From Promethearchaeia archaeon (GTDB lineage: Archaea; Asgardarchaeota; Lokiarchaeia; Sigyniarchaeales; SOKP01): a DNA stretch of 64,000 bases. The position numbers were made by a program, and so were the translations under genes. Below the pieces are notes generated by a model. That model searched no databases and had not been told where the DNA came from. It worked only from the letters and a program-made list of their open reading frames with translations. Positions 1 through 64,000 of this stretch are shown here, piece by piece. How positions within the stretch are numbered: position 1 is the first letter of the stretch; each line of letters opens with the position of its first letter. The stretch is from the NCBI GenBank assembly GCA_029856125.1, contig JAHQWJ010000136.1:1-64000 (forward strand), written 5' to 3'.

Positions 1-44
1 TATCTAGCAAATATTTTTATCATCTGATTTTATATCTTATTCTT

Positions 45-2099
45 ATGAAAGAATTGAATATAAAGAAAGTAATTATTCATAAATCAGGGATCTCTTATTT
101 TATTCTTGAGGGTTTGATTAAAGGAACCGGCACTTTTGAGTTAGAGTTTAAAATTGACGAAATGGATGACGTGTTAAAATCGCTCTTTGTTTTAGATACG
201 AGCGAAAAGGGTTATATTAGCTCGATTTCATACGATGCTGCTTTAGAAACATCCCAACTTTTAAAATCAATAATGCTCAATATTCCTGATAGAGGGTCTT
301 TATCGTCACTTATCACGCAGATAAAAGGAGCAGATGTTAAGTTAACCGTTGCTGGGGGAAAAACTATAGTAGGGACGATCATTGGAATTGAAGAAATAGA
401 AAAGATGAATAAAAATGAAAAAACAGTAGAAAAATTGCTAATTTTGCTCCAAGAAAATGACGAAATTTCTAAATTCAATTTTTCTGACTTCAAATCTTTT
501 GATATTCTGAATGAGGACATAAAAAAAGATCTTAAATTCTTCTTAGATACCGTTATATCAGGGAAGAAAAAAGACGCAAAAAAAATCAATATCAACTGCG
601 AATCGGGAGGGGACGATGAAGTTGAAAGGATCGTTTTTGTATATTATATCCGAGAAAGTCCAATTTGGAAAACGTCTTATCGTTTAATAATGAGCAAAGA
701 ACAAGCTCTAGAAGAAAAATGTCTCCTTTCTGGATGGAGCCTTATAGAAAACACAACTAATCAAGATTGGGAGAATGTAGAGTTATCCCTCGTAGCTGGA
801 ATGCCCGTCTCTTTCAAATACGAATTTTATCGCCCAATTTTTATACAACGCCCCGTAATACGCCCTCCGAGAGTCTTAAGCGTAAAACCTACTGAAATCG
901 AAGAAGGATTAGAAATGGAGGATTATGGGGAGTACGATTTGGATGCTGTAGAAGCCGCTCCTAGAGATATGAGGAAAAAGGCAAAAATGGGGCGGAGGGG
1001 GATGCCTCCACCTTCACCCGCACCTGCAGGAGGTGTTGGATTTAGTGGGAGAATGATGAGTGTGATGACTGATGATGCTCTTATGGACAAGGTAAAATCC
1101 CAAACGCAGGTACAAACTAAAGATTTAGGAGAACTCTTTGAATACAACATATCTAACCCAGTTACCATTAAAAGAAAACAATCTGCGTTAGTACCAATTT
1201 TAACAGAGGTAATTAAAGCGAGGCGAGTGTTGTTGTACAACAAAAACGAATACGACAAAAATCCTAACGCGTGTCTTGAGATCACAAATAATACAAATCT
1301 AACGCTTGAAAGAGGCCCTGTGACAATTATTTACGACGATAATTTAGCAGGTGAAGCCATCGTTCCTTTTCTCAACAAAGAAGACACGCGCTTGTTAAAT
1401 TATGCTGTAGAACAAGCAGTTTTAATTACACACGAAACTAAAACCGAAAGCTTAAGCGTACATAAAATTACTATAGGAAGTGGCTATTCTTACGAATATT
1501 ACTATACGAACATGATGACTACTTACAAAATCAAAAATAAAACTAACGAAGAGAAGGAACTCTATCTAGATCACCCTAAAACCCATGGTTATAATTTTAT
1601 TGAAAAACCTATTGATCCCGAAGAAACACCTAATTATTGGCGTTTTAAAATCACCTTGAAGCCCAAAGATGCTATAACTTTTAAATTAAAAGAACAAAGA
1701 GAGGATTACTCAAGCAACTACTTAAGAAATTGGTCTAGAGATGATATATTTAAGAGAGTTGGATTTTATGTTAAGCAGAAATTTATTAATGAAAAGTTGG
1801 AAACCCAATTAAAAGAGATCGCAGAATTAATCCAAGATTTAAACCAAAAGCAGAAAAAGCAATCTAAATTGGACGAAGAGAGAGACCAAATGTCTGACGA
1901 ACAATCAAGGCTCCGAGAAAATATATCTGTATTAGGAGAAGATACTCAATCCATCACTCTAAAGGAGCGGTATGTTAAAAAATTAAACGATCAAGAGAGT
2001 AGATTCGAGAAAATTTCTGTAGAGGCTAAAAAACTCAACAAAGAAATTGATTCATTAAACAAAACCATTGAAAATAAATTGAATAAACTAAAAACTTAA
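45..2099 (+). CDS. DUF4139-family protein with C-terminal coiled coil
   Basis: 684-aa ORF; motifs 'MDDVLKSL', 'WKTSYRL', 'ENTTNQDWENVELSLVAGMP', 'LFEYNISNPVTIKRKQSALVPI' typical of DUF4139 proteins; heptad-rich C-terminus. Confidence 0.7.
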   Translation: MKELNIKKVIIHKSGISYFILEGLIKGTGTFELEFKIDEMDDVLKSLFVLDTSEKGYISSISYDAALETSQLLKSIMLNIPDRGSLSSLITQIKGADVKLTVAGGKTIVGTIIGIEEIEKMNKNEKTVEKLLILLQENDEISKFNFSDFKSFDILNEDIKKDLKFFLDTVISGKKKDAKKININCESGGDDEVERIVFVYYIRESPIWKTSYRLIMSKEQALEEKCLLSGWSLIENTTNQDWENVELSLVAGMPVSFKYEFYRPIFIQRPVIRPPRVLSVKPTEIEEGLEMEDYGEYDLDAVEAAPRDMRKKAKMGRRGMPPPSPAPAGGVGFSGRMMSVMTDDALMDKVKSQTQVQTKDLGELFEYNISNPVTIKRKQSALVPILTEVIKARRVLLYNKNEYDKNPNACLEITNNTNLTLERGPVTIIYDDNLAGEAIVPFLNKEDTRLLNYAVEQAVLITHETKTESLSVHKITIGSGYSYEYYYTNMMTTYKIKNKTNEEKELYLDHPKTHGYNFIEKPIDPEETPNYWRFKITLKPKDAITFKLKEQREDYSSNYLRNWSRDDIFKRVGFYVKQKFINEKLETQLKEIAELIQDLNQKQKKQSKLDEERDQMSDEQSRLRENISVLGEDTQSITLKERYVKKLNDQESRFEKISVEAKKLNKEIDSLNKTIENKLNKLKT

Positions 2100-2222
2100 T
2101 AAAAAGTTTTAAAACTCCAATTTTTTTTTTATTACAGCAATCATTTGTTTGCTAACTCTATAAAAAAATAAATATAATACCAAAAATAAGATATAATGTT
2201 ATTATAACGATAGGTGTAAAAA

Positions 2223-2444
2223 ATGAGTATTGATGATCTTCAAGGACAAGTAGAAAAATTTAAGAGTGAAATGGACACGCTCGAAGAAGTTTGTGATACG
2301 CTTCCAGAGTGTAAAGAAGATGATGCGTGCGAAACCTGCAAAACCTACAAAAAAATTGATGCCCTTAATGTTAAAATCGAAGAATTAGAAGAAAAAATCG
2401 AATCTCTCTTGAGCGAAGATGACGACTACGACGACGACGATTAA
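2223..2444 (+). CDS. Small acidic coiled-coil protein with central four-Cys cluster
   Basis: 73 aa; upstream AGGTG SD-like motif; C-x5-C-x5-C-x2-C between two helices; Asp-rich tail. Confidence 0.6.
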   Translation: MSIDDLQGQVEKFKSEMDTLEEVCDTLPECKEDDACETCKTYKKIDALNVKIEELEEKIESLLSEDDDYDDDD

Positions 2445-2516
2445 TTCCTACATGCTTTAATTGTTATCTTTTTTATTTTTTTTTAATTTATGTTTTTATT
2501 TAGAGTCTATGCAGAT

Positions 2517-3419
2517 TTAGGAAGAAATTTCCTTTAGTTCCGCTATAGATAAATCAATTCCCTCATCAAATATTATTTTTGGTAGAAATCCAAGCATTTT
2601 TATTGCTTTACTAGGGCTTGCGTAAAATTTGTTGACATCGTAAGATCGTGGATTAGTAAATTCAACTGTGCTTTTGCTTCGAGTCTTTTTAATAATAGTG
2701 TCGGCTAATTGTTTTAATGAAATTGGAACCCCTGTAGATATGTTGAAATCGTCAAAAAGATGAGTATTCCTCTCTATTTCCTGAATACAGCCCCAAATTC
2801 CTTGAATTGTGTCATCAATATAAGTAAAATCGAAAATTTCCTCTCCTGTCCCGTTAATAATCAAATCTTCTTCGTTAAAAGCCTGTAAAATAAATTTTGG
2901 TATGACTCTATCTAAATGATCGTTTTTTCCGGTATAAACATTTGAAAATCTTAATACTCTTACTTTTAATCCATAATTCTTTGAGTATACTTTGCACAAT
3001 TCCTCTCCTGATAATTTAGAGACACCATATACGTTAATTGCATTGCGAGTTGACGATTCATTAACCGGCAAGATTGCAGACTCACCATATACCTCTCGAG
3101 AGGATCCAAATATCACCCAAGGGTAATTATTATCTGTACGTATCAGTCTTGCAGACTCGAGCACGTTAATCATTCCTCCAATATTGGTATTAACGCATTC
3201 TAAGGGATTTTCATGTGCTATTTTCACTCTACTCACTGCTGCTAAATGAATAATGCCATCTATGTCTAATATTTTGGATTGTAAAGCTGAGAAATCTCGA
3301 ACATCGTCCAATATATTATCCTTGATATCAAAATGTACAACTTCAATACCATTTTCTTCTAATAATTGCTTTAGAGCAGAACCAATGAAACCAGAGCTTC
3401 CAGTTAGTAAAATTTTCAT
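2517..3419 (-). CDS. NAD-dependent epimerase/dehydratase (extended SDR)
   Basis: TGSSGFIG Rossmann motif, HLAA, SSREVYG, YGVSK catalytic YxxxK, DFTYIDD. Confidence 0.9.
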   Translation of the reverse strand: MKILLTGSSGFIGSALKQLLEENGIEVVHFDIKDNILDDVRDFSALQSKILDIDGIIHLAAVSRVKIAHENPLECVNTNIGGMINVLESARLIRTDNNYPWVIFGSSREVYGESAILPVNESSTRNAINVYGVSKLSGEELCKVYSKNYGLKVRVLRFSNVYTGKNDHLDRVIPKFILQAFNEEDLIINGTGEEIFDFTYIDDTIQGIWGCIQEIERNTHLFDDFNISTGVPISLKQLADTIIKKTRSKSTVEFTNPRSYDVNKFYASPSKAIKMLGFLPKIIFDEGIDLSIAELKEISS

Positions 3420-3588
3420 GGTAGTATAATATAGCTTAGATTATAATTAAGATTTATCATCTTTGTCTATTTTATTGAATTAAATTAGATAATTATTTGA
3501 AAAAAAGGTTAAAAAAGAAAATTGTATTCTCTTTCTTGTATTTAATTAAATTACAAAAAAAATTATCGTAAAAGGACACGAAATTAAA

Positions 3589-4884
3589 ATGCCAGGTAAA
3601 AAATTTGAAGTTCAAGCAATAAAAGATGAAATTCTCGCAAAATTCAGCTTAAAAAATAGATATTCGTTTCTAAACAACAATTTAATGGCTATTCTTTCGA
3701 CGGAGGAATTTAATTTTTTAAAAGAAGTGCAAAGATTTTGCATGCGCTTCGAAAAGAAGAACGAAATTACACACAGCCCTGATGAGGATATCTACGACTG
3801 GATTCCTGCTTTTGGAGAAAAAGGCTATATTAGCCGCCAGCACTCGTTCGATGTTTGTGATGTGCAATACGAGCATTGGGGCTTAGCGATGGATTTAATG
3901 AGAAATATAGCTCTCGATTTTTTCGATCCGCAATTTGCTATGGGAGGAGGTGGTACCGTTTTGGCAATTAATCCGGTATACGAACATCACGAAAACGTCC
4001 CCGTGAGAATCGAAGCTCTTAAGGATTTAGTTACTGGAAAAACTCCAGGAGCCATTCTTATTACAGAACCAGAACGTGGATCTGATGCTGTGCATCAATT
4101 GACCACATGCGATGCACAGGACGACGGCAGCTTTATTTTAAATGGAGAAAAGATTTTTAATACTAATGCTCCTAAATCTAAATGGCTCGTTTCTTATGCA
4201 ACCGCCGAACAGAACAATGGAAATACGATGGCTCAATTTTTAATCGATTCCAATTGGGAAGGTTTAAAAATGGAACGTGTCAATGTTCCATGGATTCCGA
4301 AGCTTCATTTAGGTAAGGAGACGTTTACTAACTTACGAGTTCCTAAAGAGTACGTTTTAGGCGGCGTTGGAAAAGGACGGGAACACTTATTCGAAGGGCT
4401 AGTACCAGAAAGAATTTCTATTACAATGATGAGCGTTAGTGAGGCTTGGGGTGCTCTTACTTATGCTATAATCTACGCAAACAATAGAAAGCAATTCAAC
4501 CAGGAAATCCTTAAATTTCAAGGAGTCGGATTTTTACTCTCTGACTTGTGGGCAAGAACAACTAATTTATTTATAGGTCTTCTGAAATTTTGCGAATCGT
4601 ATGACGAAAAATTTGAAAAATTTGGTGGCGAGATTCCAAAGAATATCTCTCAGGCTATGGTTGCTTCTGCTAGCATGTTTAAATATCAAGCAGCAAAACT
4701 ATCCAAAAAAGTGTGTTACGAGAGTGCGAACATTATGGGTGGTGCTGGTTTGTGCGATAATACAATGATGCATGATTACCTTAACATTTCGAGAATCCAA
4801 GAAATCATAGGCGGAAGTAGACAAATTCAACAATATGTTATGTCGCTTTCACTCCGCCAATTATACAAAATGTCAGTTTCTTAG
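3589..4884 (+). CDS. Acyl-CoA dehydrogenase (paralogue 1)
   Basis: ITEPERGSD, LNGEKIFNTNA, RKQF, GGAG motifs. Confidence 0.9.
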   Translation: MPGKKFEVQAIKDEILAKFSLKNRYSFLNNNLMAILSTEEFNFLKEVQRFCMRFEKKNEITHSPDEDIYDWIPAFGEKGYISRQHSFDVCDVQYEHWGLAMDLMRNIALDFFDPQFAMGGGGTVLAINPVYEHHENVPVRIEALKDLVTGKTPGAILITEPERGSDAVHQLTTCDAQDDGSFILNGEKIFNTNAPKSKWLVSYATAEQNNGNTMAQFLIDSNWEGLKMERVNVPWIPKLHLGKETFTNLRVPKEYVLGGVGKGREHLFEGLVPERISITMMSVSEAWGALTYAIIYANNRKQFNQEILKFQGVGFLLSDLWARTTNLFIGLLKFCESYDEKFEKFGGEIPKNISQAMVASASMFKYQAAKLSKKVCYESANIMGGAGLCDNTMMHDYLNISRIQEIIGGSRQIQQYVMSLSLRQLYKMSVS

Positions 4885-4926
4885 AATCTTGAAATCTAAA
4901 AGAAGCGATAAAGCCAAACCTTCTAA

Positions 4927-4944
4927 TTTTTTTTTTTTTTTTTT
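4927..4944 (+). terminator. Oligo-T archaeal terminator
   Basis: Run of 18 T about 40 nt after the stop of the first acyl-CoA dehydrogenase. Confidence 0.45.
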
Positions 4945-5094
4945 AACGCATTAATCAAATCGATCTTTTTCAAGTTCAAAAACTAAAATTAATCATTATT
5001 CAATACTAAAAATTAAAAGGAAAAACAATATTTTTCTTAGTAAGACTATTTCTCTAGTAATTTTCAAATAGATTAAAAAATCGGAGTTAGAAAA

Positions 5095-6399
5095 ATGGAA
5101 GAAGAAAAGAAAAAAAGGTATATGACTCAAGCTATAAATGACGAAATTCTCGAAAAGTTAAGTCTAAAAAACAGGTATTCTTTTTTAAACACGAATTTAA
5201 CTGCTATTTTGGAATCAAAGGATTTTAATTTTCTAAAAAAAATTCAAAAATTCTGCATGCGGTTTGAAAAGAAGAATAACGTGACTCACGCTCCAGACGA
5301 AGATATTTACAGCTGGATACCCGCATTTGGAGCTGAAGGATACATAACAAGAGCTCACTCCTTTGAAATGTGTGATGTTAATTACGAAAATTATGGAGTA
5401 ACCGCTGAATTTATGAGGTGCTTAGCTATAGATTTTTTTGAACCCCAATTTGCGTTAGCTGGGGGCGCAACCGTGTTAGCTATTAACCCTCTTTACGAAC
5501 ATCACGAAAATATTCCTATCAGATTAGAGGTTCTAAAAAATTTCGTGATTGGAGAAGATATAGGGGCGATCTTAATCACCGAACCCGAAAGAGGTTCCGA
5601 CGCTGTGCATATGTTGACCACGTGCGACGATCAGGGCGATGGTAGTTTTCTTTTAAACGGAGAAAAGATATATAATACCAATGCTCCTAAATCAGGCCAC
5701 GTAGTTGCTTACGCTACCGCAGAAAAGAACAATGGAAATACCATGGCTCAATTTTTAATTGATACTTCGTGGGATGGTTGGAAGTGTGAACGAGTTAATA
5801 TTCCTTATGTCCCAAAAGTATGGTTGGGTAAGGAAACCTTAACAAATTTGCGAGTTCCTAAAGAGTACGTTTTAGGCGGCGTAGGTAAAGGGCGCGAACA
5901 CCTTTTCGAGGGTCTTGTCCCTGAAAGAATAGGTATTGCAATAGATTGTATCGCTCAGTGTTGGAATGCAGTTGCTCACGCTGCCATATATGTCAATAAC
6001 AGAAAGCAATTCGATCAAGTTGTATTGAAGTTTCAAGGAGTAGGTTTTCTTTTAACTGATCTTTGGGCAAGATTAACCAACGTCACGCTCGGACTTTTAA
6101 TGTTTGCTAAAAATTATGACAGTAAAATGGAAAAATTTGGAGGAAAGCTTCCTAAAAACATTTCACAAGCTTTAATCGCTTCTGCTAGTCAGTTCAAGTA
6201 TCACGCTGCTAAACTTTCAGCAGAAATTTGTTACGAAGCCGGTAACCTAATGGGAGGCGCGGGATTGTGCGATAATACCCTCATGGAAGACTTAGTAAAT
6301 ATGTCTAGAATCGCTGAAATCATAGGTGGAAGCAGACAAATCCAAAATTATGTCATGTCGATGTCGCTACGTCAAGTTTATAAGATGTCTGGTATTTAA
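5095..6399 (+). CDS. Acyl-CoA dehydrogenase (paralogue 2, tandem duplicate)
   Basis: Same motifs; colinear and highly similar to 3589..4884. Confidence 0.9.
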   Translation: MEEEKKKRYMTQAINDEILEKLSLKNRYSFLNTNLTAILESKDFNFLKKIQKFCMRFEKKNNVTHAPDEDIYSWIPAFGAEGYITRAHSFEMCDVNYENYGVTAEFMRCLAIDFFEPQFALAGGATVLAINPLYEHHENIPIRLEVLKNFVIGEDIGAILITEPERGSDAVHMLTTCDDQGDGSFLLNGEKIYNTNAPKSGHVVAYATAEKNNGNTMAQFLIDTSWDGWKCERVNIPYVPKVWLGKETLTNLRVPKEYVLGGVGKGREHLFEGLVPERIGIAIDCIAQCWNAVAHAAIYVNNRKQFDQVVLKFQGVGFLLTDLWARLTNVTLGLLMFAKNYDSKMEKFGGKLPKNISQALIASASQFKYHAAKLSAEICYEAGNLMGGAGLCDNTLMEDLVNMSRIAEIIGGSRQIQNYVMSMSLRQVYKMSGI

Positions 6400-6554
6400 A
6401 ACCGCCAATTTTTATAAATTTTACATTTTTTTTTTAATTCTTTACAATCAATATCTCTTTTTGTTCAAAACCATCTTTCTCTTTTGAATTTAATACGATA
6501 TTTACTAAAATTAGCAGATGGACGAAAAGCAAATATTGGGAGTTATAAGCGTTT

Positions 6555-7298
6555 TTACATTATCAACTTCTTAAGTCTCTTCGAAAACTTTTTGGATATT
6601 ATCAAACTCGTCTCGAATGGGCAATTTTTCTTGAACTGTATTATTGAAATATAGTTATCAATTCCTACTAAAGATAAAATCCCGTATTCTTCGAGTGATA
6701 TTAATTCACTAATTCTTGAATTCCCTATTATAAATCTACTCTCTAATAATCTTATTATCTCTGAAAGGACATTAGAGCTGAGGTATGATACGATAACTCT
6801 TCCAGTTTGAGTCAATAATGCGGATGAGATTACAAAAGAAGAAAATGTATGAAGCTCCTTAAAGACTTCAATTAAATCCTTTTGAATTTCTTCTGAAACT
6901 AACTTCTTGCTCTCAATTATTTCATCGACATTTTTCTCGAAATTTTGATATATCGAAACTTCGCCATTAAAATTATCCGTTAAGTTTTTCACGTCAAATT
7001 CGGATAGAAATTCGCTTTTAATTTCCCGTAACTGGTTTCTCAATTCTACAAGATTATCAGTTCTATCGCTAAAAAGAGCAAACATGAGCTCACTGGAGTT
7101 GGCTTTTTCTACTTCAAAGATAAACCGAAAAGGTCCAACCTCAATTTCAGATAACTCTTTTGTTTTCAAAGTTTGTTTAACAAATGAGAAAATTGCGCTT
7201 AAAAAGCTACTTGTAAGTTTTATGTCAAAAATGTCCTCATAAGCTTTATAAAAAAGTAGTTCGCCCGATGATTTCATGATGAAGATATTTTTGATCAT
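6555..7298 (-). CDS. Longin-like + roadblock-like two-domain protein
   Basis: N-term 'IKNIFIMKSSGELLFYK...LTSSFLSAIFSF' longin pattern; C-term 'VISSALLTQTGRVIVSYL' roadblock/LC7 pattern. Confidence 0.65.
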   Translation of the reverse strand: MIKNIFIMKSSGELLFYKAYEDIFDIKLTSSFLSAIFSFVKQTLKTKELSEIEVGPFRFIFEVEKANSSELMFALFSDRTDNLVELRNQLREIKSEFLSEFDVKNLTDNFNGEVSIYQNFEKNVDEIIESKKLVSEEIQKDLIEVFKELHTFSSFVISSALLTQTGRVIVSYLSSNVLSEIIRLLESRFIIGNSRISELISLEEYGILSLVGIDNYISIIQFKKNCPFETSLIISKKFSKRLKKLIM

Positions 7299-7483
7299 TG
7301 GAACTCAAAGAATATTAGGTTAATAACTCTAAAATAAAGGTTTTATATAATTTTAATAAAAGTTTAGATTTAAAAATTCTTGTATAAATCATTCTAATGA
7401 TGCAAAACCAATGAAATTACACTTTTCACTCTCCGGAACAGAAACAGATAAAATTTAGCGCTGTTGCTTTGATACTTTTTAGG

Positions 7484-8254
7484 CTAAAATCCATCAAATT
7501 TAGCCCATTCATCGTCGTCATCGACTTCCTCCTCATCCTCATAGTATACTTCAGATTTCTCTGCTTTTACGCCTTGAACTGATTCTTCTTCAAACTCGTC
7601 GATCTCATCGTCAAAACTAATAGCTTTATCTAAATCCACAGCTACTTCTCCCTCGCTCACTTGAATTTCTGGGATGGCTTCTTTCTTTACCTTTTTCTTT
7701 TCAACTAATTTGAGGTAATCGCCGTGAATTTTAATCGTAATAGGAGTTTCTTCTTGTAAGAGCCGTACCACTACTTCTTCGTTACTAGATGTATCGTGTG
7801 GCATACGCATAACTAATGCCCTTGAACCTTCGAATACACCACTTATTATTTCAACGGTATCACCCGATTCTAAATATTCGGTGACGCTTCTCGGCAATAA
7901 GACGTGTTTTAACTCACCTAAATCAATATTTTGAACGATTCTTCCTTTTATGTGGGGAATCCCTTGTACAGCAATTTGAACAGATCTTTTTTGAGGTGCT
8001 TCAAAAAATACATAACCAGGTAATAAAGGAGATACAAGCATTGCTCTAATGTCTGGAACTACGTCTAAAATTTTAAACCGGTAAAAAATTTGTCGTAATA
8101 TGTTACTTTCTTGGTTTATCGTAGTTCTCACAGCAAAAAGAGTCGTAGAAGGCTCACCCCCCTCGAGGTCATTGATTTCTGCCGCTGCAAGATCAACATC
8201 TATATTTAATTCTTCCTTTTTATTGTTTTCTGCCTGTTCCTCTTGGTCGACCAT
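7484..8254 (-). CDS. spt5: Transcription elongation factor Spt5 (NGN + KOW) with acidic N- and C-terminal tails
   Basis: 'FAVRTTINQE', 'LPGYVFFEA' NGN domain; 'GDTVEIISGVFEGSRA' KOW domain. Confidence 0.85.
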   Translation of the reverse strand: MVDQEEQAENNKKEELNIDVDLAAAEINDLEGGEPSTTLFAVRTTINQESNILRQIFYRFKILDVVPDIRAMLVSPLLPGYVFFEAPQKRSVQIAVQGIPHIKGRIVQNIDLGELKHVLLPRSVTEYLESGDTVEIISGVFEGSRALVMRMPHDTSSNEEVVVRLLQEETPITIKIHGDYLKLVEKKKVKKEAIPEIQVSEGEVAVDLDKAISFDDEIDEFEEESVQGVKAEKSEVYYEDEEEVDDDDEWAKFDGF

Positions 8255-8434
8255 ATTTCCTCACTTTTTTCTTATTTGAATTATCAAGATTTAAAATGCT
8301 TTTATATTGATTTCTCAAAAAATTAGATATTATATAAAGGAAACTCTAAATTATAAAATTTTGCTTTTTAAGGAGATTTTAGTTATGAGAGCAGGTTCCT
8401 TAAAGTTTAATCAACTTTATTGATATATTAATTA

Positions 8435-8815
8435 CTAAAATGGTATGTTATTTACGTCTAATATCTCAGGAATTCTTCGGTTTCTTTCGAGCCAGGATAT
8501 CTCCGCCCTAGTATATCTCCAAGTTATTTCGCATTTTCCTAATTTACCTTCCACTGGTGTTTCCCAATCCCACGGAGACACTATAACTAGATCCCCTTTT
8601 CTTACCCATACGCGTTTTTTAATTTTACCTCGAATTCTGCCCACTCGCTGTTTACCATCCGTACAAAATACGCCCATCCGTTCATTCCCATATATCTCAA
8701 CGACTCTCGCAAACATTTCTCCTATCCTTTTATTGGGAAATTTAACGCGCGTGACGGGTGGTGGAACATATGGCCCCTTACCTCTCTTCACTTGCTTTCC
8801 TTTTTTTTTTGCCAT
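8435..8815 (-). CDS. eif1a: Translation initiation factor aIF1A
   Basis: 'GRIRGKIKKRVWVRKGDLVIVSPWD', 'ITWRYT'; ATG at 8815 preferred over TTG at 8830. Confidence 0.92.
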   Translation of the reverse strand: MAKKKGKQVKRGKGPYVPPPVTRVKFPNKRIGEMFARVVEIYGNERMGVFCTDGKQRVGRIRGKIKKRVWVRKGDLVIVSPWDWETPVEGKLGKCEITWRYTRAEISWLERNRRIPEILDVNNIPF

Positions 8816-8836
8816 GATTTTTTCCTTCAAACAATA

Positions 8837-9172
8837 TTAGTATTTATCGTCAGGTTTATAATCTCCTTTAATAAACACGATTTTTACAGGTTTTTCAGAA
8901 TCGTTCCGAATATTATGCATTTCTTTTGGTTCCACCAAGAATACACTTCCTTCTAAGGCACCAAATTCTTCGCCATCTACGATCATAACACCATCCCCCT
9001 CAACGAAATAAAATGTTTCATCAAGTAAATTGTGTCCGTGAGCTTTTTCAGCCATTTTTTCACCAGGATTTAATAGAATTAATCCCCAATCTATACTTGG
9101 TCCACGCATTAAATATTTAACACCAGATTCTCCTCCTCTGAATTGAAAATCTTTTTCATTTACGCGTTTCAT
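8837..9172 (-). CDS. Cupin domain protein
   Basis: H-x-H-x4-E-x-F-Y and 'PKEMHNIRN' cupin motifs. Confidence 0.85.
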   Translation of the reverse strand: MKRVNEKDFQFRGGESGVKYLMRGPSIDWGLILLNPGEKMAEKAHGHNLLDETFYFVEGDGVMIVDGEEFGALEGSVFLVEPKEMHNIRNDSEKPVKIVFIKGDYKPDDKY

Positions 9173-9271
9173 TTTTTACCGACAAACCTATATCTTATTT
9201 ACTAAAAACAAATTATCTAAATTAAAATAGGTTAAAAATCTTATTAATTTAACTTCTAAGTAGGGTAATAA

Positions 9272-10459
9272 ATGATTTCAAATTTTCGATTTGCAAACGT
9301 ACCTAACATAATTTTTGGAGCTGGTAAATTTAGCGAATTATACGATATTATCGCAAATTTCGGAAAAAATGTTTTATATGTTATCGGAGGTTCATCGCTT
9401 AAGGCCTCTGGAAAGTGGGATGAAATCACAAGTGAGATGCTCAGAAGAACCATTAATTTCTATTCAATATCTATAGATGGAGAACCTACTCCAACCTTAG
9501 TTGATGAGGCCGTTAAGAAATTTCGACAGAAAAATTTAGATTTAATTATTGGAATAGGGGGTGGTAGTGTTATTGATGCTGGAAAGGCAATCTCAGCGAT
9601 GGTTCCTAAGGACGGTTCAATCAAGCAATATCTTGAAGGCGTTGGAGATAAGATACACGATGGAAAAAAAATTCCATACATCGCCATTCCTACTACTTCA
9701 GGGACAGGTAGCGAAGCAACAAAAAACGCTGTTATAACTGAGGTTGGTCCTGAAGGATTTAAAAAATCTTTACGGCACGATAATTTGATCCCGAATTATG
9801 CTCTAGTGGACCCTAAACTCGTTGTGTCCTGTCCCCCCTCAATTACTGCTGCTTGTGGGATGGATGCTTTCACACAGCTCCTAGAAGCGTACGTCTCTCC
9901 TCGTTCAAGTCCTGTTACTGACGCGTTAGCCTATAGTGGAATTAAACAAATGAAAGAAAATTTGATTTCCGTTTACAGCCATAAATCTTCAGACTTTAAT
10001 GCAAGATCTGCCATGGCCTATGGTTCTTTAATCTCCGGTATCGTTCTTGCAAACGCAGGATTGGGAATTGTCCACGGCTTAGCATCTTCAATTGGTGGAT
10101 TGTTTAATATTCCTCATGGAACAGTATGCGGAACGTTGCTTGCTGAAAGCACAAAAATGAATGTGAAGAGATTAGAGAAAATTGGTCAAGATGGTGAGCA
10201 TGGGTTAATGAAGTACGCGATAATAGGAGCATTAATCGTTGGTAAAGGTTATGAGGTAAATATGGATGCATCTTATTATTGTTCAGTGCTTATTGAAACT
10301 CTAGAAAAATGGACAGAACAATTAAATCTGGATTCATTAGGAAAATATGGAATTACACCTAAAGATGTCGAAAAGATCGTTAAAAAAACGGGATTAAAAA
10401 ATAATCCAGTTAACCTCAATCCTGAAGATATTAAAGAGATAGTAGTAAATCGTATATGA
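9272..10459 (+). CDS. Iron-containing alcohol dehydrogenase
   Basis: GGGSVID, PTTSGTGSE, GMDAFTQ, HG...PHG. Confidence 0.92.
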   Translation: MISNFRFANVPNIIFGAGKFSELYDIIANFGKNVLYVIGGSSLKASGKWDEITSEMLRRTINFYSISIDGEPTPTLVDEAVKKFRQKNLDLIIGIGGGSVIDAGKAISAMVPKDGSIKQYLEGVGDKIHDGKKIPYIAIPTTSGTGSEATKNAVITEVGPEGFKKSLRHDNLIPNYALVDPKLVVSCPPSITAACGMDAFTQLLEAYVSPRSSPVTDALAYSGIKQMKENLISVYSHKSSDFNARSAMAYGSLISGIVLANAGLGIVHGLASSIGGLFNIPHGTVCGTLLAESTKMNVKRLEKIGQDGEHGLMKYAIIGALIVGKGYEVNMDASYYCSVLIETLEKWTEQLNLDSLGKYGITPKDVEKIVKKTGLKNNPVNLNPEDIKEIVVNRI

Positions 10460-10490
10460 TTTTCTTCTTATCCAAAATATAGTTTTCGTG

Positions 10491-10922
10491 TTAATCAAAA
10501 GAAAGAAACTTTTTCTGGCGAAGAAATATAGTACTGACGCCAATTTTTCTCACTTTTCTGCGTAAATCAGCGTCATTAGATGCTAAATAGACTCTCTTCT
10601 CTTTTTCTTTTAGTTCTTTACAATTTCTCACCAAAAAATCATCAGTAGTTTCCTCATCTGATTTTGTGAGACGGTTGTAAACAAAATTATATTTCTCATT
10701 ATTACTCTCTAAATATGAAAGGCCAGACTTTAGATTCATAATGAACTTTGTAGCATTTGGTTCTCGAAGCCTTTTAGCTTCTAATTCATCTAAAATTTGC
10801 TTAAAAAGAATGAAAACAGTGCGCCCTTCTAAATTACTTTCTATATCATATAGATAATTAATTTTAAACTGAAATGGAAGTAATATGAAGTTCGCATCAA
10901 TTACGACAAGATTTTCTAACAT
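10491..10922 (-). CDS. PIN-domain protein (Fcf1/Utp24-like)
   Basis: 'VVIDANF', 'ILDELE', 'TDDFL', 'LASNDADLRRK'. Confidence 0.8.
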   Translation of the reverse strand: MLENLVVIDANFILLPFQFKINYLYDIESNLEGRTVFILFKQILDELEAKRLREPNATKFIMNLKSGLSYLESNNEKYNFVYNRLTKSDEETTDDFLVRNCKELKEKEKRVYLASNDADLRRKVRKIGVSTIFLRQKKFLSFD

Positions 10923-10945
10923 TATTTCATAAATATGTTAAAAAA

Positions 10946-11464
10946 TTAATAACTTTGACGGTCTAATATTTTTGTTGTCAATAATTCAAAAGCCTTATGG
11001 ACATTTTCTCCAGATTTACTTGAAATCTTAAGATAATCAAAAAATTTGAAAGTATCTTGAAAATCTGAAGCATAGTCGTCGGTTACCATGATCTCTTCAG
11101 TTAGATCGTTTTTTGTTCCTAAAAAAAGAATAGGTAAATCTGGATCACCCCTACGGCAAAGAGTTACCCACTCTTCTAGTTTTTCTAAAGTCATCGGACG
11201 AGTTAGATCAAAAAGTAGTAAAGCTCCTTTCGCCCCTAACACATAACTCTCTAACAGAAATCTAAACCTCTGCTGTCCTCCAAAATCCCATAATTGAAGT
11301 GTACAGTGTTTACTATTGATATTTACCTCTTTAAGAAAGAATTCCACCCCGATTGTCATCCTCGTTTCAGCACTAAACTTACCTTCTACATAACGATGAA
11401 GAAGTGTGGTTTTTCCTACTCCTCCTTCTCCTGCAGTAAGTATTTTTAAGATAAACTTCTTCAT
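10946..11464 (-). CDS. Rab-like small GTPase
   Basis: GEGGVGKT, TIGVEF, WDFGGQ, TKND, SSK; no C-terminal Cys. Confidence 0.92.
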   Translation of the reverse strand: MKKFILKILTAGEGGVGKTTLLHRYVEGKFSAETRMTIGVEFFLKEVNINSKHCTLQLWDFGGQQRFRFLLESYVLGAKGALLLFDLTRPMTLEKLEEWVTLCRRGDPDLPILFLGTKNDLTEEIMVTDDYASDFQDTFKFFDYLKISSKSGENVHKAFELLTTKILDRQSY

Positions 11465-11810
11465 ATTTCTAGTTTCTCGTCTTCTTAATTATGGGTGCTA
11501 TATTAAGTGAAATTTTAGAGGTTATGATTATAAAATTTACTAATTTCTTCTATTAAAAGTTTAAAAATGTGGTTTAATATTTAATAAAAATTTTCATTTT
11601 TTATCTTTTTGATTTAGATAAATTTAATTTCTATTTTTTATTTTAAGGTTTTATTATCTTCTTAACTAATTTTAGTACCTAATACGAATATTATATTAAT
11701 AATAAAATTTCTTCCATTAAATAAAGTCCGAAAGGCAATATACAATTAATTTTTAATTTATTATTGCTTATTGTTCATCAAGATAATCATTAATTATCTC
11801 TCAAATAAAT

Positions 11811-12101
11811 GTGGTAGAAATGAAAAAGAAAATACCTACTGAGGAAGAGTTAAATGAACTAGGAGTTAAATCCTGGGGCATATGGGAAAAAGAGAAAAGC
11901 GTTTTTGATTGGTCTTATAGCGATACTGAAACGTGTTATATTCTAGAAGGAGAAATCGAAGTTACTGATAATTCTACTGGTGAAAAACTCGAATTTAAGA
12001 AGGGAGATTTAGTTCAATTCCCTAAAGGATTAGAGTGTGTTTGGAATGTCAAAAGTGATAAAGTGAAGAAATACTATAATTTTGGAGATCTGAAAATTTA
12101 A
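11811..12101 (+). CDS. Cupin_3 (DUF861) protein
   Basis: 'WGIWEKE...FDWSYSDTETCYILEGE...GDLVQFPKGLECVWNV'. Confidence 0.85.
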   Translation: MVEMKKKIPTEEELNELGVKSWGIWEKEKSVFDWSYSDTETCYILEGEIEVTDNSTGEKLEFKKGDLVQFPKGLECVWNVKSDKVKKYYNFGDLKI

Positions 12102-12259
12102 CAGGATTTTACTCTTTTTTTAATTTTTTATTGTTTCTTTTTAATACACAAATCATTAAATAATCAGTTGATGAAATATTAGTTTAGAGATCTATTATCC
12201 TAATATTTTTTATTGGGTTGACAAGTCGAAATCAACTAATAGAATTTAAATAAGTACAT

Positions 12260-14371
12260 ATGAAACATATAGCTAACCTCGGAAGAAAGCATTTCCTATT
12301 GGATGAGAATATTAATCAATTTTTCAACAGTATCCCTATTCCATCATATGTTTGGCAGAAAACTAGAAACGATTTTATATTGATCGATTATAACAACGCA
12401 GCTTTAAAAGTTACTAATGGAAAAATTAAGGATCTACTTCACGAAAAAGCGTCTGTAATACATGAGGATCGTCCTGATATTATAGAAGCAATAAATAAAT
12501 GTTATCGTGAAAAAAAAAGCATTTCAGAAAATTTTGAATATCTTATGAAAACGACAGGAGAAAAAGTATTCATATCTCTAAAAATATATCACCTTCCTCC
12601 TGATCTGATAGTTGTTCATATAAAAGATATAACTCAATGGAAATTAGCAGAGGAAAAACTTAAAAACTCTGAGGAGAAGTATAAAATGTTATTTGAAAAG
12701 TCTCCAATTCCTATTGTGATTACTGATTTTGAGGGGTTTATTATTGAATTTAATAAAGCTTGTGAGCAACAGTTTGGTTATCTTAAAAAAGATCTCTACA
12801 GAAAAAACTACTTAGATTTAGGAGTATATTCTCCTGATTTAATTCCGTTACTTAAAAAAAGAATATCTCAATTAGCACAAGGCGAGGCAATCAAACCTGT
12901 CGAATTAGAAATATCTAAAAAGGACGGGACTAAATCGATGATTACTAATCAAATGTCTTTAGTTAATTATGGGGGGGAAAATTTGATACAATCTTTTTTA
13001 ATGAATATCACGGAGCGAAGAAATTTCGAAAAAAAAATTCAGCGAAAACTTGAGAACGAAAAATTTATTTCCTCGATATCATCAAGTCTTATTCGTACTG
13101 TAGATATTGATAGCGCCGTAAGCAAATCACTTCTCGAAATGGGAGTTTATATTGGGGCTGCACGCGCTTATATCTTACTATTTAACGAAGAAGAATCGCT
13201 TGAATTTTACATTCAAGAGTGGTGTGTTGAAGGAGTTGATCCTCAATTGATTAACTTAACAACTATAAGTAAAAATAGGTTTCCTTGGATATTTGATATA
13301 GGAAGCAAAAATGAAATGATACTTATTAGGAACTTATCAGAAATTCCAAAAGAAGCAATCAATACTAGGGAAGAATTAGAAAAGTTTAATATAAAATCGT
13401 TACTTGCTTTTCCAATTACAATAAACAAGGAATCCTATGGATATATTGGATTCGATAATATTAATAATATAAGTGAATGGGAAGAAGTTGATTTCGACAT
13501 TTTTAAAACGACATCTGAGATTATTGGTAATGCTTTAGAACGCAAATGGGCGGAAGAGACTTTGAAAGGAAGTCACCAATTGCTTGCAGGCGTTATTTCT
13601 TCTATAACTGAAGTAATTTTTCTTGTGGATAATAACTTTAACATCGTTTGGGCTAACAATGTAGCAAAACAAATGTTTGGTTCACGATTAACAGGACAAA
13701 AATGTTATGGTGTATTTTCACATAGGGGTAAACCATGTAAAGAATGTTTAGCTGTTGAAACATTTGAAGATGGAAAAATACACGAAAAAGAGAAAATCTT
13801 TACAAATATAGATGGGAAAAAGAAAAGTTACTGGAGTACATCAAGCGTAGCAGGATTTAATATAGAAGGAGAAAGAGAACTAGCCGTTTTGATACTTCGA
13901 GACATTACCGAAAATAAAAAGATGGAAGAGTCTTTGAATGAATCTGAATATAATTTAAGGCTATTGAATAAAAGTCTTATGGAAAAAGTAGAAGGAAGGA
14001 GCAAAGAATTAAAAATATCTGAAGAGATATACAAAAAAATATTAAATGATTTGGATGTGGGATTTTATAAAGGTGAATTTAAGGGTAAATTATTAATGCA
14101 TAATTCTGCATTCAACACTATCCTCGGATTAGATGCATCATTGTCTTTAGTTGGCTTTCAATCATCCCAATTTTTTAATGATTTAAATGTACAAGAGCGT
14201 TATTTTAATGAATTATCAGAGAACGGGCATATTACTAACTTTAAGGCACAAATCACGAATGACGACGGAGAGATTATAACTGTTTACTTAAATTCTCATT
14301 TAATAAGGGATCCTGAAGGAAACCCTAAAGAAGTAGAAGGAACTATGGTTAAATTTAAAAAAGAACCCTAA
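12260..14371 (+). CDS. Multi-PAS/GAF sensor protein without recognisable output domain
   Basis: Repeated PAS/PAC signatures (DITQWK, NITERR, DITENK), GAF ('SLLAFPI...GYIGFD'), Cys-containing PAS; ends after last PAS. Confidence 0.8.
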   Translation: MKHIANLGRKHFLLDENINQFFNSIPIPSYVWQKTRNDFILIDYNNAALKVTNGKIKDLLHEKASVIHEDRPDIIEAINKCYREKKSISENFEYLMKTTGEKVFISLKIYHLPPDLIVVHIKDITQWKLAEEKLKNSEEKYKMLFEKSPIPIVITDFEGFIIEFNKACEQQFGYLKKDLYRKNYLDLGVYSPDLIPLLKKRISQLAQGEAIKPVELEISKKDGTKSMITNQMSLVNYGGENLIQSFLMNITERRNFEKKIQRKLENEKFISSISSSLIRTVDIDSAVSKSLLEMGVYIGAARAYILLFNEEESLEFYIQEWCVEGVDPQLINLTTISKNRFPWIFDIGSKNEMILIRNLSEIPKEAINTREELEKFNIKSLLAFPITINKESYGYIGFDNINNISEWEEVDFDIFKTTSEIIGNALERKWAEETLKGSHQLLAGVISSITEVIFLVDNNFNIVWANNVAKQMFGSRLTGQKCYGVFSHRGKPCKECLAVETFEDGKIHEKEKIFTNIDGKKKSYWSTSSVAGFNIEGERELAVLILRDITENKKMEESLNESEYNLRLLNKSLMEKVEGRSKELKISEEIYKKILNDLDVGFYKGEFKGKLLMHNSAFNTILGLDASLSLVGFQSSQFFNDLNVQERYFNELSENGHITNFKAQITNDDGEIITVYLNSHLIRDPEGNPKEVEGTMVKFKKEP

Positions 14372-14391
14372 TTGTATAGATATTTTATAAC

Positions 14392-14946
14392 TTAGGAATA
14401 CCTTTTTTTATCTCTATATTCTTTAACTGATACCTTTCTTCCTTCCAATCTATCGTTATTTACTAAAGCGTCTTCGATTGCTTTAATTTCCGCTCTTGTA
14501 TTAATCTCAAAGTTTTTTAGCTGTTCGAGGATTTCCTTTTCTCCTAGCCCTTTATTATAAAAATTCTTGAATTTTTTAATTACTTTCTCGTTATAAAAAG
14601 AATAATGTCCGTTATAAAAAGTTATCAACCATTCCTTGTCATTTTGATTTTTTGATAACTTGTACATTTTTTCTTGTACTTGAGATAAAGGGCGTTTGAG
14701 TCTTCTCGCAACATTCTTATCTTCAATTACGTTGATATTACTTAAAAATTTATTCAATTTCTTAGAAAACATTAAAGTGGGAACGTAGGAAATACCCAAT
14801 AAGATTATAGTTATAATTGTAATAATTATGGCAACGATTTGTTCGAAGAAAAATATGATAATGATCACAACGATAAGAAAAATGAACCATTTTCTTCCAA
14901 TTGTCTTTAATGCTTTTACAAATTTTCCGGGCATATAAATCTTCAA
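14392..14946 (-). CDS. Hypothetical membrane protein (two N-terminal TM helices)
   Basis: Hydrophobic stretch at aa ~20-58 followed by basic soluble domain. Confidence 0.6.
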   Translation of the reverse strand: MKIYMPGKFVKALKTIGRKWFIFLIVVIIIIFFFEQIVAIIITIITIILLGISYVPTLMFSKKLNKFLSNINVIEDKNVARRLKRPLSQVQEKMYKLSKNQNDKEWLITFYNGHYSFYNEKVIKKFKNFYNKGLGEKEILEQLKNFEINTRAEIKAIEDALVNNDRLEGRKVSVKEYRDKKRYS

Positions 14947-15023
14947 CTTAGAGTTAATATACTCTTATTATATCTTATATTGTATACTTTAAAAACATTA
15001 TTTATAAGAAAATAACAAAATCC

Positions 15024-15220
15024 GTGATAATCATTAACCACATTTACGATTCCGGGTTCGGATGGTACCGGGTACTATCCTGTATTACCATGACCGTAGC
15101 CGAAGCTACAGTTTGCAAGTTCCCATAGATTTTCAACTACAGTACTATCTGCAACGCAAAACAGTTTAACTTCCGGCGTTGTAGCTAATTGCTACGAGAT
15201 TATGTGGTTAAAACTATCAC
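15024..15220 (-). other. 5S precursor processing stem with BHB-like motif
   Basis: 15220-15202 pairs with 15043-15024 (19 bp, one bulge); ACG/CGU outer helix, CCGG/CCGG central helix (15176-15173 with 15055-15052), bulges AA(G) and AAU. Confidence 0.75.
15050..15170 (-). rRNA. rrf: 5S rRNA, circularly permuted gene (3' half - UUCG - 5' half)
   Basis: Minus strand reads GUUAAACUGUUUUGCGUUGCAGAUAGUACUGUAGUUGAAAAUCUAUGGGAACUUGCAAACUGUAGC-UUCG-GCUACGGUCAUGGUAAUACAGGAUAGUACCCGGUACCAUCCGAACCCGGAA. It contains the 5S hallmarks CCGAAC, GAAGUUAA (across the junction), AGUA/GAA loop E and UGGGAA. Helices I-V all pair. Length 121 nt. Confidence 0.88.
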
Positions 15221-15366
15221 TAACAACCATTTTATAACTTTGGCTATATTATCGTAAAATGCTTCATTTATATGGTTGTAAGTAATTGGAATAGTACGAG
15301 CTAGTAATTAAACTTTTTCATAATAAACCGTTAAACTTAAAAGGAATAGCAAATGACGCTTTAATT

Positions 15367-17517
15367 TCATTCTAATTTTCTAAGGTCGTTTTTGTGCCTT
15401 CTAAGTCCAACTAATCTAATTGTTGACGATATTCCTGCTAAACCTACAATCATAATTGACACAGTTACTAAAACGAAGTACGTAAATGGCTTAGGTACCG
15501 TAAAATTGAAGTTAGTTTCATAAGCAATTATTGAATTATTAGCATAATTTCTAACAACTATTAAAAATGAGTATATTCCTGGATATAATTTGTTTAAATC
15601 ATGTATAAATGTAATTTTATCTCTATCTAATTCATTCAATACTCTGTAAAAATTATACTCTTTAAAATTATTTTCAGATAACAATATAAAAACACTTTCT
15701 ATTCTTGAATGATTATCCAATGTAGTGATATTAAAACAAATATTATCTGAAACTGAAGGCGTAAGAGGACTCCAAGTAATGTTTTGAATTTCTGGGGAGA
15801 TCCCATTAGGAAGAGTTGTAAAATTAAATAGGGTCGGTATAATATTGTGCCCCGTAATATATACTTCATAAAACTCATTTGGTTGAGCGGGTAATCGGAA
15901 TTTTGCAGTTCCATTGACATCTGCATATACAGTTCTATATTTTCCATCACTTGAGTTTAAATGAACACTTGCGAATGGAATGGTTTTGTTTAATACATCC
16001 TTAATTGTAATTGATACTAACTGACCTTCATAAATATCCTCAGTAAAGGGGTTTAACACGTTCCTTGGAATATTGGTATAAATATTTAATTCAGGATCGC
16101 CCAATAAACAATAAGTTAAGATATTTTTCCGCTGCCATTCACTATACATAGATGTATAATAATTTTCGAATATCTCAGAATTCACATATGTTGTTTTAGA
16201 ATTATATAATGCTTTTCCTTGCTGGAATGATTTCTTTTCAAAAAATTCTTTCCAAAATAATTTTGCGTTTCCTCGATTTACATATTCTAGATTGGTATCA
16301 TTTTCTATATACCAAGTAACTCTGAGAGCTCCAATATAACCAATTGATCCTGCATTTTGTCTTTTAATTAGAAGTTCTCCAATACTATTATCTCCTATAT
16401 CATATGACGAAGTTGTGCACGCATCAGCATATAATAAAGAAGGCATATGATTATTAGCACTTGTTAATGCATCGTTACTATCATATACTTGAGAAGCTAT
16501 ACCAATACTAGTAAAGCTTGTAGGACTACCGTGACCTGCAAAAATAATGGTTGAATAACCAGTGTCAATTTGAGTATCAAAATTATTATTGTCTAAAATT
16601 TCTTCTTGATTAGGAGATGGAGGTGTTGATGGTGTAAAATTTCCTGTTGTTTTATGCAAATGAGTAAAATTCATTTCAGAAACTACATAGTTATTCCAAA
16701 TATATTCTGTTAGACGAGCTTCATCTTCAGTAGGTGTAATTGACGAGATGCCACCTGCTAATAACATGCTATTCATCCAGCCACCAATAAATGGTGCTTT
16801 CTCATATTTCAAACTTTTATTAACCATGATTTCAAGTTCTTCGGCAGAATTTGCAGGAAAACGCCCAACATAAACTTCATGTGTCCAAGAAATTTCATCT
16901 CTTCCATTCGAATTATACTTAGCTGATTCTCCCCAGATATTATCATTATCTTCATCCCAAGATCCAGTTAAATCTGCATAATAATAATCAGTCGGTTTGT
17001 ATATATCACCTCCAACAGCTTCATGATCTCCCAGATCTACATCTCTAACATCTGGATTATAAACATATCTAATTGGAATCCCTGTTGAGCTTTCTTCAGC
17101 ATCACCACATAATAGTACCCATTTAATATCTTCTTTTTCATAAAAAGACTTTATCATGTTTCGGATTTTTTCAGCATCATCTCTTCCAGGATATTTTGAA
17201 AAATTACTTAAAATAATAGTTTTTAAACCTTTTTCATTTTTCCATTCCATTAATGGTGTTACCGCTTCAATAAAATCAGTTTGATTTGGTGTTATAATTA
17301 ACATCTCAATTTTTGAGTCGTACCACTTACTATTATCTATTTCTGGCAACTGAGATAAGTCAATTTCAGGGATAGTACTAGCAATACTCAAGTTATTAAA
17401 ACTATTTTGATTACCTTCAGTTTGATTACTCAATTCTATCTTAAGGCTAACAACTGGAATAAGAACCAAGATAATTAATGAAAAAATTACACGTTTCTGT
17501 AACCCACGCTTTCCCAT
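15367..17517 (-). CDS. Peptidase C25 (gingipain-like), membrane-anchored
   Basis: 'WVLLCGD', 'TDYYYADL', 'VYVGRFP', catalytic 'AGHGS' and 'ADACTT', 'LLGDPEL'; N-terminal signal and C-terminal TM. Confidence 0.88.
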   Translation of the reverse strand: MGKRGLQKRVIFSLIILVLIPVVSLKIELSNQTEGNQNSFNNLSIASTIPEIDLSQLPEIDNSKWYDSKIEMLIITPNQTDFIEAVTPLMEWKNEKGLKTIILSNFSKYPGRDDAEKIRNMIKSFYEKEDIKWVLLCGDAEESSTGIPIRYVYNPDVRDVDLGDHEAVGGDIYKPTDYYYADLTGSWDEDNDNIWGESAKYNSNGRDEISWTHEVYVGRFPANSAEELEIMVNKSLKYEKAPFIGGWMNSMLLAGGISSITPTEDEARLTEYIWNNYVVSEMNFTHLHKTTGNFTPSTPPSPNQEEILDNNNFDTQIDTGYSTIIFAGHGSPTSFTSIGIASQVYDSNDALTSANNHMPSLLYADACTTSSYDIGDNSIGELLIKRQNAGSIGYIGALRVTWYIENDTNLEYVNRGNAKLFWKEFFEKKSFQQGKALYNSKTTYVNSEIFENYYTSMYSEWQRKNILTYCLLGDPELNIYTNIPRNVLNPFTEDIYEGQLVSITIKDVLNKTIPFASVHLNSSDGKYRTVYADVNGTAKFRLPAQPNEFYEVYITGHNIIPTLFNFTTLPNGISPEIQNITWSPLTPSVSDNICFNITTLDNHSRIESVFILLSENNFKEYNFYRVLNELDRDKITFIHDLNKLYPGIYSFLIVVRNYANNSIIAYETNFNFTVPKPFTYFVLVTVSIMIVGLAGISSTIRLVGLRRHKNDLRKLE

Positions 17518-17643
17518 GGAAAATCAAAATAATAGAAAGTGACTTACTATATAATTATATTCAGAATAAAAAATATATTTACACATATTATAAATAATGA
17601 AAAATAAGTATATGATTAAAAAGGTAAAACTCAACTATTTATT

Positions 17644-17871
17644 ATGCCACTTAGATTTAACACGTGTCCTTATTGTAATCAAAGAATAGTGTTTAAGATA
17701 GATGAAAAAGATGTAAATCCCTCTCAATATCCTGCTCCAATTTATATTCATCATACGAGTGAAGCTTGTGGAAAAACTTCAACTTTTTACGTTGATAGTC
17801 TTTTGCGAGTTTCCTATAAAGAGTTAGAGAAGAAATCTGGTGCAATTAAAACATTAAAAACAATAGATTAA
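17644..17871 (+). CDS. Small zinc-finger protein
   Basis: CPYC ... HH-x4-C, 'YPAPIYIHH', 'FYVDSLLRV'. Confidence 0.65.
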   Translation: MPLRFNTCPYCNQRIVFKIDEKDVNPSQYPAPIYIHHTSEACGKTSTFYVDSLLRVSYKELEKKSGAIKTLKTID

Positions 17872-18021
17872 CATTTCTCCCTAAGTCTTTATGAAAATCT
17901 TATTATTTGACGATTATTTAATTTAGAATACTTTTTACAATTTTTGTAGCGAGTTTAATAGATTTATTAAATTATTTCTTACCATAGTAGATTTTCAAAA
18001 AAAAGTTAATATATTGTAATT

Positions 18022-18501
18022 ATGAGAATATTAATTGTATACTTCACAATGAGTGGAAGGACGAAGAAGACTGCAGAGGGAATCGCAAGCGCTTTAACCA
18101 ATCATGATGTGAGCTATTTTCCAGTAGAGTTAACGGGTAAATTTATAGAAAAAATAAAAAAATTAGATAAATTCGAGAATAATGATTATTCGGCAATAGA
18201 GGCTGATTTTGAAACCCTTGATGCTTTAAATTATGATTTAATAATTATTGGCATGCCTACCTACGGAAACAAACCACCAAAAATCTTTGATGAGATCATT
18301 AATAGAATGAAAAATTTTGATGGAAAAAAAGCTATCGTATTTAGTACAGCTCGTTTTAGTGGCGGAAAATCACTAGATTATATGAAAGCAAAAGTTGAAG
18401 GCCAAGGGGCTCAAGTGATCGATCAAGCTAGATTTCGAAAGGTATTATGGATTGGAGTAAAAAATGCCATTAAATTTGGCAATCAACTCAATGAGAAATA
18501 G
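18022..18501 (+). CDS. Flavodoxin-like protein
   Basis: 'YFTMSGRTKKTA' FMN loop, 'YDLIIIGMPTY'. Confidence 0.85.
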   Translation: MRILIVYFTMSGRTKKTAEGIASALTNHDVSYFPVELTGKFIEKIKKLDKFENNDYSAIEADFETLDALNYDLIIIGMPTYGNKPPKIFDEIINRMKNFDGKKAIVFSTARFSGGKSLDYMKAKVEGQGAQVIDQARFRKVLWIGVKNAIKFGNQLNEK

Positions 18502-18643
18502 GAATTGATTTACAAATTATATCTTAATTATGTGATGATTAGGAAGTTTAATTTTTACAATTAAAAAATAGTAGTTATTTTTTTTCTCAAGAGAATTAAT
18601 AAAATTAAGAAATATTTAGTAAGAATAAAAAACTAAATCTATT

Positions 18644-20220
18644 ATGGTTTATCAATTAGAAGATGTAAAAGGCATCGGTTCTGAAATGGCTAAAAAATTA
18701 AAAGAAGCAGGCATTACGTCTGTTGAAATTTTAGCCTCGTCTAAGCCAGACAATATTGTGAAACTAAAAATCAAAGGTATTGGCAATGCAACAGCCTTGA
18801 GATTTATAAAAAGCGCAGAATCATTATTGAAGGAGCAAGCACCAGAAGTAGAAACTCCAAAACTAGATGTAATAGAGAAACCCAAAAAAGCAAAAGCAAC
18901 AAAAAAGGCAAAGCCAGGAAAAAGCACTAACCTTAAAGAACTAATAAAACAACAAGCAGAATGCAATATTGGACTAGTGGGCCATGTAGATCATGGAATG
19001 AATTAGTCGTATCGACAATTCCTATAAAGACCACGCTAGTCAAAGCTTTAACGGGTGATTGGACTGATAGACACTCTGAAGAACAAGAACGGGGAATTTC
19101 AATTAAATTGGGTTATTCTAACGCAACAATTTTGTATTGTCCTGAGTGCGACGAATATTTAACATACTATATGGCAGAGACTGCTAGAAAAAAAGGAAAA
19201 CCTAGATTTAATTGTCCAAGCTGTTCAGCGACCTTAGAATTTAAAAGAAATATCTCCTTTGTTGATGCTCCAGGTCACGAAATTTTAATGGCTACAATGC
19301 TGAGCGGAGCTTCCTTAATGAACGGTGCTTGTTTGTTAATTTCAGCTGATGAGAAATGTCCTCAGCCACAAACTAGAGAACATTTAGGTGCGTTGAAAAT
19401 TGCTAACATAGAGAACATTATAATTATACAAAATAAAATTGATGCTGTTTCAAAAGAACAAGCTTTAGAAAATTATAAACAGATTAAAGAATTTGTGAAG
19501 GATACTATAGCTCAAAATGCTCCTATAATTCCCGTTTCTGCCGTATTTGGAGCAAATCTTAATTTAATTGTTCGAGCATTTGAAGAAATAATTAAATCAC
19601 CAAAAATTCAAGAGGACGAGGAGTTCCAATTTTTAGTTGCTCGTTCATTCGATATAAATCGCCCCGGCACGGAAATTAACGATTTAAACGGTGGGGTAAT
19701 TGGTGGATCGGTTTTAAAAGGAAAGGTTCAAGTTGGAGAAGTAATTGAGATAAGACCGGGATTACGAGTAAAAAATAAATATCAACCGCTCAGAACCAAA
19801 ATAGCTAGCATAAGTCAAGGATCTAATTTATTAGAAGAAGCCAAGCCAGGAGGGCTAATTGGATTAGGGACCATGTTAGATCCTGCTTTGACGAGGGGAG
19901 ATTCTCTAATAGGACACCTAGTTGGTAGGCCTGACACATTGCCTGAAATACTTTCTGAAGTCGAAGTACAAGTAAACCTTTTGGAAAGAGTGCTGGGATC
20001 GGAAGTACAAATGAAAGTTCAACAGTTAAAACACAACGAGAAGTTATTACTAGTCGTTGGAACTGAAAAAACAGCTGGAACTGTTATAAAAATCTTAAAA
20101 AATTCCTATATACTTAGTTTAACTCCACCAATTTGTGCTCCGGTGAATTCAATATTTGCGATTTCAAGAATTATAAATCGGCGTTATCGTTTAATAGGTT
20201 ACGGTAAAGAGGTAAACTAA
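18644..20220 (+). CDS. eif2g: Translation initiation factor aIF2 gamma with N-terminal helix-hairpin-helix domain; two exons (18644-18998 + 19028-20220), 515 aa after splicing
   Basis: ORF 18644..19006 ends '...NIGLVGHVDHG' and ORF 18961..20220 continues 'KTTLVKALTG...EEQERGISIKLGY...DAPGHE...NKID...RYRLIGYG'. Removing 29 nt gives a continuous 1548-nt frame. Confidence 0.92.
18999..19027 (+). other. 29-nt bulge-helix-bulge (BHB) mRNA intron
   Basis: Central 4-bp helix AUGG(18993-96)/CUAU(19022-25), 3-nt bulges AAU(18997-99) and AAA(19026-28), intron hairpin GAAUU-A-GUCG-UAU-CGAC-AAUUC, exon pairs UC/GA. Confidence 0.88.
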
Positions 20221-20247
20221 AGAACCAATAACTAATTCTAATAATTT

Positions 20248-20577
20248 TTATTGCGAATATGAAAGAAAAATTTCTCTAATTTTCCCTTTTACTAATTTTA
20301 ATGATGTATCTGCTTTATCAAAAATGTTTTGTAGAGTATTAATTACATCTGAATCGCTATTAGAATTAATGTCTTTTGTAATTTTTTGACTCGTTTCGTA
20401 TAGGATTAAAATATCTCCAATTTTTGCTAAATAGTGAAGTACAATTTCGATTTTGATTTCTTTAGATAAATCTTTCTATTCCTTAATCTCTTTAAATTCA
20501 TAAAACACTTGATCCATAATTCTCTTATCAAGAAAACTTAAGAAATTTTCAATGTTGTCGATGAAAATTACTATCAA
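20248..20577 (-). pseudogene. Hypothetical 109-codon ORF interrupted by in-frame TAG (codon 34)
   Basis: TTG start; MIVIFIDNIENFLSFLDKRIMDQVFYEFKEIKE*KDLSKEIKIEIVLHYLAKIGD...KGKIREIFLSYSQ; fills the gap downstream of 20606..22351. Confidence 0.55.
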
Positions 20578-20605
20578 TTTTTCTGAGATATTTATGGTTA
20601 TGTAA

Positions 20606-22351
20606 TTAGCCTTTATATCTATAATTTTTAAAATATAAGAGTAAACCTAACAGTATTAAAATAACGCTAATTCCCCCAAATATTAGAATCCAAAGTGGAA
20701 AATGAATAACATCGGTAATTAAATAATTAACTTCTCTAAAAGTATTAATTTGCAATTCCGTAATTAATACAGTGCCTTGATATACCTTAACAGTATAATT
20801 CCCGTTAGGAACATTTTCGATCAGAATCTCGCCATTTTCATCTGAGTAAGCAGAAGCCATTGGTTGGGTAAAATTGTTCGATATATAAGTACCATAATTT
20901 TTTCCATAATACTTTAATTCTATCCTATATCCAACTAAGGGCATGCGAATACTATCGGTTATAACGATTTTAAGGTCATTAGTAGCAGAATATTTTAAGG
21001 AGCATGGATTTGTTTCGCCAGCAATCAAATATGGAATAACAAGATTTAATCCTTTCCTTTTTACAGCATTTTTAGTAAAAATCAAGCTGTTCTCGATGGT
21101 TTCTTGCCCTATCGAAATGATCTCATCGAAAACATTCACATTTCTGTCAAATAATGAACTATTACTAATTATCTGATCTACGATTATTGTACTCTCAACC
21201 AGTGTGATATTTTTGAGAATAATGTGTTCTGGACCTGAAATAAGCGATGGAAAGTAAATTCTTTCGCGAATATTTCGCTCACCTATTAATCTATCAATTG
21301 CCCAGCTAAAATCAACCGAATTCTCAAACATCATAGTAAAATTAGCACTAAATTTTAATGAAAATAATTTTGCGTCAGCAGAAATTGTTACATTTATCTT
21401 TTTGTCTGGTTCTAAAAAATTTACTTTGATTTGATCATCTATATCTAAAATATGGCCAAAAAACAAATCCTTATCAAGGGGATTTACAATTATCTCTAAA
21501 ACAAGATTATCAGCAGGTTCTGGAGGCTTTGTTAGGTTACCAGAGATTTTTGTTCCAATTAAAGTAAAGTTATAATAGAATGAAGGGCTGAAGGTTTGAA
21601 TTTGTTGCGTTAGCGACAAATCATCGTTAGGGTTTTGTGTTAAATCCCATGTTTCTAATGTTAGAGAATACTCAAATATGAAGTAAAGCGAAAAATTGTG
21701 AAAAGTTGCTGAGAAGAAATTCTGATAGTTGAACACAAAATAATTATTAGAATCAATCGTATAATCGGCTTCATTAAGTTCTTCGATAATAGGATCAGTA
21801 TTATTTTTCACAAGTACTTGATTAAGAACTCTCGGATATAAGAGGGGATTATAGATTAAATAACCCTCAGAATTTTCTATGGAGCTATTAAACTGAACAC
21901 TAATAGATTCGTTAATTAACACTGTTATCTTGTTCGATCTAGGGATAGAATCATCGAGATTATTGAATTGGGCGATTTCAGTAGTTTCGAGATATGTGGT
22001 TTCTAAATAGGAGATCTTTAACGCTCCAGAGCTTAAATCGTCTACGAGATTAGGGTATTTTTCTGATTGATTGAAAACACCTTCTTCGTCGAATGAAAAT
22101 TGTGTAATAGTTATGTTCCCAAGTCCCTGTTCAGGAGTATTAATAATTGGAGAGTAGTCATCTTCCGAAAAGGAACTAAGTTCGGGAATTATAGGGTTAT
22201 CATTATTTTCAAGATTTAATGAGCTGAAATTTGAAGATGGATCAATAAGAATCAACGAGATTATCGTGCTCATTAGTATTATAACAATTATAATAGATTT
22301 CCTATAATTACTGCTCTTCATCTTTATTTTAAATGTAAATTTTTTAATCAA
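20606..22351 (-). CDS. Secreted/membrane-anchored beta-rich protein (carboxypeptidase-regulatory-like domain near C-terminus)
   Basis: N-terminal TM/signal, many N-x-S/T sequons, 'SDENGEILIENVPNGNYTVKV', C-terminal TM plus basic tail. Confidence 0.6.
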   Translation of the reverse strand: MIKKFTFKIKMKSSNYRKSIIIVIILMSTIISLILIDPSSNFSSLNLENNDNPIIPELSSFSEDDYSPIINTPEQGLGNITITQFSFDEEGVFNQSEKYPNLVDDLSSGALKISYLETTYLETTEIAQFNNLDDSIPRSNKITVLINESISVQFNSSIENSEGYLIYNPLLYPRVLNQVLVKNNTDPIIEELNEADYTIDSNNYFVFNYQNFFSATFHNFSLYFIFEYSLTLETWDLTQNPNDDLSLTQQIQTFSPSFYYNFTLIGTKISGNLTKPPEPADNLVLEIIVNPLDKDLFFGHILDIDDQIKVNFLEPDKKINVTISADAKLFSLKFSANFTMMFENSVDFSWAIDRLIGERNIRERIYFPSLISGPEHIILKNITLVESTIIVDQIISNSSLFDRNVNVFDEIISIGQETIENSLIFTKNAVKRKGLNLVIPYLIAGETNPCSLKYSATNDLKIVITDSIRMPLVGYRIELKYYGKNYGTYISNNFTQPMASAYSDENGEILIENVPNGNYTVKVYQGTVLITELQINTFREVNYLITDVIHFPLWILIFGGISVILILLGLLLYFKNYRYKG

Positions 22352-22599
22352 AAAATTAAATAAAATTAATTAATTTTTCTTAGGATTTTAATTTTTACTT
22401 AAATTTCCGTGAATGTCTACTTATACGAATATTTATATTTATTGAATATATTTTTATATCATTCATAACGTCTTTAAAAGGCATATCTATTACCTTAAAA
22501 CACATTATCAATAATGAGGTAATTAAGAAGTTTAATACGACATATTAGTTTTTTCCAACTATAACAGATTAAACATATTATTGTCGAAAATCCTACTAA

Positions 22600-24000
22600 A
22601 TGATTTTTATGAGCCCAAAACCAGATCGTACTAAATTTTTAAAACACCTTAATACTGCTGTAGACTCTTTCGAGGATTATTCTCAAACTCATTATAATAA
22701 TGCTATTGCAATTTCACATAATGATGCAGATGGGATTAGCAGCTTGCAAATTATTCAAAATTTGCTCCATAAAATGAAATTCAATTATGATTATTTCATC
22801 TATAATCGATCTGTTTCGTGGGGAAATTATTTAAATGGAATTTTACCAAAAACTCAAAACAGTAGAACCGCACTAATCTTTACTGATGTGGGTTCTAATC
22901 TAGCTGAATTAGTGCCTATTATTAAAAAGCGAAAAGAACATTTTTACATTCTTGATCACCATGAAGTCGATTGCGATTTAGCTTTAGAAGAACTTCCGGA
23001 AAATTTATTCTTTGTTAATCCTACGGTTTTTGGATTTGACGGTTTAGATCATGTATCGGGTGCTACTTTAGCTTATTTGTTCGCTAAAAAAATAAATGTA
23101 TCGATTATAAAGCAAGGGTGGCTAGCCGTTATCGGAATTGCGGGAGACTCCTTACGATCCATGGAAAAACTCCAATCTTTTAACAAGGAAATTTATCAAG
23201 AAATATGCGATGAGGAACTTGTATTAGATAAGGAAGGTTTAATTCTCTTCGGAAGTATGCACGAATCTATAAAAAATGGTCTAAAGAATAGTATTTTGCC
23301 TTTTTTAATCGGATATGGTGGTGAAGATGATCAAGCAATTAAAACCTTTTTAAGTAGCATAAGCATAAACCCCAATAAAAAAATTGTTGATTTAGAGAGG
23401 GATGAAATTCAAAAAATTCTTAAAAGTATAGATATAGATGTTGGCCATTATGCTTTATTACCTAAAAAGCAAGGTTTATTAAGATTCGCGTTTGAGCACG
23501 CGATACTGCTAAACATCCTATCATTTAAAAATATTAGCGCTGCTATTTCGATCATAAACCAAAAATCTATTACGCGATACGCCAAAGAACTTTATAATGA
23601 ATATATCAATACACTGGTTAAAAATTTAAAAATATTAGCAAATGAATTACCTCGATACGAAACTAAAAGCTCTATTTTCATTGATGCCGGAAACGGTAAA
23701 ATACCACCGAGCAATTGGTCAGACACAGCAAGTTTTACTTCCGTTAACGGACTACTAAGACCCGATAAGATGTTATTTTTAGGTGGCCTCGAGAAGAAAA
23801 CTCAAATGGTTAAACTTAGTGTGAGGTGCTCTCGGCAATACTTAGAAAATGATCACATGGGTGTCAATGAAGTTATAAGTATGATTAAACAAAAACTTGG
23901 AGGAACGGGTGGTGGTCATAAATTAGCAGGAGGTATAAGATTATCTGTACCCTCATTTAAAATACTTAAGAAAAATGCTGACGATTTTATAGCATTTTAG
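22600..24000 (+). CDS. DHH/DHHA1 phosphoesterase (RecJ/GAN/Cdc45-like)
   Basis: HNDADG, TDVGS, LDHH, NP, GGGHKLAGG. Confidence 0.85.
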   Translation: MIFMSPKPDRTKFLKHLNTAVDSFEDYSQTHYNNAIAISHNDADGISSLQIIQNLLHKMKFNYDYFIYNRSVSWGNYLNGILPKTQNSRTALIFTDVGSNLAELVPIIKKRKEHFYILDHHEVDCDLALEELPENLFFVNPTVFGFDGLDHVSGATLAYLFAKKINVSIIKQGWLAVIGIAGDSLRSMEKLQSFNKEIYQEICDEELVLDKEGLILFGSMHESIKNGLKNSILPFLIGYGGEDDQAIKTFLSSISINPNKKIVDLERDEIQKILKSIDIDVGHYALLPKKQGLLRFAFEHAILLNILSFKNISAAISIINQKSITRYAKELYNEYINTLVKNLKILANELPRYETKSSIFIDAGNGKIPPSNWSDTASFTSVNGLLRPDKMLFLGGLEKKTQMVKLSVRCSRQYLENDHMGVNEVISMIKQKLGGTGGGHKLAGGIRLSVPSFKILKKNADDFIAF

Positions 24001-24018
24001 GTTTAATGAATCATTATC

Positions 24019-24324
24019 ATGGTTTTTTTCGAAGATAGCCCAAACCGAACAATTAAATTAAAGATAAGAGTTAAAACAAACTCTAAAGTACAAAAAATAT
24101 CATACAACCAATTTACAGATTCTTGGATTTCAATTAATTTAAAATCTAAGCCTGTAAAAAATAAGGCGAATAAAGAATTAATTAAATTACTAAGTAAAAA
24201 GCTAAGTATTGCGACCAATCAGATTAAAATAATTGCGGGACCGAAAAATGCGAATAAAACGATTCAAATTAGATTTTATGAAGATATATCTAAACCAAAA
24301 ATATTAGAAAAATTAGCAAATTAA
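24019..24324 (+). CDS. DUF167/YggU family protein
   Basis: 'LKIRVKTNS', 'PVKNKANKELIKLLSK', 'IIAG...K'. Confidence 0.8.
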   Translation: MVFFEDSPNRTIKLKIRVKTNSKVQKISYNQFTDSWISINLKSKPVKNKANKELIKLLSKKLSIATNQIKIIAGPKNANKTIQIRFYEDISKPKILEKLAN

Positions 24325-24675
24325 TTAAGATCCAATTTTTATCATCTTTCCACACCTTAAACAGGTAATAAAGTGAGTCATACCCTCGTCAGCACTTCGA
24401 GTTTGTCTCGTTTCTAAGTGTGCTTTGTCGTAACCACATCGTCTGCATTTAAAATTTTTAATAGAACTTCTTAAATTTTCTTCCTTCCATTTCATTACTT
24501 CAGCAAGATTTGAGACTTCTTCCCTAATGGGTTGTTCAATTTTGGTTTTTAAGATATATGAATCAACATTTTCCTCCAAAAGAGGTTTGATGTAACCACA
24601 TTTACATTTAAACACTTTCTGACCATTTGCTGTTGAGGGTAACATCATAGAGCCACATTCATCGCAAAATTGCAT
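24325..24675 (-). CDS. tfs: Transcription factor S (TFS / RpoM-like)
   Basis: N-terminal FCDECGSMM zinc ribbon; C-terminal QTRSADEG motif in second ribbon. Confidence 0.9.
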   Translation of the reverse strand: MQFCDECGSMMLPSTANGQKVFKCKCGYIKPLLEENVDSYILKTKIEQPIREEVSNLAEVMKWKEENLRSSIKNFKCRRCGYDKAHLETRQTRSADEGMTHFITCLRCGKMIKIGS

Positions 24676-24748
24676 TTTTCTGGTCGAGTTAAGAAATTTT
24701 ATTATTTTTTAAATAGTGTTTCAATAACAAAAATTTATCCTTCTAAAT

Positions 24749-25711
24749 CTAAAAATTCAAACCAAATAATAAAGCACAAAAAATTACACCCGCTAAAAGA
24801 TCTGCGGTTGTACCAGGATTTAGCTTTCCATTTCGTTTTTGAAGTTTTTTATCAAATTTAATTGTTGACTTTAATCCTTTTTTAGTAGAAATTCCTCCTT
24901 GTGAAATGATTTTTGAAGCCATTTCTGAAACTTCCACTGCTCCCGGTTTACCTACTTTGCGAATAATCAAGGTATCTAAATGACTAGATAGTAATTTCAG
25001 AAAAGTATTCACAATTGTTTTATTTATGTTTCGATTGTCCTTAAAACTATCAAGAAAGTAAGGTAAACCCTCCTTTAAAACGATTTTAAACCCAGTAGCA
25101 TACTCTCTGCTTATTAAATCGTAATCTTGAGATTTTTTAAAAATTTCCTTAAGATTTATTTCATCTCGGATGATTTCTTTGTTAGCACTTGGATTATTAA
25201 CATCATACTTATCAATTTGGCCTAATCCTCCTGGATTGCTAAGTTTAATAGCCTCATATAAATGCAATGTGTCATTAACTGTAGTATCTTCTATTATCTT
25301 GCTTAATATTGACTCAAAATCTATAAGTCTATTTTTTTTTAACTTTATGCATATTGAAGCTGCAGACGAGAGGGGGGCTAAGATAAGAATATGCCCTAAT
25401 ATTACATTTCCTCCTGTTTGCCACTTCATCATTTCTATGACAGACTCTTTAAAAAATACACCTAATTCGATGTTACTAAACGATTGCTCATCATTATTAA
25501 TAGAAGTATAAACATTTTTACAGAGTAATCTTAGATTAGGTTGAATGGCAGAAATTCCAGCTAAAAAGTGCTCAAAACTTGTGCCTTTAAAATTTTTCGT
25601 TCTGTGCACATTTCCTGGTTTTGGCCATCCAGAAAGTTCTAACAAACTCGAAAGGTTTATGCACCTTAGCAAATCATCGAGCGACTCGATAGCAATTTCT
25701 ATACTAGACAC
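24749..25711 (-). CDS. Triphosphoribosyl-dephospho-CoA synthase (CitG-like)
   Basis: 'KPGNVHR', 'DTLIIRK', 'NPGTTADL'. Confidence 0.85.
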   Translation of the reverse strand: MSSIEIAIESLDDLLRCINLSSLLELSGWPKPGNVHRTKNFKGTSFEHFLAGISAIQPNLRLLCKNVYTSINNDEQSFSNIELGVFFKESVIEMMKWQTGGNVILGHILILAPLSSAASICIKLKKNRLIDFESILSKIIEDTTVNDTLHLYEAIKLSNPGGLGQIDKYDVNNPSANKEIIRDEINLKEIFKKSQDYDLISREYATGFKIVLKEGLPYFLDSFKDNRNINKTIVNTFLKLLSSHLDTLIIRKVGKPGAVEVSEMASKIISQGGISTKKGLKSTIKFDKKLQKRNGKLNPGTTADLLAGVIFCALLFGLNF

Positions 25712-25759
25712 GTTAGAAATATTTACTTTTAAAATTAATATAGGTTAGTTATAGATGAG

Positions 25760-26071
25760 TTAGTAATAGGTTAATTCTAAAGTTCTTTTCTCCTTAATTC
25801 GATAACCCTTAATATCAGAGCTATTATAAGAAATCGGTCTATATTTCTCTGTTAATTTTTTTCGATGCAGAAACTTCTTGATCCTTAATTTAATCACTCT
25901 ATTTGACATTTTGCTTGGCACAGTCAATTCTATGCTGTTTCCACTTCGAGAAATTTCTATCTGTGGTAATTGTTCTTCGAGATACCTTAATAGATCCTCA
26001 ATATATTGTTCCTTTTCGATTGATAAATCTTTTACGTCAATAGTTAATTCTTTAGTATTATCTTCACTCAA
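25760..26071 (-). CDS. rpl22e: Ribosomal protein eL22 (L22e)
   Basis: 'IEISRSGNSIELTVPSKMSNRVIKLRIKKFLHRKKLTEKYRPIS' parallels the eukaryotic eL22 pattern (IERSKSKITV...SKRYLKYLTKKYLKK...LRVVA). Confidence 0.72.
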   Translation of the reverse strand: MSEDNTKELTIDVKDLSIEKEQYIEDLLRYLEEQLPQIEISRSGNSIELTVPSKMSNRVIKLRIKKFLHRKKLTEKYRPISYNSSDIKGYRIKEKRTLELTYY

Positions 26072-26166
26072 ATTCTAATCACTCTATATTATAATTAAAG
26101 ACATTATTAATCTTTTTCCAATAATAATATAACAAAAACAAGAGTGAATAGATAATGTCAAGAAAA

Positions 26167-27441
26167 TTATATCGGTGTTTCTGCTCCCCACAGATCTAAT
26201 GCTTGTTTTAATTCAGCATGAGTTTTAGCGTATTCTTTTACGCTAATGTTATCCATATAAGCATCAATTGCTTGCCTTAAGGCCTTCGCACCGCTTCGTG
26301 TACCACCGGGGTGACCAAGCACACCTCCTCCGACTTGAACCGCAATATCCATTGATAAAAGCTCTATTAAACGATGAATTATTCCTGGATGTACTCCTCC
26401 GGAGCATACGCTTAAAACATTTTTCATTCCGTACCAATTCTGCTCTAAGACCTCTAAATCGGCCTTGTTAGAATTTTGAGCAATCTTCTTATAATTATTC
26501 AACACTTCTGTTTTATCACCTGCTAATTTTCCTAAACCTCCAATGTGGAGCTGATCTACGCCTTGCATTCTCGCTATTTCAGCAAGTACTTTCATGCTCA
26601 TCCCGTGATTTGGATTTCTATCAAATGCAGCATGAAACGCTCTATGAGCATGTATCGCTAAACCTAATTTTTCACATTCCTTTCTAACTGTTTGAACAGC
26701 CGCCCAACCAATAGTCAATATATCGATCATAACATATTCGTTGTTAAAATCTTTTACTAACTTCGCGCGACGCTTCATTTCGTCAACTTCAGAGGTAATA
26801 TTTATTAAATAACTTTTTCTTTCTCCTGTTTCATTTTCTGCTTTATCTCTCATTTTCATACTAAGGTCGAGCCTTTTTTCGAATCTATTAAACCTCTGAT
26901 TCGATAAGTTTTCGTCGTCTTTTAATAGATCTACTCCTCCTGTCCAGATTTCGTACCCGTGTTGAGCGTGCTCCTCTGCATAATACCCTACTTTTGGTTT
27001 CGGAACAGTAGCTGTAATTGGTCTCTTCTTAACTTTAAGTAAATCCCTAATTCCCTTTATCCCATACTGAGGGCCTTTAAAGGAATTTAATATGTTTTTA
27101 GGCCACTTCACATCGACTAACCTTAGACCATCTAAAGCTTTCATACCAAAAATATTTCCGGCAATAGAACTTAAAATTTGAGGCATATTTCCTTCCTCAA
27201 ATAAATCGTTGGGATATGCGATTTTAACATAACTATCATTTATATCATAAACTTTAGCACTTAAAGCTCGAATATGTTCAGGAATTTTAAGTGTCGTCCA
27301 AGTACCGTTACTGCTTTCAGCAGCAACCCTAATAGCTACTTTTTCAATTGAAAAACCGCTGGCAGGTTTAATTTTAAACAAACAAATTAGGTCTTCCTCA
27401 TTTGGTTCATACGCTAAATCTAAAAAATCTTCATATTTAAT
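26167..27441 (-). CDS. rbcL: Form III RuBisCO large subunit (probable ATT start at 27441)
   Basis: 'AAESSNGTWT', 'KPKVG', 'GGVDLLKDDE', 'HAHRAFH', 'SGG', 'GGGVLGHP'; frame extends 20 codons upstream of the TTG call. Confidence 0.93.
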   Translation of the reverse strand: MKYEDFLDLAYEPNEEDLICLFKIKPASGFSIEKVAIRVAAESSNGTWTTLKIPEHIRALSAKVYDINDSYVKIAYPNDLFEEGNMPQILSSIAGNIFGMKALDGLRLVDVKWPKNILNSFKGPQYGIKGIRDLLKVKKRPITATVPKPKVGYYAEEHAQHGYEIWTGGVDLLKDDENLSNQRFNRFEKRLDLSMKMRDKAENETGERKSYLINITSEVDEMKRRAKLVKDFNNEYVMIDILTIGWAAVQTVRKECEKLGLAIHAHRAFHAAFDRNPNHGMSMKVLAEIARMQGVDQLHIGGLGKLAGDKTEVLNNYKKIAQNSNKADLEVLEQNWYGMKNVLSVCSGGVHPGIIHRLIELLSMDIAVQVGGGVLGHPGGTRSGAKALRQAIDAYMDNISVKEYAKTHAELKQALDLWGAETPI

Positions 27442-27463
27442 TTCTAAATCACCTTAAACTTAT

Positions 27464-28414
27464 TTAAATCATATCTGGATATAACTTTGTAAAGTAATTA
27501 TGCACATGGCTACTCGCAAAAATTCCCGCCTCTGTAATTAAACCGTCTATGTACCTCCTACTTACAGTTTCAAAGGCAGGATTTAAAATTTCTAGACCTG
27601 CTGGTGGATTTTCCCATATCTCTGAAGTTTCTCGCATTTCAATTTTTTCAATGACGCCAAATGAAGTTTGAGGATTATATTTCAAAAGGGGAGTAGCAAC
27701 ATAAAACGGAACGTGTTCTTCGTGGGCTACTAGAGCTAATAATCTTGATCCTATTTTGTTTAAAACGGTTCCCTCGCTTGTAACGCTATCTGCTCCGATA
27801 ATAATAAGATTAACCTCGTAGTGATTTACAGCCCACCGCATAGCACTATCCACGACATGATAAACCTTTATTCCGACGTCTAATAACTCTTTCGCTGTTT
27901 GTCTTCCTTGAAGGCGAGGTTGGGTTTCGGTATTTATCACATTAAAGTGTTTACCTTGCTTTTTTGCTTCTAATAGGATACCTGTTACCACAGATGAGTG
28001 ACAATGTGTCATAATGAGATAACTATCATCTGATTCTACAAAAGGAATTCTTCTAGCTCCAATTTCAGCAATTTTTTTTTTAGAATTATGAATCATAGCT
28101 TGATATTTATTTTTATAGCGATTGATTAACTCCAAAAAGTGATCTTCCTTGAATTCGTGTTTAGGTTTTTTCAATCTATTTATTATGAAATTAAGTCCAT
28201 TTCTCAACGCCGGCTCAGTTGGGCGTGCTTTAAACAGTATTTCCTTTGCCTCTTCTAATTTGTTTAAAAACTCTTCAGCAGTATTGTAATCCGCTAGCCT
28301 TTGGGCGTAACTATTCAAAAAATCGATAGCACTTAGAGCTACATTTGTCGCTCCTTGTATTTCTAGCGATTTAATCTTTTCAGCATCTATTAATAATTGT
28401 TTAATTTCAATCAC
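27464..28414 (-). CDS. Ribose-1,5-bisphosphate isomerase (eIF2B-family)
   Basis: 'EIQGATNVA', 'RPTEP', 'THCHSS', 'ETQPRLQG', 'GADSV...NKIGS', 'NPAFE'; adjacent to RuBisCO. Confidence 0.88.
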   Translation of the reverse strand: MIEIKQLLIDAEKIKSLEIQGATNVALSAIDFLNSYAQRLADYNTAEEFLNKLEEAKEILFKARPTEPALRNGLNFIINRLKKPKHEFKEDHFLELINRYKNKYQAMIHNSKKKIAEIGARRIPFVESDDSYLIMTHCHSSVVTGILLEAKKQGKHFNVINTETQPRLQGRQTAKELLDVGIKVYHVVDSAMRWAVNHYEVNLIIIGADSVTSEGTVLNKIGSRLLALVAHEEHVPFYVATPLLKYNPQTSFGVIEKIEMRETSEIWENPPAGLEILNPAFETVSRRYIDGLITEAGIFASSHVHNYFTKLYPDMI

Positions 28415-28462
28415 CTATTTTTTCTTAAGTAATATTAAAACAACCATGATTTTTCAGTGTAT

Positions 28463-28663
28463 TCATTCATTATTCGTATCACCTTCATGAGAATTATTAT
28501 CTTCTTTATAATCTTCAGGATCGATTTCAATAAAAAGAGGACCAATATAATTACACGAGGGCGAAATACACTCAAACATATTTGGTGTTAACCAACCAGA
28601 AACATTTACGGCATTTTTTAAGGTAGCATTCTTACATTTTGGACAAATTCTAATGCGTGCCAT
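28463..28663 (-). CDS. Small zinc-ribbon protein
   Basis: MARIRICPKC...SGWL...C-x4-CNYIGP; ATG at 28663. Confidence 0.7.
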   Translation of the reverse strand: MARIRICPKCKNATLKNAVNVSGWLTPNMFECISPSCNYIGPLFIEIDPEDYKEDNNSHEGDTNNE

Positions 28664-28886
28664 TTTACTAATATTAATTAATTTATTTTGATTGTTTTTA
28701 GCATGATAAGGAATAAGCAAAAATTAATCTTCTGCTCTCTCTCACCTAAAAATTGGAAGGTATATTCCATAATCATAAATAACATTTAGTCTCTTTCATT
28801 ATTAATATAATAAATTACCATTTAGTAGAAACGATTTAAAACTAAAATTCCTAATCTATATTTGAAAAACTGAATATTTTAAAAAA

Positions 28887-30719
28887 ATGAGTAAAATTGA
28901 CCTAGAGCGAAAAAGTTTACCCAACGAGCCAGGCGTATATTTTTTTCTCAATAATAAAAAAACGATTATTTACATCGGGAAAGCCATAAATTTAAAGAAA
29001 AGGGTAAATCAGTATTTTCTCAAAACAATTTATAACGATCCATTTTACGAAGAGAAAATTAAGGAACTCGTTAAAAATATTCATTCTATCAATTATATAG
29101 TTACAGAAAACGAAAAAGAAGCAAAAATACTCGAAAATATACAAATTAAGAAGCATCTACCGCGTTTTAATGTGGTAATGCGCGACTCAAAGACATATCC
29201 TTGGGTTGGCATCTTTTATTCTGAAAAATTTCCCCGAATCAGAATTATAAGGGGACCAGAAAAATACTCAAAAGAAAACCTATTTTTGGGCCCTTTCACT
29301 GATAAAAAGGAAATCACAAGAATATTACGTGATTTACGCAAGATATTCCCTTATTGTTCTTGTATAAAAAGAGTTAAAATAAAAAAAAGACCGTGTCTAT
29401 ATTACCAATTGAAATTATGTCCGGGACCTTGTATCGAAGCCATAACAGAAGAAGATTACACGCAGAATGTGAAGCAAATAGAATTGTTTCTCAAAGGACA
29501 AACAGATGAATTAAAAGAGCAGATTAACGAAAAGATGAGGTCTGCGGCTCTGGCACAAAATTACGAAATAGCTGGTTTTTGGAGAGATAAACTTCAAGCT
29601 ATTGATAATTCTACAACCTCTCAGAATGTTTTATTAGATCGTAAAGAAAATAAGGACGTTATAGGCTATTTTAGAGACAAAGATCAGAAATATATTGCAA
29701 TGGTAATAATTCACATTCGCGAAGGTAAGATCGCTAAAAAAAGCTCTTTTCCTGTGAATATAGAAGATAAAATCGTTCAAAAGAAAGATATTTTCCCTTT
29801 GATATTGGAACAATTTTACCAAGACCTTACGCACGATTTACCCGATATCATAATAATTCCCGAGTTTTATGAAGGAGTTAATTTGTTTAAGGAAATCCTT
29901 AACGAACATAAAACAGACCTAAAAATAAGGCTTCCCCTTGAAGAGGAATATGGTTTGCTTAGAATAGCTAATAAAAACGCAAAAGTAATAGTAGATCAAG
30001 AAATCCTAATGAAAGAGATTAAAAGAAAAGAAGAAAACAAAATTCACGAAGCTCTGGAAGAAGCTAAAGAGATTTTAAATTTGCCTAAAATACCTAGGAT
30101 TATTGAAGGATTTGATATTTCAAATATTGAAGGAACAGATGCAACCGGATCTATGGTTTATTTTCTTGAAGGGCACCCATATAATAAATACTACCGACAC
30201 TTCAAAATTCGCACAAAATCGACTCCCGACGATGTAGCAATGATGAAAGAAGTTATAAAACGAAGGTACACAATGTTAATTGAGAACAATTTATCATTAC
30301 CAGATTTAATTCTTGTTGATGGGGGAAAGGGGCAACTTAACGCGGGATATTCTGTTTTAAAAGAACTTGGTATTGAAGGCATTCCAATCATTGGATTAGC
30401 TAAAAAATTTGAAGAGATTTTTGTCCCTAACGAGAAGAATCCTATAATATTACCTAAAAATTCAAATCTCCTTAAAATCTTTCAAAGAGTTAGAGATGAG
30501 GCTCACCGCTTCGCTGTTAAACTTCATAAAAAGCAACGGGAGAAACGTGTGAAAAGATCGGTTTTAGATGACATTAAAGGGATAGGACCTGCGACTAGAA
30601 ATAAACTACTTAAACATTTTGGAAGTGTAGAAAATATCAAAAAGGCAGTTCCTGAAGCTATAGCTCAGGTAGTAGGGAAAAAATTAGCTGATACCATATT
30701 AAAAGAGTTAAGTAATTAG
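28887..30719 (+). CDS. uvrC: Excinuclease ABC subunit C
   Basis: GIY-YIG 'PGVY...IYIGKA', Cys cluster, 'IEGFDIS', 'DGGKGQ', 'RDEAHRFA', C-terminal HhH. Confidence 0.96.
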   Translation: MSKIDLERKSLPNEPGVYFFLNNKKTIIYIGKAINLKKRVNQYFLKTIYNDPFYEEKIKELVKNIHSINYIVTENEKEAKILENIQIKKHLPRFNVVMRDSKTYPWVGIFYSEKFPRIRIIRGPEKYSKENLFLGPFTDKKEITRILRDLRKIFPYCSCIKRVKIKKRPCLYYQLKLCPGPCIEAITEEDYTQNVKQIELFLKGQTDELKEQINEKMRSAALAQNYEIAGFWRDKLQAIDNSTTSQNVLLDRKENKDVIGYFRDKDQKYIAMVIIHIREGKIAKKSSFPVNIEDKIVQKKDIFPLILEQFYQDLTHDLPDIIIIPEFYEGVNLFKEILNEHKTDLKIRLPLEEEYGLLRIANKNAKVIVDQEILMKEIKRKEENKIHEALEEAKEILNLPKIPRIIEGFDISNIEGTDATGSMVYFLEGHPYNKYYRHFKIRTKSTPDDVAMMKEVIKRRYTMLIENNLSLPDLILVDGGKGQLNAGYSVLKELGIEGIPIIGLAKKFEEIFVPNEKNPIILPKNSNLLKIFQRVRDEAHRFAVKLHKKQREKRVKRSVLDDIKGIGPATRNKLLKHFGSVENIKKAVPEAIAQVVGKKLADTILKELSN

Positions 30720-30726
30720 ATTCACC

Positions 30727-32154
30727 TTACATACTGTCGATCACTAGTGTCACAAGTTCAGCTGTTGCTTCGCAATAAACTCTAGCTAAAGAATCTCTTT
30801 TTGCTTCACTTATAACCCTGATTACTGCCTCTGTATTTGACGGGTGGATTAGCACAAACCAATCTTTTCCTTTACCAAACCGTAGATCATTACCATATTG
30901 ATTAACTTCTTCACCTTCGCTAATCAATTCTTGTTTAACTTTAGATATAATTATTCTGACATCTTTAGAGTTTATTTTAATTCTTCTTCGATGGGAAAAG
31001 AACTTTGGAAGCCGAGCGACAAGTTTCGATAAAATTTCTCCTGTTTCAACCATGATTTCAATAATTTTAGCTGCTGCAAAAAGACCGTCCCTAGTATTGT
31101 TAAAATCGGGAAATATAACTCCTCCACATGAACCTTCTCCGCCAAATATCGAAGATTTTGGTTGATCATGTAAGAGCTTATGCATTTTTTCAACCAAAAA
31201 AACCTCTCCGATTTGGGTTCTTATTACTTGTGCGTTATACTTCTCAGCTATAACTTCAAACATTAGCGAAGAAGCTAAATTTGTAACAAATATGAATTCT
31301 TTAGCTTCGCTAAGGTTATTCTTCAATAAATGTTCTGTTATAAGAGCTAATCCAATATCTTCAGGATAACAAACCCCATTTTCACCAATAATTGCTAATC
31401 GATCCGCATCAGAATCGTGGGCGAAACCCACATCAAATTTACCTTGCCAGACTTCCATTATTATATCTTTAAGGTTTTTAGATACAGGTTCAATCTCTCT
31501 AGGAAAAGTATCGTTTACAAGTAGCTCGTTGTTGATAACTTTAACTTCACACCCCAGACCAGCAAGAATTTGGGGTGTAGCACATTTTCCTGCTCCTGCC
31601 CCCGTATCAAGGACTACCCTAAGATTATTTTCTTTTTTTATTTTTTTTACATTTATATGGTTATAAAGTGCTTTGATGTAATTTGGAATAGGGTTAATGA
31701 ATCTAACATTTTTCTTTATTGTCTTGTTATTCACGTTATAATTTCTGAAATTATCACTCTGTAAAGAAAGAGAAATTTTATCTAGATCATGATTATGCAA
31801 ATAAGATATTGAAGATAATAGTTTTAGACCGTTCCATTCCGGTGAATTATGAGATCCTGTAATTATAATCCCGGTGGGTATGTTTAGTAGATTTTTTGTA
31901 TGAATAATAATTGGCGTGGGACATATTCCTACATTGATTACTTCAAATCCCGTTGCAACTAATCCTTCAATTATTCCCCTTTCAATAACCTTACCACTTG
32001 GTCTTGTGTCCCGTCCTACGATAACTTCTCTATTTTCACTATCAGCCAGATTACCAAACGAAATAGCAATTTTCTTTGCGATTTCAAAGTTAAGATCTTT
32101 TCCATATATCCCTCGGATTCCGCTAAAAGTGAAAATTAAGTTGGACCCTCCCAT
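30727..32154 (-). CDS. Phosphohexomutase (phosphoglucosamine/phosphomannomutase family)
   Basis: TGSHN, DSDADR, GGEGS, PSNTE. Confidence 0.9.
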   Translation of the reverse strand: MGGSNLIFTFSGIRGIYGKDLNFEIAKKIAISFGNLADSENREVIVGRDTRPSGKVIERGIIEGLVATGFEVINVGICPTPIIIHTKNLLNIPTGIIITGSHNSPEWNGLKLLSSISYLHNHDLDKISLSLQSDNFRNYNVNNKTIKKNVRFINPIPNYIKALYNHINVKKIKKENNLRVVLDTGAGAGKCATPQILAGLGCEVKVINNELLVNDTFPREIEPVSKNLKDIIMEVWQGKFDVGFAHDSDADRLAIIGENGVCYPEDIGLALITEHLLKNNLSEAKEFIFVTNLASSLMFEVIAEKYNAQVIRTQIGEVFLVEKMHKLLHDQPKSSIFGGEGSCGGVIFPDFNNTRDGLFAAAKIIEIMVETGEILSKLVARLPKFFSHRRRIKINSKDVRIIISKVKQELISEGEEVNQYGNDLRFGKGKDWFVLIHPSNTEAVIRVISEAKRDSLARVYCEATAELVTLVIDSM

Positions 32155-32177
32155 GATTTATCGTGGATTGAAAACTT

Positions 32178-33185
32178 TTATAAGATTAATGGATTCCCTT
32201 CCAGTTTATATTTAACCAGCGTTAAAGCCCCCATTACTCCTATTTCGTCTATATTTTTGGTTACTTTAAGTTGAGGTGGGGTATTAATAGTATATAAGAT
32301 AGGTTCTGTTTTGAATTGTTCAATCACGGGTGGTAGAATTAAATCACTATCTTTCATCATTGCTCCTCCAAAATATATAGAGGCACAATCATAAAAGTTG
32401 TTCACTAAACCAACCCCTACCTTAGTATAAAAGACGCATTGATTGACTATACTCTTGGAAAATTTATCTCCTCCTCTTGCTGCTTGGAACAGTTCTTTTG
32501 CAGTGATCTTTGTTTCGTCGTTATCAACCATGAACATTAAAATTTTCGAACTGAAATTGGATGTTTTAATTGCTTCTAAAGCCCTGTTTCTAACTCCCGT
32601 ACCGGAACTATATACTTCCCAACAACCAAACGCACCACAATTACATTGGAAGCTGCTCTGATGATTTACGATTCCATGTCCTATTTCTGCAGCATTACCA
32701 TTCTTGCCGAGAAGCAGGTGACCGTTACAAATAGCTCCACCCCCAATTCCTGTTGACATCGTGATATAAACAATATTATCTTTTTCATCGTCGCTTGCTT
32801 CAAAATAATGAATTGCTAAAACTGAAGCGTTACAATCGTTAATAAGATAAACAGGAACGCCCATAAATCTTTCTTGGATTGGATTTTTTAGTGGGATTTC
32901 CTTAAAACCCAAGTTCGCATTATTGAAAACTTCTCCGCTTTCGATATTTATCGGCCCAGCGGAAGCTAAACCAATTCCTAAGATTTGTTCCTTCTCAATA
33001 TTATTATCAATCAGTAGTTCAGTTATTAAAGAGATTATTGCATTACTGATCGAATATTCATTTATCTTTGGAGTCTGAGTCGTCTTAATTATAAGTGTCT
33101 CTTTTTTTAAATCAATAGAACTTATACCGACTCGAATCCAAGTACCTCCAATATCCACACCAATAATAAATTCTTCTTTATTCAT
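32178..33185 (-). CDS. ROK-family sugar kinase
   Basis: GVDIGGT, NDCNA, STGIGGG, EIGH, CNCG..GCWE; ATG at 33185. Confidence 0.92.
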   Translation of the reverse strand: MNKEEFIIGVDIGGTWIRVGISSIDLKKETLIIKTTQTPKINEYSISNAIISLITELLIDNNIEKEQILGIGLASAGPINIESGEVFNNANLGFKEIPLKNPIQERFMGVPVYLINDCNASVLAIHYFEASDDEKDNIVYITMSTGIGGGAICNGHLLLGKNGNAAEIGHGIVNHQSSFQCNCGAFGCWEVYSSGTGVRNRALEAIKTSNFSSKILMFMVDNDETKITAKELFQAARGGDKFSKSIVNQCVFYTKVGVGLVNNFYDCASIYFGGAMMKDSDLILPPVIEQFKTEPILYTINTPPQLKVTKNIDEIGVMGALTLVKYKLEGNPLIL

Positions 33186-33221
33186 CGTCACTTTCCTTAG
33201 AAATATGAATATAATCAAAAA

Positions 33222-34013
33222 CTAGTAATAATTAATCTCAATATTATCGTTATTAATTAGTTCTCTTAAAATTTTTACGATCTCCCTTTTTCTATTTTCA
33301 TCAATTGCGTAAACAAAGTATTCAGATGGTATTCTTGCGATTGAATAGAGTTGGACAATATTCGGATTAATTTTTTTTATTAGATAAGCTAATTGTTCAA
33401 TATTTTCCTTGTTATTATTAGAGGAAAAATTATCCCGATGAGATTTACTAATCAAGCTTTGAATAGCTAATTTCTTATTTGGCATTTCTTTTCTCAGTTT
33501 AACAAGAGAATTAGTTATAGTGTCGATATCTGGACAATTTTTGTGTGGTCTATTAGTTCTTCTTAAATCTTTATCAGTAGCAGCGTCTAATTTTGCCAAC
33601 ACAAAATCAAAATGTTTCACTCTTTCCCTAACCTCTTCTAAATAAAGTGTACTTGAATTGGTAAAAAGGGTTATCAATGGTGGGTCTTTATCCCATTTCA
33701 ATTCATTTCTAACATCAAAAGCTACTTTGTAGAAATCTAATAAACTATCGTTTAAGGTGGGTTCTCCATTATAGCCAAAAGTTATTGAGTCTAAATGAGG
33801 AACATATTTTAAGATATCTTTAAGTTCTCTTCTAAACTTCAAAGACGGTGGAGCTTTAATTCTATCCTCTGGAGAGACTACTTGATAAGTTGGCCCTATT
33901 TCGCAATACACGCAATTATAAGTACATAACTTATAATTGGGTAAAATATCTACCCCTAAAGAGAGCCCTAATCTTCTTGAATTAAATGGACCATAAGTAT
34001 ATTCTCTTGTCAT
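33222..34013 (-). CDS. Radical SAM protein
   Basis: 'YGPFNSRRLGLSLGVD', CTYNCVYC, GEPTL. Confidence 0.88.
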   Translation of the reverse strand: MTREYTYGPFNSRRLGLSLGVDILPNYKLCTYNCVYCEIGPTYQVVSPEDRIKAPPSLKFRRELKDILKYVPHLDSITFGYNGEPTLNDSLLDFYKVAFDVRNELKWDKDPPLITLFTNSSTLYLEEVRERVKHFDFVLAKLDAATDKDLRRTNRPHKNCPDIDTITNSLVKLRKEMPNKKLAIQSLISKSHRDNFSSNNNKENIEQLAYLIKKINPNIVQLYSIARIPSEYFVYAIDENRKREIVKILRELINNDNIEINYY

Positions 34014-34026
34014 ATTATCTTTATCG

Positions 34027-34800
34027 CTAAAAATGAGTAGAGATAAAATTCTCTATAGCTTGATTAACTTCGTTTGGTTTTTCTAGCATTACCATATGCC
34101 CAGCTTTGTTAATTATGTGGAGTTCTGAATTTTTGATTTTATTGCGAAAAAATTCTGAGTATTTAACAGGAGTTAATTGGTCTTGCTTCCCTACGATAAT
34201 TAAACATGGGACTTCGATTGAGTTTAGCTTGTTTAGAATGTCGAAACCATCGCAAATCTTAAAATCTTTGTAGGTGACATCAGCACTAATTTTAGATATT
34301 TCTTGAATATAGTGTTTTATCGTTTCTTTTGGAGTCGCTCTATAAAACGCTCCAGCTGGTAGAGAATCCATGAATTCTTGATAATTATTTTTTAAAGAAT
34401 TAAGGATGAAAGGAGCTACCCTTAATTTTCCACCTGTGTTGCATAAAATCAGACCTGAAACTTCATTAGGATATGTGAAGTAGTATTGTTGAATAATTGC
34501 ACCTCCTAAAGAATGACCACATAAAATTACACCCTCATATTTTAATGCCTTAATTAGCTGGCGAACTACATCCACGTACAAATTGAGAGATAGATCTGAA
34601 AAACTATCTGATTTATCGTGAGAAGGTAAATCGAGAGCGATTAAATCATAATCAACATCTAACTTCACTTGATTTTTCCAAGTATATGAACTTCCTCCAG
34701 AACCATGTACAAAAATAATTGCTCTATTGCTTCCAGATTTTTTAATATTATAATAGATCTTCTTATCTTCAATTTTAAAATACATCTTTACCAATCGCAA
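34027..34800 (-). CDS. Alpha/beta hydrolase
   Basis: HGSGG, GHSLGG nucleophile elbow, D, AGH. Confidence 0.9.
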   Translation of the reverse strand: MRLVKMYFKIEDKKIYYNIKKSGSNRAIIFVHGSGGSSYTWKNQVKLDVDYDLIALDLPSHDKSDSFSDLSLNLYVDVVRQLIKALKYEGVILCGHSLGGAIIQQYYFTYPNEVSGLILCNTGGKLRVAPFILNSLKNNYQEFMDSLPAGAFYRATPKETIKHYIQEISKISADVTYKDFKICDGFDILNKLNSIEVPCLIIVGKQDQLTPVKYSEFFRNKIKNSELHIINKAGHMVMLEKPNEVNQAIENFISTHF

Positions 34801-34908
34801 TTAATAATATAAATTTATTATAGAGAAAGAAGGAAACAATTTAGATTTATCAAATTAGTTATCTGTAATAAAAAAATGAGTATGAAAAAATGTTATGTAG
34901 AATTATTT

Positions 34909-37458
34909 TTAGAGCTCAATATCTCGATGCTGCATTTCAAGCAACCGTTTGTATTTTCCGTTCAATGCAAGTAAAGATTCGTGTGTTCCTTGTTCTATTA
35001 TACCCTTTTTATCTGTGCCTAATACTATAATATTGTCCGCATTTTTGATAGTTGATAATCTATGAGCGATAATGATAGTAGTTCTTCCTTTTCGTGCTTT
35101 GTCTAGAGCGTCTTGGATGAGTGTTTCGGTGTATGGATCTACAGATGATGTTGCTTCATCTAAAATTAAAATTTTTGGGTCAGTAATTAACGCTCGAGCA
35201 AAAGCAATTAATTGACGTTGTCCAATCGAGATATTTGATGCGTTTTCTTTAAGTTTAGTATTATATTTCTTGTGTAAAGCTTCAATGAAATTATGCAAAC
35301 CGAGAAATTTAGAAACTTCTATCATTTTTTTTTCTATCTCTGGAGTAGGGTTATCGAAAGAATAAAGTAAATTCTCACGAATAGTTCCGGAAAAAAGAAA
35401 AGCATCTTGAGGTACCAAACCTATTATATTTCGAAGATCTTTCTTTGTGATTTCACGAATATCTACATCATCAATCAACACTTCTCCTTCGTTTATATCA
35501 TAAAACCGGGAAATTAATTTTGTGATTGTTGTTTTACCAGATCCTGTTTCACCAACAATGGCCATGGTTTTTCCTGAGGGAATTGTTAAATCTACATTTT
35601 CAAGGACGAAACCCGTAGATTGTTCATGTTGAATTATTTTCTTTTCTTCATCTATTGCATCTCTAACAATTTTGGGAATTTGTTCATATACTTCTTTACT
35701 AATTTTGGCGGTTGTTAGCATCCTAAGCATGGATTGAGGTGACATTTTTGGCATACCTCCCCCCATCATTCCACCACCTTCACCCATTCCGGCACCTGAA
35801 GATTGAATTGTAGCTTTGCTTCTCAAACTTTTTTCTAGAAATTTAGTCATTTGTAAGATTTCTTCAGGAGGTAGAGTAGGTAATATCGAATTATCTCCTT
35901 GATTAACTTTTAAATCTGCTCGCTTAAAAGAAGTCTGCAAATCTGGATGATCATTTGCAAAATCCGTGCCTGGTACAGCGTATTTAAACTCAGCTAATAT
36001 AGTATCAATTAGTTTTGGAGCATCAGAAGGTTTTTGGCTCATAAGACTCATAAATAATTTTTGTCTAATATTTTGAGGCATGAGTATGACATTTTTCATC
36101 ATAAAAGAAGAATAAGGCTCCGGAAGTGTCTTCATAAAATCCATAGCTCGTTTCATCATTTGTTGCATCATAGGATTATCTGGCATACCTGTCGGTATGG
36201 ACATTTCAATTGATCTCATTATTTTTGGATCTTTTTGAGGTGAGTCTGATCTTAAATTGTTTTCTTTACCATTTTCTAAGATATAACCAAAATTTACGGC
36301 ATTAAACTCGATTTCTCCAATAACGTTTTCAATTCGTTTTGGATTTTCATTATCCGGAATTTCAGATTTCTCCTCCAATAAGGTGTATATTCTGTCACTT
36401 GCTGCTAAAGATGATGCTATCATTTCTTGAATTTGCATTAACATCATAAAAGGTTTAAAAAATTGAGCTAGAATAGATATATAAGCGCTAAGCACTCCAA
36501 CAGTAACAACTGTACCAAATATCGTGACATTTCCTAGGATTACAAATCCTCCTGCAAACAAAATTCCAGCGGTAAGTATGCTGGTTACAAGGCCAATTAA
36601 AGGAAAGATCGTTGCCATGAACTTCCTAATTTTCAACATTGCATCGTAATTCTCAGTATTAGCTTCGTCAAACTCAGAGGATGCCTTTTTTTCCTGCCCG
36701 TATGCTTGGACCACTTTAGCTCCCGCAATATTTTCTTGAATTGATGAAGTTACTTTGCCAATTGTTTTTCTGGATTCTTTAAAAAGCCCCATCGCTACCG
36801 TTCTAAATATATAAGTAAATATAAAAAAAACAGGGAATATAATTAGTGAGAGTAAAGCTAAGAATATATTGAGTAAAAACATAATACTCACAGTAAGGAT
36901 TAAACTAATTACGCTCGTAATTACCATAACAAATTGGCCCCCAACCAATTGATTTAATAGAGTGACATCATTGGTTGTAATAGACATGATATCTCCTGAT
37001 GATTTTTTGTCAAAATAACTTAGAGACATATCTTGAAGTTTATAGAAAAGGTCGTTCCTAATCTCGAATGTAATAGTTTGTGATATTTTTCCCATTCCGT
37101 AATTTGCAAAATACGTCGTTATAGCCATAGCTACAAGAAGTGATAAGTAAAATGTTGACATAAAAACAATATAGATACTATCTTTAGCTACTATACCGTT
37201 GTCTATTATGTTTGCTGAAATAATAGGACTTATTGAAGTAACTAAAGTTCCGACTAATGATAAAACTATAAGAGTAATAAACTTCCATTTATAATTACCT
37301 AAATATGAAAATAACCATTTCCATAATTCTCGTCGAGGATGTTCTAATTTAGAGTCGCCACTATCCATCATAAAACCTTTATGCATGCCACCACCGACCC
37401 TTGGTAGAATAATTTCCTTCTCTTCTTCTTTTTTTTCCTTCTGATTGTTGTTATTCAT
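34909..37458 (-). CDS. Heterodimeric ABC exporter subunit B (TMD+NBD) with ~220-aa Met-rich insertion
   Basis: 6-TM domain, GETGSGKT, ISIGQ, ILILDEA, AHR; ATG at 37458 preferred. Confidence 0.9.
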   Translation of the reverse strand: MNNNNQKEKKEEEKEIILPRVGGGMHKGFMMDSGDSKLEHPRRELWKWLFSYLGNYKWKFITLIVLSLVGTLVTSISPIISANIIDNGIVAKDSIYIVFMSTFYLSLLVAMAITTYFANYGMGKISQTITFEIRNDLFYKLQDMSLSYFDKKSSGDIMSITTNDVTLLNQLVGGQFVMVITSVISLILTVSIMFLLNIFLALLSLIIFPVFFIFTYIFRTVAMGLFKESRKTIGKVTSSIQENIAGAKVVQAYGQEKKASSEFDEANTENYDAMLKIRKFMATIFPLIGLVTSILTAGILFAGGFVILGNVTIFGTVVTVGVLSAYISILAQFFKPFMMLMQIQEMIASSLAASDRIYTLLEEKSEIPDNENPKRIENVIGEIEFNAVNFGYILENGKENNLRSDSPQKDPKIMRSIEMSIPTGMPDNPMMQQMMKRAMDFMKTLPEPYSSFMMKNVILMPQNIRQKLFMSLMSQKPSDAPKLIDTILAEFKYAVPGTDFANDHPDLQTSFKRADLKVNQGDNSILPTLPPEEILQMTKFLEKSLRSKATIQSSGAGMGEGGGMMGGGMPKMSPQSMLRMLTTAKISKEVYEQIPKIVRDAIDEEKKIIQHEQSTGFVLENVDLTIPSGKTMAIVGETGSGKTTITKLISRFYDINEGEVLIDDVDIREITKKDLRNIIGLVPQDAFLFSGTIRENLLYSFDNPTPEIEKKMIEVSKFLGLHNFIEALHKKYNTKLKENASNISIGQRQLIAFARALITDPKILILDEATSSVDPYTETLIQDALDKARKGRTTIIIAHRLSTIKNADNIIVLGTDKKGIIEQGTHESLLALNGKYKRLLEMQHRDIEL

Positions 37459-39193
37459 TAATGATACCTCTTTTCGATTTTTGTTTTTGAAATAGAGTTT
37501 CATATATTTGCTTGTATAAAACGTTAGAATTAATTAATTCTTCGTGATTCCCTAAACCTACTACACGGCCTCTATCTAAAATTAATATCAAATCCGCATT
37601 ACGAATTGTGGATATACGTTGTGTTATTATAATAGTTGTTGTATTTTTCATTATTTTTGAAAGAGCTTCTTGGATTTTAAATTCAGTTTCAACATCAACT
37701 GAACTTGTAGAATCGTCAAAAATCAATATCTTAGGTTTTACAATTAAGGCTCTTGCAATGGATAGGCGTTGTTTCTGTCCCCCTGATAACCGTGTCCCTC
37801 TTTCTCCTACAATTGAGTCATATTGCTTCGGTAAAGTCATAATAAAATCATGGAGTTCAGCAATTTTAGCTGCTTCAACTATTTCTTCCTTTTTAGCATT
37901 CTCTCTACCATAAGCTATATTTTTTGCTATGCTCTTATTAAAAAGATAAGTCTCTTGGGAAACTATTCCAATACATCTTCTTAAATCCTTCAAAATATAA
38001 TTACGGATATCAATGCCATCAATTTTGATACTACCCTTGTTAATCTCGTAAAATCTTGGAATTAAATTTATGATTGTTGATTTTCCAGATCCTGTTGTCC
38101 CTAAAATGGCTAATTTCTTACCCTCGGCTATTTTAAATGCAACATCTTTCAAAATTCTATGCTCAGATGTATAACCAAACGATACATTATCAAAAATTAT
38201 TTCTCCCTTTACGGATTCTAGGGGGAGCGCATCTGGAAGATCTTCGATTTCAGGAGCAGAATCAAGTATCTCCCTAACCCGCGTTAAAGCAGCATCAGCT
38301 TGAACATAAGTTAACATAATTTGCCCTAGCATCATTAAGGGAAAACCTAGAACTGCTATGTAAGATATTAAGGTTACAATTTCTTCTAATTGCATTCTTC
38401 CCTCAATATACCACATTCCCCCTAAGAAAAATGTGATAACTGTCATAAATCCCATTACAACGTATATAACTGGCAAATAGAGTGAATTGTATTTTACAGA
38501 TTGGACACTCGCGTTGTAGAATCTTCTATTGTTTGCTTGAAATTTCTTGTGTTCTTTATCTTGAGTACTAAACATTCTAACAACTTCAGCTCCTACAATG
38601 TTCTCTCTAATCGTATTAGTTAATTCACCAAAGCTACTACGAGTTTCTAAAAAAATAGGTTTTAATTTTTTCGCAATATAGTAAGATGTGACTAAAGATC
38701 CAAAAAAAGCTATTATCAATATAATTGAAAGCTCTAAACTAAAAAGTAAAAATCCCACAACAACACCTACCATTTGTAGAATCGATTGTAAACCTAATGT
38801 CAAGCCCATCCCAAAAATCATTTGAGTTTCTTCAATGTCGCTTGTAGCTCTTGATATCAATTGACCCGTTTCAGTCTTATCAAAAAATGAAAATGATTGT
38901 CTATAGATTGCATTACTAATATCTGTTCGTAAATAGTAAATAGCTCGAGCAGATACTTCTGCACCTCTAAGTCTGGCAGCACGATTGGAAAAGTACACAC
39001 ATATTGCGAATAAGATAACTATCAAAAAATTCAGTAATAAATCAGTAGCGTTCGTTAACGCTCCAACCATTCTCCCTATAAATACGGGCGTAAAAGTGTA
39101 AAAAATCGTAGTTAGTATAAGATATACAAATTGAAAAATGAAATTTTTTCTCGATTTTGCCCAATATTTTATTATCATACGAAATGAATTCAT
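37451..39193 (-). CDS. Heterodimeric ABC exporter subunit A (degenerate Walker B/switch)
   Basis: GTTGSGKS, LSGGQ, IFDDS, TQR (TM287-type degenerate site). Confidence 0.9.
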   Translation of the reverse strand: MNSFRMIIKYWAKSRKNFIFQFVYLILTTIFYTFTPVFIGRMVGALTNATDLLLNFLIVILFAICVYFSNRAARLRGAEVSARAIYYLRTDISNAIYRQSFSFFDKTETGQLISRATSDIEETQMIFGMGLTLGLQSILQMVGVVVGFLLFSLELSIILIIAFFGSLVTSYYIAKKLKPIFLETRSSFGELTNTIRENIVGAEVVRMFSTQDKEHKKFQANNRRFYNASVQSVKYNSLYLPVIYVVMGFMTVITFFLGGMWYIEGRMQLEEIVTLISYIAVLGFPLMMLGQIMLTYVQADAALTRVREILDSAPEIEDLPDALPLESVKGEIIFDNVSFGYTSEHRILKDVAFKIAEGKKLAILGTTGSGKSTIINLIPRFYEINKGSIKIDGIDIRNYILKDLRRCIGIVSQETYLFNKSIAKNIAYGRENAKKEEIVEAAKIAELHDFIMTLPKQYDSIVGERGTRLSGGQKQRLSIARALIVKPKILIFDDSTSSVDVETEFKIQEALSKIMKNTTTIIITQRISTIRNADLILILDRGRVVGLGNHEELINSNVLYKQIYETLFQKQKSKRGIINE

Positions 39194-39200
39194 AATTTCA

Positions 39201-39740
39201 CTAAACCTCTGATTTCAGATCTTTTAATTTTTGTAATTTTGCTTTTTCCTTTCTTATTTTTCCCAATATACCGTTCACATCCTTTTCCATAGAGCTTAGA
39301 ATATATAATTTTTCTTCTATAGGAATATTTTTTTGCATTACATACTCCACTGGACTAGACCATATACAAAAAGTCGCTTCTTTTAGAAATTTCTCATGAT
39401 CAATTTCTATACCCCTTTCTGGAAATCTATGCTTAATAAATTCAAAAATCTTTCCAGTTTTTTGACGAAGTTCTATTAATTTGCTTTCACCTTTATCGGT
39501 CAGAAAATATAGGTGTTTAGGTCTTCCAGTATCTTTACTTACATCATCTTTTATTGATAAAAAACCTTCTTCTGCTAATATCTTCATCATTCGGTAAACC
39601 TTCGAATGTGGTATATTTCCAAATTTCTTCAAATCGTAGTAAGTTAAACCTTCTTGAAAATCTTTGACTGTATTGAATAGAAAAACCGTTTTTAAGTCCT
39701 CTGAGAATTCTATGAAAAATTTAAATTCTTTTGGCCACAT
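39201..39740 (-). CDS. PadR-like winged-helix transcription regulator
   Basis: 'KVYRMMKILAEEGFL...GRPKHLYFLTDKG'; heads the ABC operon. Confidence 0.82.
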   Translation of the reverse strand: MWPKEFKFFIEFSEDLKTVFLFNTVKDFQEGLTYYDLKKFGNIPHSKVYRMMKILAEEGFLSIKDDVSKDTGRPKHLYFLTDKGESKLIELRQKTGKIFEFIKHRFPERGIEIDHEKFLKEATFCIWSSPVEYVMQKNIPIEEKLYILSSMEKDVNGILGKIRKEKAKLQKLKDLKSEV

Positions 39741-39772
39741 TTTTGTAGAAAAGTAATTAATGAGAAAGTTTT

Positions 39773-39836
39773 TTTCAAAATGAAATATTATGAAAACTGA
39801 AATATTCTTTAATATATAATTTTTTTCATTTTGAAA
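39773..39836. promoter_or_regulatory. Two TTTCA-N3-TGAAA palindromes flanking a TATA-like box (candidate PadR operators)
   Basis: TTTCAAAATGAAA at 39773-39785 and TTTCATTTTGAAA at 39824-39836, with AATATATAAT between. Confidence 0.45.
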
Positions 39837-39910
39837 TATTACTATTTTTATGAAATCCTTTTATAATTAATCTCGATTATTTATATTAAAATTATAATTA
39901 AACGATTAAA

Positions 39911-41239
39911 ATGACCGAAGTTTTTATATCAGATACAAAAATGGGTGTTAGTAAGGCTGTAAATGAAATCTTTTCAAACTTAATGCGAACTGGACCAATC
40001 TTAAAAAGCTCAAAAGAAGTCTATATTAAGGTAAATGGAATTGATTCTAAGAAACACGCATACACATCGCCCGAAGTACTTAAAGAGGTAATAAAATATC
40101 TTGGAGATAAAGGTGCCAAGATTTATGTAATGGAGAATTCTACTCAAGCTAACATGACTCGAATTGTATTCGCAATCACTGGCTTTAAAGATGTATGTGA
40201 TGAAACTGGCGCAAATATAATATACTTAGACGAAGAGGATACGGAAATTTTTGAATTTAAAGGGAAACCTTCTGTAAAAGATAAATCGAAGGGATATAAC
40301 CTAAAAACTTTTAGATTGCCTAAAACCATCATTAAAATCATGAAAAATAGGGATTCAATCACTTATATAAATCTTCCTAAACTTAAAACTCATTCAATGG
40401 CAGGAGTAACGCTTGGAATAAAAAATCAATGGGGATTTCCCCAGCATGCTGATCGTGGAAAAGATCATAACTATAACCTACATTCAAAATTAGTAGATGT
40501 GTATGAATATATTAAACCAGACATAACGATTATTGATGGAATTGAGGGCACAATTCATGGGCATTACCCTCCTACAGCGTGGGAGGATCGACTAGTTAAA
40601 CATTTTAACATTTTAATAGGTGGAAGAGACACCTTAGCTGTAGATGTCGTTGGAGCAAGGATCTTTGGTTTAACCTTAGACGATGTCCCTCACCTTAAAA
40701 TAGCTAACAAGAGAGGATTGGGAGAAGGGGATTTAAGTAAAATTCAAGTAATTGGTAAAAATTTAGAAGAATTTACAGAGAAATACCAATGGGATTTACT
40801 ACAAGAGTTCCCTGAGAATGTTATGATTGTGAAGGGCACTGAATTATTATGTAGAGAGGGTTGCCAAAACAATCCCTTAGCTACTTTACAAGTATTTGCT
40901 TATGATCATAAAAAGAAATTCAAAGGAGGATGGTTTTTAGTCATGGGCAAAGGACACGACGAAAATCTTGTAGAAATTTTGAAGGAAAAAGGTTTTGTCA
41001 AAGGTTTAGTAGCAGGATATTGTGCTATTGATGAGGTGGGTGAACAACTTCGGAACGAATTCGGGAAACGTAAAGTTTTTTTTTCTGGTGATTGCAATAA
41101 TTTAGCTGACACAGTAAAAGCAATTCTCAAATTATCAAAAATGACCGTTTTTGATTTAGTATCACTTTCCACCGAAGAATTAATGTCCCTTATTGATAGT
41201 GCTAAGGAACACGGCAGTACCGCTTTAGTTCCATTGTAA
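39911..41239 (+). CDS. DUF362 family Fe-S protein
   Basis: 'INLPKLKTH...TLGIKN', 'IIDGIEG', 'DTLAVD', C-terminal Cys residues. Confidence 0.82.
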   Translation: MTEVFISDTKMGVSKAVNEIFSNLMRTGPILKSSKEVYIKVNGIDSKKHAYTSPEVLKEVIKYLGDKGAKIYVMENSTQANMTRIVFAITGFKDVCDETGANIIYLDEEDTEIFEFKGKPSVKDKSKGYNLKTFRLPKTIIKIMKNRDSITYINLPKLKTHSMAGVTLGIKNQWGFPQHADRGKDHNYNLHSKLVDVYEYIKPDITIIDGIEGTIHGHYPPTAWEDRLVKHFNILIGGRDTLAVDVVGARIFGLTLDDVPHLKIANKRGLGEGDLSKIQVIGKNLEEFTEKYQWDLLQEFPENVMIVKGTELLCREGCQNNPLATLQVFAYDHKKKFKGGWFLVMGKGHDENLVEILKEKGFVKGLVAGYCAIDEVGEQLRNEFGKRKVFFSGDCNNLADTVKAILKLSKMTVFDLVSLSTEELMSLIDSAKEHGSTALVPL

Positions 41240-41342
41240 TAATAAAATTAAAACATTTTTTTATTTCTTCTTCTTAAAAAATTTACATTTTTGTAAAAGA
41301 AAAATAATGTTTTATTAATAAGATGGTTCAATAAATTTAATA

Positions 41343-42086
41343 ATGGATTTTGAATCAAAATATTTTGATATAAGACAATTCCTCTCTATTTCTGAGCTAG
41401 AATTTAACTTGGATAAAAAGATTGATGAATATTTTAATTCAGATAGTCTTAAGATGGAAATTTTAAGTAAGATAACCCAATTTATCTATTATTTTTCAAT
41501 TTTTAAGAATATCAAACCTTTTATGAATTCTGTATATTATTGCATAGAAACTACTTTAGATCTTGGAGTTGAATCCGTAAGTGATTTTAAAGAGCTTCTA
41601 GTAAAAAATGCCTTGATGAAATTTGTTCAGGAATATATTGATTACGCTCAATTAACACAAAAAAGACAAGTATTAAATCTTTTATCAGATTCATTTGAGA
41701 AACTTCAAATTCAGCCTTTAATTATTAATTTAGGGTTACTTCTTAAGCCTATGTATCAAGATAAGGATTATCTTGATAGAGCAAATAAGAATAAGGATGT
41801 AAAAATCTCTTATTCCCTTCTTAATGAGATTGAAATTAAAATTAAAACCATTATTGATGATTGGTTGAAGGCTCAAGCTATTGCATTAAACAATCAGGAT
41901 GAAATTAAAAAAGAATTGGGAAAAAAATATGAGGATTTAGCGAGTAATTTTAAAATTATTAAAGGCTCTGATATATACAAAAAACTTTTCAGGGAAATAA
42001 TGGAAATGCTCTCAATGAGACTTACTATGATTAGTTTAACGGAATCGATATCGGACGATTCATTTGAACCTATCCCAATAAAATAA
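41343..42086 (+). CDS. Hypothetical helical protein
   Basis: 247-aa ORF, no recognisable motif. Confidence 0.6.
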   Translation: MDFESKYFDIRQFLSISELEFNLDKKIDEYFNSDSLKMEILSKITQFIYYFSIFKNIKPFMNSVYYCIETTLDLGVESVSDFKELLVKNALMKFVQEYIDYAQLTQKRQVLNLLSDSFEKLQIQPLIINLGLLLKPMYQDKDYLDRANKNKDVKISYSLLNEIEIKIKTIIDDWLKAQAIALNNQDEIKKELGKKYEDLASNFKIIKGSDIYKKLFREIMEMLSMRLTMISLTESISDDSFEPIPIK

Positions 42087-42255
42087 ATACCTAACTTAAA
42101 GTTCTGATTGTTGTTCCATTCCATAATTCTATGTTTTTAAAAATTGGAATAATTTGAACATTTAAGATATTGAAATCTATTAAATCGTAGATAAGTAAAT
42201 TATTAAATACAAATTTTGATATTATATTTAAAAAAAACAATAATTTACTCCTAGT

Positions 42256-43737
42256 GTGAGAAAATTGGAAGAAAACGATAAACCTTTAACCCCCGAAGAA
42301 ATAGAGAAACAGAAAAAGATTGTAGATGACCTATACAGAAAAGAAAAAGAAGATAGAGAAGATTACTTCAAGAGCTTCGAGGAAGAACGAAAAATTGCTT
42401 TTGAAGAGAGCAAAAATCTTATATCCTCATTAATATCAGAGAAAAGCTTCATGAGAGAAAAAAAAAGAGAACAAGATTTAATAAGAATGGAGATCAAACC
42501 TGAAATCGAAAAAGCAAGTGAAGCGATTGAAAAATCCATAAGTGAAAAAGCTTTTTTGAGAGAGAAACACAGAGAAGAAGATCATATAAGGATCGATCTA
42601 AAACTGGATATTAGAGGGGTAGGTGAAGCAATAAGTAAGACTGTTGACGATAAAGCTTTTTTAATTGAAAAAAGGAGAGAATCTGATGAACACAGAATGA
42701 AGATCAAACCTAACATTGAACATACAGGAGAGGTAATCAGTAAAAATATTGACGAAAAAGCTTTTTTAATAGAAAAAAAGAAAGAGAGCGCTTCGGTATT
42801 GCTAGATTTAAAACCGGACACGCAAACTGCAAGCAATGCAATTAGTAAATCCATAGAGGAGAAGTCTTTTTTAAGAGAAAAACAAAGAGAAAGCGATTTC
42901 AGTAGGATGCAGATCAAACCAGATTTTCTGAAAACGGGTGAAGCAATAAGCAAAACCATTGCTGAAAAAGCTTTTAGAATTGAGAAAAGAAAAGAGATCG
43001 AACAGAAAAAAATAGAAATACATCCAGATATTGAAGGCAAAGGAGAGGCAATAAAGGCAACTATTAACGAAAAAGCATTTCGGATTGATATGGAAAAAGA
43101 TAAAGAACGAAAAATAAAAGATATGAAACCAGACACAACCAAAGCCGGAGAATCTATAGCCCAATCTATTGGAACAAAAGCTTTTCTACGCGAAACGCAT
43201 AGAGAAAAGGATTTTGAGAGAATAGATTTGAAACCAGATTTCTTAAAAACTGGAAATGCAATTAGCACTACAGTAGCTGAAAAAGCTTTTAGAATGGAAA
43301 AAAGTCGCGAAATTGACGAAAAAAAAAGTGAACTAAAACCTGATATAAAAAAAACCGCAGAATTAATTAGCAAATCTATAGAAGAAAAAGCTTTTTTAAG
43401 AGAAAAGCACAGAATTGAGGATTCTAAACGAATGGAAATAAAACCAGACATAACAAAAGCGAGCCAAGCTATTAAATCTTCAATTGACGATAAGGCGTTT
43501 AGAATTGAGAAGCAAAAAGAGATGAACCAGAAAAGAATGGAATTAAAACCAGACTTTGAGAAATCTAGCGACGCTATTCAAAAAACAATTGGGGAGAAAG
43601 CATTTATTATCGAAAAACAAAAAACACGCGATTCAGAACTAATAGAACTTAACCCAGATATTAAAGGTATTGGTTCATTAATCGAAGGAAAGATTGAAAA
43701 AATTGAACAGAAGAAAAAAGACGAGAATACTACTTAA
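42256..43737 (+). CDS. Charged tandem-repeat protein, ~12 x 35 aa
   Basis: Consensus KPDIxKxGEAISKTIxEKAFxxEKxRExDxxRMEL recurring every 35 aa (105 nt). Confidence 0.8.
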   Translation: MRKLEENDKPLTPEEIEKQKKIVDDLYRKEKEDREDYFKSFEEERKIAFEESKNLISSLISEKSFMREKKREQDLIRMEIKPEIEKASEAIEKSISEKAFLREKHREEDHIRIDLKLDIRGVGEAISKTVDDKAFLIEKRRESDEHRMKIKPNIEHTGEVISKNIDEKAFLIEKKKESASVLLDLKPDTQTASNAISKSIEEKSFLREKQRESDFSRMQIKPDFLKTGEAISKTIAEKAFRIEKRKEIEQKKIEIHPDIEGKGEAIKATINEKAFRIDMEKDKERKIKDMKPDTTKAGESIAQSIGTKAFLRETHREKDFERIDLKPDFLKTGNAISTTVAEKAFRMEKSREIDEKKSELKPDIKKTAELISKSIEEKAFLREKHRIEDSKRMEIKPDITKASQAIKSSIDDKAFRIEKQKEMNQKRMELKPDFEKSSDAIQKTIGEKAFIIEKQKTRDSELIELNPDIKGIGSLIEGKIEKIEQKKKDENTT

Positions 43738-43768
43738 AGGTTGAAATCTTCTTTACTCTTATCTAAAG

Positions 43769-44272
43769 CTATAATTGGACATCAAATTTGAATAAAGTAT
43801 TTAAATTCATATTTTCTAATCTTTTTTTATATTGTAGAATTGAAGGGTCTACATTTCCATTAAAGTTCCTTATTGCAGATTCGAACCTATAGTAAAAATC
43901 TTCCATAATTTGATGTAAAATTACTCTCTCTACTTGTAAATTGGTTTTTTTCGAAATCGCAATCACTGATAATCTCCCTCTCCTCTCGTATAAAATTCGA
44001 CTCTCTTTAAAATTCACTTCTTGAATCTCATCGTTCATTGATTCAGGTTTAATCTCACTTATAAAAAGATTAAGAGCGTTAAGAAACCCACTTATCAAAT
44101 CTTCATGAGAAGAAAATTTAGCGTTGCGCGTATATTTTTTGCTAAGCAGTAATGAACCACTTATATTGTCTAAGAAGTAAATCGCGTGAAAACGATTATC
44201 GTCTGAATTAAATCTATCGATATTAAATCCATACGTTTTTTCTGAATTTCTGTTAATCCATTTGTACGACAT
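43769..44272 (-). CDS. Longin-like domain protein
   Basis: 'AIYFLDNISGSLLLSKKY...DLISGFLNALNLF...IMEDFYYRF...FNG'. Confidence 0.7.
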   Translation of the reverse strand: MSYKWINRNSEKTYGFNIDRFNSDDNRFHAIYFLDNISGSLLLSKKYTRNAKFSSHEDLISGFLNALNLFISEIKPESMNDEIQEVNFKESRILYERRGRLSVIAISKKTNLQVERVILHQIMEDFYYRFESAIRNFNGNVDPSILQYKKRLENMNLNTLFKFDVQL

Positions 44273-44445
44273 CTTTCCACTACTTTCTAACCTAAAACTA
44301 TTCCTACTAAAAAATGAAAACGATTACGATTTAAAATGTAAATATTATCTTAGTGACATCTATATACTTTTCAAAAAAAAACTAAAAATTTAAAATAAAA
44401 TCATTTTATTATTAGACATATACTCTTCTTATCACATTTTAAATT

Positions 44446-44919
44446 TTGATGAACATGGGTGTAAATAACAACTACGGAAAACAAAAAAATAAAATTTCTA
44501 TTGGAAAAATCTTATCAAGAGAAGATTTCAAATCCACTATCTTTCCAGAAGAAGTTAAAGTGGAAGTAAACGAAGCTCCTTATTACTTGTTAATTTTCAT
44601 TTCTCGCGAAGATTCAATAAAAATTAGCTGCTTTCCTACTAATACATATGATATAAAAAAAATTCTAATTAAGTTGATTGAGTTCTCACCTGATCTAGTG
44701 AAGGGAATATCGACCATACTTAATGATCTTCACTTAAGTAAAGACATCCTCCATACTACGGGAATTTGTTATGAGCTAGAAAATTGCTTCTATGAAACCT
44801 ATCTGTTAGGAGATACTCTAAAATCGGGGACCATATCTGTAGACGCTATAAAGGAAAAATTCCTCGCAATTGAGAAAATTGTCAATGTCTCAATAGAAGA
44901 TATTCCGATCCATAATTAA
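44446..44919 (+). CDS. Hypothetical protein (possible ACT-like C-terminal fold)
   Basis: 157-aa ORF; 'ILHTTGIC...CFYETY'. Confidence 0.55.
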   Translation: MMNMGVNNNYGKQKNKISIGKILSREDFKSTIFPEEVKVEVNEAPYYLLIFISREDSIKISCFPTNTYDIKKILIKLIEFSPDLVKGISTILNDLHLSKDILHTTGICYELENCFYETYLLGDTLKSGTISVDAIKEKFLAIEKIVNVSIEDIPIHN

Positions 44920-44922
44920 TAA

Positions 44923-45141
44923 ATGTCTCATAAAATGAGCGATAAAAAAATACCCCCTCCCCCAACACTACCGCCCTCTTTTACCGTATCAGATAATTTA
45001 TGTCTGTTTCATAAAGGCGATTTGTCAGAAGAAATTTATACTTGTCCTAAGTGTAAAACTAAATATTGCCTAGAATGCGCAAAAAAAGCTCAGGCTGATA
45101 GGAAATCGTGTATTAAATGTAAACAGATTGTTTTATTATAG
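44923..45141 (+). CDS. Small RING/zinc-finger-like protein with proline-rich N-terminus
   Basis: PPPPTLPP; C-x2-H, C-x2-C, C-x2-C, C-x2-C. Confidence 0.7.
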   Translation: MSHKMSDKKIPPPPTLPPSFTVSDNLCLFHKGDLSEEIYTCPKCKTKYCLECAKKAQADRKSCIKCKQIVLL

Positions 45142-45570
45142 TTTTTTTATATGCCCCTCCTCAAGTGAACCAGCTCTTATTGAACTTAAACTACGCCACG
45201 TCTTCCAAAAAATTAACCATAATATTATAAAAATAAATACAGTTGTAGCGAAAGTGTAACCTCCAATAAATAGGTCCACAATAAGTAAAAAGGGAATCCC
45301 CGCAATCGCAAATCCTATCAAATAACCATACCCCCAATACCTGTTAACTAAGGCTATTATTATACCAGGAATCATCGTCGTGAATATGATTGAAAGAAAC
45401 GCTAAAACTTCAATTGAGCGAGGAGCATCTTGTATATACGTCATATTTACCCAAGATGCTACAAAACCAATTATTACGAACAATAAAGTCCAAATATTTA
45501 TCCTTAAATCTTTCTCGGCCTTATCTCGATCGTTTTGATTTGACTCTGCTTTTTTCTGCAACAATGTCAC
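45136..45570 (-). CDS. Four-TM membrane protein
   Basis: Four hydrophobic segments. Confidence 0.65.
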   Translation of the reverse strand: MTLLQKKAESNQNDRDKAEKDLRINIWTLLFVIIGFVASWVNMTYIQDAPRSIEVLAFLSIIFTTMIPGIIIALVNRYWGYGYLIGFAIAGIPFLLIVDLFIGGYTFATTVFIFIILWLIFWKTWRSLSSIRAGSLEEGHIKKL

Positions 45571-45847
45571 TTCTTACCGAACAATTAAAAAAAAATAAAT
45601 TCTTTTAAGTTGCTAAAGATAATTCTCATTATAAAAAATAATTGACGATTAACTAATAGGAAATTAGGAAAATTTTGTTTAGAAAAGTGTAGAGTTCATT
45701 ACATTCCGACAAAAGTTTCAAAATATTGACAATTCTTTTAAATAAGACGAAAGATATTAGTATAATAAGATAAAAATTTATATGTGTAAAACATATAATT
45801 ATCGTTGAAGATAGAAGTTTATACATAACACAAAACAAATCTAAAAA

Positions 45848-45997
45848 AAATAAAATAGGGATTTACATAAAACCATGACTCCTGCCCCGCCCTGGATTTT
45901 TGTCTTTTGGTAGTGTGGTAATACACACTCATTTCGCCCTCCTCCCCCTATTTTATTTCTGACCTTATTATTAGGTCTTGGTGGCAGGAGTCTCCCT
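45848..45997. ncRNA. Candidate structured non-coding RNA (family unknown; minus strand favoured)
   Basis: GC-rich island in AT-rich spacer with two long inverted repeats (10 bp and 13 bp) and two hairpins. Confidence 0.45.
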
Positions 45998-46426
45998 TTA
46001 TTATATTAGAAAAAAGAAAAAAATGATATAATTATTAATTTATTTTTCTATTGTTGAAAATGAAATATAAAGTTTACACTGAAATTAACCGGTAAATTCT
46101 TATTATTACCAGTAGTTCCCAAATAAAAACCTATTTCATAACAAGTTGTAGAAATAATTGGGTCGGGAGAACCATTATTCCGTTTCGTTTTCCAAAATTT
46201 CTCTTTACATTTGAATTTAGATTTTGTTTTTTTTATGTGTTGCTAAACTAGAAAATTTTGAGTTGGAAAAAGTAGAAGAAACTTATTGGCTTTTAGTTGT
46301 AAAGCAATCCTTTTTTATTAGATAATACTTAAAATACTATTAATTTTCTTATAAAATTAAAATAGAATGTTGTTTTAATTAAACAAATTGTTAATTAAAC
46401 AAAATGATTCTTAAAAATTAACGAAA

Positions 46427-48136
46427 TTGATACTTATGACAGAAGAAATTATAAGACGGACAACGAGTATTTGCCCAGAATGCTTACAAACCATTCCAGC
46501 GGAGATCTATGTTGATCCAAAAACTAACTGGGTCATGATGAGAAAAGATTGTAAAGAACACGGACATTTTAAAGACAAGCTTTCCATCGATCCAGATGAA
46601 TACAAATGGGGCGAAACGTTCACAGACGACATAGGATCTACAGTTGATAACTCTACTAAACCTGAATATGTTAGTTCAGGATTAAAGGAGTGTGATGAAG
46701 GCTGTCCATACGATTGTGGCCTCTGTGAAAATCATAAAAGCGCACCTAATATATGCCTAATCGACATTACAAATCGCTGTAATTTAACCTGCCCAATTTG
46801 TTTTGCTAACGCAAGCGCAAAAGGGTATGTTGTAGAGCCTACAATCGAACAAATTTTCCAAATAATGGAACACTTCAGGTCTATGAAACCTGTTGCAGCA
46901 GTTATGCTCCAAATATCTGGGGGAGAACCTACAATTAGAGATGATCTTCCAGACATCATCCGGGAAGGAAAAAGACTCGGTTTCTCTGAAGTTATGGTTA
47001 CAACTAACGGTATAAGGTTCGCCAAATCTATTGACTTTTTACAAAAGTGCAAAGACGCGGGAATGGACGCCATCTACTTACAATTTGATGCAACGGACGA
47101 TCCTGAAGCCTGGAAAAAGGTTCGTGGCGTAAATCTATGGCCTTTAAAGAAACGCGTTATTGAAAACTGTCGAAAAATTGGATATTTTGGTTTAATGTTA
47201 GTTCCTGTAATCGCCAGAGGTGTTAACGACCACGAAATCGGAAACATTTTAGACTTTGCTAAGGATAATAGCGATGTGATTTCTGGAGTAGTTTTCCAAC
47301 CTGTCTCACTTTGTGGGAGGATAAGTTTTGAAGAATTGATGGATTTGAGGTACACTACTTCAGATCTCAAGGTGGCAATAAATAAACACACAAATAATGC
47401 TATTAGAAAATTCTATCCCATCGCAACTACAGCAAAAATGACCCGCTTATTAGCTTGGTTCGATAATATGCCCGAATTTGGTATGACGAGCCATAAAGAT
47501 TGTGGATTTGCTACAATTATTATCGTTAACGATAAAGACGAATGGGAATCCCTCGATGATTATTTTGATTCAGAAGGACTAATTAAATGGTCAAATAAAG
47601 TTTATGACATGGTTCAAAAAAAAGAAATCCCGAAACCCACTGGGTTCTTAAAAGGTATAAACTTGGAAGATTTCGGAGCCGTAGCTAGTACTATTGGGAA
47701 ATTTATAGACGAGATGACTGATTTAGGATATCGGCAAATGATGAAAGCTTATTATTTTGCCGGAGGAATTAAGTTCGTAAAACATCCAGAAAAAGTCTTA
47801 ACAAGTAAAACCTACCAAAGCTTTGCTAGAATTATAGCATCTCCTAACTTAGCAAGCGCCGCGAACTTCTTGCACAACAAGAACCTTATGATTTCGGCGA
47901 TGCATTTTCAAGACGCATACAACTTCGATTTAGACAGAGTTTGTAGATGTTTAGTTCATTACGGCGTAGTAGATCCTGATGACAACTCAAAGACACTCGA
48001 AATACCATTCTGTGCTATGAATACGCTACATCGGGAAAGAATTGAGCTTGCAAACGCCATTAAAGGCGAGGAAGCTAAAAAAGCTGAAGTTATCCAAGCT
48101 GAAATTAAAGAGCTTTTAGAAACCGTAAAAGAATAA
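46427..48136 (+). CDS. tes: Tetraether lipid synthase (Tes / GDGT-MAS, MJ0619 family radical SAM)
   Basis: N-terminal 'SICPEC...KDCKEHG', 'GCPYDCGLCENH', CNLTCPIC, 'HKDCG', C-terminal 'MHFQDAYNFDLDRVCRCLVHY...IPFCAMN'. Confidence 0.85.
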   Translation: MILMTEEIIRRTTSICPECLQTIPAEIYVDPKTNWVMMRKDCKEHGHFKDKLSIDPDEYKWGETFTDDIGSTVDNSTKPEYVSSGLKECDEGCPYDCGLCENHKSAPNICLIDITNRCNLTCPICFANASAKGYVVEPTIEQIFQIMEHFRSMKPVAAVMLQISGGEPTIRDDLPDIIREGKRLGFSEVMVTTNGIRFAKSIDFLQKCKDAGMDAIYLQFDATDDPEAWKKVRGVNLWPLKKRVIENCRKIGYFGLMLVPVIARGVNDHEIGNILDFAKDNSDVISGVVFQPVSLCGRISFEELMDLRYTTSDLKVAINKHTNNAIRKFYPIATTAKMTRLLAWFDNMPEFGMTSHKDCGFATIIIVNDKDEWESLDDYFDSEGLIKWSNKVYDMVQKKEIPKPTGFLKGINLEDFGAVASTIGKFIDEMTDLGYRQMMKAYYFAGGIKFVKHPEKVLTSKTYQSFARIIASPNLASAANFLHNKNLMISAMHFQDAYNFDLDRVCRCLVHYGVVDPDDNSKTLEIPFCAMNTLHRERIELANAIKGEEAKKAEVIQAEIKELLETVKE

Positions 48137-48281
48137 TCATTTTTTAAAATTTTAATATTGTTTTATTACTTATTTTTTCTTCATTTTTAAGAAATTAAAG
48201 ATTGCTTACTAACAAATAATATATAAATTTAGACTCTTATTTATTAGATATATATAAAGTAGTAGTTATTATTCGGAATTT

Positions 48282-48869
48282 ATGGAACGCAATACGGATA
48301 TAATAGGAGAATATCGGGGAACAGTCAAAAACAGAGTGTTAACTGCGTTATTGCAGTCCTATATGGATAACTTAGATTACGATGGGATGAAATCGATTTT
48401 AAAAGAAGCAGGGCTGTTAGAATTAAAAGATATACGAGAAGTAGATCCCGAGGGAGAAATCGACTTTTTTTCGTTTAAAAAGATAATTTCTGCTCAAAAT
48501 TGTTTGCTGTACGATTCAACTGATTTATTATCGGAAATTGGGAGAAAATTCTCATTTTATTTGTTCCCTTTTGGAAAAGTTTTTGAAGAGATTGTCGAAG
48601 AGATAAATAAAATGGTTGTTGCTGATTGGCATGTTAAGATTGTGGAAAATAGAGCTGAATCCGTCATTATTCGGGTTGACAAATGCATTTTTTGTTCGGA
48701 AATCGGAGTTTCCTGCGAGCTTTTTAAGAGTTTTTTAATTCATTCGTTAGAAAAAAGTTTACCCTCTGATTATCGTGTCGTTTCATACGAAACGAAAGAA
48801 AATATTAATAATCCTAATCATAATTCTTTCATTTTGAAATTACGAATTGAGAAAACATTTATATCTTAA
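48282..48869 (+). CDS. V4R/H-NOX-like fold protein
   Basis: 'SILKEAGL', 'IIRVDKCIFC...SCELFKSFLIHSLE'. Confidence 0.55.
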   Translation: MERNTDIIGEYRGTVKNRVLTALLQSYMDNLDYDGMKSILKEAGLLELKDIREVDPEGEIDFFSFKKIISAQNCLLYDSTDLLSEIGRKFSFYLFPFGKVFEEIVEEINKMVVADWHVKIVENRAESVIIRVDKCIFCSEIGVSCELFKSFLIHSLEKSLPSDYRVVSYETKENINNPNHNSFILKLRIEKTFIS

Positions 48870-48959
48870 AATAACGAAAGCTTAAATATATCAAAAATCA
48901 AAATACTTTTTGTTATTATTAATTCAATTCTAAAAATCATAACTTAATTAGTATTAAAA

Positions 48960-49523
48960 TTGCCAGCAGAAGAATTTTCCAACGAAGCTAAGGAATATGT
49001 ATTCAAGATTACAATTCTCGGACAAAGTGCCGTGGGTAAAACTTCATTAATTAATCAATTTGTGGAAGGTTCGTTTCAAGAAGACTATAAACCAACACTT
49101 GGCGCAAATATAATCCGTAAGGATGTGAACATAGATGAAGTCAACGCTAAAGTTCGATTAATAATGTGGGACTTAGCGGGTCAAGAGAAGTACAATGTAA
49201 TCCGAAGCATGTACTTCCAAGGGTGTGTTGGGAGTTTACTCGTGTATGATGTCACTCGTCACGAGAGCTTTGCTGCGATTGAATCTAAATGGCTTAAAGA
49301 TTTCAAAAACTATGTGAAAAAAGAGGGCGCTTACATTTTAATCGGCAATAAAATCGATCTAAACGAACAGCGAGTAGTTAGTAAAGAAGAGGGAGAAAAA
49401 TTAGCTAAACAAATCGGTGCAAGTGTTTTTATTGAAACCAGTGCTAAATTAGGAAAAAATGTTGAAGAAGCCTTTAAAAGTTTAGTATACCAAATTTTAC
49501 GAAATTATGGAGAAAAAATATAA
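48960..49523 (+). CDS. Rab-like small GTPase
   Basis: GQSAVGKT, PTLG, WDLAGQE, NKID, TSAK. Confidence 0.93.
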   Translation: MPAEEFSNEAKEYVFKITILGQSAVGKTSLINQFVEGSFQEDYKPTLGANIIRKDVNIDEVNAKVRLIMWDLAGQEKYNVIRSMYFQGCVGSLLVYDVTRHESFAAIESKWLKDFKNYVKKEGAYILIGNKIDLNEQRVVSKEEGEKLAKQIGASVFIETSAKLGKNVEEAFKSLVYQILRNYGEKI

Positions 49524-49607
49524 AGAAGCCTAATTAAATAAGAAATCTCCAATTCAATCTCTTTTAAATTACTAATCATTATTATAATTATAAATTATTT
49601 TTATTAA

Positions 49608-50768
49608 ATGGTAAAAATGAAAGAATTATCAAACATAATAAGAAATGCCCCAAAATCAAAAATCCGTGAACTTTTTGACCTTGCCGCTGGACGATCTGAT
49701 GTAATAAGCTTAGGAATCGGGCAACCGGATTTTTCCACTCCTCAAGCTGCAATAAAAGGAAATATCAATGCACTAAATGAGAATATCACATATTATGCTC
49801 CTACGAAAGGTATTCCCGAATTATTGCAGCGACTTGAAAGCAAATTAAAATCCGTAAATAACATTAAAACAGCATGGAAAGATAATCTTATTGTTACAAA
49901 CGGAGGCTCTCAAGCTCTTAGTCTTGCTTTTGCCTCTATTTTTAATTCTGGAGATGAAATTATAATTTCCTCTCCAAATTTTATTTCTTATTTCTATTTA
50001 AGTGCATTTTTTGGTTTACGAGTGATTGAAATCGAGAGGAAAAACGACTTTAGTCCTGATATTACCAAAATAAAAAATTCAATTACTGCTAAAACTAAAG
50101 CGATTTTAATTAACTCACCTAATAATCCAACTGGATATTCATTAACTACAAATGAATTACAGGAAATCGTTGAAATCGTTAAAACTCATGACTTATATTT
50201 AATTTCTGATGAAGTGTACGAAAATTACCTCTATGACAATTCCAAACATACGAGTCCAGCTTCGTTAAAAGATATGTTTGAACGGACTATCACTATAAAC
50301 GCGATGTCAAAACTGTATTCTGCTACGGGATTTAGATTAGGGTATGTAGCTGCTAATAAGGATATAATAGATACTATGGAAAAATATCACCAATATACCG
50401 TAGCAGGCACAAACCATGCAGCTCAATATGGTTTTTTAGAGGCTTTAAAGATAGATATTAGTTTTTTTGACGAAATTTTAAAGAGTTTTGATGAAAGACG
50501 TTTATTAGCTTTTAATCGATTGAGCGAAATGGGATTCGAAGTCGTTAAACCAAAAGGAGCCTTTTATGTTATGCCGAAAATCAACGAGTTTGGCTTAACT
50601 GGCGCTGAATTTTCGAGAAGAATAATGAAAGAACAAGCAGTCGCAATAGTTCCAGGTAATATTTTTGGATCTTACTCAGAATATATGTTAAGAATGTCTT
50701 ATGCAACGAAATTAGAAAAGCTCGAAGAAGCGATGGATAGAATCGAAAAATTTGTTAAAACTTTATAA
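49608..50768 (+). CDS. Class I/II PLP aminotransferase (aspartate aminotransferase-like)
   Basis: NSPNNPTG, SDEVY, SKLYSATGFRLG. Confidence 0.92.
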   Translation: MVKMKELSNIIRNAPKSKIRELFDLAAGRSDVISLGIGQPDFSTPQAAIKGNINALNENITYYAPTKGIPELLQRLESKLKSVNNIKTAWKDNLIVTNGGSQALSLAFASIFNSGDEIIISSPNFISYFYLSAFFGLRVIEIERKNDFSPDITKIKNSITAKTKAILINSPNNPTGYSLTTNELQEIVEIVKTHDLYLISDEVYENYLYDNSKHTSPASLKDMFERTITINAMSKLYSATGFRLGYVAANKDIIDTMEKYHQYTVAGTNHAAQYGFLEALKIDISFFDEILKSFDERRLLAFNRLSEMGFEVVKPKGAFYVMPKINEFGLTGAEFSRRIMKEQAVAIVPGNIFGSYSEYMLRMSYATKLEKLEEAMDRIEKFVKTL

Positions 50769-50779
50769 TTATTAAATTT

Positions 50780-51916
50780 CTAAGCCGTTTCTTTGTTGTA
50801 TGTTTGTAGGAGAGCGTTTGTTAAATACTCCGTTGCTTGAAATACTTGTTTTAATTCAACAAATTCGTCTATTTTATGAATATTGCTTGGATCTCCGGGG
50901 CCAAATATTACAAAAGGGACTGGCTTTTTGGGTTGAACAAGGACTGCAGTATCAGAAGCATAAGGTAATCCTATTATTTTAGACTTATTAATTTTCAATA
51001 AATTTTGAATAAAGGTGTGATTTAAATCAGTTTGAAGCGCTGGCAAACTGTGAGATACTTTTGTCTCCAGGGTGCATGGAGAAATCTGTATATTTTTCAA
51101 ATTTCTCCTTAGTTTTTCTACATCTTGCTCAGGTATTAATCTATAATCAGCTGTTAGAGTAGTCTTATCAGGAACAATATTGATAGCATTACCCCCTTTA
51201 ATTTTCCCTATATTCAATGTAGATTTACCTAAGACCTTGTTTTCTTTTTCATCTAAGCAACTATAAAGAAGTGGAATTAATTTTAATGCGCCTTCAATGG
51301 AATTTATCCCTAAATTTGGTGTAGATGAATGAGCAGATTTCCCCTGAATCTCTAAATTTATCCATAATAATCCCTTTTCAGCTATTCCTACATTCATATT
51401 TGTGGGTTCGCCAACAATTAACAATATCGCATTTTTCATTATTCCTTTTCTGAAACATGTATAAGCACCAGTCATACCAGCTTCTTCATCAGCACTTCCA
51501 AGAAATACGAAAGTGTATTCATCCAACAACTGAAATTCTTCTTTTAGATTCAACATCGTTCCAATTAACATTGTTAAACCTGCTTTCATATCACTTGAAC
51601 CTCGACCATACAACTTTCCATCAACGATTTCTGCAGAAAACGGTGGATATTTCCATTTATTATGATCTCCAGCGGGTACAACATCAAAATGTCCTGATAA
51701 GATAATCTTTTTCTCTCCTGAGCCAATTGTGCTAATAAGGTTTTTAAGTTCAACGTTTTTTTTCTTAAATGGGATAATTTCGTTATGAAATCCCTCTTCT
51801 TCTTTGAACACTTCGGAAATTAAGTATTTAATAATGTGATCTGTTTTTCCAGGGGGATTTTCCGTTGGTATTTGGACTAAATTTTTTAGGATGGTTGTTA
51901 GATCGAGTTTTGACAT
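50780..51916 (-). CDS. M20 metallopeptidase (ArgE/DapE family)
   Basis: GHFDVVP, GRGSSDMK, DEEAG, GEPT, H..DE. Confidence 0.9.
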   Translation of the reverse strand: MSKLDLTTILKNLVQIPTENPPGKTDHIIKYLISEVFKEEEGFHNEIIPFKKKNVELKNLISTIGSGEKKIILSGHFDVVPAGDHNKWKYPPFSAEIVDGKLYGRGSSDMKAGLTMLIGTMLNLKEEFQLLDEYTFVFLGSADEEAGMTGAYTCFRKGIMKNAILLIVGEPTNMNVGIAEKGLLWINLEIQGKSAHSSTPNLGINSIEGALKLIPLLYSCLDEKENKVLGKSTLNIGKIKGGNAINIVPDKTTLTADYRLIPEQDVEKLRRNLKNIQISPCTLETKVSHSLPALQTDLNHTFIQNLLKINKSKIIGLPYASDTAVLVQPKKPVPFVIFGPGDPSNIHKIDEFVELKQVFQATEYLTNALLQTYNKETA

Positions 51917-52210
51917 GGTTTTTTCATGCGATGATTTTCTTATATCATAACCTACACATAATCCACTTCAAATGGAGTTTTCGGCAACACTTCCGCCCCT
52001 CCCAATTAATCCTAATTTCATTCATTTTTAACTCCACAAAAATAGTATTTTCTTTTTAGTTTTCTGCTTATTATTTAATTTCATTATTTTAAAATTGTTA
52101 TGATTTAGTTTAAATACTAATATAAGTATAAAAAAAGAATTGCTTGTAGCTTATAAAAAATAAAAAGTACAATTGAAAAATAGAAATTGCTAGAAATTCT
52201 TTCTACTTTC

Positions 52211-54499
52211 TTATTGATACAAGTTGGAATCGCTATCTTTTACTTTTTGGTCCTGAGCGAGTTGTTTTGCTAAATTTTCGTACTTATCAATAGTTTCTTT
52301 TTGTAGTGTTGATCCTACTTTTGTAAGCGCTTCCTCAAAATGATGTAATTCAACAAAGTCAAAATCTTCCATCTTTTCTCTTATTGCTTGCATGCCTGCT
52401 TCTCTGCACAAATTTTCTAGATCTGCTCCACTGTAGTCTTCTGTCATTAATGCTATGTTTTTCAAAGAAATACCTTCTTTAAGTGGCATATTTTTTGTAT
52501 GAACTTCTAAAATCTTAATTCTTCCTTCATAATCTGGAGCAACTACATATAGTAGTTTATCGATTCTTCCGGGTCGTAGTAGCGCAGGATCAACCAAATC
52601 AGGACGGTTAGTACTAGCTATAATGACGATCCCGCTATTACTCTCGATCCCATCCATTTCAGTTAATAATTGGGTTATTACGGTGTCATAAACAGCTGAT
52701 CCTTTCCATCCTCCTCGGCTGGTGGTAAGTGCTTCAATTTCATCAAAATATATAATGGAAGGGGCTAGTTCTCTGGCTTTTGCGAATATGCTCCTTATAT
52801 TTTTTTCAGATTCACCAACCCATTTTGACATTAGTTCTGGACCTTTAACAGTTATAACATTCGATTGCGTTTCGCTCGCTACAGCTTCTGCTAATAGTGT
52901 TTTTCCACAACCAGGAGGACCAAAAAGAAGAATACCCCCAACAGAACGAATTCCCGCCTTCTTGAACAGCTTTGGATGTTTTAACGGCCATTCAACAGCT
53001 TCCTTTAACTCTTGTTTTATTTCATCCAATCCACCAACATCATCCCATGAAACCTCGGGAATTTCTGTAAGATACTCTCTTAAGGCAGATGGTTTTATTT
53101 CTTTTAATGCTTTTAGAAAATTGTCATCTTTAACAAATAATTTTTGAATAGTCTCATTCGGTACCGGTTCGTCAATATTAATTTCAGGTAAAATATCTCT
53201 AATAGCATCCATAGCGGCTTCTCGAACGAAAGCCATAATATCTGCTCCAACAAAACCGTGAGTAATTTCAGAATAGTAATCAATATCCACATCAGCTTCC
53301 ATTGGCATTCCCCGCGTGTGAATTTTAAAAATTTCATTCCTCCCTTTTTTATCCGGAATTCTAAATCTTATTTCAGTATCAAACCGTCCTGGCCTTCGTA
53401 AGGCAGGATCAATCGCATCAATTCGATTTGTAGCACCGATAACTATTACACCTTCTCTACCCTTCATCCCGTCAAGCAGAGTAAGTAGCTGAGATACAAC
53501 CCGTCTTTCAACTTCTCCTGTAACTTCACTTCTTTTAGGGGCGATCGCATCGAGCTCATCTATAAATATTATTGCAGGTGCGTTACTTTCAGCTCGATCA
53601 AAAAAACCTTTTAAATTCCTCTCGCTATCTCCGTAGAATTTACTCATAATTTCAGGTCCATTTATTATGAAAAAATAAGCGTCCGCCTCTTGAGAAACAG
53701 CTTTAGCCATTAAAGTTTTTCCCGTACCAGGAGGACCATAAAAGAGAACTCCTTTTGGAGGTTCAATATTCAATCTCTGAAATAATTCAGGATGTCTGAT
53801 AGGTAATTCCACCACTTCTCTGATCCTTTGAATTTGGTCAGTTAAACCTCCAACATCGTCATATGTAATAATTTCACCCGAAATATTAAGTAATGCTATC
53901 TTTTTATTTATTTTTATCCTTGTGTCTCGTGTAAATCTAACAACCTCATTATTAGGTTTGGTATTTAAGACAATTAATCTTAATGGTCCTAAGGTTGGTC
54001 TTTTTGTACTCCCTCCCATATTAAACATTTTCATAAATCCATTCATAGGGTTATTGTTTTGATCAGTTCTAATTATAGCTCCAGGAACATCAATAATATC
54101 TCCAGCCACAAGAGGTTTATCAATCAATTTCCCTTTTATTAAGTCAGCTTGTTTTTTAATATCGTAAATTGCCTTAGTTGGGGCAAGTTCTATTTCTCTA
54201 GCTGGTGAAGCAAGTGTGGGTTGTATTGTTATGAATTCTCCAATAGTAGATCCTAAATTTTTTCTTTGAATTCCATCTATTCTAATAATTCCTTCTCCTT
54301 TGTCAGCAAAACTCGCTACAACAATACCCGCAGTTTTCTTCTTGCCAATTAATTCTACAATATCACCAGTAGATAATCCCAGATTATCCAATACAGTCTG
54401 ATCTATATAGCATAAACTTCTTCCACTACGGCTTGGTTCTAATCTTTCTACTCTTAATTTTGCTGTTCTTTTTACGCTTTCTTTACTCATTTTTTTCAA
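52211..54499 (-). CDS. cdc48: CDC48/VAT AAA+ ATPase
   Basis: N-domain plus two AAA modules (GPPGTGKT, GPPGCGKT, RPGR); C-terminal HbYX-like LYQ. Confidence 0.93.
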   Translation of the reverse strand: MKKMSKESVKRTAKLRVERLEPSRSGRSLCYIDQTVLDNLGLSTGDIVELIGKKKTAGIVVASFADKGEGIIRIDGIQRKNLGSTIGEFITIQPTLASPAREIELAPTKAIYDIKKQADLIKGKLIDKPLVAGDIIDVPGAIIRTDQNNNPMNGFMKMFNMGGSTKRPTLGPLRLIVLNTKPNNEVVRFTRDTRIKINKKIALLNISGEIITYDDVGGLTDQIQRIREVVELPIRHPELFQRLNIEPPKGVLFYGPPGTGKTLMAKAVSQEADAYFFIINGPEIMSKFYGDSERNLKGFFDRAESNAPAIIFIDELDAIAPKRSEVTGEVERRVVSQLLTLLDGMKGREGVIVIGATNRIDAIDPALRRPGRFDTEIRFRIPDKKGRNEIFKIHTRGMPMEADVDIDYYSEITHGFVGADIMAFVREAAMDAIRDILPEINIDEPVPNETIQKLFVKDDNFLKALKEIKPSALREYLTEIPEVSWDDVGGLDEIKQELKEAVEWPLKHPKLFKKAGIRSVGGILLFGPPGCGKTLLAEAVASETQSNVITVKGPELMSKWVGESEKNIRSIFAKARELAPSIIYFDEIEALTTSRGGWKGSAVYDTVITQLLTEMDGIESNSGIVIIASTNRPDLVDPALLRPGRIDKLLYVVAPDYEGRIKILEVHTKNMPLKEGISLKNIALMTEDYSGADLENLCREAGMQAIREKMEDFDFVELHHFEEALTKVGSTLQKETIDKYENLAKQLAQDQKVKDSDSNLYQ

Positions 54500-54671
54500 A
54501 TTCTTTTTCTTTTCTACTCTAAAAGAAATAATGATACTTTATTTTCTTTTGCTTTATTTATTATAATGAGTCAGATTATCTCATTTTATGGATTCTAAGA
54601 GTTGTAGCTCATTAAATATTGTTTAAAAACCATATTTGAAGGTTTCAATGCTTTTACGGAAATTAAAAACT

Positions 54672-55457
54672 TTAGCCTTTTAGCTTCTTGTCTAAAAATA
54701 ATTTAAAATCTACTAATATTTTTTTAATATCAAACTCTTCATCTGATCTACTTTTTATAAATGCTTTCCTATATTCCAAAATTGCTTTTTTTGAAACATG
54801 ATATTTTGGATTTTTTAATAGTTCGCCAACAAATTTACGCGTAATTAAATCTAACTCTTCCCGAATTGAAGTGGAATGTTTATATTGTAATGGTTCTTTA
54901 ATTTCTTTTCGCTCTTGAAGATTTAAAGCTATTTTGTTGCTTAATATCTTTATAAATTGAATTTCATCCTTAGTTTGGGTAATATCGAAAGTTTCGAATG
55001 GTGTATCCCATTTATATTTATCAAAGTTGTCGAATTTATTGTAAATATTTTTAATAACTTTGTTAGGTATAGATTTTCCTCTTTCTTTATTCCTTTTAAT
55101 ACAAAGTTTAAGTGGTGTTGAGATATGTATAATATAGAATTTAATGTTTAAACTATCGGCAATTAATTTTAAATCGTGACGCATGCTTGAATAGTAATTT
55201 AAGTCGTCATTGATAACAATATATCCCTTTTTAAGGTGCATTCTTACTGACTGTATGTTTTTTTCTCGTATTTGGGGCTCATTTTTAAAATCAAAACTGG
55301 TTGGAAAAGCCTCGTCTCTTATTATGTCGGGATCGATAATTTCTACTTTATTTTGAAAATCTGACTCCAATTTTTCCTTTAGTTTAAATGCAAAAGTAGT
55401 TTTTCCCGATGCTGGTAATCCTACTAGAATAATTAGAAAGTTTGATTTACTGTTCAA
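54672..55457 (-). CDS. pstK: O-phosphoseryl-tRNA(Sec) kinase
   Basis: GLPASGKT, 'DIIR', 'DDLNYYSSMR', 'RNKERG..IP..VI', 'YKWDTP' as in archaeal PSTK. Confidence 0.82.
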   Translation of the reverse strand: MNSKSNFLIILVGLPASGKTTFAFKLKEKLESDFQNKVEIIDPDIIRDEAFPTSFDFKNEPQIREKNIQSVRMHLKKGYIVINDDLNYYSSMRHDLKLIADSLNIKFYIIHISTPLKLCIKRNKERGKSIPNKVIKNIYNKFDNFDKYKWDTPFETFDITQTKDEIQFIKILSNKIALNLQERKEIKEPLQYKHSTSIREELDLITRKFVGELLKNPKYHVSKKAILEYRKAFIKSRSDEEFDIKKILVDFKLFLDKKLKG

Positions 55458-55764
55458 CTAGATCATCTTCATTAAAAGTTCTTATAAGCTGAAATTTTTG
55501 TTTTCTCGTAAAAGTTTTGATTTCTAATTCTCTTTTCATAGCCATTCCTCTTTCTCCAAAAGTTTCAAAATACTTAAGTCTTATACTCTTTTTACCTCGA
55601 CAAAATTTAGCGCCGGTCCCCTTTTTGTGTTCTTCTAATCTTCTTTGCAGATTATTAGTATACCCCGTGTAGAATCTCTTTTTATTATTCTTCGCAATCG
55701 TTTCTAAAATATACACATAATAAAGGGACATAGCAGAATCACTATTTGTAAGATAATTTTTCAA
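55447..55764 (-). CDS. GIY-YIG nuclease (YhbQ-like)
   Basis: 'YYVYIL...YTGYTNNLQRRLEEH..G.GAKF...AMKRE'. Confidence 0.88.
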   Translation of the reverse strand: MKNYLTNSDSAMSLYYVYILETIAKNNKKRFYTGYTNNLQRRLEEHKKGTGAKFCRGKKSIRLKYFETFGERGMAMKRELEIKTFTRKQKFQLIRTFNEDDLVEQ

Positions 55765-55952
55765 CTATTTATTTTTTTTGGCAAAACTATCGCATTTTTT
55801 CCATATTAAAAGAAAATCTAAATATCCACATTGCATATTTTGTTATTACCAAATTAATCTACTAAAAATTAAATTTATTAATAAGAACTTTTATAATTTT
55901 TAATGGAAGTGTTAAGTTTTTTAGGTGAGTTACTTTTCCTCTAGGTATTTGT

Positions 55953-56570
55953 TTGATTAAGTGGGATGTTGTTCTTGGTGGAAATATATACATGAAGTTT
56001 CCGGAACATTTAGAGATTCTGGATAATGTAGTGCAACAAATCCAAATTTCACACAATTTTATTGAATCCTACATTACTATTGAAGAAAAAAATTGGAACT
56101 CAATTTCCTACTATAACGAAAATAGGGAAATAATCATCGTATTAGTATTAGATAAGTACGATGACGGTTCAGATTACACTGTTATATTAGATGAATTTAA
56201 AAGAGAGCTCGAGTTAGAACTAAGCGAAACTGAGCTTAAAAACCACTTGGAAAGAATCTATAACTTATCTTTAAATGTGTTTAGAACTCGAGATGAAGTA
56301 ATAGGGAAATTAAGCAATCAAGTCGCTCAACTAAAAACTATGGAATACGACTTGAAAAAACGGTTTGAGAAGATCGCTAGAGCAGACCATCTTAAAGTAA
56401 AAAGCAAAATCCAATTCTTGTTAGCTGTAAATAACGAAATGAAGCATAAAGACCTATATAAAGTGATTGACACTAGCAAAAATTGGTTAGATAAGGTCTT
56501 AGAAACTCTTAAAAAGAACAAGATAATTGGATATAATGAAACAAAGGATACATATTACCTTATTATTTGA
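55953..56570 (+). CDS. Hypothetical protein with C-terminal winged helix
   Basis: 205 aa; C-terminal 'WLDKVLETLKKNKIIGY...YYL'. Confidence 0.6.
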   Translation: MIKWDVVLGGNIYMKFPEHLEILDNVVQQIQISHNFIESYITIEEKNWNSISYYNENREIIIVLVLDKYDDGSDYTVILDEFKRELELELSETELKNHLERIYNLSLNVFRTRDEVIGKLSNQVAQLKTMEYDLKKRFEKIARADHLKVKSKIQFLLAVNNEMKHKDLYKVIDTSKNWLDKVLETLKKNKIIGYNETKDTYYLII

Positions 56571-56668
56571 ATATCTTGAATGGCAGTTTTATAAAGAATT
56601 ACATTATTAAAATTGTTATTATTTTTAGTATTATTAATTTATAATTATAATTTTTAATAGTAGCTGAA

Positions 56669-57808
56669 TTGATAATGAACATTTCAGAAGAAGAACAGCA
56701 AGAAGTTCTAAAAGTAATGAAATCTCAGATGCTAACACTATTACATGGTGAGTTTGTCAGGAAATTCGAAGAGGAATTCGCTCGTTATATTGGTGTAAAG
56801 CATGCTATAGCAGTCAATACTGGTACAGCAGCACTTCACATGTCTATTGCAGCGTTAAATATTGGTCCAGGAGATGAGGTTATTGTCCCTCCTTTTACAT
56901 TTATCGCGAGTGCAAGTTCAATACTACACAATAATGCCATACCTATTTTTGCAGATATTGACGATAAATCTTATACCTTAGATCCCAATTCTGTAAGGAA
57001 TAAAATTACTGAGAAAACCAAAGCAATTATACCAGTTCATTTAGCCGGAATTAGTGCTGATATGAGCGAACTTATGGATATTGCAGGCGATAGTGGAATA
57101 CATGTAATTGAGGATGCCGCACAATCTATTGGAACGCGATGTAATAATAAAAAAGTTGGTTCTATAGGGCATCTCGGTTGTTTTAGCTTCTACCCCTCTA
57201 AGAATATAACTACGGGAGAAGGTGGGATGGTCACTACTAATGATGACGAATTAGCTGAACAATGTCGATTACTCAGACATCACGGCGAACCAGAATGGTA
57301 TGTGTACAATAGATTAGGATATAACTATAGGATGACGGAAATTCAAGCCGCGATTGGGAGAGTCCAACTAAAGAAAATAGAATCTTTTATCAGTGTTAGG
57401 AACAAGAATGCCAAATATCTCTCAAAAGCAACTTCCAATTTGAAAGGTATTACTCCTCCTTTTGTTCCTGAATATTGTGAACCCGCGTTTAATTATTGGA
57501 TTGGAAGGTTAGATCCTGATGTCTTAGGAATTACAAAAACTCAATTCCTAGAAAGAGTTCCAAGGAGTAAAGTTCTATATCCAAAACCTCTTTATAAAAC
57601 AAAGTTATTCCAAAAAAAAAAAGCGTACTCAAAAGGATGTCCTTGGTCGTGCCCTTTCTATGATAAAGAAATAAATTATAATGATATTTATTTACCAATA
57701 GTAGAGAAAGCAACTCAAGAAATATTTGCTTTAGATATCCATCCAGAAATATCTAAGGAATCCCTTGATGAAAACATCAAAATTATGAAAAAAATTTCAG
57801 AAAATTAA
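56669..57808 (+). CDS. DegT/DnrJ/EryC1/StrS aminotransferase
   Basis: NTGTAAL, EDAAQ, SFYPSKNITTGEGG, GYNYRM. Confidence 0.93.
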   Translation: MIMNISEEEQQEVLKVMKSQMLTLLHGEFVRKFEEEFARYIGVKHAIAVNTGTAALHMSIAALNIGPGDEVIVPPFTFIASASSILHNNAIPIFADIDDKSYTLDPNSVRNKITEKTKAIIPVHLAGISADMSELMDIAGDSGIHVIEDAAQSIGTRCNNKKVGSIGHLGCFSFYPSKNITTGEGGMVTTNDDELAEQCRLLRHHGEPEWYVYNRLGYNYRMTEIQAAIGRVQLKKIESFISVRNKNAKYLSKATSNLKGITPPFVPEYCEPAFNYWIGRLDPDVLGITKTQFLERVPRSKVLYPKPLYKTKLFQKKKAYSKGCPWSCPFYDKEINYNDIYLPIVEKATQEIFALDIHPEISKESLDENIKIMKKISEN

Positions 57809-57887
57809 CAATAAAATTCTTTTTTTTTATGAAGATATTACAGGGATATTATTACAGATGATAAATAATATTTCGATATTATAGATT

Positions 57888-58241
57888 ATGTCATTGTTTT
57901 TAAAGAGGAATAAATTTCTCCAAATATTCCACAATATCAGCAATAGTAAGATTAGACACAGAGGACCATTAATTTTAAGATTGTACGGACTGTTAAATGA
58001 GTTAGACTTCTCAAACGAAAATCGGTTCATTCTTTGTAACTTTATCGACCAAAATAGTGAGCTTTTCAGTTTAAGTAGAGATATTTACGAGATTAATAAT
58101 GATGTATCTTTAAAACAATTGTTTCTATTCGCTTATAGTAAAGCTAGGATCAACAACCTTATACCAAATCTTTATTCTGAATATATTAATTCCATAAATG
58201 CTATATCTCAAAAAATAGATACTCAATCAGATCTATCTTAA
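57888..58241 (+). CDS. Hypothetical protein
   Basis: 117-aa ORF co-directional with neighbours. Confidence 0.5.
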   Translation: MSLFLKRNKFLQIFHNISNSKIRHRGPLILRLYGLLNELDFSNENRFILCNFIDQNSELFSLSRDIYEINNDVSLKQLFLFAYSKARINNLIPNLYSEYINSINAISQKIDTQSDLS

Positions 58242-58367
58242 ATCTCATTTATAGATTTAAAAATATCAATTAAATATAATTATAGGTCCTAAAATTAAGA
58301 CACAATTATTAAAAATGATAATTATTATTATGAATGTAATACAAGTTAATTGTTAAACTGAACAATC

Positions 58368-58892
58368 ATGAGTATCGAAGCGAATTATATTGTGAAGATA
58401 TGTTTACTCGGAGAAGCTAATGTTGGTAAAACTTCATTAGTGTATAGATTTATCGAAAATAAATTTAGAGGAAATTACAAATCTACCCTTGGGGTAAACC
58501 TTTTAAAGAAAGATATGAAAATTGAAGGATATGGGGATGTCTCTGCACAAATCTGGGATTTGGGAGGTCAAGAAAGTTTCAAAAGTCTTCGCAAGTTGTA
58601 TTTAGAAGGTGCTAATGGGGCATTAATTATATACGACTGCAATAAAAGAAGTTCTTTTGAAAAACTTTACGACTGGATTCAAGATTTCAAGGATGCTAGG
58701 GGAGACGAACCTCTGCTTTTAATTGGAAATAAAAATGATTTAACTGATAATATTAAAATAGAAGAAAGTGAAGCTTTGGAACTAGCGAAAAGCTTTAACA
58801 TGGAATTTATATCCACATCTGCAAAAACAGGTGCTAATGTCGAAGAAGCCTTTTTAAAGGTTTTAAAGACAATTCTTGATAAGAGTTTATAG
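58368..58892 (+). CDS. Rab-like small GTPase
   Basis: GEANVGKT, STLG, WDLGGQE, NKND, TSAK. Confidence 0.93.
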   Translation: MSIEANYIVKICLLGEANVGKTSLVYRFIENKFRGNYKSTLGVNLLKKDMKIEGYGDVSAQIWDLGGQESFKSLRKLYLEGANGALIIYDCNKRSSFEKLYDWIQDFKDARGDEPLLLIGNKNDLTDNIKIEESEALELAKSFNMEFISTSAKTGANVEEAFLKVLKTILDKSL

Positions 58893-59073
58893 CATACGCC
58901 TTTTAGTTTATGTATCAATAAATTTCGTCATTATTTTTAATAAAAAATCGCTAAATTCTATAGCTATTTATAAATGCCTTTATAAATAAAAAATCATTTA
59001 TAAAGAAATACCCTTTTTTAAGAATTTAATTTTCTTAATTAGTCAATATCATATTTATTAAGTTTGATGTAAG

Positions 59074-59745
59074 ATGGCAAAAAAAGTTAAACGAGTTGAG
59101 GAAGAAGTCGAGGAAGAAAAAACCCATGACGAGGCAAGCGAAATCGAAAAAAGGGAAGGTTTAGATTATAAAATTGAGAATGTAGTTGCAACTGTCGTCG
59201 TTGAAATCACAGAAAAGATCGATTTAAATATAATTGCCCGCAAACACGCAGATGTTGAATATAACCCCGAAAGATTTCCTGGTTTAGTTATGAGAATTGA
59301 GAAACCGAAGGCAACTATCTTAATTTTTTCGACTGGCAAAATGGTGGTTACGGGTTTAAGAAAAGCAACTGAAGCCGGACGAGTAGTAGAGAAAGTAGTA
59401 AAAAATATTCGAAAAGCAGGGATAATAGTATCTAATCCCGAAATTACGATTCAAAATATTGTAGCTAGTGGAGATTTACACACTAATATAGATTTAAATA
59501 TGGCAGCTATCGTTATGGAATACGCTATGTATGAGCCAGAAGTATTTCCCGGTTTGATCTATAGAATGCAAGAACCTAAAACGGTTTTCTTAATTTTCAG
59601 CACGGGTAGGATAGTTTGTACAGGAGCAAAGAAGAAAGAAATAGTTAAAGAAGCAGTGAAGAAATTAAATAAGGAAGTACGCGATTTAGGCGTAGCGAAA
59701 AAGGACTTAGGAAATCCCGATTACCAAGATATTACTTTTATTTAA
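59074..59745 (+). CDS. tbp: TATA-box binding protein (copy 1)
   Basis: Two TBP repeats: ENVVA...YNPERFPG...LIFSTGK and QNIVAS...YEPEVFPG...LIFSTGR. Confidence 0.96.
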   Translation: MAKKVKRVEEEVEEEKTHDEASEIEKREGLDYKIENVVATVVVEITEKIDLNIIARKHADVEYNPERFPGLVMRIEKPKATILIFSTGKMVVTGLRKATEAGRVVEKVVKNIRKAGIIVSNPEITIQNIVASGDLHTNIDLNMAAIVMEYAMYEPEVFPGLIYRMQEPKTVFLIFSTGRIVCTGAKKKEIVKEAVKKLNKEVRDLGVAKKDLGNPDYQDITFI

Positions 59746-59829
59746 CCACATATATAAAAAAAACCCATTCTAAAAAGAAATTAAATTTCATAATTAGCAT
59801 AAAATTTTATTTACTAAGTTTGATGTAGC

Positions 59830-60486
59830 ATGACAGAAGAAAAGGAAGAAGTAATCGAAGAAGAAGAAATCGAAGAAGATGAAATCAAAGCCGAGGAAGG
59901 TTTAGATTACAAAATTGAGAATGTAGTTGCGACTGTCGTCGTTGAAATCACAGAAAAAATCGATTTAAATATAATTGCCCGCAAACACACAGATGTTGAA
60001 TATAATCCCGAAAGATTTCCAGGATTAGTTATGAGAATTCTAAAACCAAAAGCAACTATCTTAATTTTCTCGACGGGAAAGATGGTAGTTACCGGTATGC
60101 GTAAAGCTTCAGAAGCTGATAGGGTTGTGGAGAAAGTGTTAAAGAATATTCGAAAAGCAGGGATAAAAGTATCCAATCCCGAGATTACGATTCAAAATAT
60201 TGTAGCTAGTGGAGATTTACACACTAATATTGATTTAAATATGGCAGCTATCGTTATGGAATACGCTATGTATGAGCCAGAAGTATTTCCCGGTTTGATC
60301 TATAGAATGCAAGAACCTAAAACGGTTTTCTTAATTTTCAGCACGGGTAGGATAGTTTGTACAGGAGCAAAGAAGAAAGAAATAGTTAAAGAAGCAGTTA
60401 AGAAATTGAATAAGGAAGTACGCGATTTAGGTGTAGCGAAAAAGGACTTAGGAAATCCCGACTACCAAGATATTACTTTTATTTAA
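59830..60486 (+). CDS. tbp: TATA-box binding protein (copy 2, tandem)
   Basis: Same motifs; second repeat and tail identical at protein level to copy 1. Confidence 0.96.
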   Translation: MTEEKEEVIEEEEIEEDEIKAEEGLDYKIENVVATVVVEITEKIDLNIIARKHTDVEYNPERFPGLVMRILKPKATILIFSTGKMVVTGMRKASEADRVVEKVLKNIRKAGIKVSNPEITIQNIVASGDLHTNIDLNMAAIVMEYAMYEPEVFPGLIYRMQEPKTVFLIFSTGRIVCTGAKKKEIVKEAVKKLNKEVRDLGVAKKDLGNPDYQDITFI

Positions 60487-60670
60487 TAACTTTTATTTTT
60501 TTTAAGGATACTCGCTTTTTTTAAAGTTGTAATGGATATAATTCTAATTCTATCAATATTTTAATCCAGATAAAGATTATAAATACTCTTATTACTTAAT
60601 TGCTAAGCCTATCTATTTTTTAAAACACCTAATTCGGATTGGAAATTATTGAAAGATAAGGGCCTGAAAA

Positions 60671-61150
60671 TTAGTCTTTTTGAAACACAATCATAAATTC
60701 ACAATGATCTTTACCTGATTGTAAGCTACAATCTACCTCTTGTGCAAAACAATGATTATTTGTCATTTTTTCAACGAGTCCAGCTAATAAGCCTGCTTCG
60801 AATGAACAAAAGCTTCCTTCTGTTCTTATACCTTTATTAATGAGATCCTTTATTGAAGAATGCCCTTTAAGTTTTAATTGCACAATTTCTTCGGTACTTT
60901 CTGTAATCTCGACATCGCCTAGGTTAAATTCAAAGATTTTTTCTTTTAAGGCATTAGGGATATTTTTTACATCATCAATTTGTTTAACTTTTAGAATTGT
61001 TCCTAATTCGTGGCCTAAATAGTAGAAAATAGCTTCTAACTGATGACCTAGAGCTAACAAAGCTCCTACTTTCATATCTCCAATCTCTTTTCCACCTTTC
61101 AAATGTTTCCTCATTTGGACTAAAATTTTTGAAAGCAATTGTCTATCCAT
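60671..61150 (-). CDS. V4R domain protein
   Basis: 'FCSFEAGLLAGLVE...EVDCSLQSGKDHCEF'. Confidence 0.85.
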   Translation of the reverse strand: MDRQLLSKILVQMRKHLKGGKEIGDMKVGALLALGHQLEAIFYYLGHELGTILKVKQIDDVKNIPNALKEKIFEFNLGDVEITESTEEIVQLKLKGHSSIKDLINKGIRTEGSFCSFEAGLLAGLVEKMTNNHCFAQEVDCSLQSGKDHCEFMIVFQKD

Positions 61151-61183
61151 TTTTTTATTCTCACTCTCTTTCTTTAATTTGTA

Positions 61184-61480
61184 TTATTCAATTTTTACGG
61201 AGCTTATAAATCCATAGAGTATAGCGTCAATAATATCTTCCTCTTGGATATTTACAGATAACCTCCTATCTGCCACAATAATTGTTGGTAACGAAGTAAT
61301 CTTATATTCATTGGTTAATTGGTAATTTTTTCCTACATCAATTTTTTCTATATACAATTTTTTTCCAAACATAGAAATATTTATTCTCTTTAACATCTGC
61401 TCAATTGGGAGGCACGGGCCGCAATGGGAAGAAGAAAAAAATAAAATTTTCGGATAACCTTGCTGAAACTCTTCTAACAT
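61184..61480 (-). CDS. Thioredoxin-fold protein
   Basis: CGPC, 'YKITSLPTIIV'. Confidence 0.8.
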   Translation of the reverse strand: MLEEFQQGYPKILFFSSSHCGPCLPIEQMLKRINISMFGKKLYIEKIDVGKNYQLTNEYKITSLPTIIVADRRLSVNIQEEDIIDAILYGFISSVKIE

Positions 61481-61517
61481 ACATCACCTATATGTGCCTA
61501 AAAATCCTTTTTCTAAT

Positions 61518-62063
61518 TTATTGATCCTTGTATTTTTCATAAAGGTCTTTAATTATCGCTTGAAACGCTTCATATACACCGTTCCCCGTTTTTGCGCTGG
61601 TATTGTAGTATCCAAGAAAATCTCTTTTATCAACAATCTCTTCTACTTTACTCTTATTTAGTTCGTCATTAACTAAATCGATTTTATTTCCAAATAATAC
61701 GATTGGAATATTTCCACAATATTTCTTAATATCTTCATGCCATTCTGAAATATGCTTAAAACTGTTATCAATTTCTTTTGGAGCATGAGAAAAAACTATA
61801 ATTGCGGCTTTGCTACCCTTGTAAAAAGTAGGTCTCATGAATGAGAACTCAGCTTGACCAGCAATGTCCCAAAAAAATAATTTCACTGCGCTATTTCCTA
61901 TTTTTTCATCATATTTAGAGAATTGTGCTCCTAATGTCTTGATGTACTCTTTCTTAAAACTCCCTTTAGTATATTTTTTTATTAAGGATGTTTTACCTAC
62001 ACCACCATCTCCAATTACAGTTATTTTGAAAACGAAATCTTTCCTCTCATCCCTTTCACTCAT
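61518..62063 (-). CDS. Rab-like small GTPase
   Basis: GDGGVGKT, TLG, WDIAGQ, NKID, TSAK. Confidence 0.93.
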   Translation of the reverse strand: MSERDERKDFVFKITVIGDGGVGKTSLIKKYTKGSFKKEYIKTLGAQFSKYDEKIGNSAVKLFFWDIAGQAEFSFMRPTFYKGSKAAIIVFSHAPKEIDNSFKHISEWHEDIKKYCGNIPIVLFGNKIDLVNDELNKSKVEEIVDKRDFLGYYNTSAKTGNGVYEAFQAIIKDLYEKYKDQ

Positions 62064-62245
62064 AAAATCACATTATAGTTCTAACTTGAATGTCTTTGTA
62101 ATTTCTTTTACTTCTTAAGAATATAAATTATAAATAGTCTTTTTTATTTATATTGCTTTTTATTATTAAATGAATTCCTATAAATTGTCCAAAATTTTAA
62201 AATATTAACCAGATAAAATATTAATTAAAATGTGATAGATTACTA

Positions 62246-62722
62246 ATGGATTTCTTAGAAAAAATCAAAGACATTATTACTAAATTTACAACTAGAGAAA
62301 TTACCTTAGCTATTGCTGAATCTTGTACAGGAGGGTATATTTCGAATATGTTTACCAATATATCTGGCGCTTCTAAAGTTTTTGAGAGGGGAATAATATG
62401 TTATAGTAATGCATCTAAAGTTGCACTATTGAATATTGATCCTGAAAGCATAAATCAGCATGGAGCCGTATCGGAAACGGTAGCAAAGCAATTGGCGAAT
62501 AATATTAGAGTCCTCTCCAATGTCGACATAGGAATTGGGATTACTGGTATCGCAGGACCTACGGGTGGCACGCCTGAGAAACCTGTGGGGATAGCCTATA
62601 TAGGGATTTCAACTATCGATGAAATCTTCGTGGAGAAACATCATTTTGATGTAGATCGGGTAACTTTTAAGGTTAAAATATTAGAAAAAATCCTTTTACT
62701 TTTACAGAATTTCATGAAATAA
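62246..62722 (+). CDS. CinA C-terminal domain / NMN deamidase (PncC-like)
   Basis: AESCTGG, GAS, YSN..K, GAVS, TGIAGP.GG...KPVG. Confidence 0.92.
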   Translation: MDFLEKIKDIITKFTTREITLAIAESCTGGYISNMFTNISGASKVFERGIICYSNASKVALLNIDPESINQHGAVSETVAKQLANNIRVLSNVDIGIGITGIAGPTGGTPEKPVGIAYIGISTIDEIFVEKHHFDVDRVTFKVKILEKILLLLQNFMK

Positions 62723-62863
62723 CTCATCGATACTCGTTCTATCTTCTTATTATTGTATAAAATGAAGTATTTTTCGTGAACAAAACCTTTTTCTTTAAAT
62801 ATCGAAAACCTAAAAATAATGTATGTCTATTCTGGTTAGAAACAAAGTGTGAAGGTCCTTTCG

Positions 62864-64000
62864 ATGAATGTGAAAAAGACTTATGGAATATTTTTCTTAG
62901 TATATTTTACTTGGGGAGTATTTGAAGCGTATTTTGGTTTATACCTTCCGTTGTATTATTACGAGATTTTAGCTGTTAATCGAAACAATTTAGCATTCAC
63001 CCAATTTTTTGGGTATCTTTCGTTAATAATAACGCCCCTTATTGCCTATGTTTTTGATGCACATATAGAATCTGAACGAAATCATAAAATCTTTGTATAT
63101 CTCTTCGCTATTTTGCTATGTTCGTGCTTCTCAATTTTTCTTATAAATAAAAACATCCTATTATTGTATGGAATTTTTTTGGCAGTATATTTTCTTTGCA
63201 GGATGTTTATTGGCACAATTATGAGTAAGATTTACCTCACACTTAGCGTGGAATCGCCAAAAATTAAACACCCTATGATATTAATTATAAACGGAGCAAA
63301 AGGCGTTAGTTTTCTTATAATATCTTTATTTTTCGATTCTATTATTAAAAACGTCTACTCTTTACCGCAATGGGAATTGTTCTTCATGATCGGTTGGATA
63401 TTGACGCTACCATTGCTCTCTGTAGTTCTGTTTTTGAGAAATTACACCATATTCAGCGATCAAAGTTCACCAAATAGAAATAACGATATTGAAAGTAAAA
63501 ATAGTAAAAAAAAGAACCAGAAAAGGGTTTTTTGTTTTGCAATTTTCTTATACATCGCTTTCTTTTTAGCGTCCTCAGATTTATTCTTTTTATCGTTAAT
63601 TAGTTCGTGGGTTTTAACAAGATATAATGAGTTTTCGTTACGAATTTTCTTTAACTTCTATTATGTGATAACGATATGTTCTCTTCTTGGGTATTACTTT
63701 GCTTCAAAAATCGCTAAAAGGATAAGCAATATGCTACTTTTCTTTGTTTCTTGTTGCTTCTATTTATTTTTCATTATTCTCTTACCGCTCTCAAATTTCC
63801 CAATTTTTTTAGTGATTCAATGTGGTCTTGCATTTACAGGTTATATTGCTAATTATTTTTACATATCTATCGCTCAAACGATTTCAGTGAACGCGCGATA
63901 TAAAACTGTTGTGTATCAGCTATTATTAATGTCCCAATCAATCGCAAGAATTGTTTTCACTCCCATAGGAACATCGTTATCTGCTTTTATCAGCGTGGAA
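62864..64000 (+). CDS. MFS transporter, truncated by window end (not in ORF track)
   Basis: ATG at 62864; frame stays open to the end of the window; many TM helices with a central hydrophilic loop. Confidence 0.75.
   Translation, partial: MNVKKTYGIFFLVYFTWGVFEAYFGLYLPLYYYEILAVNRNNLAFTQFFGYLSLIITPLIAYVFDAHIESERNHKIFVYLFAILLCSCFSIFLINKNILLLYGIFLAVYFLCRMFIGTIMSKIYLTLSVESPKIKHPMILIINGAKGVSFLIISLFFDSIIKNVYSLPQWELFFMIGWILTLPLLSVVLFLRNYTIFSDQSSPNRNNDIESKNSKKKNQKRVFCFAIFLYIAFFLASSDLFFLSLISSWVLTRYNEFSLRIFFNFYYVITICSLLGYYFASKIAKRISNMLLFFVSCCFYLFFIILLPLSNFPIFLVIQCGLAFTGYIANYFYISIAQTISVNARYKTVVYQLLLMSQSIARIVFTPIGTSLSAFISVE

Follow-up and report, generated by a model that had tools for sequence, protein, structure and literature searches.

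The window, a 64,000-nucleotide stretch of a contig from a Promethearchaeia archaeon (JAHQWJ010000136.1), carried a circularly permuted 5S rRNA gene on its minus strand (15170-15050) and, within 4 kb of it, an interrupted gene for the initiation factor aIF2-gamma. The Rfam 5S model recovered the former only as two half-matches on the minus strand in swapped order, with the 3' half (15205-15107, 16.5 bits) coming before the 5' half (15095-15010, 15.1 bits). No second 5S-like sequence was found elsewhere in the host genome searched (3.69 Mb, 99% complete). The native ends of the rRNA were linked, as helix I was closed by CUGUAGC-UUCG-GCUACGG (15111-15094), and this UUCG cap, or variants of it, occurred across the genomes of the genus.

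A canonical BHB motif has a 4-bp central helix and two 3-nt bulges on opposite strands. The flanks of the permuted 5S gene paired as a 19-bp stem (fold z = -4.5), and the leader ACG-CCGG-AA^G paired with CCGG-AA^U-CGU (carets mark cuts or joins). This BHB was of a relaxed form, with a CCGG/CCGG central helix, a 3' bulge of 3 nt, a 5' bulge of 2 nt (or 3 nt without the inner helix), and an inner helix of GUU/AAC only. Cutting after the second bulge base gave a predicted product of 121 nt, joined as ...CCGAACCCGGAA^GUUAAAC..., in agreement with the 5S consensus.

The aIF2-gamma gene, present as a single copy in the genome, was split at GHVDHG^KTT by a 29-nt canonical BHB intron with central helix AUGG/CUAU and bulges AA^U and AA^A. 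The inner helix comprised GAAUU/AAUUC (5 bp) plus GUCG/CGAC (4 bp), and the outer helix had 2 bp, one mismatch and then 1 bp. The predicted splice joins GGA A^AG ACC, yielding GHVDHG-K-TTLV, while the unspliced message terminates at a TAG within the intron. The sequences confirmed that both 5' cuts, in 5S and in aIF2-gamma, fall after GGAA, as the sequence-only reading had claimed.

Table 1. Features of the permuted 5S rRNA gene and the aIF2-gamma gene in the window.
Feature	Position	Strand	Detail
5S processing stem, 3' strand (AUGUGGUUAAUGAUUAUCAC)	15024..15043	-	minimum-energy fold
5S BHB, 3' half	15046..15055	-	central CCGG 15055-52, bulge AA^U 15051-49, outer CGU 15048-46
5S BHB, 3' cut site	between 15050 and 15049	-	
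Permuted 5S rRNA, 121 nt	15050..15170	-	two Rfam half-matches in swapped order; 3' half (helices V/IV, loop E), UUCG-capped helix I, 5' half (helices II/III, loop C)
5S BHB, 5' half	15170..15179	-	outer ACG 15179-77, central CCGG 15176-73, bulge AA^G 15172-70
5S BHB, 5' cut site	between 15171 and 15170	-	
5S leader hairpin GUAGC-AAUUA-GCUAC, between stem and BHB, discarded	15181..15195	-	sequence differs among species
5S processing stem, 5' strand (GUGAUAGUUUUAACCACAU)	15202..15220	-	pairs with 15043-15024 in minimum-energy fold
aIF2-gamma exon 1	18644..18998	+	ORF; Pfam HHH_5, E 3.9e-11; N-terminal helix-hairpin-helix extension, Lys-rich linker, G domain start to GHVDHG and first Lys-codon base
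aIF2-gamma BHB intron, 29 nt	18999..19027	+	central helix 18993-96 with 19022-25; bulges 18997-99, 19026-28
aIF2-gamma intron inner helices	19000-04 with 19017-21; 19006-09 with 19013-16	+	
aIF2-gamma exon 2	19028..20220	+	remaining G domain, domain II, eIF2-gamma C-terminal domain; Pfam GTP_EFTU, GTP_EFTU_D2, eIF2_C

Conservation among relatives

Predicted cuts in 20 genomes of the genus yielded 5S products of 120-121 nt, and the circular consensus fold of these 20 had the three-arm 5S layout. The BHB was maintained in them with compensatory changes; the central helix was paired in 80/80 cells, with one position appearing as C-G, U-A or U-G. The outer helix measured 3-6 bp in 20/20 genomes and changed in a compensatory manner between A-U, G-C and C-G, its first three pairs holding in 40/42 cells, compared with 6-18/42 in a control in which the partner was slid. 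The core of the stem was UUAACCAC/GUGGUUAA in most precursors of the genus and UACCAUAU/AUAUGGUUA in some. Two permutation points were found in the genus, as the genes of G015 and G023 were opened in loop C instead; cuts at the canonical positions there rebuild GGUC^CCAUCC, which is unbroken in other species. Both permutation points led to the same 120-121-nt 5S, solely with cuts at canonical BHB positions. A canonical 5S gene scored above the Rfam cut-off in 1 of 41 genomes of the organism's own family and in 12 of 14 of the sister family. Judging by the near absence of a detectable canonical 5S throughout the family, the permutation looks far older than the mRNA introns. Extra BHB introns were also observed within the 5S gene of some relatives.

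The aIF2-gamma intron was present in 6 of the 22 genus genomes that were readable at the site and, apart from this genome, occupied the same position in G003, G014, G013, G011 and G002. It was absent from 16 genus genomes and from 6 of another family, and GHVDHGKTT was unbroken in all 22 of these. Among the six intron-bearing genomes the hairpins were of two unrelated sequences, both of which pair; G002 carried an unrelated 8-bp hairpin, with CCAU replacing CUAU. The close relative G007, whose aIF2-gamma protein is 93% identical, was without the intron. The best database match, a protein of 520 aa with 96% identity across exon 2, was considered as a product of a spliced transcript and rejected, as the size of its contig (11 kb) points rather to the genome of a relative that lacks the intron. 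Arrival of the intron together with a swapped 5' gene segment was considered too and set aside: although G007 is only 58% identical in the N-terminal domain, its DNA becomes similar again from ~105 nt ahead of the intron site, which leaves such a link unsupported.

Further interrupted genes and the splicing enzymes

More BHB introns had been anticipated among the mRNAs of this genome, and they were found. The single-copy uL11 gene was interrupted by a BHB intron between exon 1 (Ribosomal_L11_N positions 1-25) and exon 2 (27-58), and a uvrA-like gene also carried one. Interruption was confirmed in both elf1 and cobO, for whose inserts a simple finder obtained no canonical BHB fit, while cbf5 was uninterrupted. 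The uL11 intron occurred in 7 of 15 genus genomes with three hairpin types, and the intron sets differed, G007 having that of uL11 only and G014, G011 and G002 that of aIF2-gamma only. Neither intron was found in the other families examined, and neither had a match in the genome by blastn-short that would indicate an intron sequence family. The interrupted genes span translation, transcription, repair and cofactor metabolism; translational genes account for 2 of ~7 known interrupted protein genes, somewhat above expectation, and interruptions may be biased towards them. GGAA was present at the 5' sites of 5S, aIF2-gamma and the uvrA-like gene and absent at uL11 (GCAUAA), and AA-initial bulges were general (12 of the 14 bulges examined).

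A genome-wide scan, by which the sequence-only reading had proposed to reveal further introns, yielded no excess of motifs. Scans covered both strands in strict and relaxed form, with ORF-joining, AA-bulge and hairpin filters. The strict scan of the whole genome returned 133,138 matches against 132,641 in a mirrored-topology control, and further scans returned 310,814 against 309,908, 115 against 117 and 137 against 139. Among this output, aIF2-gamma, uL11 and the uvrA-like gene alone were recognisable by eye. Because the BHB motif was as common in the mirrored control, it carries no weight by itself, and the case therefore rests on the restored products and on the relatives. A motif-free pilot comparison of 300 kb with G007 gave 13 indels; these included one tRNA intron and no clear case of an mRNA intron.

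The EndA subunit type, whose determination the sequence-only reading had proposed as a check, was found to be the two-subunit (alpha + beta) form. The alpha subunit kept the catalytic His, Tyr and Lys, and its loop lysine aligned with K44 of A. pernix; in the beta subunit, the catalytic His was replaced by Ser. RtcB was encoded by one gene. A two-subunit EndA of this type was reported to have relaxed specificity (PMC5829648), and the loop lysine and subunit type suggest a broad-specificity enzyme here as well.

Processing model and alternative readings

The findings in this study make it likely that each locus is a true substrate of the archaeal tRNA-splicing pathway and that the two do not form a coordinated regulon, representing instead two cases of a lineage-wide spread of BHB motifs into non-tRNA genes. 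Judged from their sequences, the 5S and aIF2-gamma RNAs very probably need the tRNA-splicing enzymes, and we infer that they are actually cleaved and ligated; that both are credible BHB substrates, as was proposed earlier, was borne out by the restored products and by compensatory changes in relatives. A minus-strand transcript would serve as the 5S precursor, with leader and trailer folding into the stem plus the relaxed BHB. EndA would then cut each strand behind CCGGAA, and RtcB would ligate the ends, rebuilding helix III and loop C of the 121-nt 5S, which is most likely a closed ring, as the tetraloop caps helix I. The P-loop GHVDHGKTT of aIF2-gamma would be restored only once a young 29-nt micro-intron is taken out of its mRNA. 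The uL11 and uvrA-like genes would carry similar micro-introns; the differing, patchy occurrence of each suggests that such introns are often gained and lost, tolerated by a broad-specificity EndA. We assume that splicing is, most likely, constitutive.

A 5S precursor that is cut and left unjoined, or trimmed by other nucleases, would instead give a linear permuted rRNA whose termini lie within helix III or loop C. Such molecules have precedents in the 23S rRNA of P. furiosus (PMC7758197) and in organelle 5S (PMC4267664), and the ligated junction had no match in metagenome contigs searched with two sequence patterns. However, a linear 5S requires no particular cut position, yet an uninterrupted 5S is obtained at both permutation points only by canonical BHB cuts and joining. 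The genome encodes RtcB, and archaeal RNAs excised at BHB motifs are generally circularised (PMC3326292, PMC4731332); a linear product is unlikely in our judgement. For aIF2-gamma, the alternative to an intron is a pseudogene, an assembly error, a programmed frameshift or a translational bypass, and a 29-nt hairpin that follows a GGA codon and holds a stop codon is loosely like the bypass of phage T4 gene 60. Here, though, no matching GGA landing codon follows the hairpin, and a +1 or -1 frameshift cannot skip 29 nt. Six independent assemblies share the position of the insert and retain both exons in intact, conserved form; the gene is single-copy, the pairing is kept by two unrelated hairpin sequences, and a non-intron origin of the break is exceedingly improbable.

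The sequence-only reading had gone further and suggested a joint EndA/RtcB regulon over the translation apparatus. Under such a regulatory gate, controlled splicing of the 5S RNA, the aIF2-gamma message and further translation transcripts would adjust ribosome assembly together with initiation, along the lines of HAC1/XBP1 splicing in eukaryotes. In this genome BHB processing is required for three translation components (5S, aIF2-gamma and uL11), each single-copy, the TAG in the intron ends unspliced aIF2-gamma, and by a naive estimate a second non-tRNA substrate would fall within 4 kb of the 5S gene by chance in ~2% of cases, although that figure is post hoc. The members of a regulon would be conserved together across the lineage and set apart by a shared cis signal. 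Instead, the aIF2-gamma and uL11 introns were patchy and mutually independent, occupied different sets of genomes and did not extend to other families examined, and G007 manages without that of aIF2-gamma. The shared signal was limited to generic A-rich bulges, with GGAA missing at uL11, and functionally unrelated genes (uvrA-like, elf1 and cobO) were interrupted too. The 5S and aIF2-gamma genes were neighbours in ~15 genus genomes, intron present or not, so their proximity most simply reflects a genus-level gene neighbourhood that is wider than the intron-bearing genomes. A gate of this kind is very unlikely, the claim of a joint regulon was not sustained, and the idea adds little at present. 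We also hold it to be highly doubtful that the tRNA-splicing enzymes are an obligatory, possibly rate-setting step for ribosomes and initiation in this Asgard family, acting through a ring 5S, aIF2-gamma and uL11. If such a step were real, EndA/RtcB activity would link the capacity for translation to the state of RNA repair or stress, and the arrangement would foreshadow, in a prokaryote, mRNA splicing of the IRE1/RtcB type.

Relation to known systems

The preferred reading, of separate substrates of the tRNA-splicing pathway, has its closest mRNA parallel in the BHB intron of cbf5 pre-mRNA in Desulfurococcales and Sulfolobales (Watanabe 2002; Yokobori 2009, PMC2738675), where a short intron in a coding sequence likewise restores the frame upon removal. 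That system also shows lineage-specific gain and loss in hosts with a two-subunit EndA, and cbf5 was the sole archaeal coding sequence with confirmed pre-mRNA splicing in the literature searched (PMC2738675). Here, in contrast, splicing is predicted, aIF2-gamma and uL11 are the genes hit, an Asgard archaeon carries several interrupted genes in one genome, and turnover occurs within a genus. HAC1/XBP1 splicing (by IRE1 and a tRNA ligase or RtcB) is similar in its short, non-spliceosomal mRNA intron and in joining by a tRNA-type ligase, but it is regulated and uses a dedicated stress-sensing nuclease, whereas here neither a sensor nor regulation was seen and the introns are not conserved.

For the 5S gene, a similar arrangement was reported in the permuted SRP RNA gene of Thermoproteus (Plagens 2015, PMC4731332), in which the 3' part also comes first, leader and trailer form a BHB, and the fold is restored via a circular RNA. 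The permuted tRNA genes of Cyanidioschyzon merolae share the same layout and the same logic of BHB cutting and ligation. Unlike those genes, the present one encodes 5S rRNA with tetraloop-capped native ends, which makes a ring the probable end product; a single genus shows two alternative permutation points, and relatives' genes contain additional BHB introns. Archaeal 16S and 23S processing (PMC12918454, PMC7758197) likewise involves a long stem with a BHB, EndA cleavage, RtcB ligation and circular rRNA, but the genes are co-linear, and 5S rRNA was stated to be exempt from circularisation in the cultured species of that study (PMC12918454). The literature searched contained no description of an archaeal 5S gene in permuted form, and one paper described 5S genes as not predictable in Asgard genomes (PMC8813620).

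If RNA confirms the predicted splicing, a close relative of eukaryotes would rely on tRNA-type cutting and joining to produce an essential initiation factor, a ribosomal protein and its 5S rRNA. Gene callers would then be mis-annotating such genes as missing or frameshifted, and mRNA introns would have been gained and lost inside a single genus.

Layout and predicted product of the permuted 5S rRNA gene

Rfam at gathering thresholds gave no match within the window, and ARAGORN found no tRNA there. With relaxed thresholds, the 5S model returned two minus-strand half-matches, with the 3' half (15205-15107) lying ahead of the 5' half (15095-15010), and no further 5S-like match was found anywhere in the whole genome, for which the assembly is 3.69 Mb and 99% complete. 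Pairing of two CCGG tetramers could form the central helix (4 bp) of a bulge-helix-bulge (BHB) motif, with ACG/CGU as the outer helix and two AA-initial bulges on opposite strands, which is the canonical topology; the motif was classed as relaxed, not canonical, because its 5' bulge has only 2 nt if G15170 pairs. Cutting each strand after the second bulge base and joining the ends would yield a product of 121 nt, whose predicted junction, CCGAACCCGGAA|GUUAAAC (the bar marks a predicted cut), agreed with the 5S consensus CCCGaACuCggAAguUAAG. Scans of metagenome contigs gave no match to this ligated junction. The circular consensus fold consisted of a capped-hairpin helix I, a II/III arm and a V/IV arm.

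Features of the 5S and aIF2-gamma region, 5S inserts of relatives and further interrupted genes
Feature	Location	Strand	Remarks
Processing stem, first strand	15220-15202	-	19 bp
Small leader hairpin	between stem strand 15220-15202 and 15179	-
Leader side of BHB	15179-15170	-	ACG-CCGG-AA|G
5S 3' half	after the 15179-15170 element, before helix I	-
Helix I	15111-15094	-	closed as CUGUAGC-UUCG-GCUACGG
5S 5' half	end element 15055-15046	-	end, CCGG-AA|U-CGU
Processing stem, second strand	15043-15024	-
Peptidase C25-family gene	15367-17517		insertion span 15344-17573, lacking in relatives G003 and G007
Flavodoxin gene	18022-18501		insertion span about 17992-18546, lacking in G003 and G007
aIF2-gamma intron	18999-19027	+	29 nt
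uL11 intron	contig C72, 4371-4398		28 nt; exon 1 to 4370, exon 2 from 4399; locus L062/L064
uvrA-like gene insert	contig C149		31 nt; CUGG-AA|A ... CUAG-AU|U
5S loop C inserts	loci L014, L011, L013, L012, L020, L021		six relatives, two sequence types
5S helix IV inserts	loci L019, L022		two relatives

Of 24 further genomes from the genus, 21 contained the locus (blastn), and the products predicted for 20 genomes were all 120 or 121 nt long. The central helix was paired in 80 of 80 cells, and one of its positions was C-G in nine genomes, U-A in nine and U-G in two; the mature 5S fold does not account for this covariation, since the leader copy would be discarded. In the outer helix, the first three pairs were kept in 40 of 42 cells (distinct flank pairs), compared with 6-18 of 42 when the partner was slid, and they varied compensatorily (A-U, G-C, C-G). 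Two genomes of the same genus, G015 (locus L023) and G023 (locus L024), had a second permutation point, in loop C, with a leader reading UAGCG-CCGG-AA|CCAUCC and a 3' end reading ACCCGG-UC|U-CGCUA. Cleavage at the canonical sites would give GGUC|CCAUCC, identical to the contiguous sequence in other species, and a 120-nt product co-linear with their 5S. This alternative permutation amounts to a natural experiment and is the strongest evidence for the 5S model. Some relatives carried additional BHB-like inserts of 30-31 nt inside the 5S gene, and taking these out at the AA| positions restored the consensus 5S.

The permutation was examined within the genus, and the family-level figures concern the presence of a canonical 5S. 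In an order-level search, a canonical 5S above the Rfam cut-off was found in 1 of 41 genomes of the organism's own family, compared with 12 of 14 sister-family genomes, in which it was often multicopy and in tandem. The single own-family exception (genome G072, 80.8 bits) may be contamination. Literature searches produced no account of an archaeal 5S gene in permuted form, nor of Asgard coding genes that carry BHB introns; the closest published cases were the intron in cbf5 (PMC2738675), the permuted Thermoproteus SRP RNA (PMC4731332) and the BHB-dependent circular 16S/23S rRNAs (PMC12918454, PMC7758197).

Introns in aIF2-gamma and other protein genes

The open reading frame starting at 18644 ended at a TAG directly past GHVDHG, with TTLVKALTG continuing in a second frame. 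Excision of the 29 nt joined GGA A|AG ACC and restored GHVDHG-K-TT. The motif was canonical, with outer pairs C-G and U-A, the central helix AUGG/CUAU and the bulges AA|U and AA|A, and the inner helix of the intron was GAAUU/AAUUC and then GUCG/CGAC. The genome has one copy of the gene, and it alone among five translational GTPase genes was interrupted. An insert occupied the identical site in the relatives G003, G014 (30 nt), G013, G011 and G002, with a U-G replacement in G011 and a wholly different 8-bp hairpin in G002, in which CCAU was fully Watson-Crick. GHVDHGKTTLV was uninterrupted in 16 other readable genomes of the genus and in six genomes of another family; G024, with a short open frame and a locus ending before the site, was outside this count. 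The intron-less genomes included G007, whose protein body was 93% identical. Relatives with and without the insert fixed the intron boundaries, and the same-site inserts together with the uninterrupted genes excluded assembly error and pseudogene decay as the source of the broken frame.

The sequence-only reading had proposed both loci as BHB substrates, and both are credible as such, the 5S gene through its swapped half-matches, its standing as the sole 5S-like sequence, the restored 121-nt product and the covariation within the genus, and aIF2-gamma through the canonical motif, the regained P-loop reading and the same-site inserts. We infer that both transcripts would be cleaved and ligated, that the 5S would take a ring form and that splicing would be constitutive.

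The window's aIF2-gamma also carried an N-terminal helix-hairpin-helix extension of ~100 aa (HHH_5, 18644-18997), found as well in most of the 120 best database matches; matches to this protein bore the names Promethearchaeota or Lokiarchaeota. Two divergent types of extension occurred within the genus, those of the window's genome (G000) and G007 being 58% identical, compared with 93% in the body.

Genome scans for BHB motifs returned matches no more numerous than a mirrored-topology control, so a motif-only intron census was impossible, and the uL11 and uvrA-like introns were recognised by eye among ORF-joining candidates. The uL11 insert, GCAU-AA|A ... AUGC-AA|A, divided a single Pfam domain, Ribosomal_L11_N (positions 1-25 in exon 1, 27-58 in exon 2). 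It was carried in three hairpin types by G000, G007, G013, G024, G020, G004 and G009, and was missing in eight other genomes of the genus and in every other family examined. In the sole elf1 and cobO genes, inserts with stop codons interrupted conserved motifs; a simple finder returned no canonical BHB for these inserts. The classical case, cbf5, had no interruption in this genome.

Splicing endonuclease and tRNA genes

The genome encoded one RtcB ligase and two paralogues of the splicing endonuclease EndA, ~200 aa each. The best alignment of paralogue 1 was to the alpha (catalytic) subunit from Aeropyrum pernix (3p1z_B, E 1.7e-33); this paralogue retained the catalytic Tyr, His and Lys and, by count along the alignment, had a lysine opposite A. 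pernix K44, a residue of the specific loop linked to broad specificity (PMC5829648). Paralogue 2 had Ser in place of the catalytic His and is therefore beta-like. The pair agrees with the two-subunit EndA with an L1 loop published for Asgard archaea (PMC5829648), and suits the relaxed 5S motif.

ARAGORN recognised 30 tRNAs in the whole genome, 14 of them with introns, and many more tRNA genes probably escape recognition because of their interruptions; these figures are in line with the heavy interruption reported for Asgard tRNA genes (bioRxiv 10.64898/2026.10.13.758758). One prediction contained an implausible 1666-nt intron. A tRNA-like gene of G007 (contig C1, L098) held a 30-nt insert in the apparent D-arm region that was absent from contig C26 of G000, and this would be a tRNA intron differing between close species.

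Distribution of introns and the proposed joint control of translation

The 5S and aIF2-gamma genes lay next to each other in divergent orientation, separated by 1 to 4.6 kb, in ~15 genomes of the genus, with or without the intron, and lay wide apart in the sister family. Their distance was about 1 kb in G003 and G007; in the window, genome-specific insertions of a flavodoxin gene and a peptidase C25 gene extend it to 3.4 kb. Of the genes between 5S and aIF2-gamma, G003 and G007 kept only the one for a small 75-aa CxxC protein (17644-17871 in the window), which had no Pfam match.

The sequence-only reading had further suggested that EndA and RtcB may gate ribosome assembly and translation initiation jointly. 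Two of ~7 interrupted genes were translational, compared with ~0.3 expected by chance; the count is small, and interruptions of conserved genes are noticed preferentially, which bears on this excess. Interrupted genes also served transcription, repair and cofactor metabolism. The two translation-gene introns had patchy distributions unlike each other, the uL11 intron occurring without that of aIF2-gamma in G007 and the reverse in G014, G011 and G002. Intron sequences formed no shared family. The GGAA noted at both 5' sites did precede the cut at 5S and aIF2-gamma, and also at the uvrA-like site, but not at uL11, and AA-initial bulges were general (12 of 14 examined). Joint gating was not supported; the introns differed in distribution, the gene functions were unrelated, the neighbourhood was kept without the intron, the introns formed no family, and nothing in these data pointed to coordinated control. 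Its expectation of further hidden mRNA introns was borne out by uL11 and uvrA-like, with elf1 and cobO interrupted; genome-wide motif scans gave no excess over the control, and the EndA type it had asked about was two-subunit. The pattern is consistent with small BHB elements being gained and lost often in a lineage whose endonuclease tolerates them.

What the first reader, a model, noticed from the sequence alone, without database searches (positions are those of the whole stretch)
18991..19032. Canonical BHB intron inside the P-loop of the essential aIF2-gamma gene
SEEN: the invariant GHVDHGKTT motif is split. CAT GGA A (to 18998) is followed by 29 nt (TGAATTAGTCGTATCGACAATTCCTATAA, containing an in-frame TAG) and then AG ACC ACG. 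The RNA folds as a strict hBHBh' motif: exon pairs U18991-A19030 and C18992-G19029; 4-bp central helix AUGG/CUAU (one G-U); 3-nt bulges AAU and AAA on opposite strands; and a 9-bp intron hairpin. ESTABLISHED: the archaeal splicing endonuclease EndA cuts after the second nucleotide of each bulge and RtcB ligates. Applied here, that removes exactly 18999-19027 and gives H-G-K-T-T in a 515-aa frame. The well-known archaeal mRNA intron example is crenarchaeal cbf5. INFERENCE: this is a spliced protein-coding gene in an Asgard archaeon. Production of the core initiation GTPase would depend on the tRNA-splicing machinery, conceptually like RtcB-ligated, frame-switching XBP1 splicing. Standard annotation would call it a frameshifted pseudogene.
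Basis: partly seen in the sequence, partly recalled or inferred. Interest (0 to 1): 0.96.

Follow-up and report, generated by a model that had tools for sequence, protein, structure and literature searches.

The report
tRNA-type intron splits Asgard aIF2-gamma gene
The only gene found for an essential translation-initiation GTPase in this Asgard (Loki-type) archaeon is broken by a 29-base insert shaped like a tRNA intron, so the message very probably has to be cut and rejoined by the tRNA-splicing enzymes, a kind of splicing the papers searched report for the coding part of only one other archaeal gene (cbf5).

Summary
Observation confirmed; interpretation supported. Removing 18999-19027 restores GHVDHGKTT in a 515-aa aIF2-gamma, the single copy found. 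The insert is no assembly error: ten further assemblies of the species carry it. It sits at the same site in 30 of 125 family genomes (9 genera) and one Bathyarchaeon, and one base further on in a distant Asgard family. Lengths are 29, 30 or 32 nt, always blocking translation. The bulge-helix-bulge pairs covary (87% paired; slid controls 53% or less). Two EndA subunits and RtcB are present. One contig from a run labelled metatranscriptomic, about 99% identical, lacks exactly these 29 nt. That is probably spliced mRNA, but the tool rates the run as probably DNA. Presence and absence travel with a short divergent flank patch, pointing to recombination rather than cDNA-type loss. At least five other genes of this genome carry similar candidate introns. 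Caveats: the motif is not the predicted ground-state fold here, and regulation is untested. No paper found describes it; the closest is crenarchaeal cbf5. This scan has found the same intron before in several other genomes.

The parts
18644..18998 (+). aIF2-gamma exon 1: N-terminal helix-hairpin-helix domain (Pfam HHH_5, residues 5-58), Lys-rich linker and first half of the P-loop (GHVDHG plus first base of the Lys codon)
   Evidence: collinear with uninterrupted 515-550 aa orthologues
18999..19027 (+). 29-nt BHB-type intron in phase 1 of the invariant P-loop Lys codon; in-frame TAG at 19004-19006; internal hairpin 19000-19021
19028..20220 (+). aIF2-gamma exon 2: rest of G domain with zinc-ribbon-like CxxC insert, domain II and C-terminal domain
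   Evidence: NCBIfam PRK04000 E 7.6e-156; Pfam GTP_EFTU and eIF2_C; intronless orthologue matches solved aIF2-gamma 1S0U, E 1.4e-142
18991..19030 (+). Bulge-helix-bulge motif: exon helix 18991-18992/19029-19030, central helix 18993-18996/19022-19025, bulges 18997-18999 and 19026-19028; predicted cuts after 18998 and 19027
18982..18996 (+). Competing exon-only hairpin (18982-18986 with 18992-18996) that sequesters the 5' strand of the central helix in the predicted fold
   Evidence: prediction only
18961..20220 (+). Spurious 419-aa ORF called by gene finders; it runs through the intron in the exon-2 frame and lacks GHVDHG

Best explanation
The insert is a genuine pre-mRNA intron of the archaeal tRNA type. 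Shown: it interrupts the invariant P-loop Lys codon of the single aIF2-gamma gene, and unspliced translation stops two codons later (120-aa HhH fragment). Shown: exon and intron can form a bulge-helix-bulge whose pairs are preserved across relatives. Established for tRNA, rRNA and cbf5 mRNA, inferred here: the splicing endonuclease EndA (two paralogues, probably (alpha-beta)2) cuts after the second base of each bulge and RtcB joins the exons, giving the 515-aa protein. Splicing is obligatory; the simplest reading is constitutive removal of a tolerated insert, kept because only exact loss is viable in an invariant motif. Inferred: across lineages the intron-bearing and intron-free states are exchanged as a short recombinant patch of about 50-60 bp.
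For: Same site in 30 of 125 family genomes, 9 genera. 37 distinct intron sequences of 29, 30 or 32 nt, each giving a stop within 2-13 codons if unspliced; central helix 4/4 paired in 27 and 3/4 in 10. Covariation over 35 sequences: 87% of cells paired against 74% shuffled (0/500) and 29-53% in slid controls; 6 pairs with two-sided changes. Exon-intron compensatory changes: AUGG/CCAU to ACGG/CCGU (G195) and UGGC/GCCA to CGGC/GCCG (G172, G173). His codon is CAT in 27/28 intron-bearing genes and 20/55 intron-free genes (kin are not independent). EndA x2 and RtcB intact. Run X1: a 389-nt contig over 18759-19175 with 3 substitutions lacks exactly the 29 nt; only 1 of 55 intron-free genes has that CAT GGA AAG junction, the nearest intron-free DNA differs by 28 substitutions plus indels there, and no intact conspecific 515-aa protein appeared among cluster representatives or listed members. 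A circular junction at a BHB site of the neighbouring permuted 5S gene appears in RNA run X8 with 0 differences. Flank divergence within 30 nt either side of the site is 5-14 for intron+/intron- pairs and 1-5 for intron+/intron+ pairs, e.g. G191/G194 8 against about 1.2 per 60 nt elsewhere.
Against: No unambiguous RNA read spans the junction: X1 is labelled metatranscriptomic but WGS strategy, and the tool rates it probably DNA; it is one depth-5 contig that also has a 1-nt insertion in an A run. The BHB is not the predicted ground state in this genome's context, and the exon helix is only 2 bp and broken in part of the relatives (78.6% paired). No in vitro cleavage. The ten same-species assemblies were retrieved through the truncated 120-aa product, so they could not have shown an intron-free strain.
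Confidence: 0.92

Rival explanations
1. Translational recoding (frameshift, bypass or readthrough) lets ribosomes step over the insert without RNA cutting.
For: A hairpin and an in-frame stop follow the take-off point.
Against: Relatives need different frame changes (29, 30, 32 nt), and the 30-nt versions keep the frame but hold a stop. Extra residues inside the P-loop would not be tolerated (established GTPase structure). What covaries is exon-intron pairing with 3-nt bulges, the EndA signature.
Confidence: 0.02
2. The gene is naturally split: a free HhH protein plus an N-terminally truncated aIF2-gamma started at 18961 or further on, or a decaying pseudogene rescued by another copy.
For: Gene callers produce exactly these two proteins.
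Against: The second ORF lacks GHVDHG; no other copy was found; both exons are conserved and collinear with intact orthologues; upstream start context is not conserved across intron lengths.
Confidence: 0.02
3. Assembly or sequencing artefact.
For: None found. One bin (G004, 8% contamination) holds both an intron-free gene and an intron-bearing fragment.
Against: Ten other assemblies of the species and 37 distinct natural variants. A true artefact-like case, a tandem duplication in a Parcubacteria contig, has no BHB.
Confidence: 0.005
4. Spliced as proposed, but splicing is regulated: the competing exon hairpin or EndA/RtcB supply gates aIF2-gamma output, as in XBP1/HAC1.
For: Competing hairpin predicted in the window's clade. 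Intron identity to other genera stays 70-76% for some lineages while four-fold sites are saturated at 31-36%. Other candidate introns hit histones, uL11 and elf1. Negative regulation was proposed for cbf5 (PMC2738675).
Against: About three quarters of family members lack the intron, including 95-98% identical sisters. The competing fold is absent in many relatives, where the central helix has probability above 0.9. Recombinational spread explains the sequence conservation equally well.
Confidence: 0.15

Closest known systems
cbf5 (pseudouridine synthase) pre-mRNA intron of Desulfurococcales and Sulfolobales (Watanabe 2002; Yokobori 2009, PMC2738675)
   Same: Short (16-44 bp there, 29-32 here), no ORF, BHB or relaxed BHB at the borders, interrupts the codon of a catalytic residue, variable interior, patchy presence among relatives, hetero-oligomeric EndA.
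   Different: Different gene (translation GTPase P-loop) and lineage (Asgard, one Bathyarchaeon). Splicing was shown by cDNA for cbf5 and is only hinted here. Far more turnover (20 changes or more among 83 genes). Flank divergence points to DNA patch exchange, whereas reverse transcription was proposed for cbf5 loss. Several genes per genome.
Archaeal tRNA introns, including the heavily interrupted Asgard tRNA genes (bioRxiv 10.64898/2026.10.13.758758)
   Same: Same motif, size range and presumed enzymes; repeated gains in Asgard lineages; tandem introns a few bases apart (G172).
   Different: That preprint treats tRNA genes only (no occurrence of 'mRNA' or 'cbf5').
HVO_1309 5' UTR BHB intron of Haloferax volcanii (PMC7714728)
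   Same: mRNA substrate of the splicing endonuclease.
   Different: Lies in the untranslated leader, so the reading frame does not depend on it.
XBP1/HAC1 non-spliceosomal splicing (PMC13149111; RtcB role per abstract of PMC8718801)
   Same: Short intron cut by a protein nuclease and rejoined by a tRNA-type ligase; changes the reading frame.
   Different: Nuclease is IRE1 acting on two stem-loops, and the event is stress-regulated; neither applies on present evidence. Analogy, not membership.

Membership tests
EndA-dependent (BHB) pre-mRNA intron, cbf5 type | Borders form a 3-nt bulge / 4-bp helix / 3-nt bulge motif | tested here: met
   not the predicted ground state in long context
EndA-dependent (BHB) pre-mRNA intron, cbf5 type | Cutting after the second bulge base restores the conserved protein exactly | tested here: met
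   holds for all 37 variants
EndA-dependent (BHB) pre-mRNA intron, cbf5 type | Structure conserved while the interior varies | tested here: met
EndA-dependent (BHB) pre-mRNA intron, cbf5 type | Host encodes EndA (hetero-oligomeric type) and a ligase | tested here: met
   Two EndA paralogues above the TIGR00324 cut-off, one with Tyr/His/Lys and one without the His (read); RtcB E 2.6e-170. Subunit architecture is inferred.
EndA-dependent (BHB) pre-mRNA intron, cbf5 type | Spliced mRNA detected | tested here: inconclusive
   Exact junction in one contig of run X1, RNA origin uncertain; an RNA-run contig (X5, 1 difference) stops at 18998 with 4 unaligned letters
EndA-dependent (BHB) pre-mRNA intron, cbf5 type | Cleavage by EndA in vitro | not testable with these tools
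   needs bench assay
Self-splicing group I or II intron, or homing intron | Ribozyme core or encoded endonuclease | tested here: not met
   29 nt, no ORF, no Rfam match up to E 1, no second copy in the genome
IRE1-type regulated splicing (XBP1/HAC1) | Stress-regulated cleavage at two stem-loops | not testable with these tools
   Geometry is BHB, not two separate stem-loops; regulation and an IRE1 homologue were not examined
Archaeal aIF2-gamma | G domain, domain II and eIF2_C; family model above cut-off | tested here: met
   PRK04000 519 bits against cut-off 315 from exon 2 alone

The most novel reading that the evidence does not exclude
EndA/RtcB splicing of coding sequences is a regulated layer of gene expression in some Asgard lineages: micro-introns in invariant motifs of aIF2-gamma, histones, uL11, elf1 and others tie translation and chromatin supply to the tRNA-splicing machinery, a prokaryotic forerunner of non-spliceosomal regulated mRNA splicing.
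Probability: 0.15. Interest if true: 0.95.

Novelty: new member of a known kind. Interest (0 to 1): 0.76.

Why it matters
Papers found here name cbf5 as the only archaeal coding sequence with a BHB intron. An obligatory intron in a core initiation factor, with several more per genome, would turn a lone curiosity into a class and show intron-split essential genes in the closest prokaryotic relatives of eukaryotes. It also has a practical cost: databases hold false 120-aa and 419/349-aa proteins for this locus, which affects gene inventories and marker phylogenies. The flank pattern offers a testable route for how short archaeal introns come and go, which the Asgard tRNA preprint leaves open. 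The prediction is cheap to test with raw reads of named runs or a 60-nt substrate.

Tried and rejected
Ab initio genome scan for BHB plus joined reading frames: it recovered this intron and the hydrolase one, but the mirrored-geometry control gave nearly as many hits (148 against 130), so it was dropped for a homology-based census. First homology census missed short exons, including this one; it was rewritten. Pattern hits in G316 and G335 read as small-GTPase GAVGKTTL in another frame, and the Parcubacteria hit is a tandem duplication: rejected. RNA runs X5, X7, X8 gave mostly relatives at 85-95% and no contig bridging the site; lack of cover proves nothing. Depth could not be used to decide whether X1 is RNA. 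A pattern search of 100 more genomes of the Bathyarchaeon's class found none; the pattern is strict, so this is 'not found', not absence. Promoter scan uninformative, at chance level and for the wrong promoter type. Rfam: no match. Exact look-up of the spliced protein was not possible because the joined sequence has no reference. Eight literature searches found no report of this intron; most subscription journals are not covered. Direction of change (gain or loss) could not be settled: Fitch 20 changes, 28 losses under single gain, 22 gains under no loss; shuffled labels average 23.7, 25 of 500 at or below 20.

Full report
Observation. The sequence is as described. Exon 1 starts at 18644 and ends in the P-loop at 18998; 29 nt follow; exon 2 runs 19028-20220. 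Removal gives one 515-aa frame with GHVDHGKTT. Of the three equivalent deletions, only 18999-19027 corresponds to cuts after the second base of two 3-nt bulges around a 4-bp helix. No random genomic site of 20,000 and no intron shuffle of 20,000 reached the observed value of my BHB score. One qualification: the complete motif is 1.5 kcal/mol above the local minimum, and with 25 nt or more of flank ViennaRNA prefers an exon hairpin that takes the 5' strand of the central helix. The intron hairpin itself is stable in every context.

The gene. Exon 2 alone passes the NCBIfam cut-off for aIF2-gamma, an intron-free orthologue matches solved aIF2-gamma structures, and exon 1 carries a helix-hairpin-helix domain. 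tblastn and the eIF2_C model find one copy in a 99% complete genome. Named relatives are Promethearchaeota, that is Loki-type Asgard archaea. Gene callers report a 120-aa protein and a 419-aa or 349-aa protein without GHVDHG rather than a pseudogene.

Not an artefact. Ten further assemblies with 0-4 differences over the gene carry the insert; they were found through the truncated product, so they cannot exclude an intron-free strain. In the family, 125 genomes hold the gene and 30, in 9 genera, have an insert at this site. With metagenome contigs there are 37 distinct sequences of 29, 30 or 32 nt, each leading to a stop within 2-13 codons if not removed. A Bathyarchaeota genome (B24-2) has a 29-nt insert at the same position. 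Two genomes of a distant Asgard family have one a single base further on, and G172 has a second, 33-nt one in the preceding His codon.

Structure is what is conserved. On 35 aligned sequences the pairs I named are formed in 87% of cells, against 74% after shuffling and at most 53% when slid; six pairs show two-sided changes. Relatedness can inflate the shuffle test, so the individual cases matter more: where the His codon is CAC rather than CAT, the intron partner changes from A to G (G195; G173 against G172). The machinery is present: two EndA paralogues, one with the catalytic Tyr, His and Lys and one lacking the His, and an intact RtcB.

RNA evidence. One contig of run X1 covers 18759-19175 with 3 substitutions, one extra A in an A run, and exactly the 29 nt missing. 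The submitter calls the library metatranscriptomic, but its strategy is WGS and the tool rates it probably DNA. Three points favour a spliced transcript over an intron-free strain: only 1 of 55 intron-free genes has the CAT GGA AAG junction; the nearest intron-free DNA differs by 28 substitutions plus indels in that interval; and no intact conspecific protein turned up. I put this at about 70% spliced RNA. It is a hint, not proof. Separately, RNA run X8 holds a circular junction with no mismatch at the BHB site of the permuted 5S gene 4 kb away, which suggests that BHB cutting and ligation are active in this organism.

Evolution. On a gene tree of 84 family members, presence is patchy down to sister species: at least 20 changes. 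Direction cannot be settled. Close pairs that differ in the intron also differ unusually within 30 nt either side of the site (G191/G194 8 against about 1.2 per 60 nt elsewhere; G003/G007 11 against about 2.6; G254/G224 14 against about 3), whereas pairs that both have it differ little there (1-5). Loss through a cDNA of the cell's own mRNA, proposed for cbf5 (PMC2738675), would leave flanks unchanged. Exchange of a short DNA patch at the most conserved motif of the gene fits better. This is inference from a few pairs.

Not alone. Using proteins from 2.0 Mb of an intron-free relative (G032) and 0.4 Mb of G172, a census over 418 and 598 partly overlapping loci of this genome found six disruptive inserts of 28-33 nt with BHB borders: aIF2-gamma, two histones, uL11, an alpha/beta hydrolase and elf1 (these names rest on recognisable motifs, not family scans). 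G032 showed none in 638 loci. G172 showed about nine in 267 loci, among them cbf5 at the catalytic Asp codon, the position known from Crenarchaeota, which serves as a positive control. Earlier notes of this scan had pointed to elf1, the hydrolase, a histone and cobO and to this same aIF2-gamma intron in other genomes.

Mechanism and rivals. Best reading (0.92): obligatory EndA/RtcB splicing, most simply constitutive. The broken frame, the motif, its covariation and the enzymes are shown; cleavage and ligation are inferred from tRNA, rRNA and cbf5. Recoding fails because relatives need different frame changes. A natural split fails because the second protein lacks half the P-loop. Regulated splicing (0.15) is compatible with the best reading but has no direct support, and most relatives do without the intron.

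Comparison and novelty. It meets every cbf5-type feature that could be tested; spliced RNA is inconclusive and in vitro cleavage untestable here. A 2020 paper lists only cbf5 and a Haloferax 5' UTR as mRNA substrates (PMC7714728), a 2026 Asgard preprint covers tRNAs only, and eight searches found no report on aIF2-gamma, with the limit that most subscription journals are not searched. Verdict: a new member of a known but so far nearly singleton kind. Interest 0.76.

Noticed in passing
window 15050-15170 (-): Circularly permuted 5S rRNA-like gene of 121 nt between two CCGGAA copies that form a BHB (central helix CCGG/CCGG). RNA run X8 has a contig with the circular junction, 0 differences, depth 46. 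Re-permuted it folds like 5S; Rfam misses it; no other copy in the assembly.
   Followed up: partly
window 18644-18830 (+): aIF2-gamma of this family carries an N-terminal helix-hairpin-helix domain plus a Lys-rich linker; the sister family has an unrelated Lys/Ser/Thr-rich extension of about 110 aa instead.
   Followed up: partly
G000 C8:64406-64435 (+), C82:17966-17995 (-), C72:4371-4398 (+), C63:73143-73175 (+), C63:106711-106740 (+): Candidate BHB introns of 28-33 nt in two histones, uL11, an alpha/beta hydrolase and elf1 of the same genome.
   Followed up: partly
L064:1500-1600 (-), G172 C1 near 849900: aIF2-gamma of G172 has two BHB introns (33 and 29 nt) separated by a tiny exon inside the P-loop.
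   Followed up: yes
G172 C1: 835887 (cbf5), 806573 (aIF5B P-loop), 836938, 804315, 964013, 615266, 996133, 996247, 711449: About nine disruptive BHB-like inserts in 267 conserved loci of a 400-kb stretch; cbf5 is split at the catalytic Asp codon as in Crenarchaeota.
   Followed up: partly
L207:6376-6430 (+): Bathyarchaeota archaeon B24-2 has a 29-nt BHB insert at the same aIF2-gamma position; none found in 100 other genomes of its class.
   Followed up: yes
G004 C106 and C165 (L009, L040): One bin holds an intron-free gene and an intron-bearing fragment whose intron is identical to that of G050; probably contamination (8%), possibly co-existing alleles.
   Followed up: no
L219:6141-6195 (+): Parcubacteria GTPase with a 29-nt tandem duplication of the P-loop codons, no BHB; likely assembly error or pseudogene.
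   Followed up: yes
L024 near 300-330 (G001 C94): aIF2-gamma of G001 has a frameshift about 25 codons after the P-loop; not examined for an intron.
   Followed up: no
G000 whole genome: ARAGORN finds only 17 tRNA genes, 10 with introns, in a 99% complete genome, consistent with many tRNAs hidden by non-canonical introns.
   Followed up: no
window 26167-27381 (-): RuBisCO large-subunit family gene.
   Followed up: no
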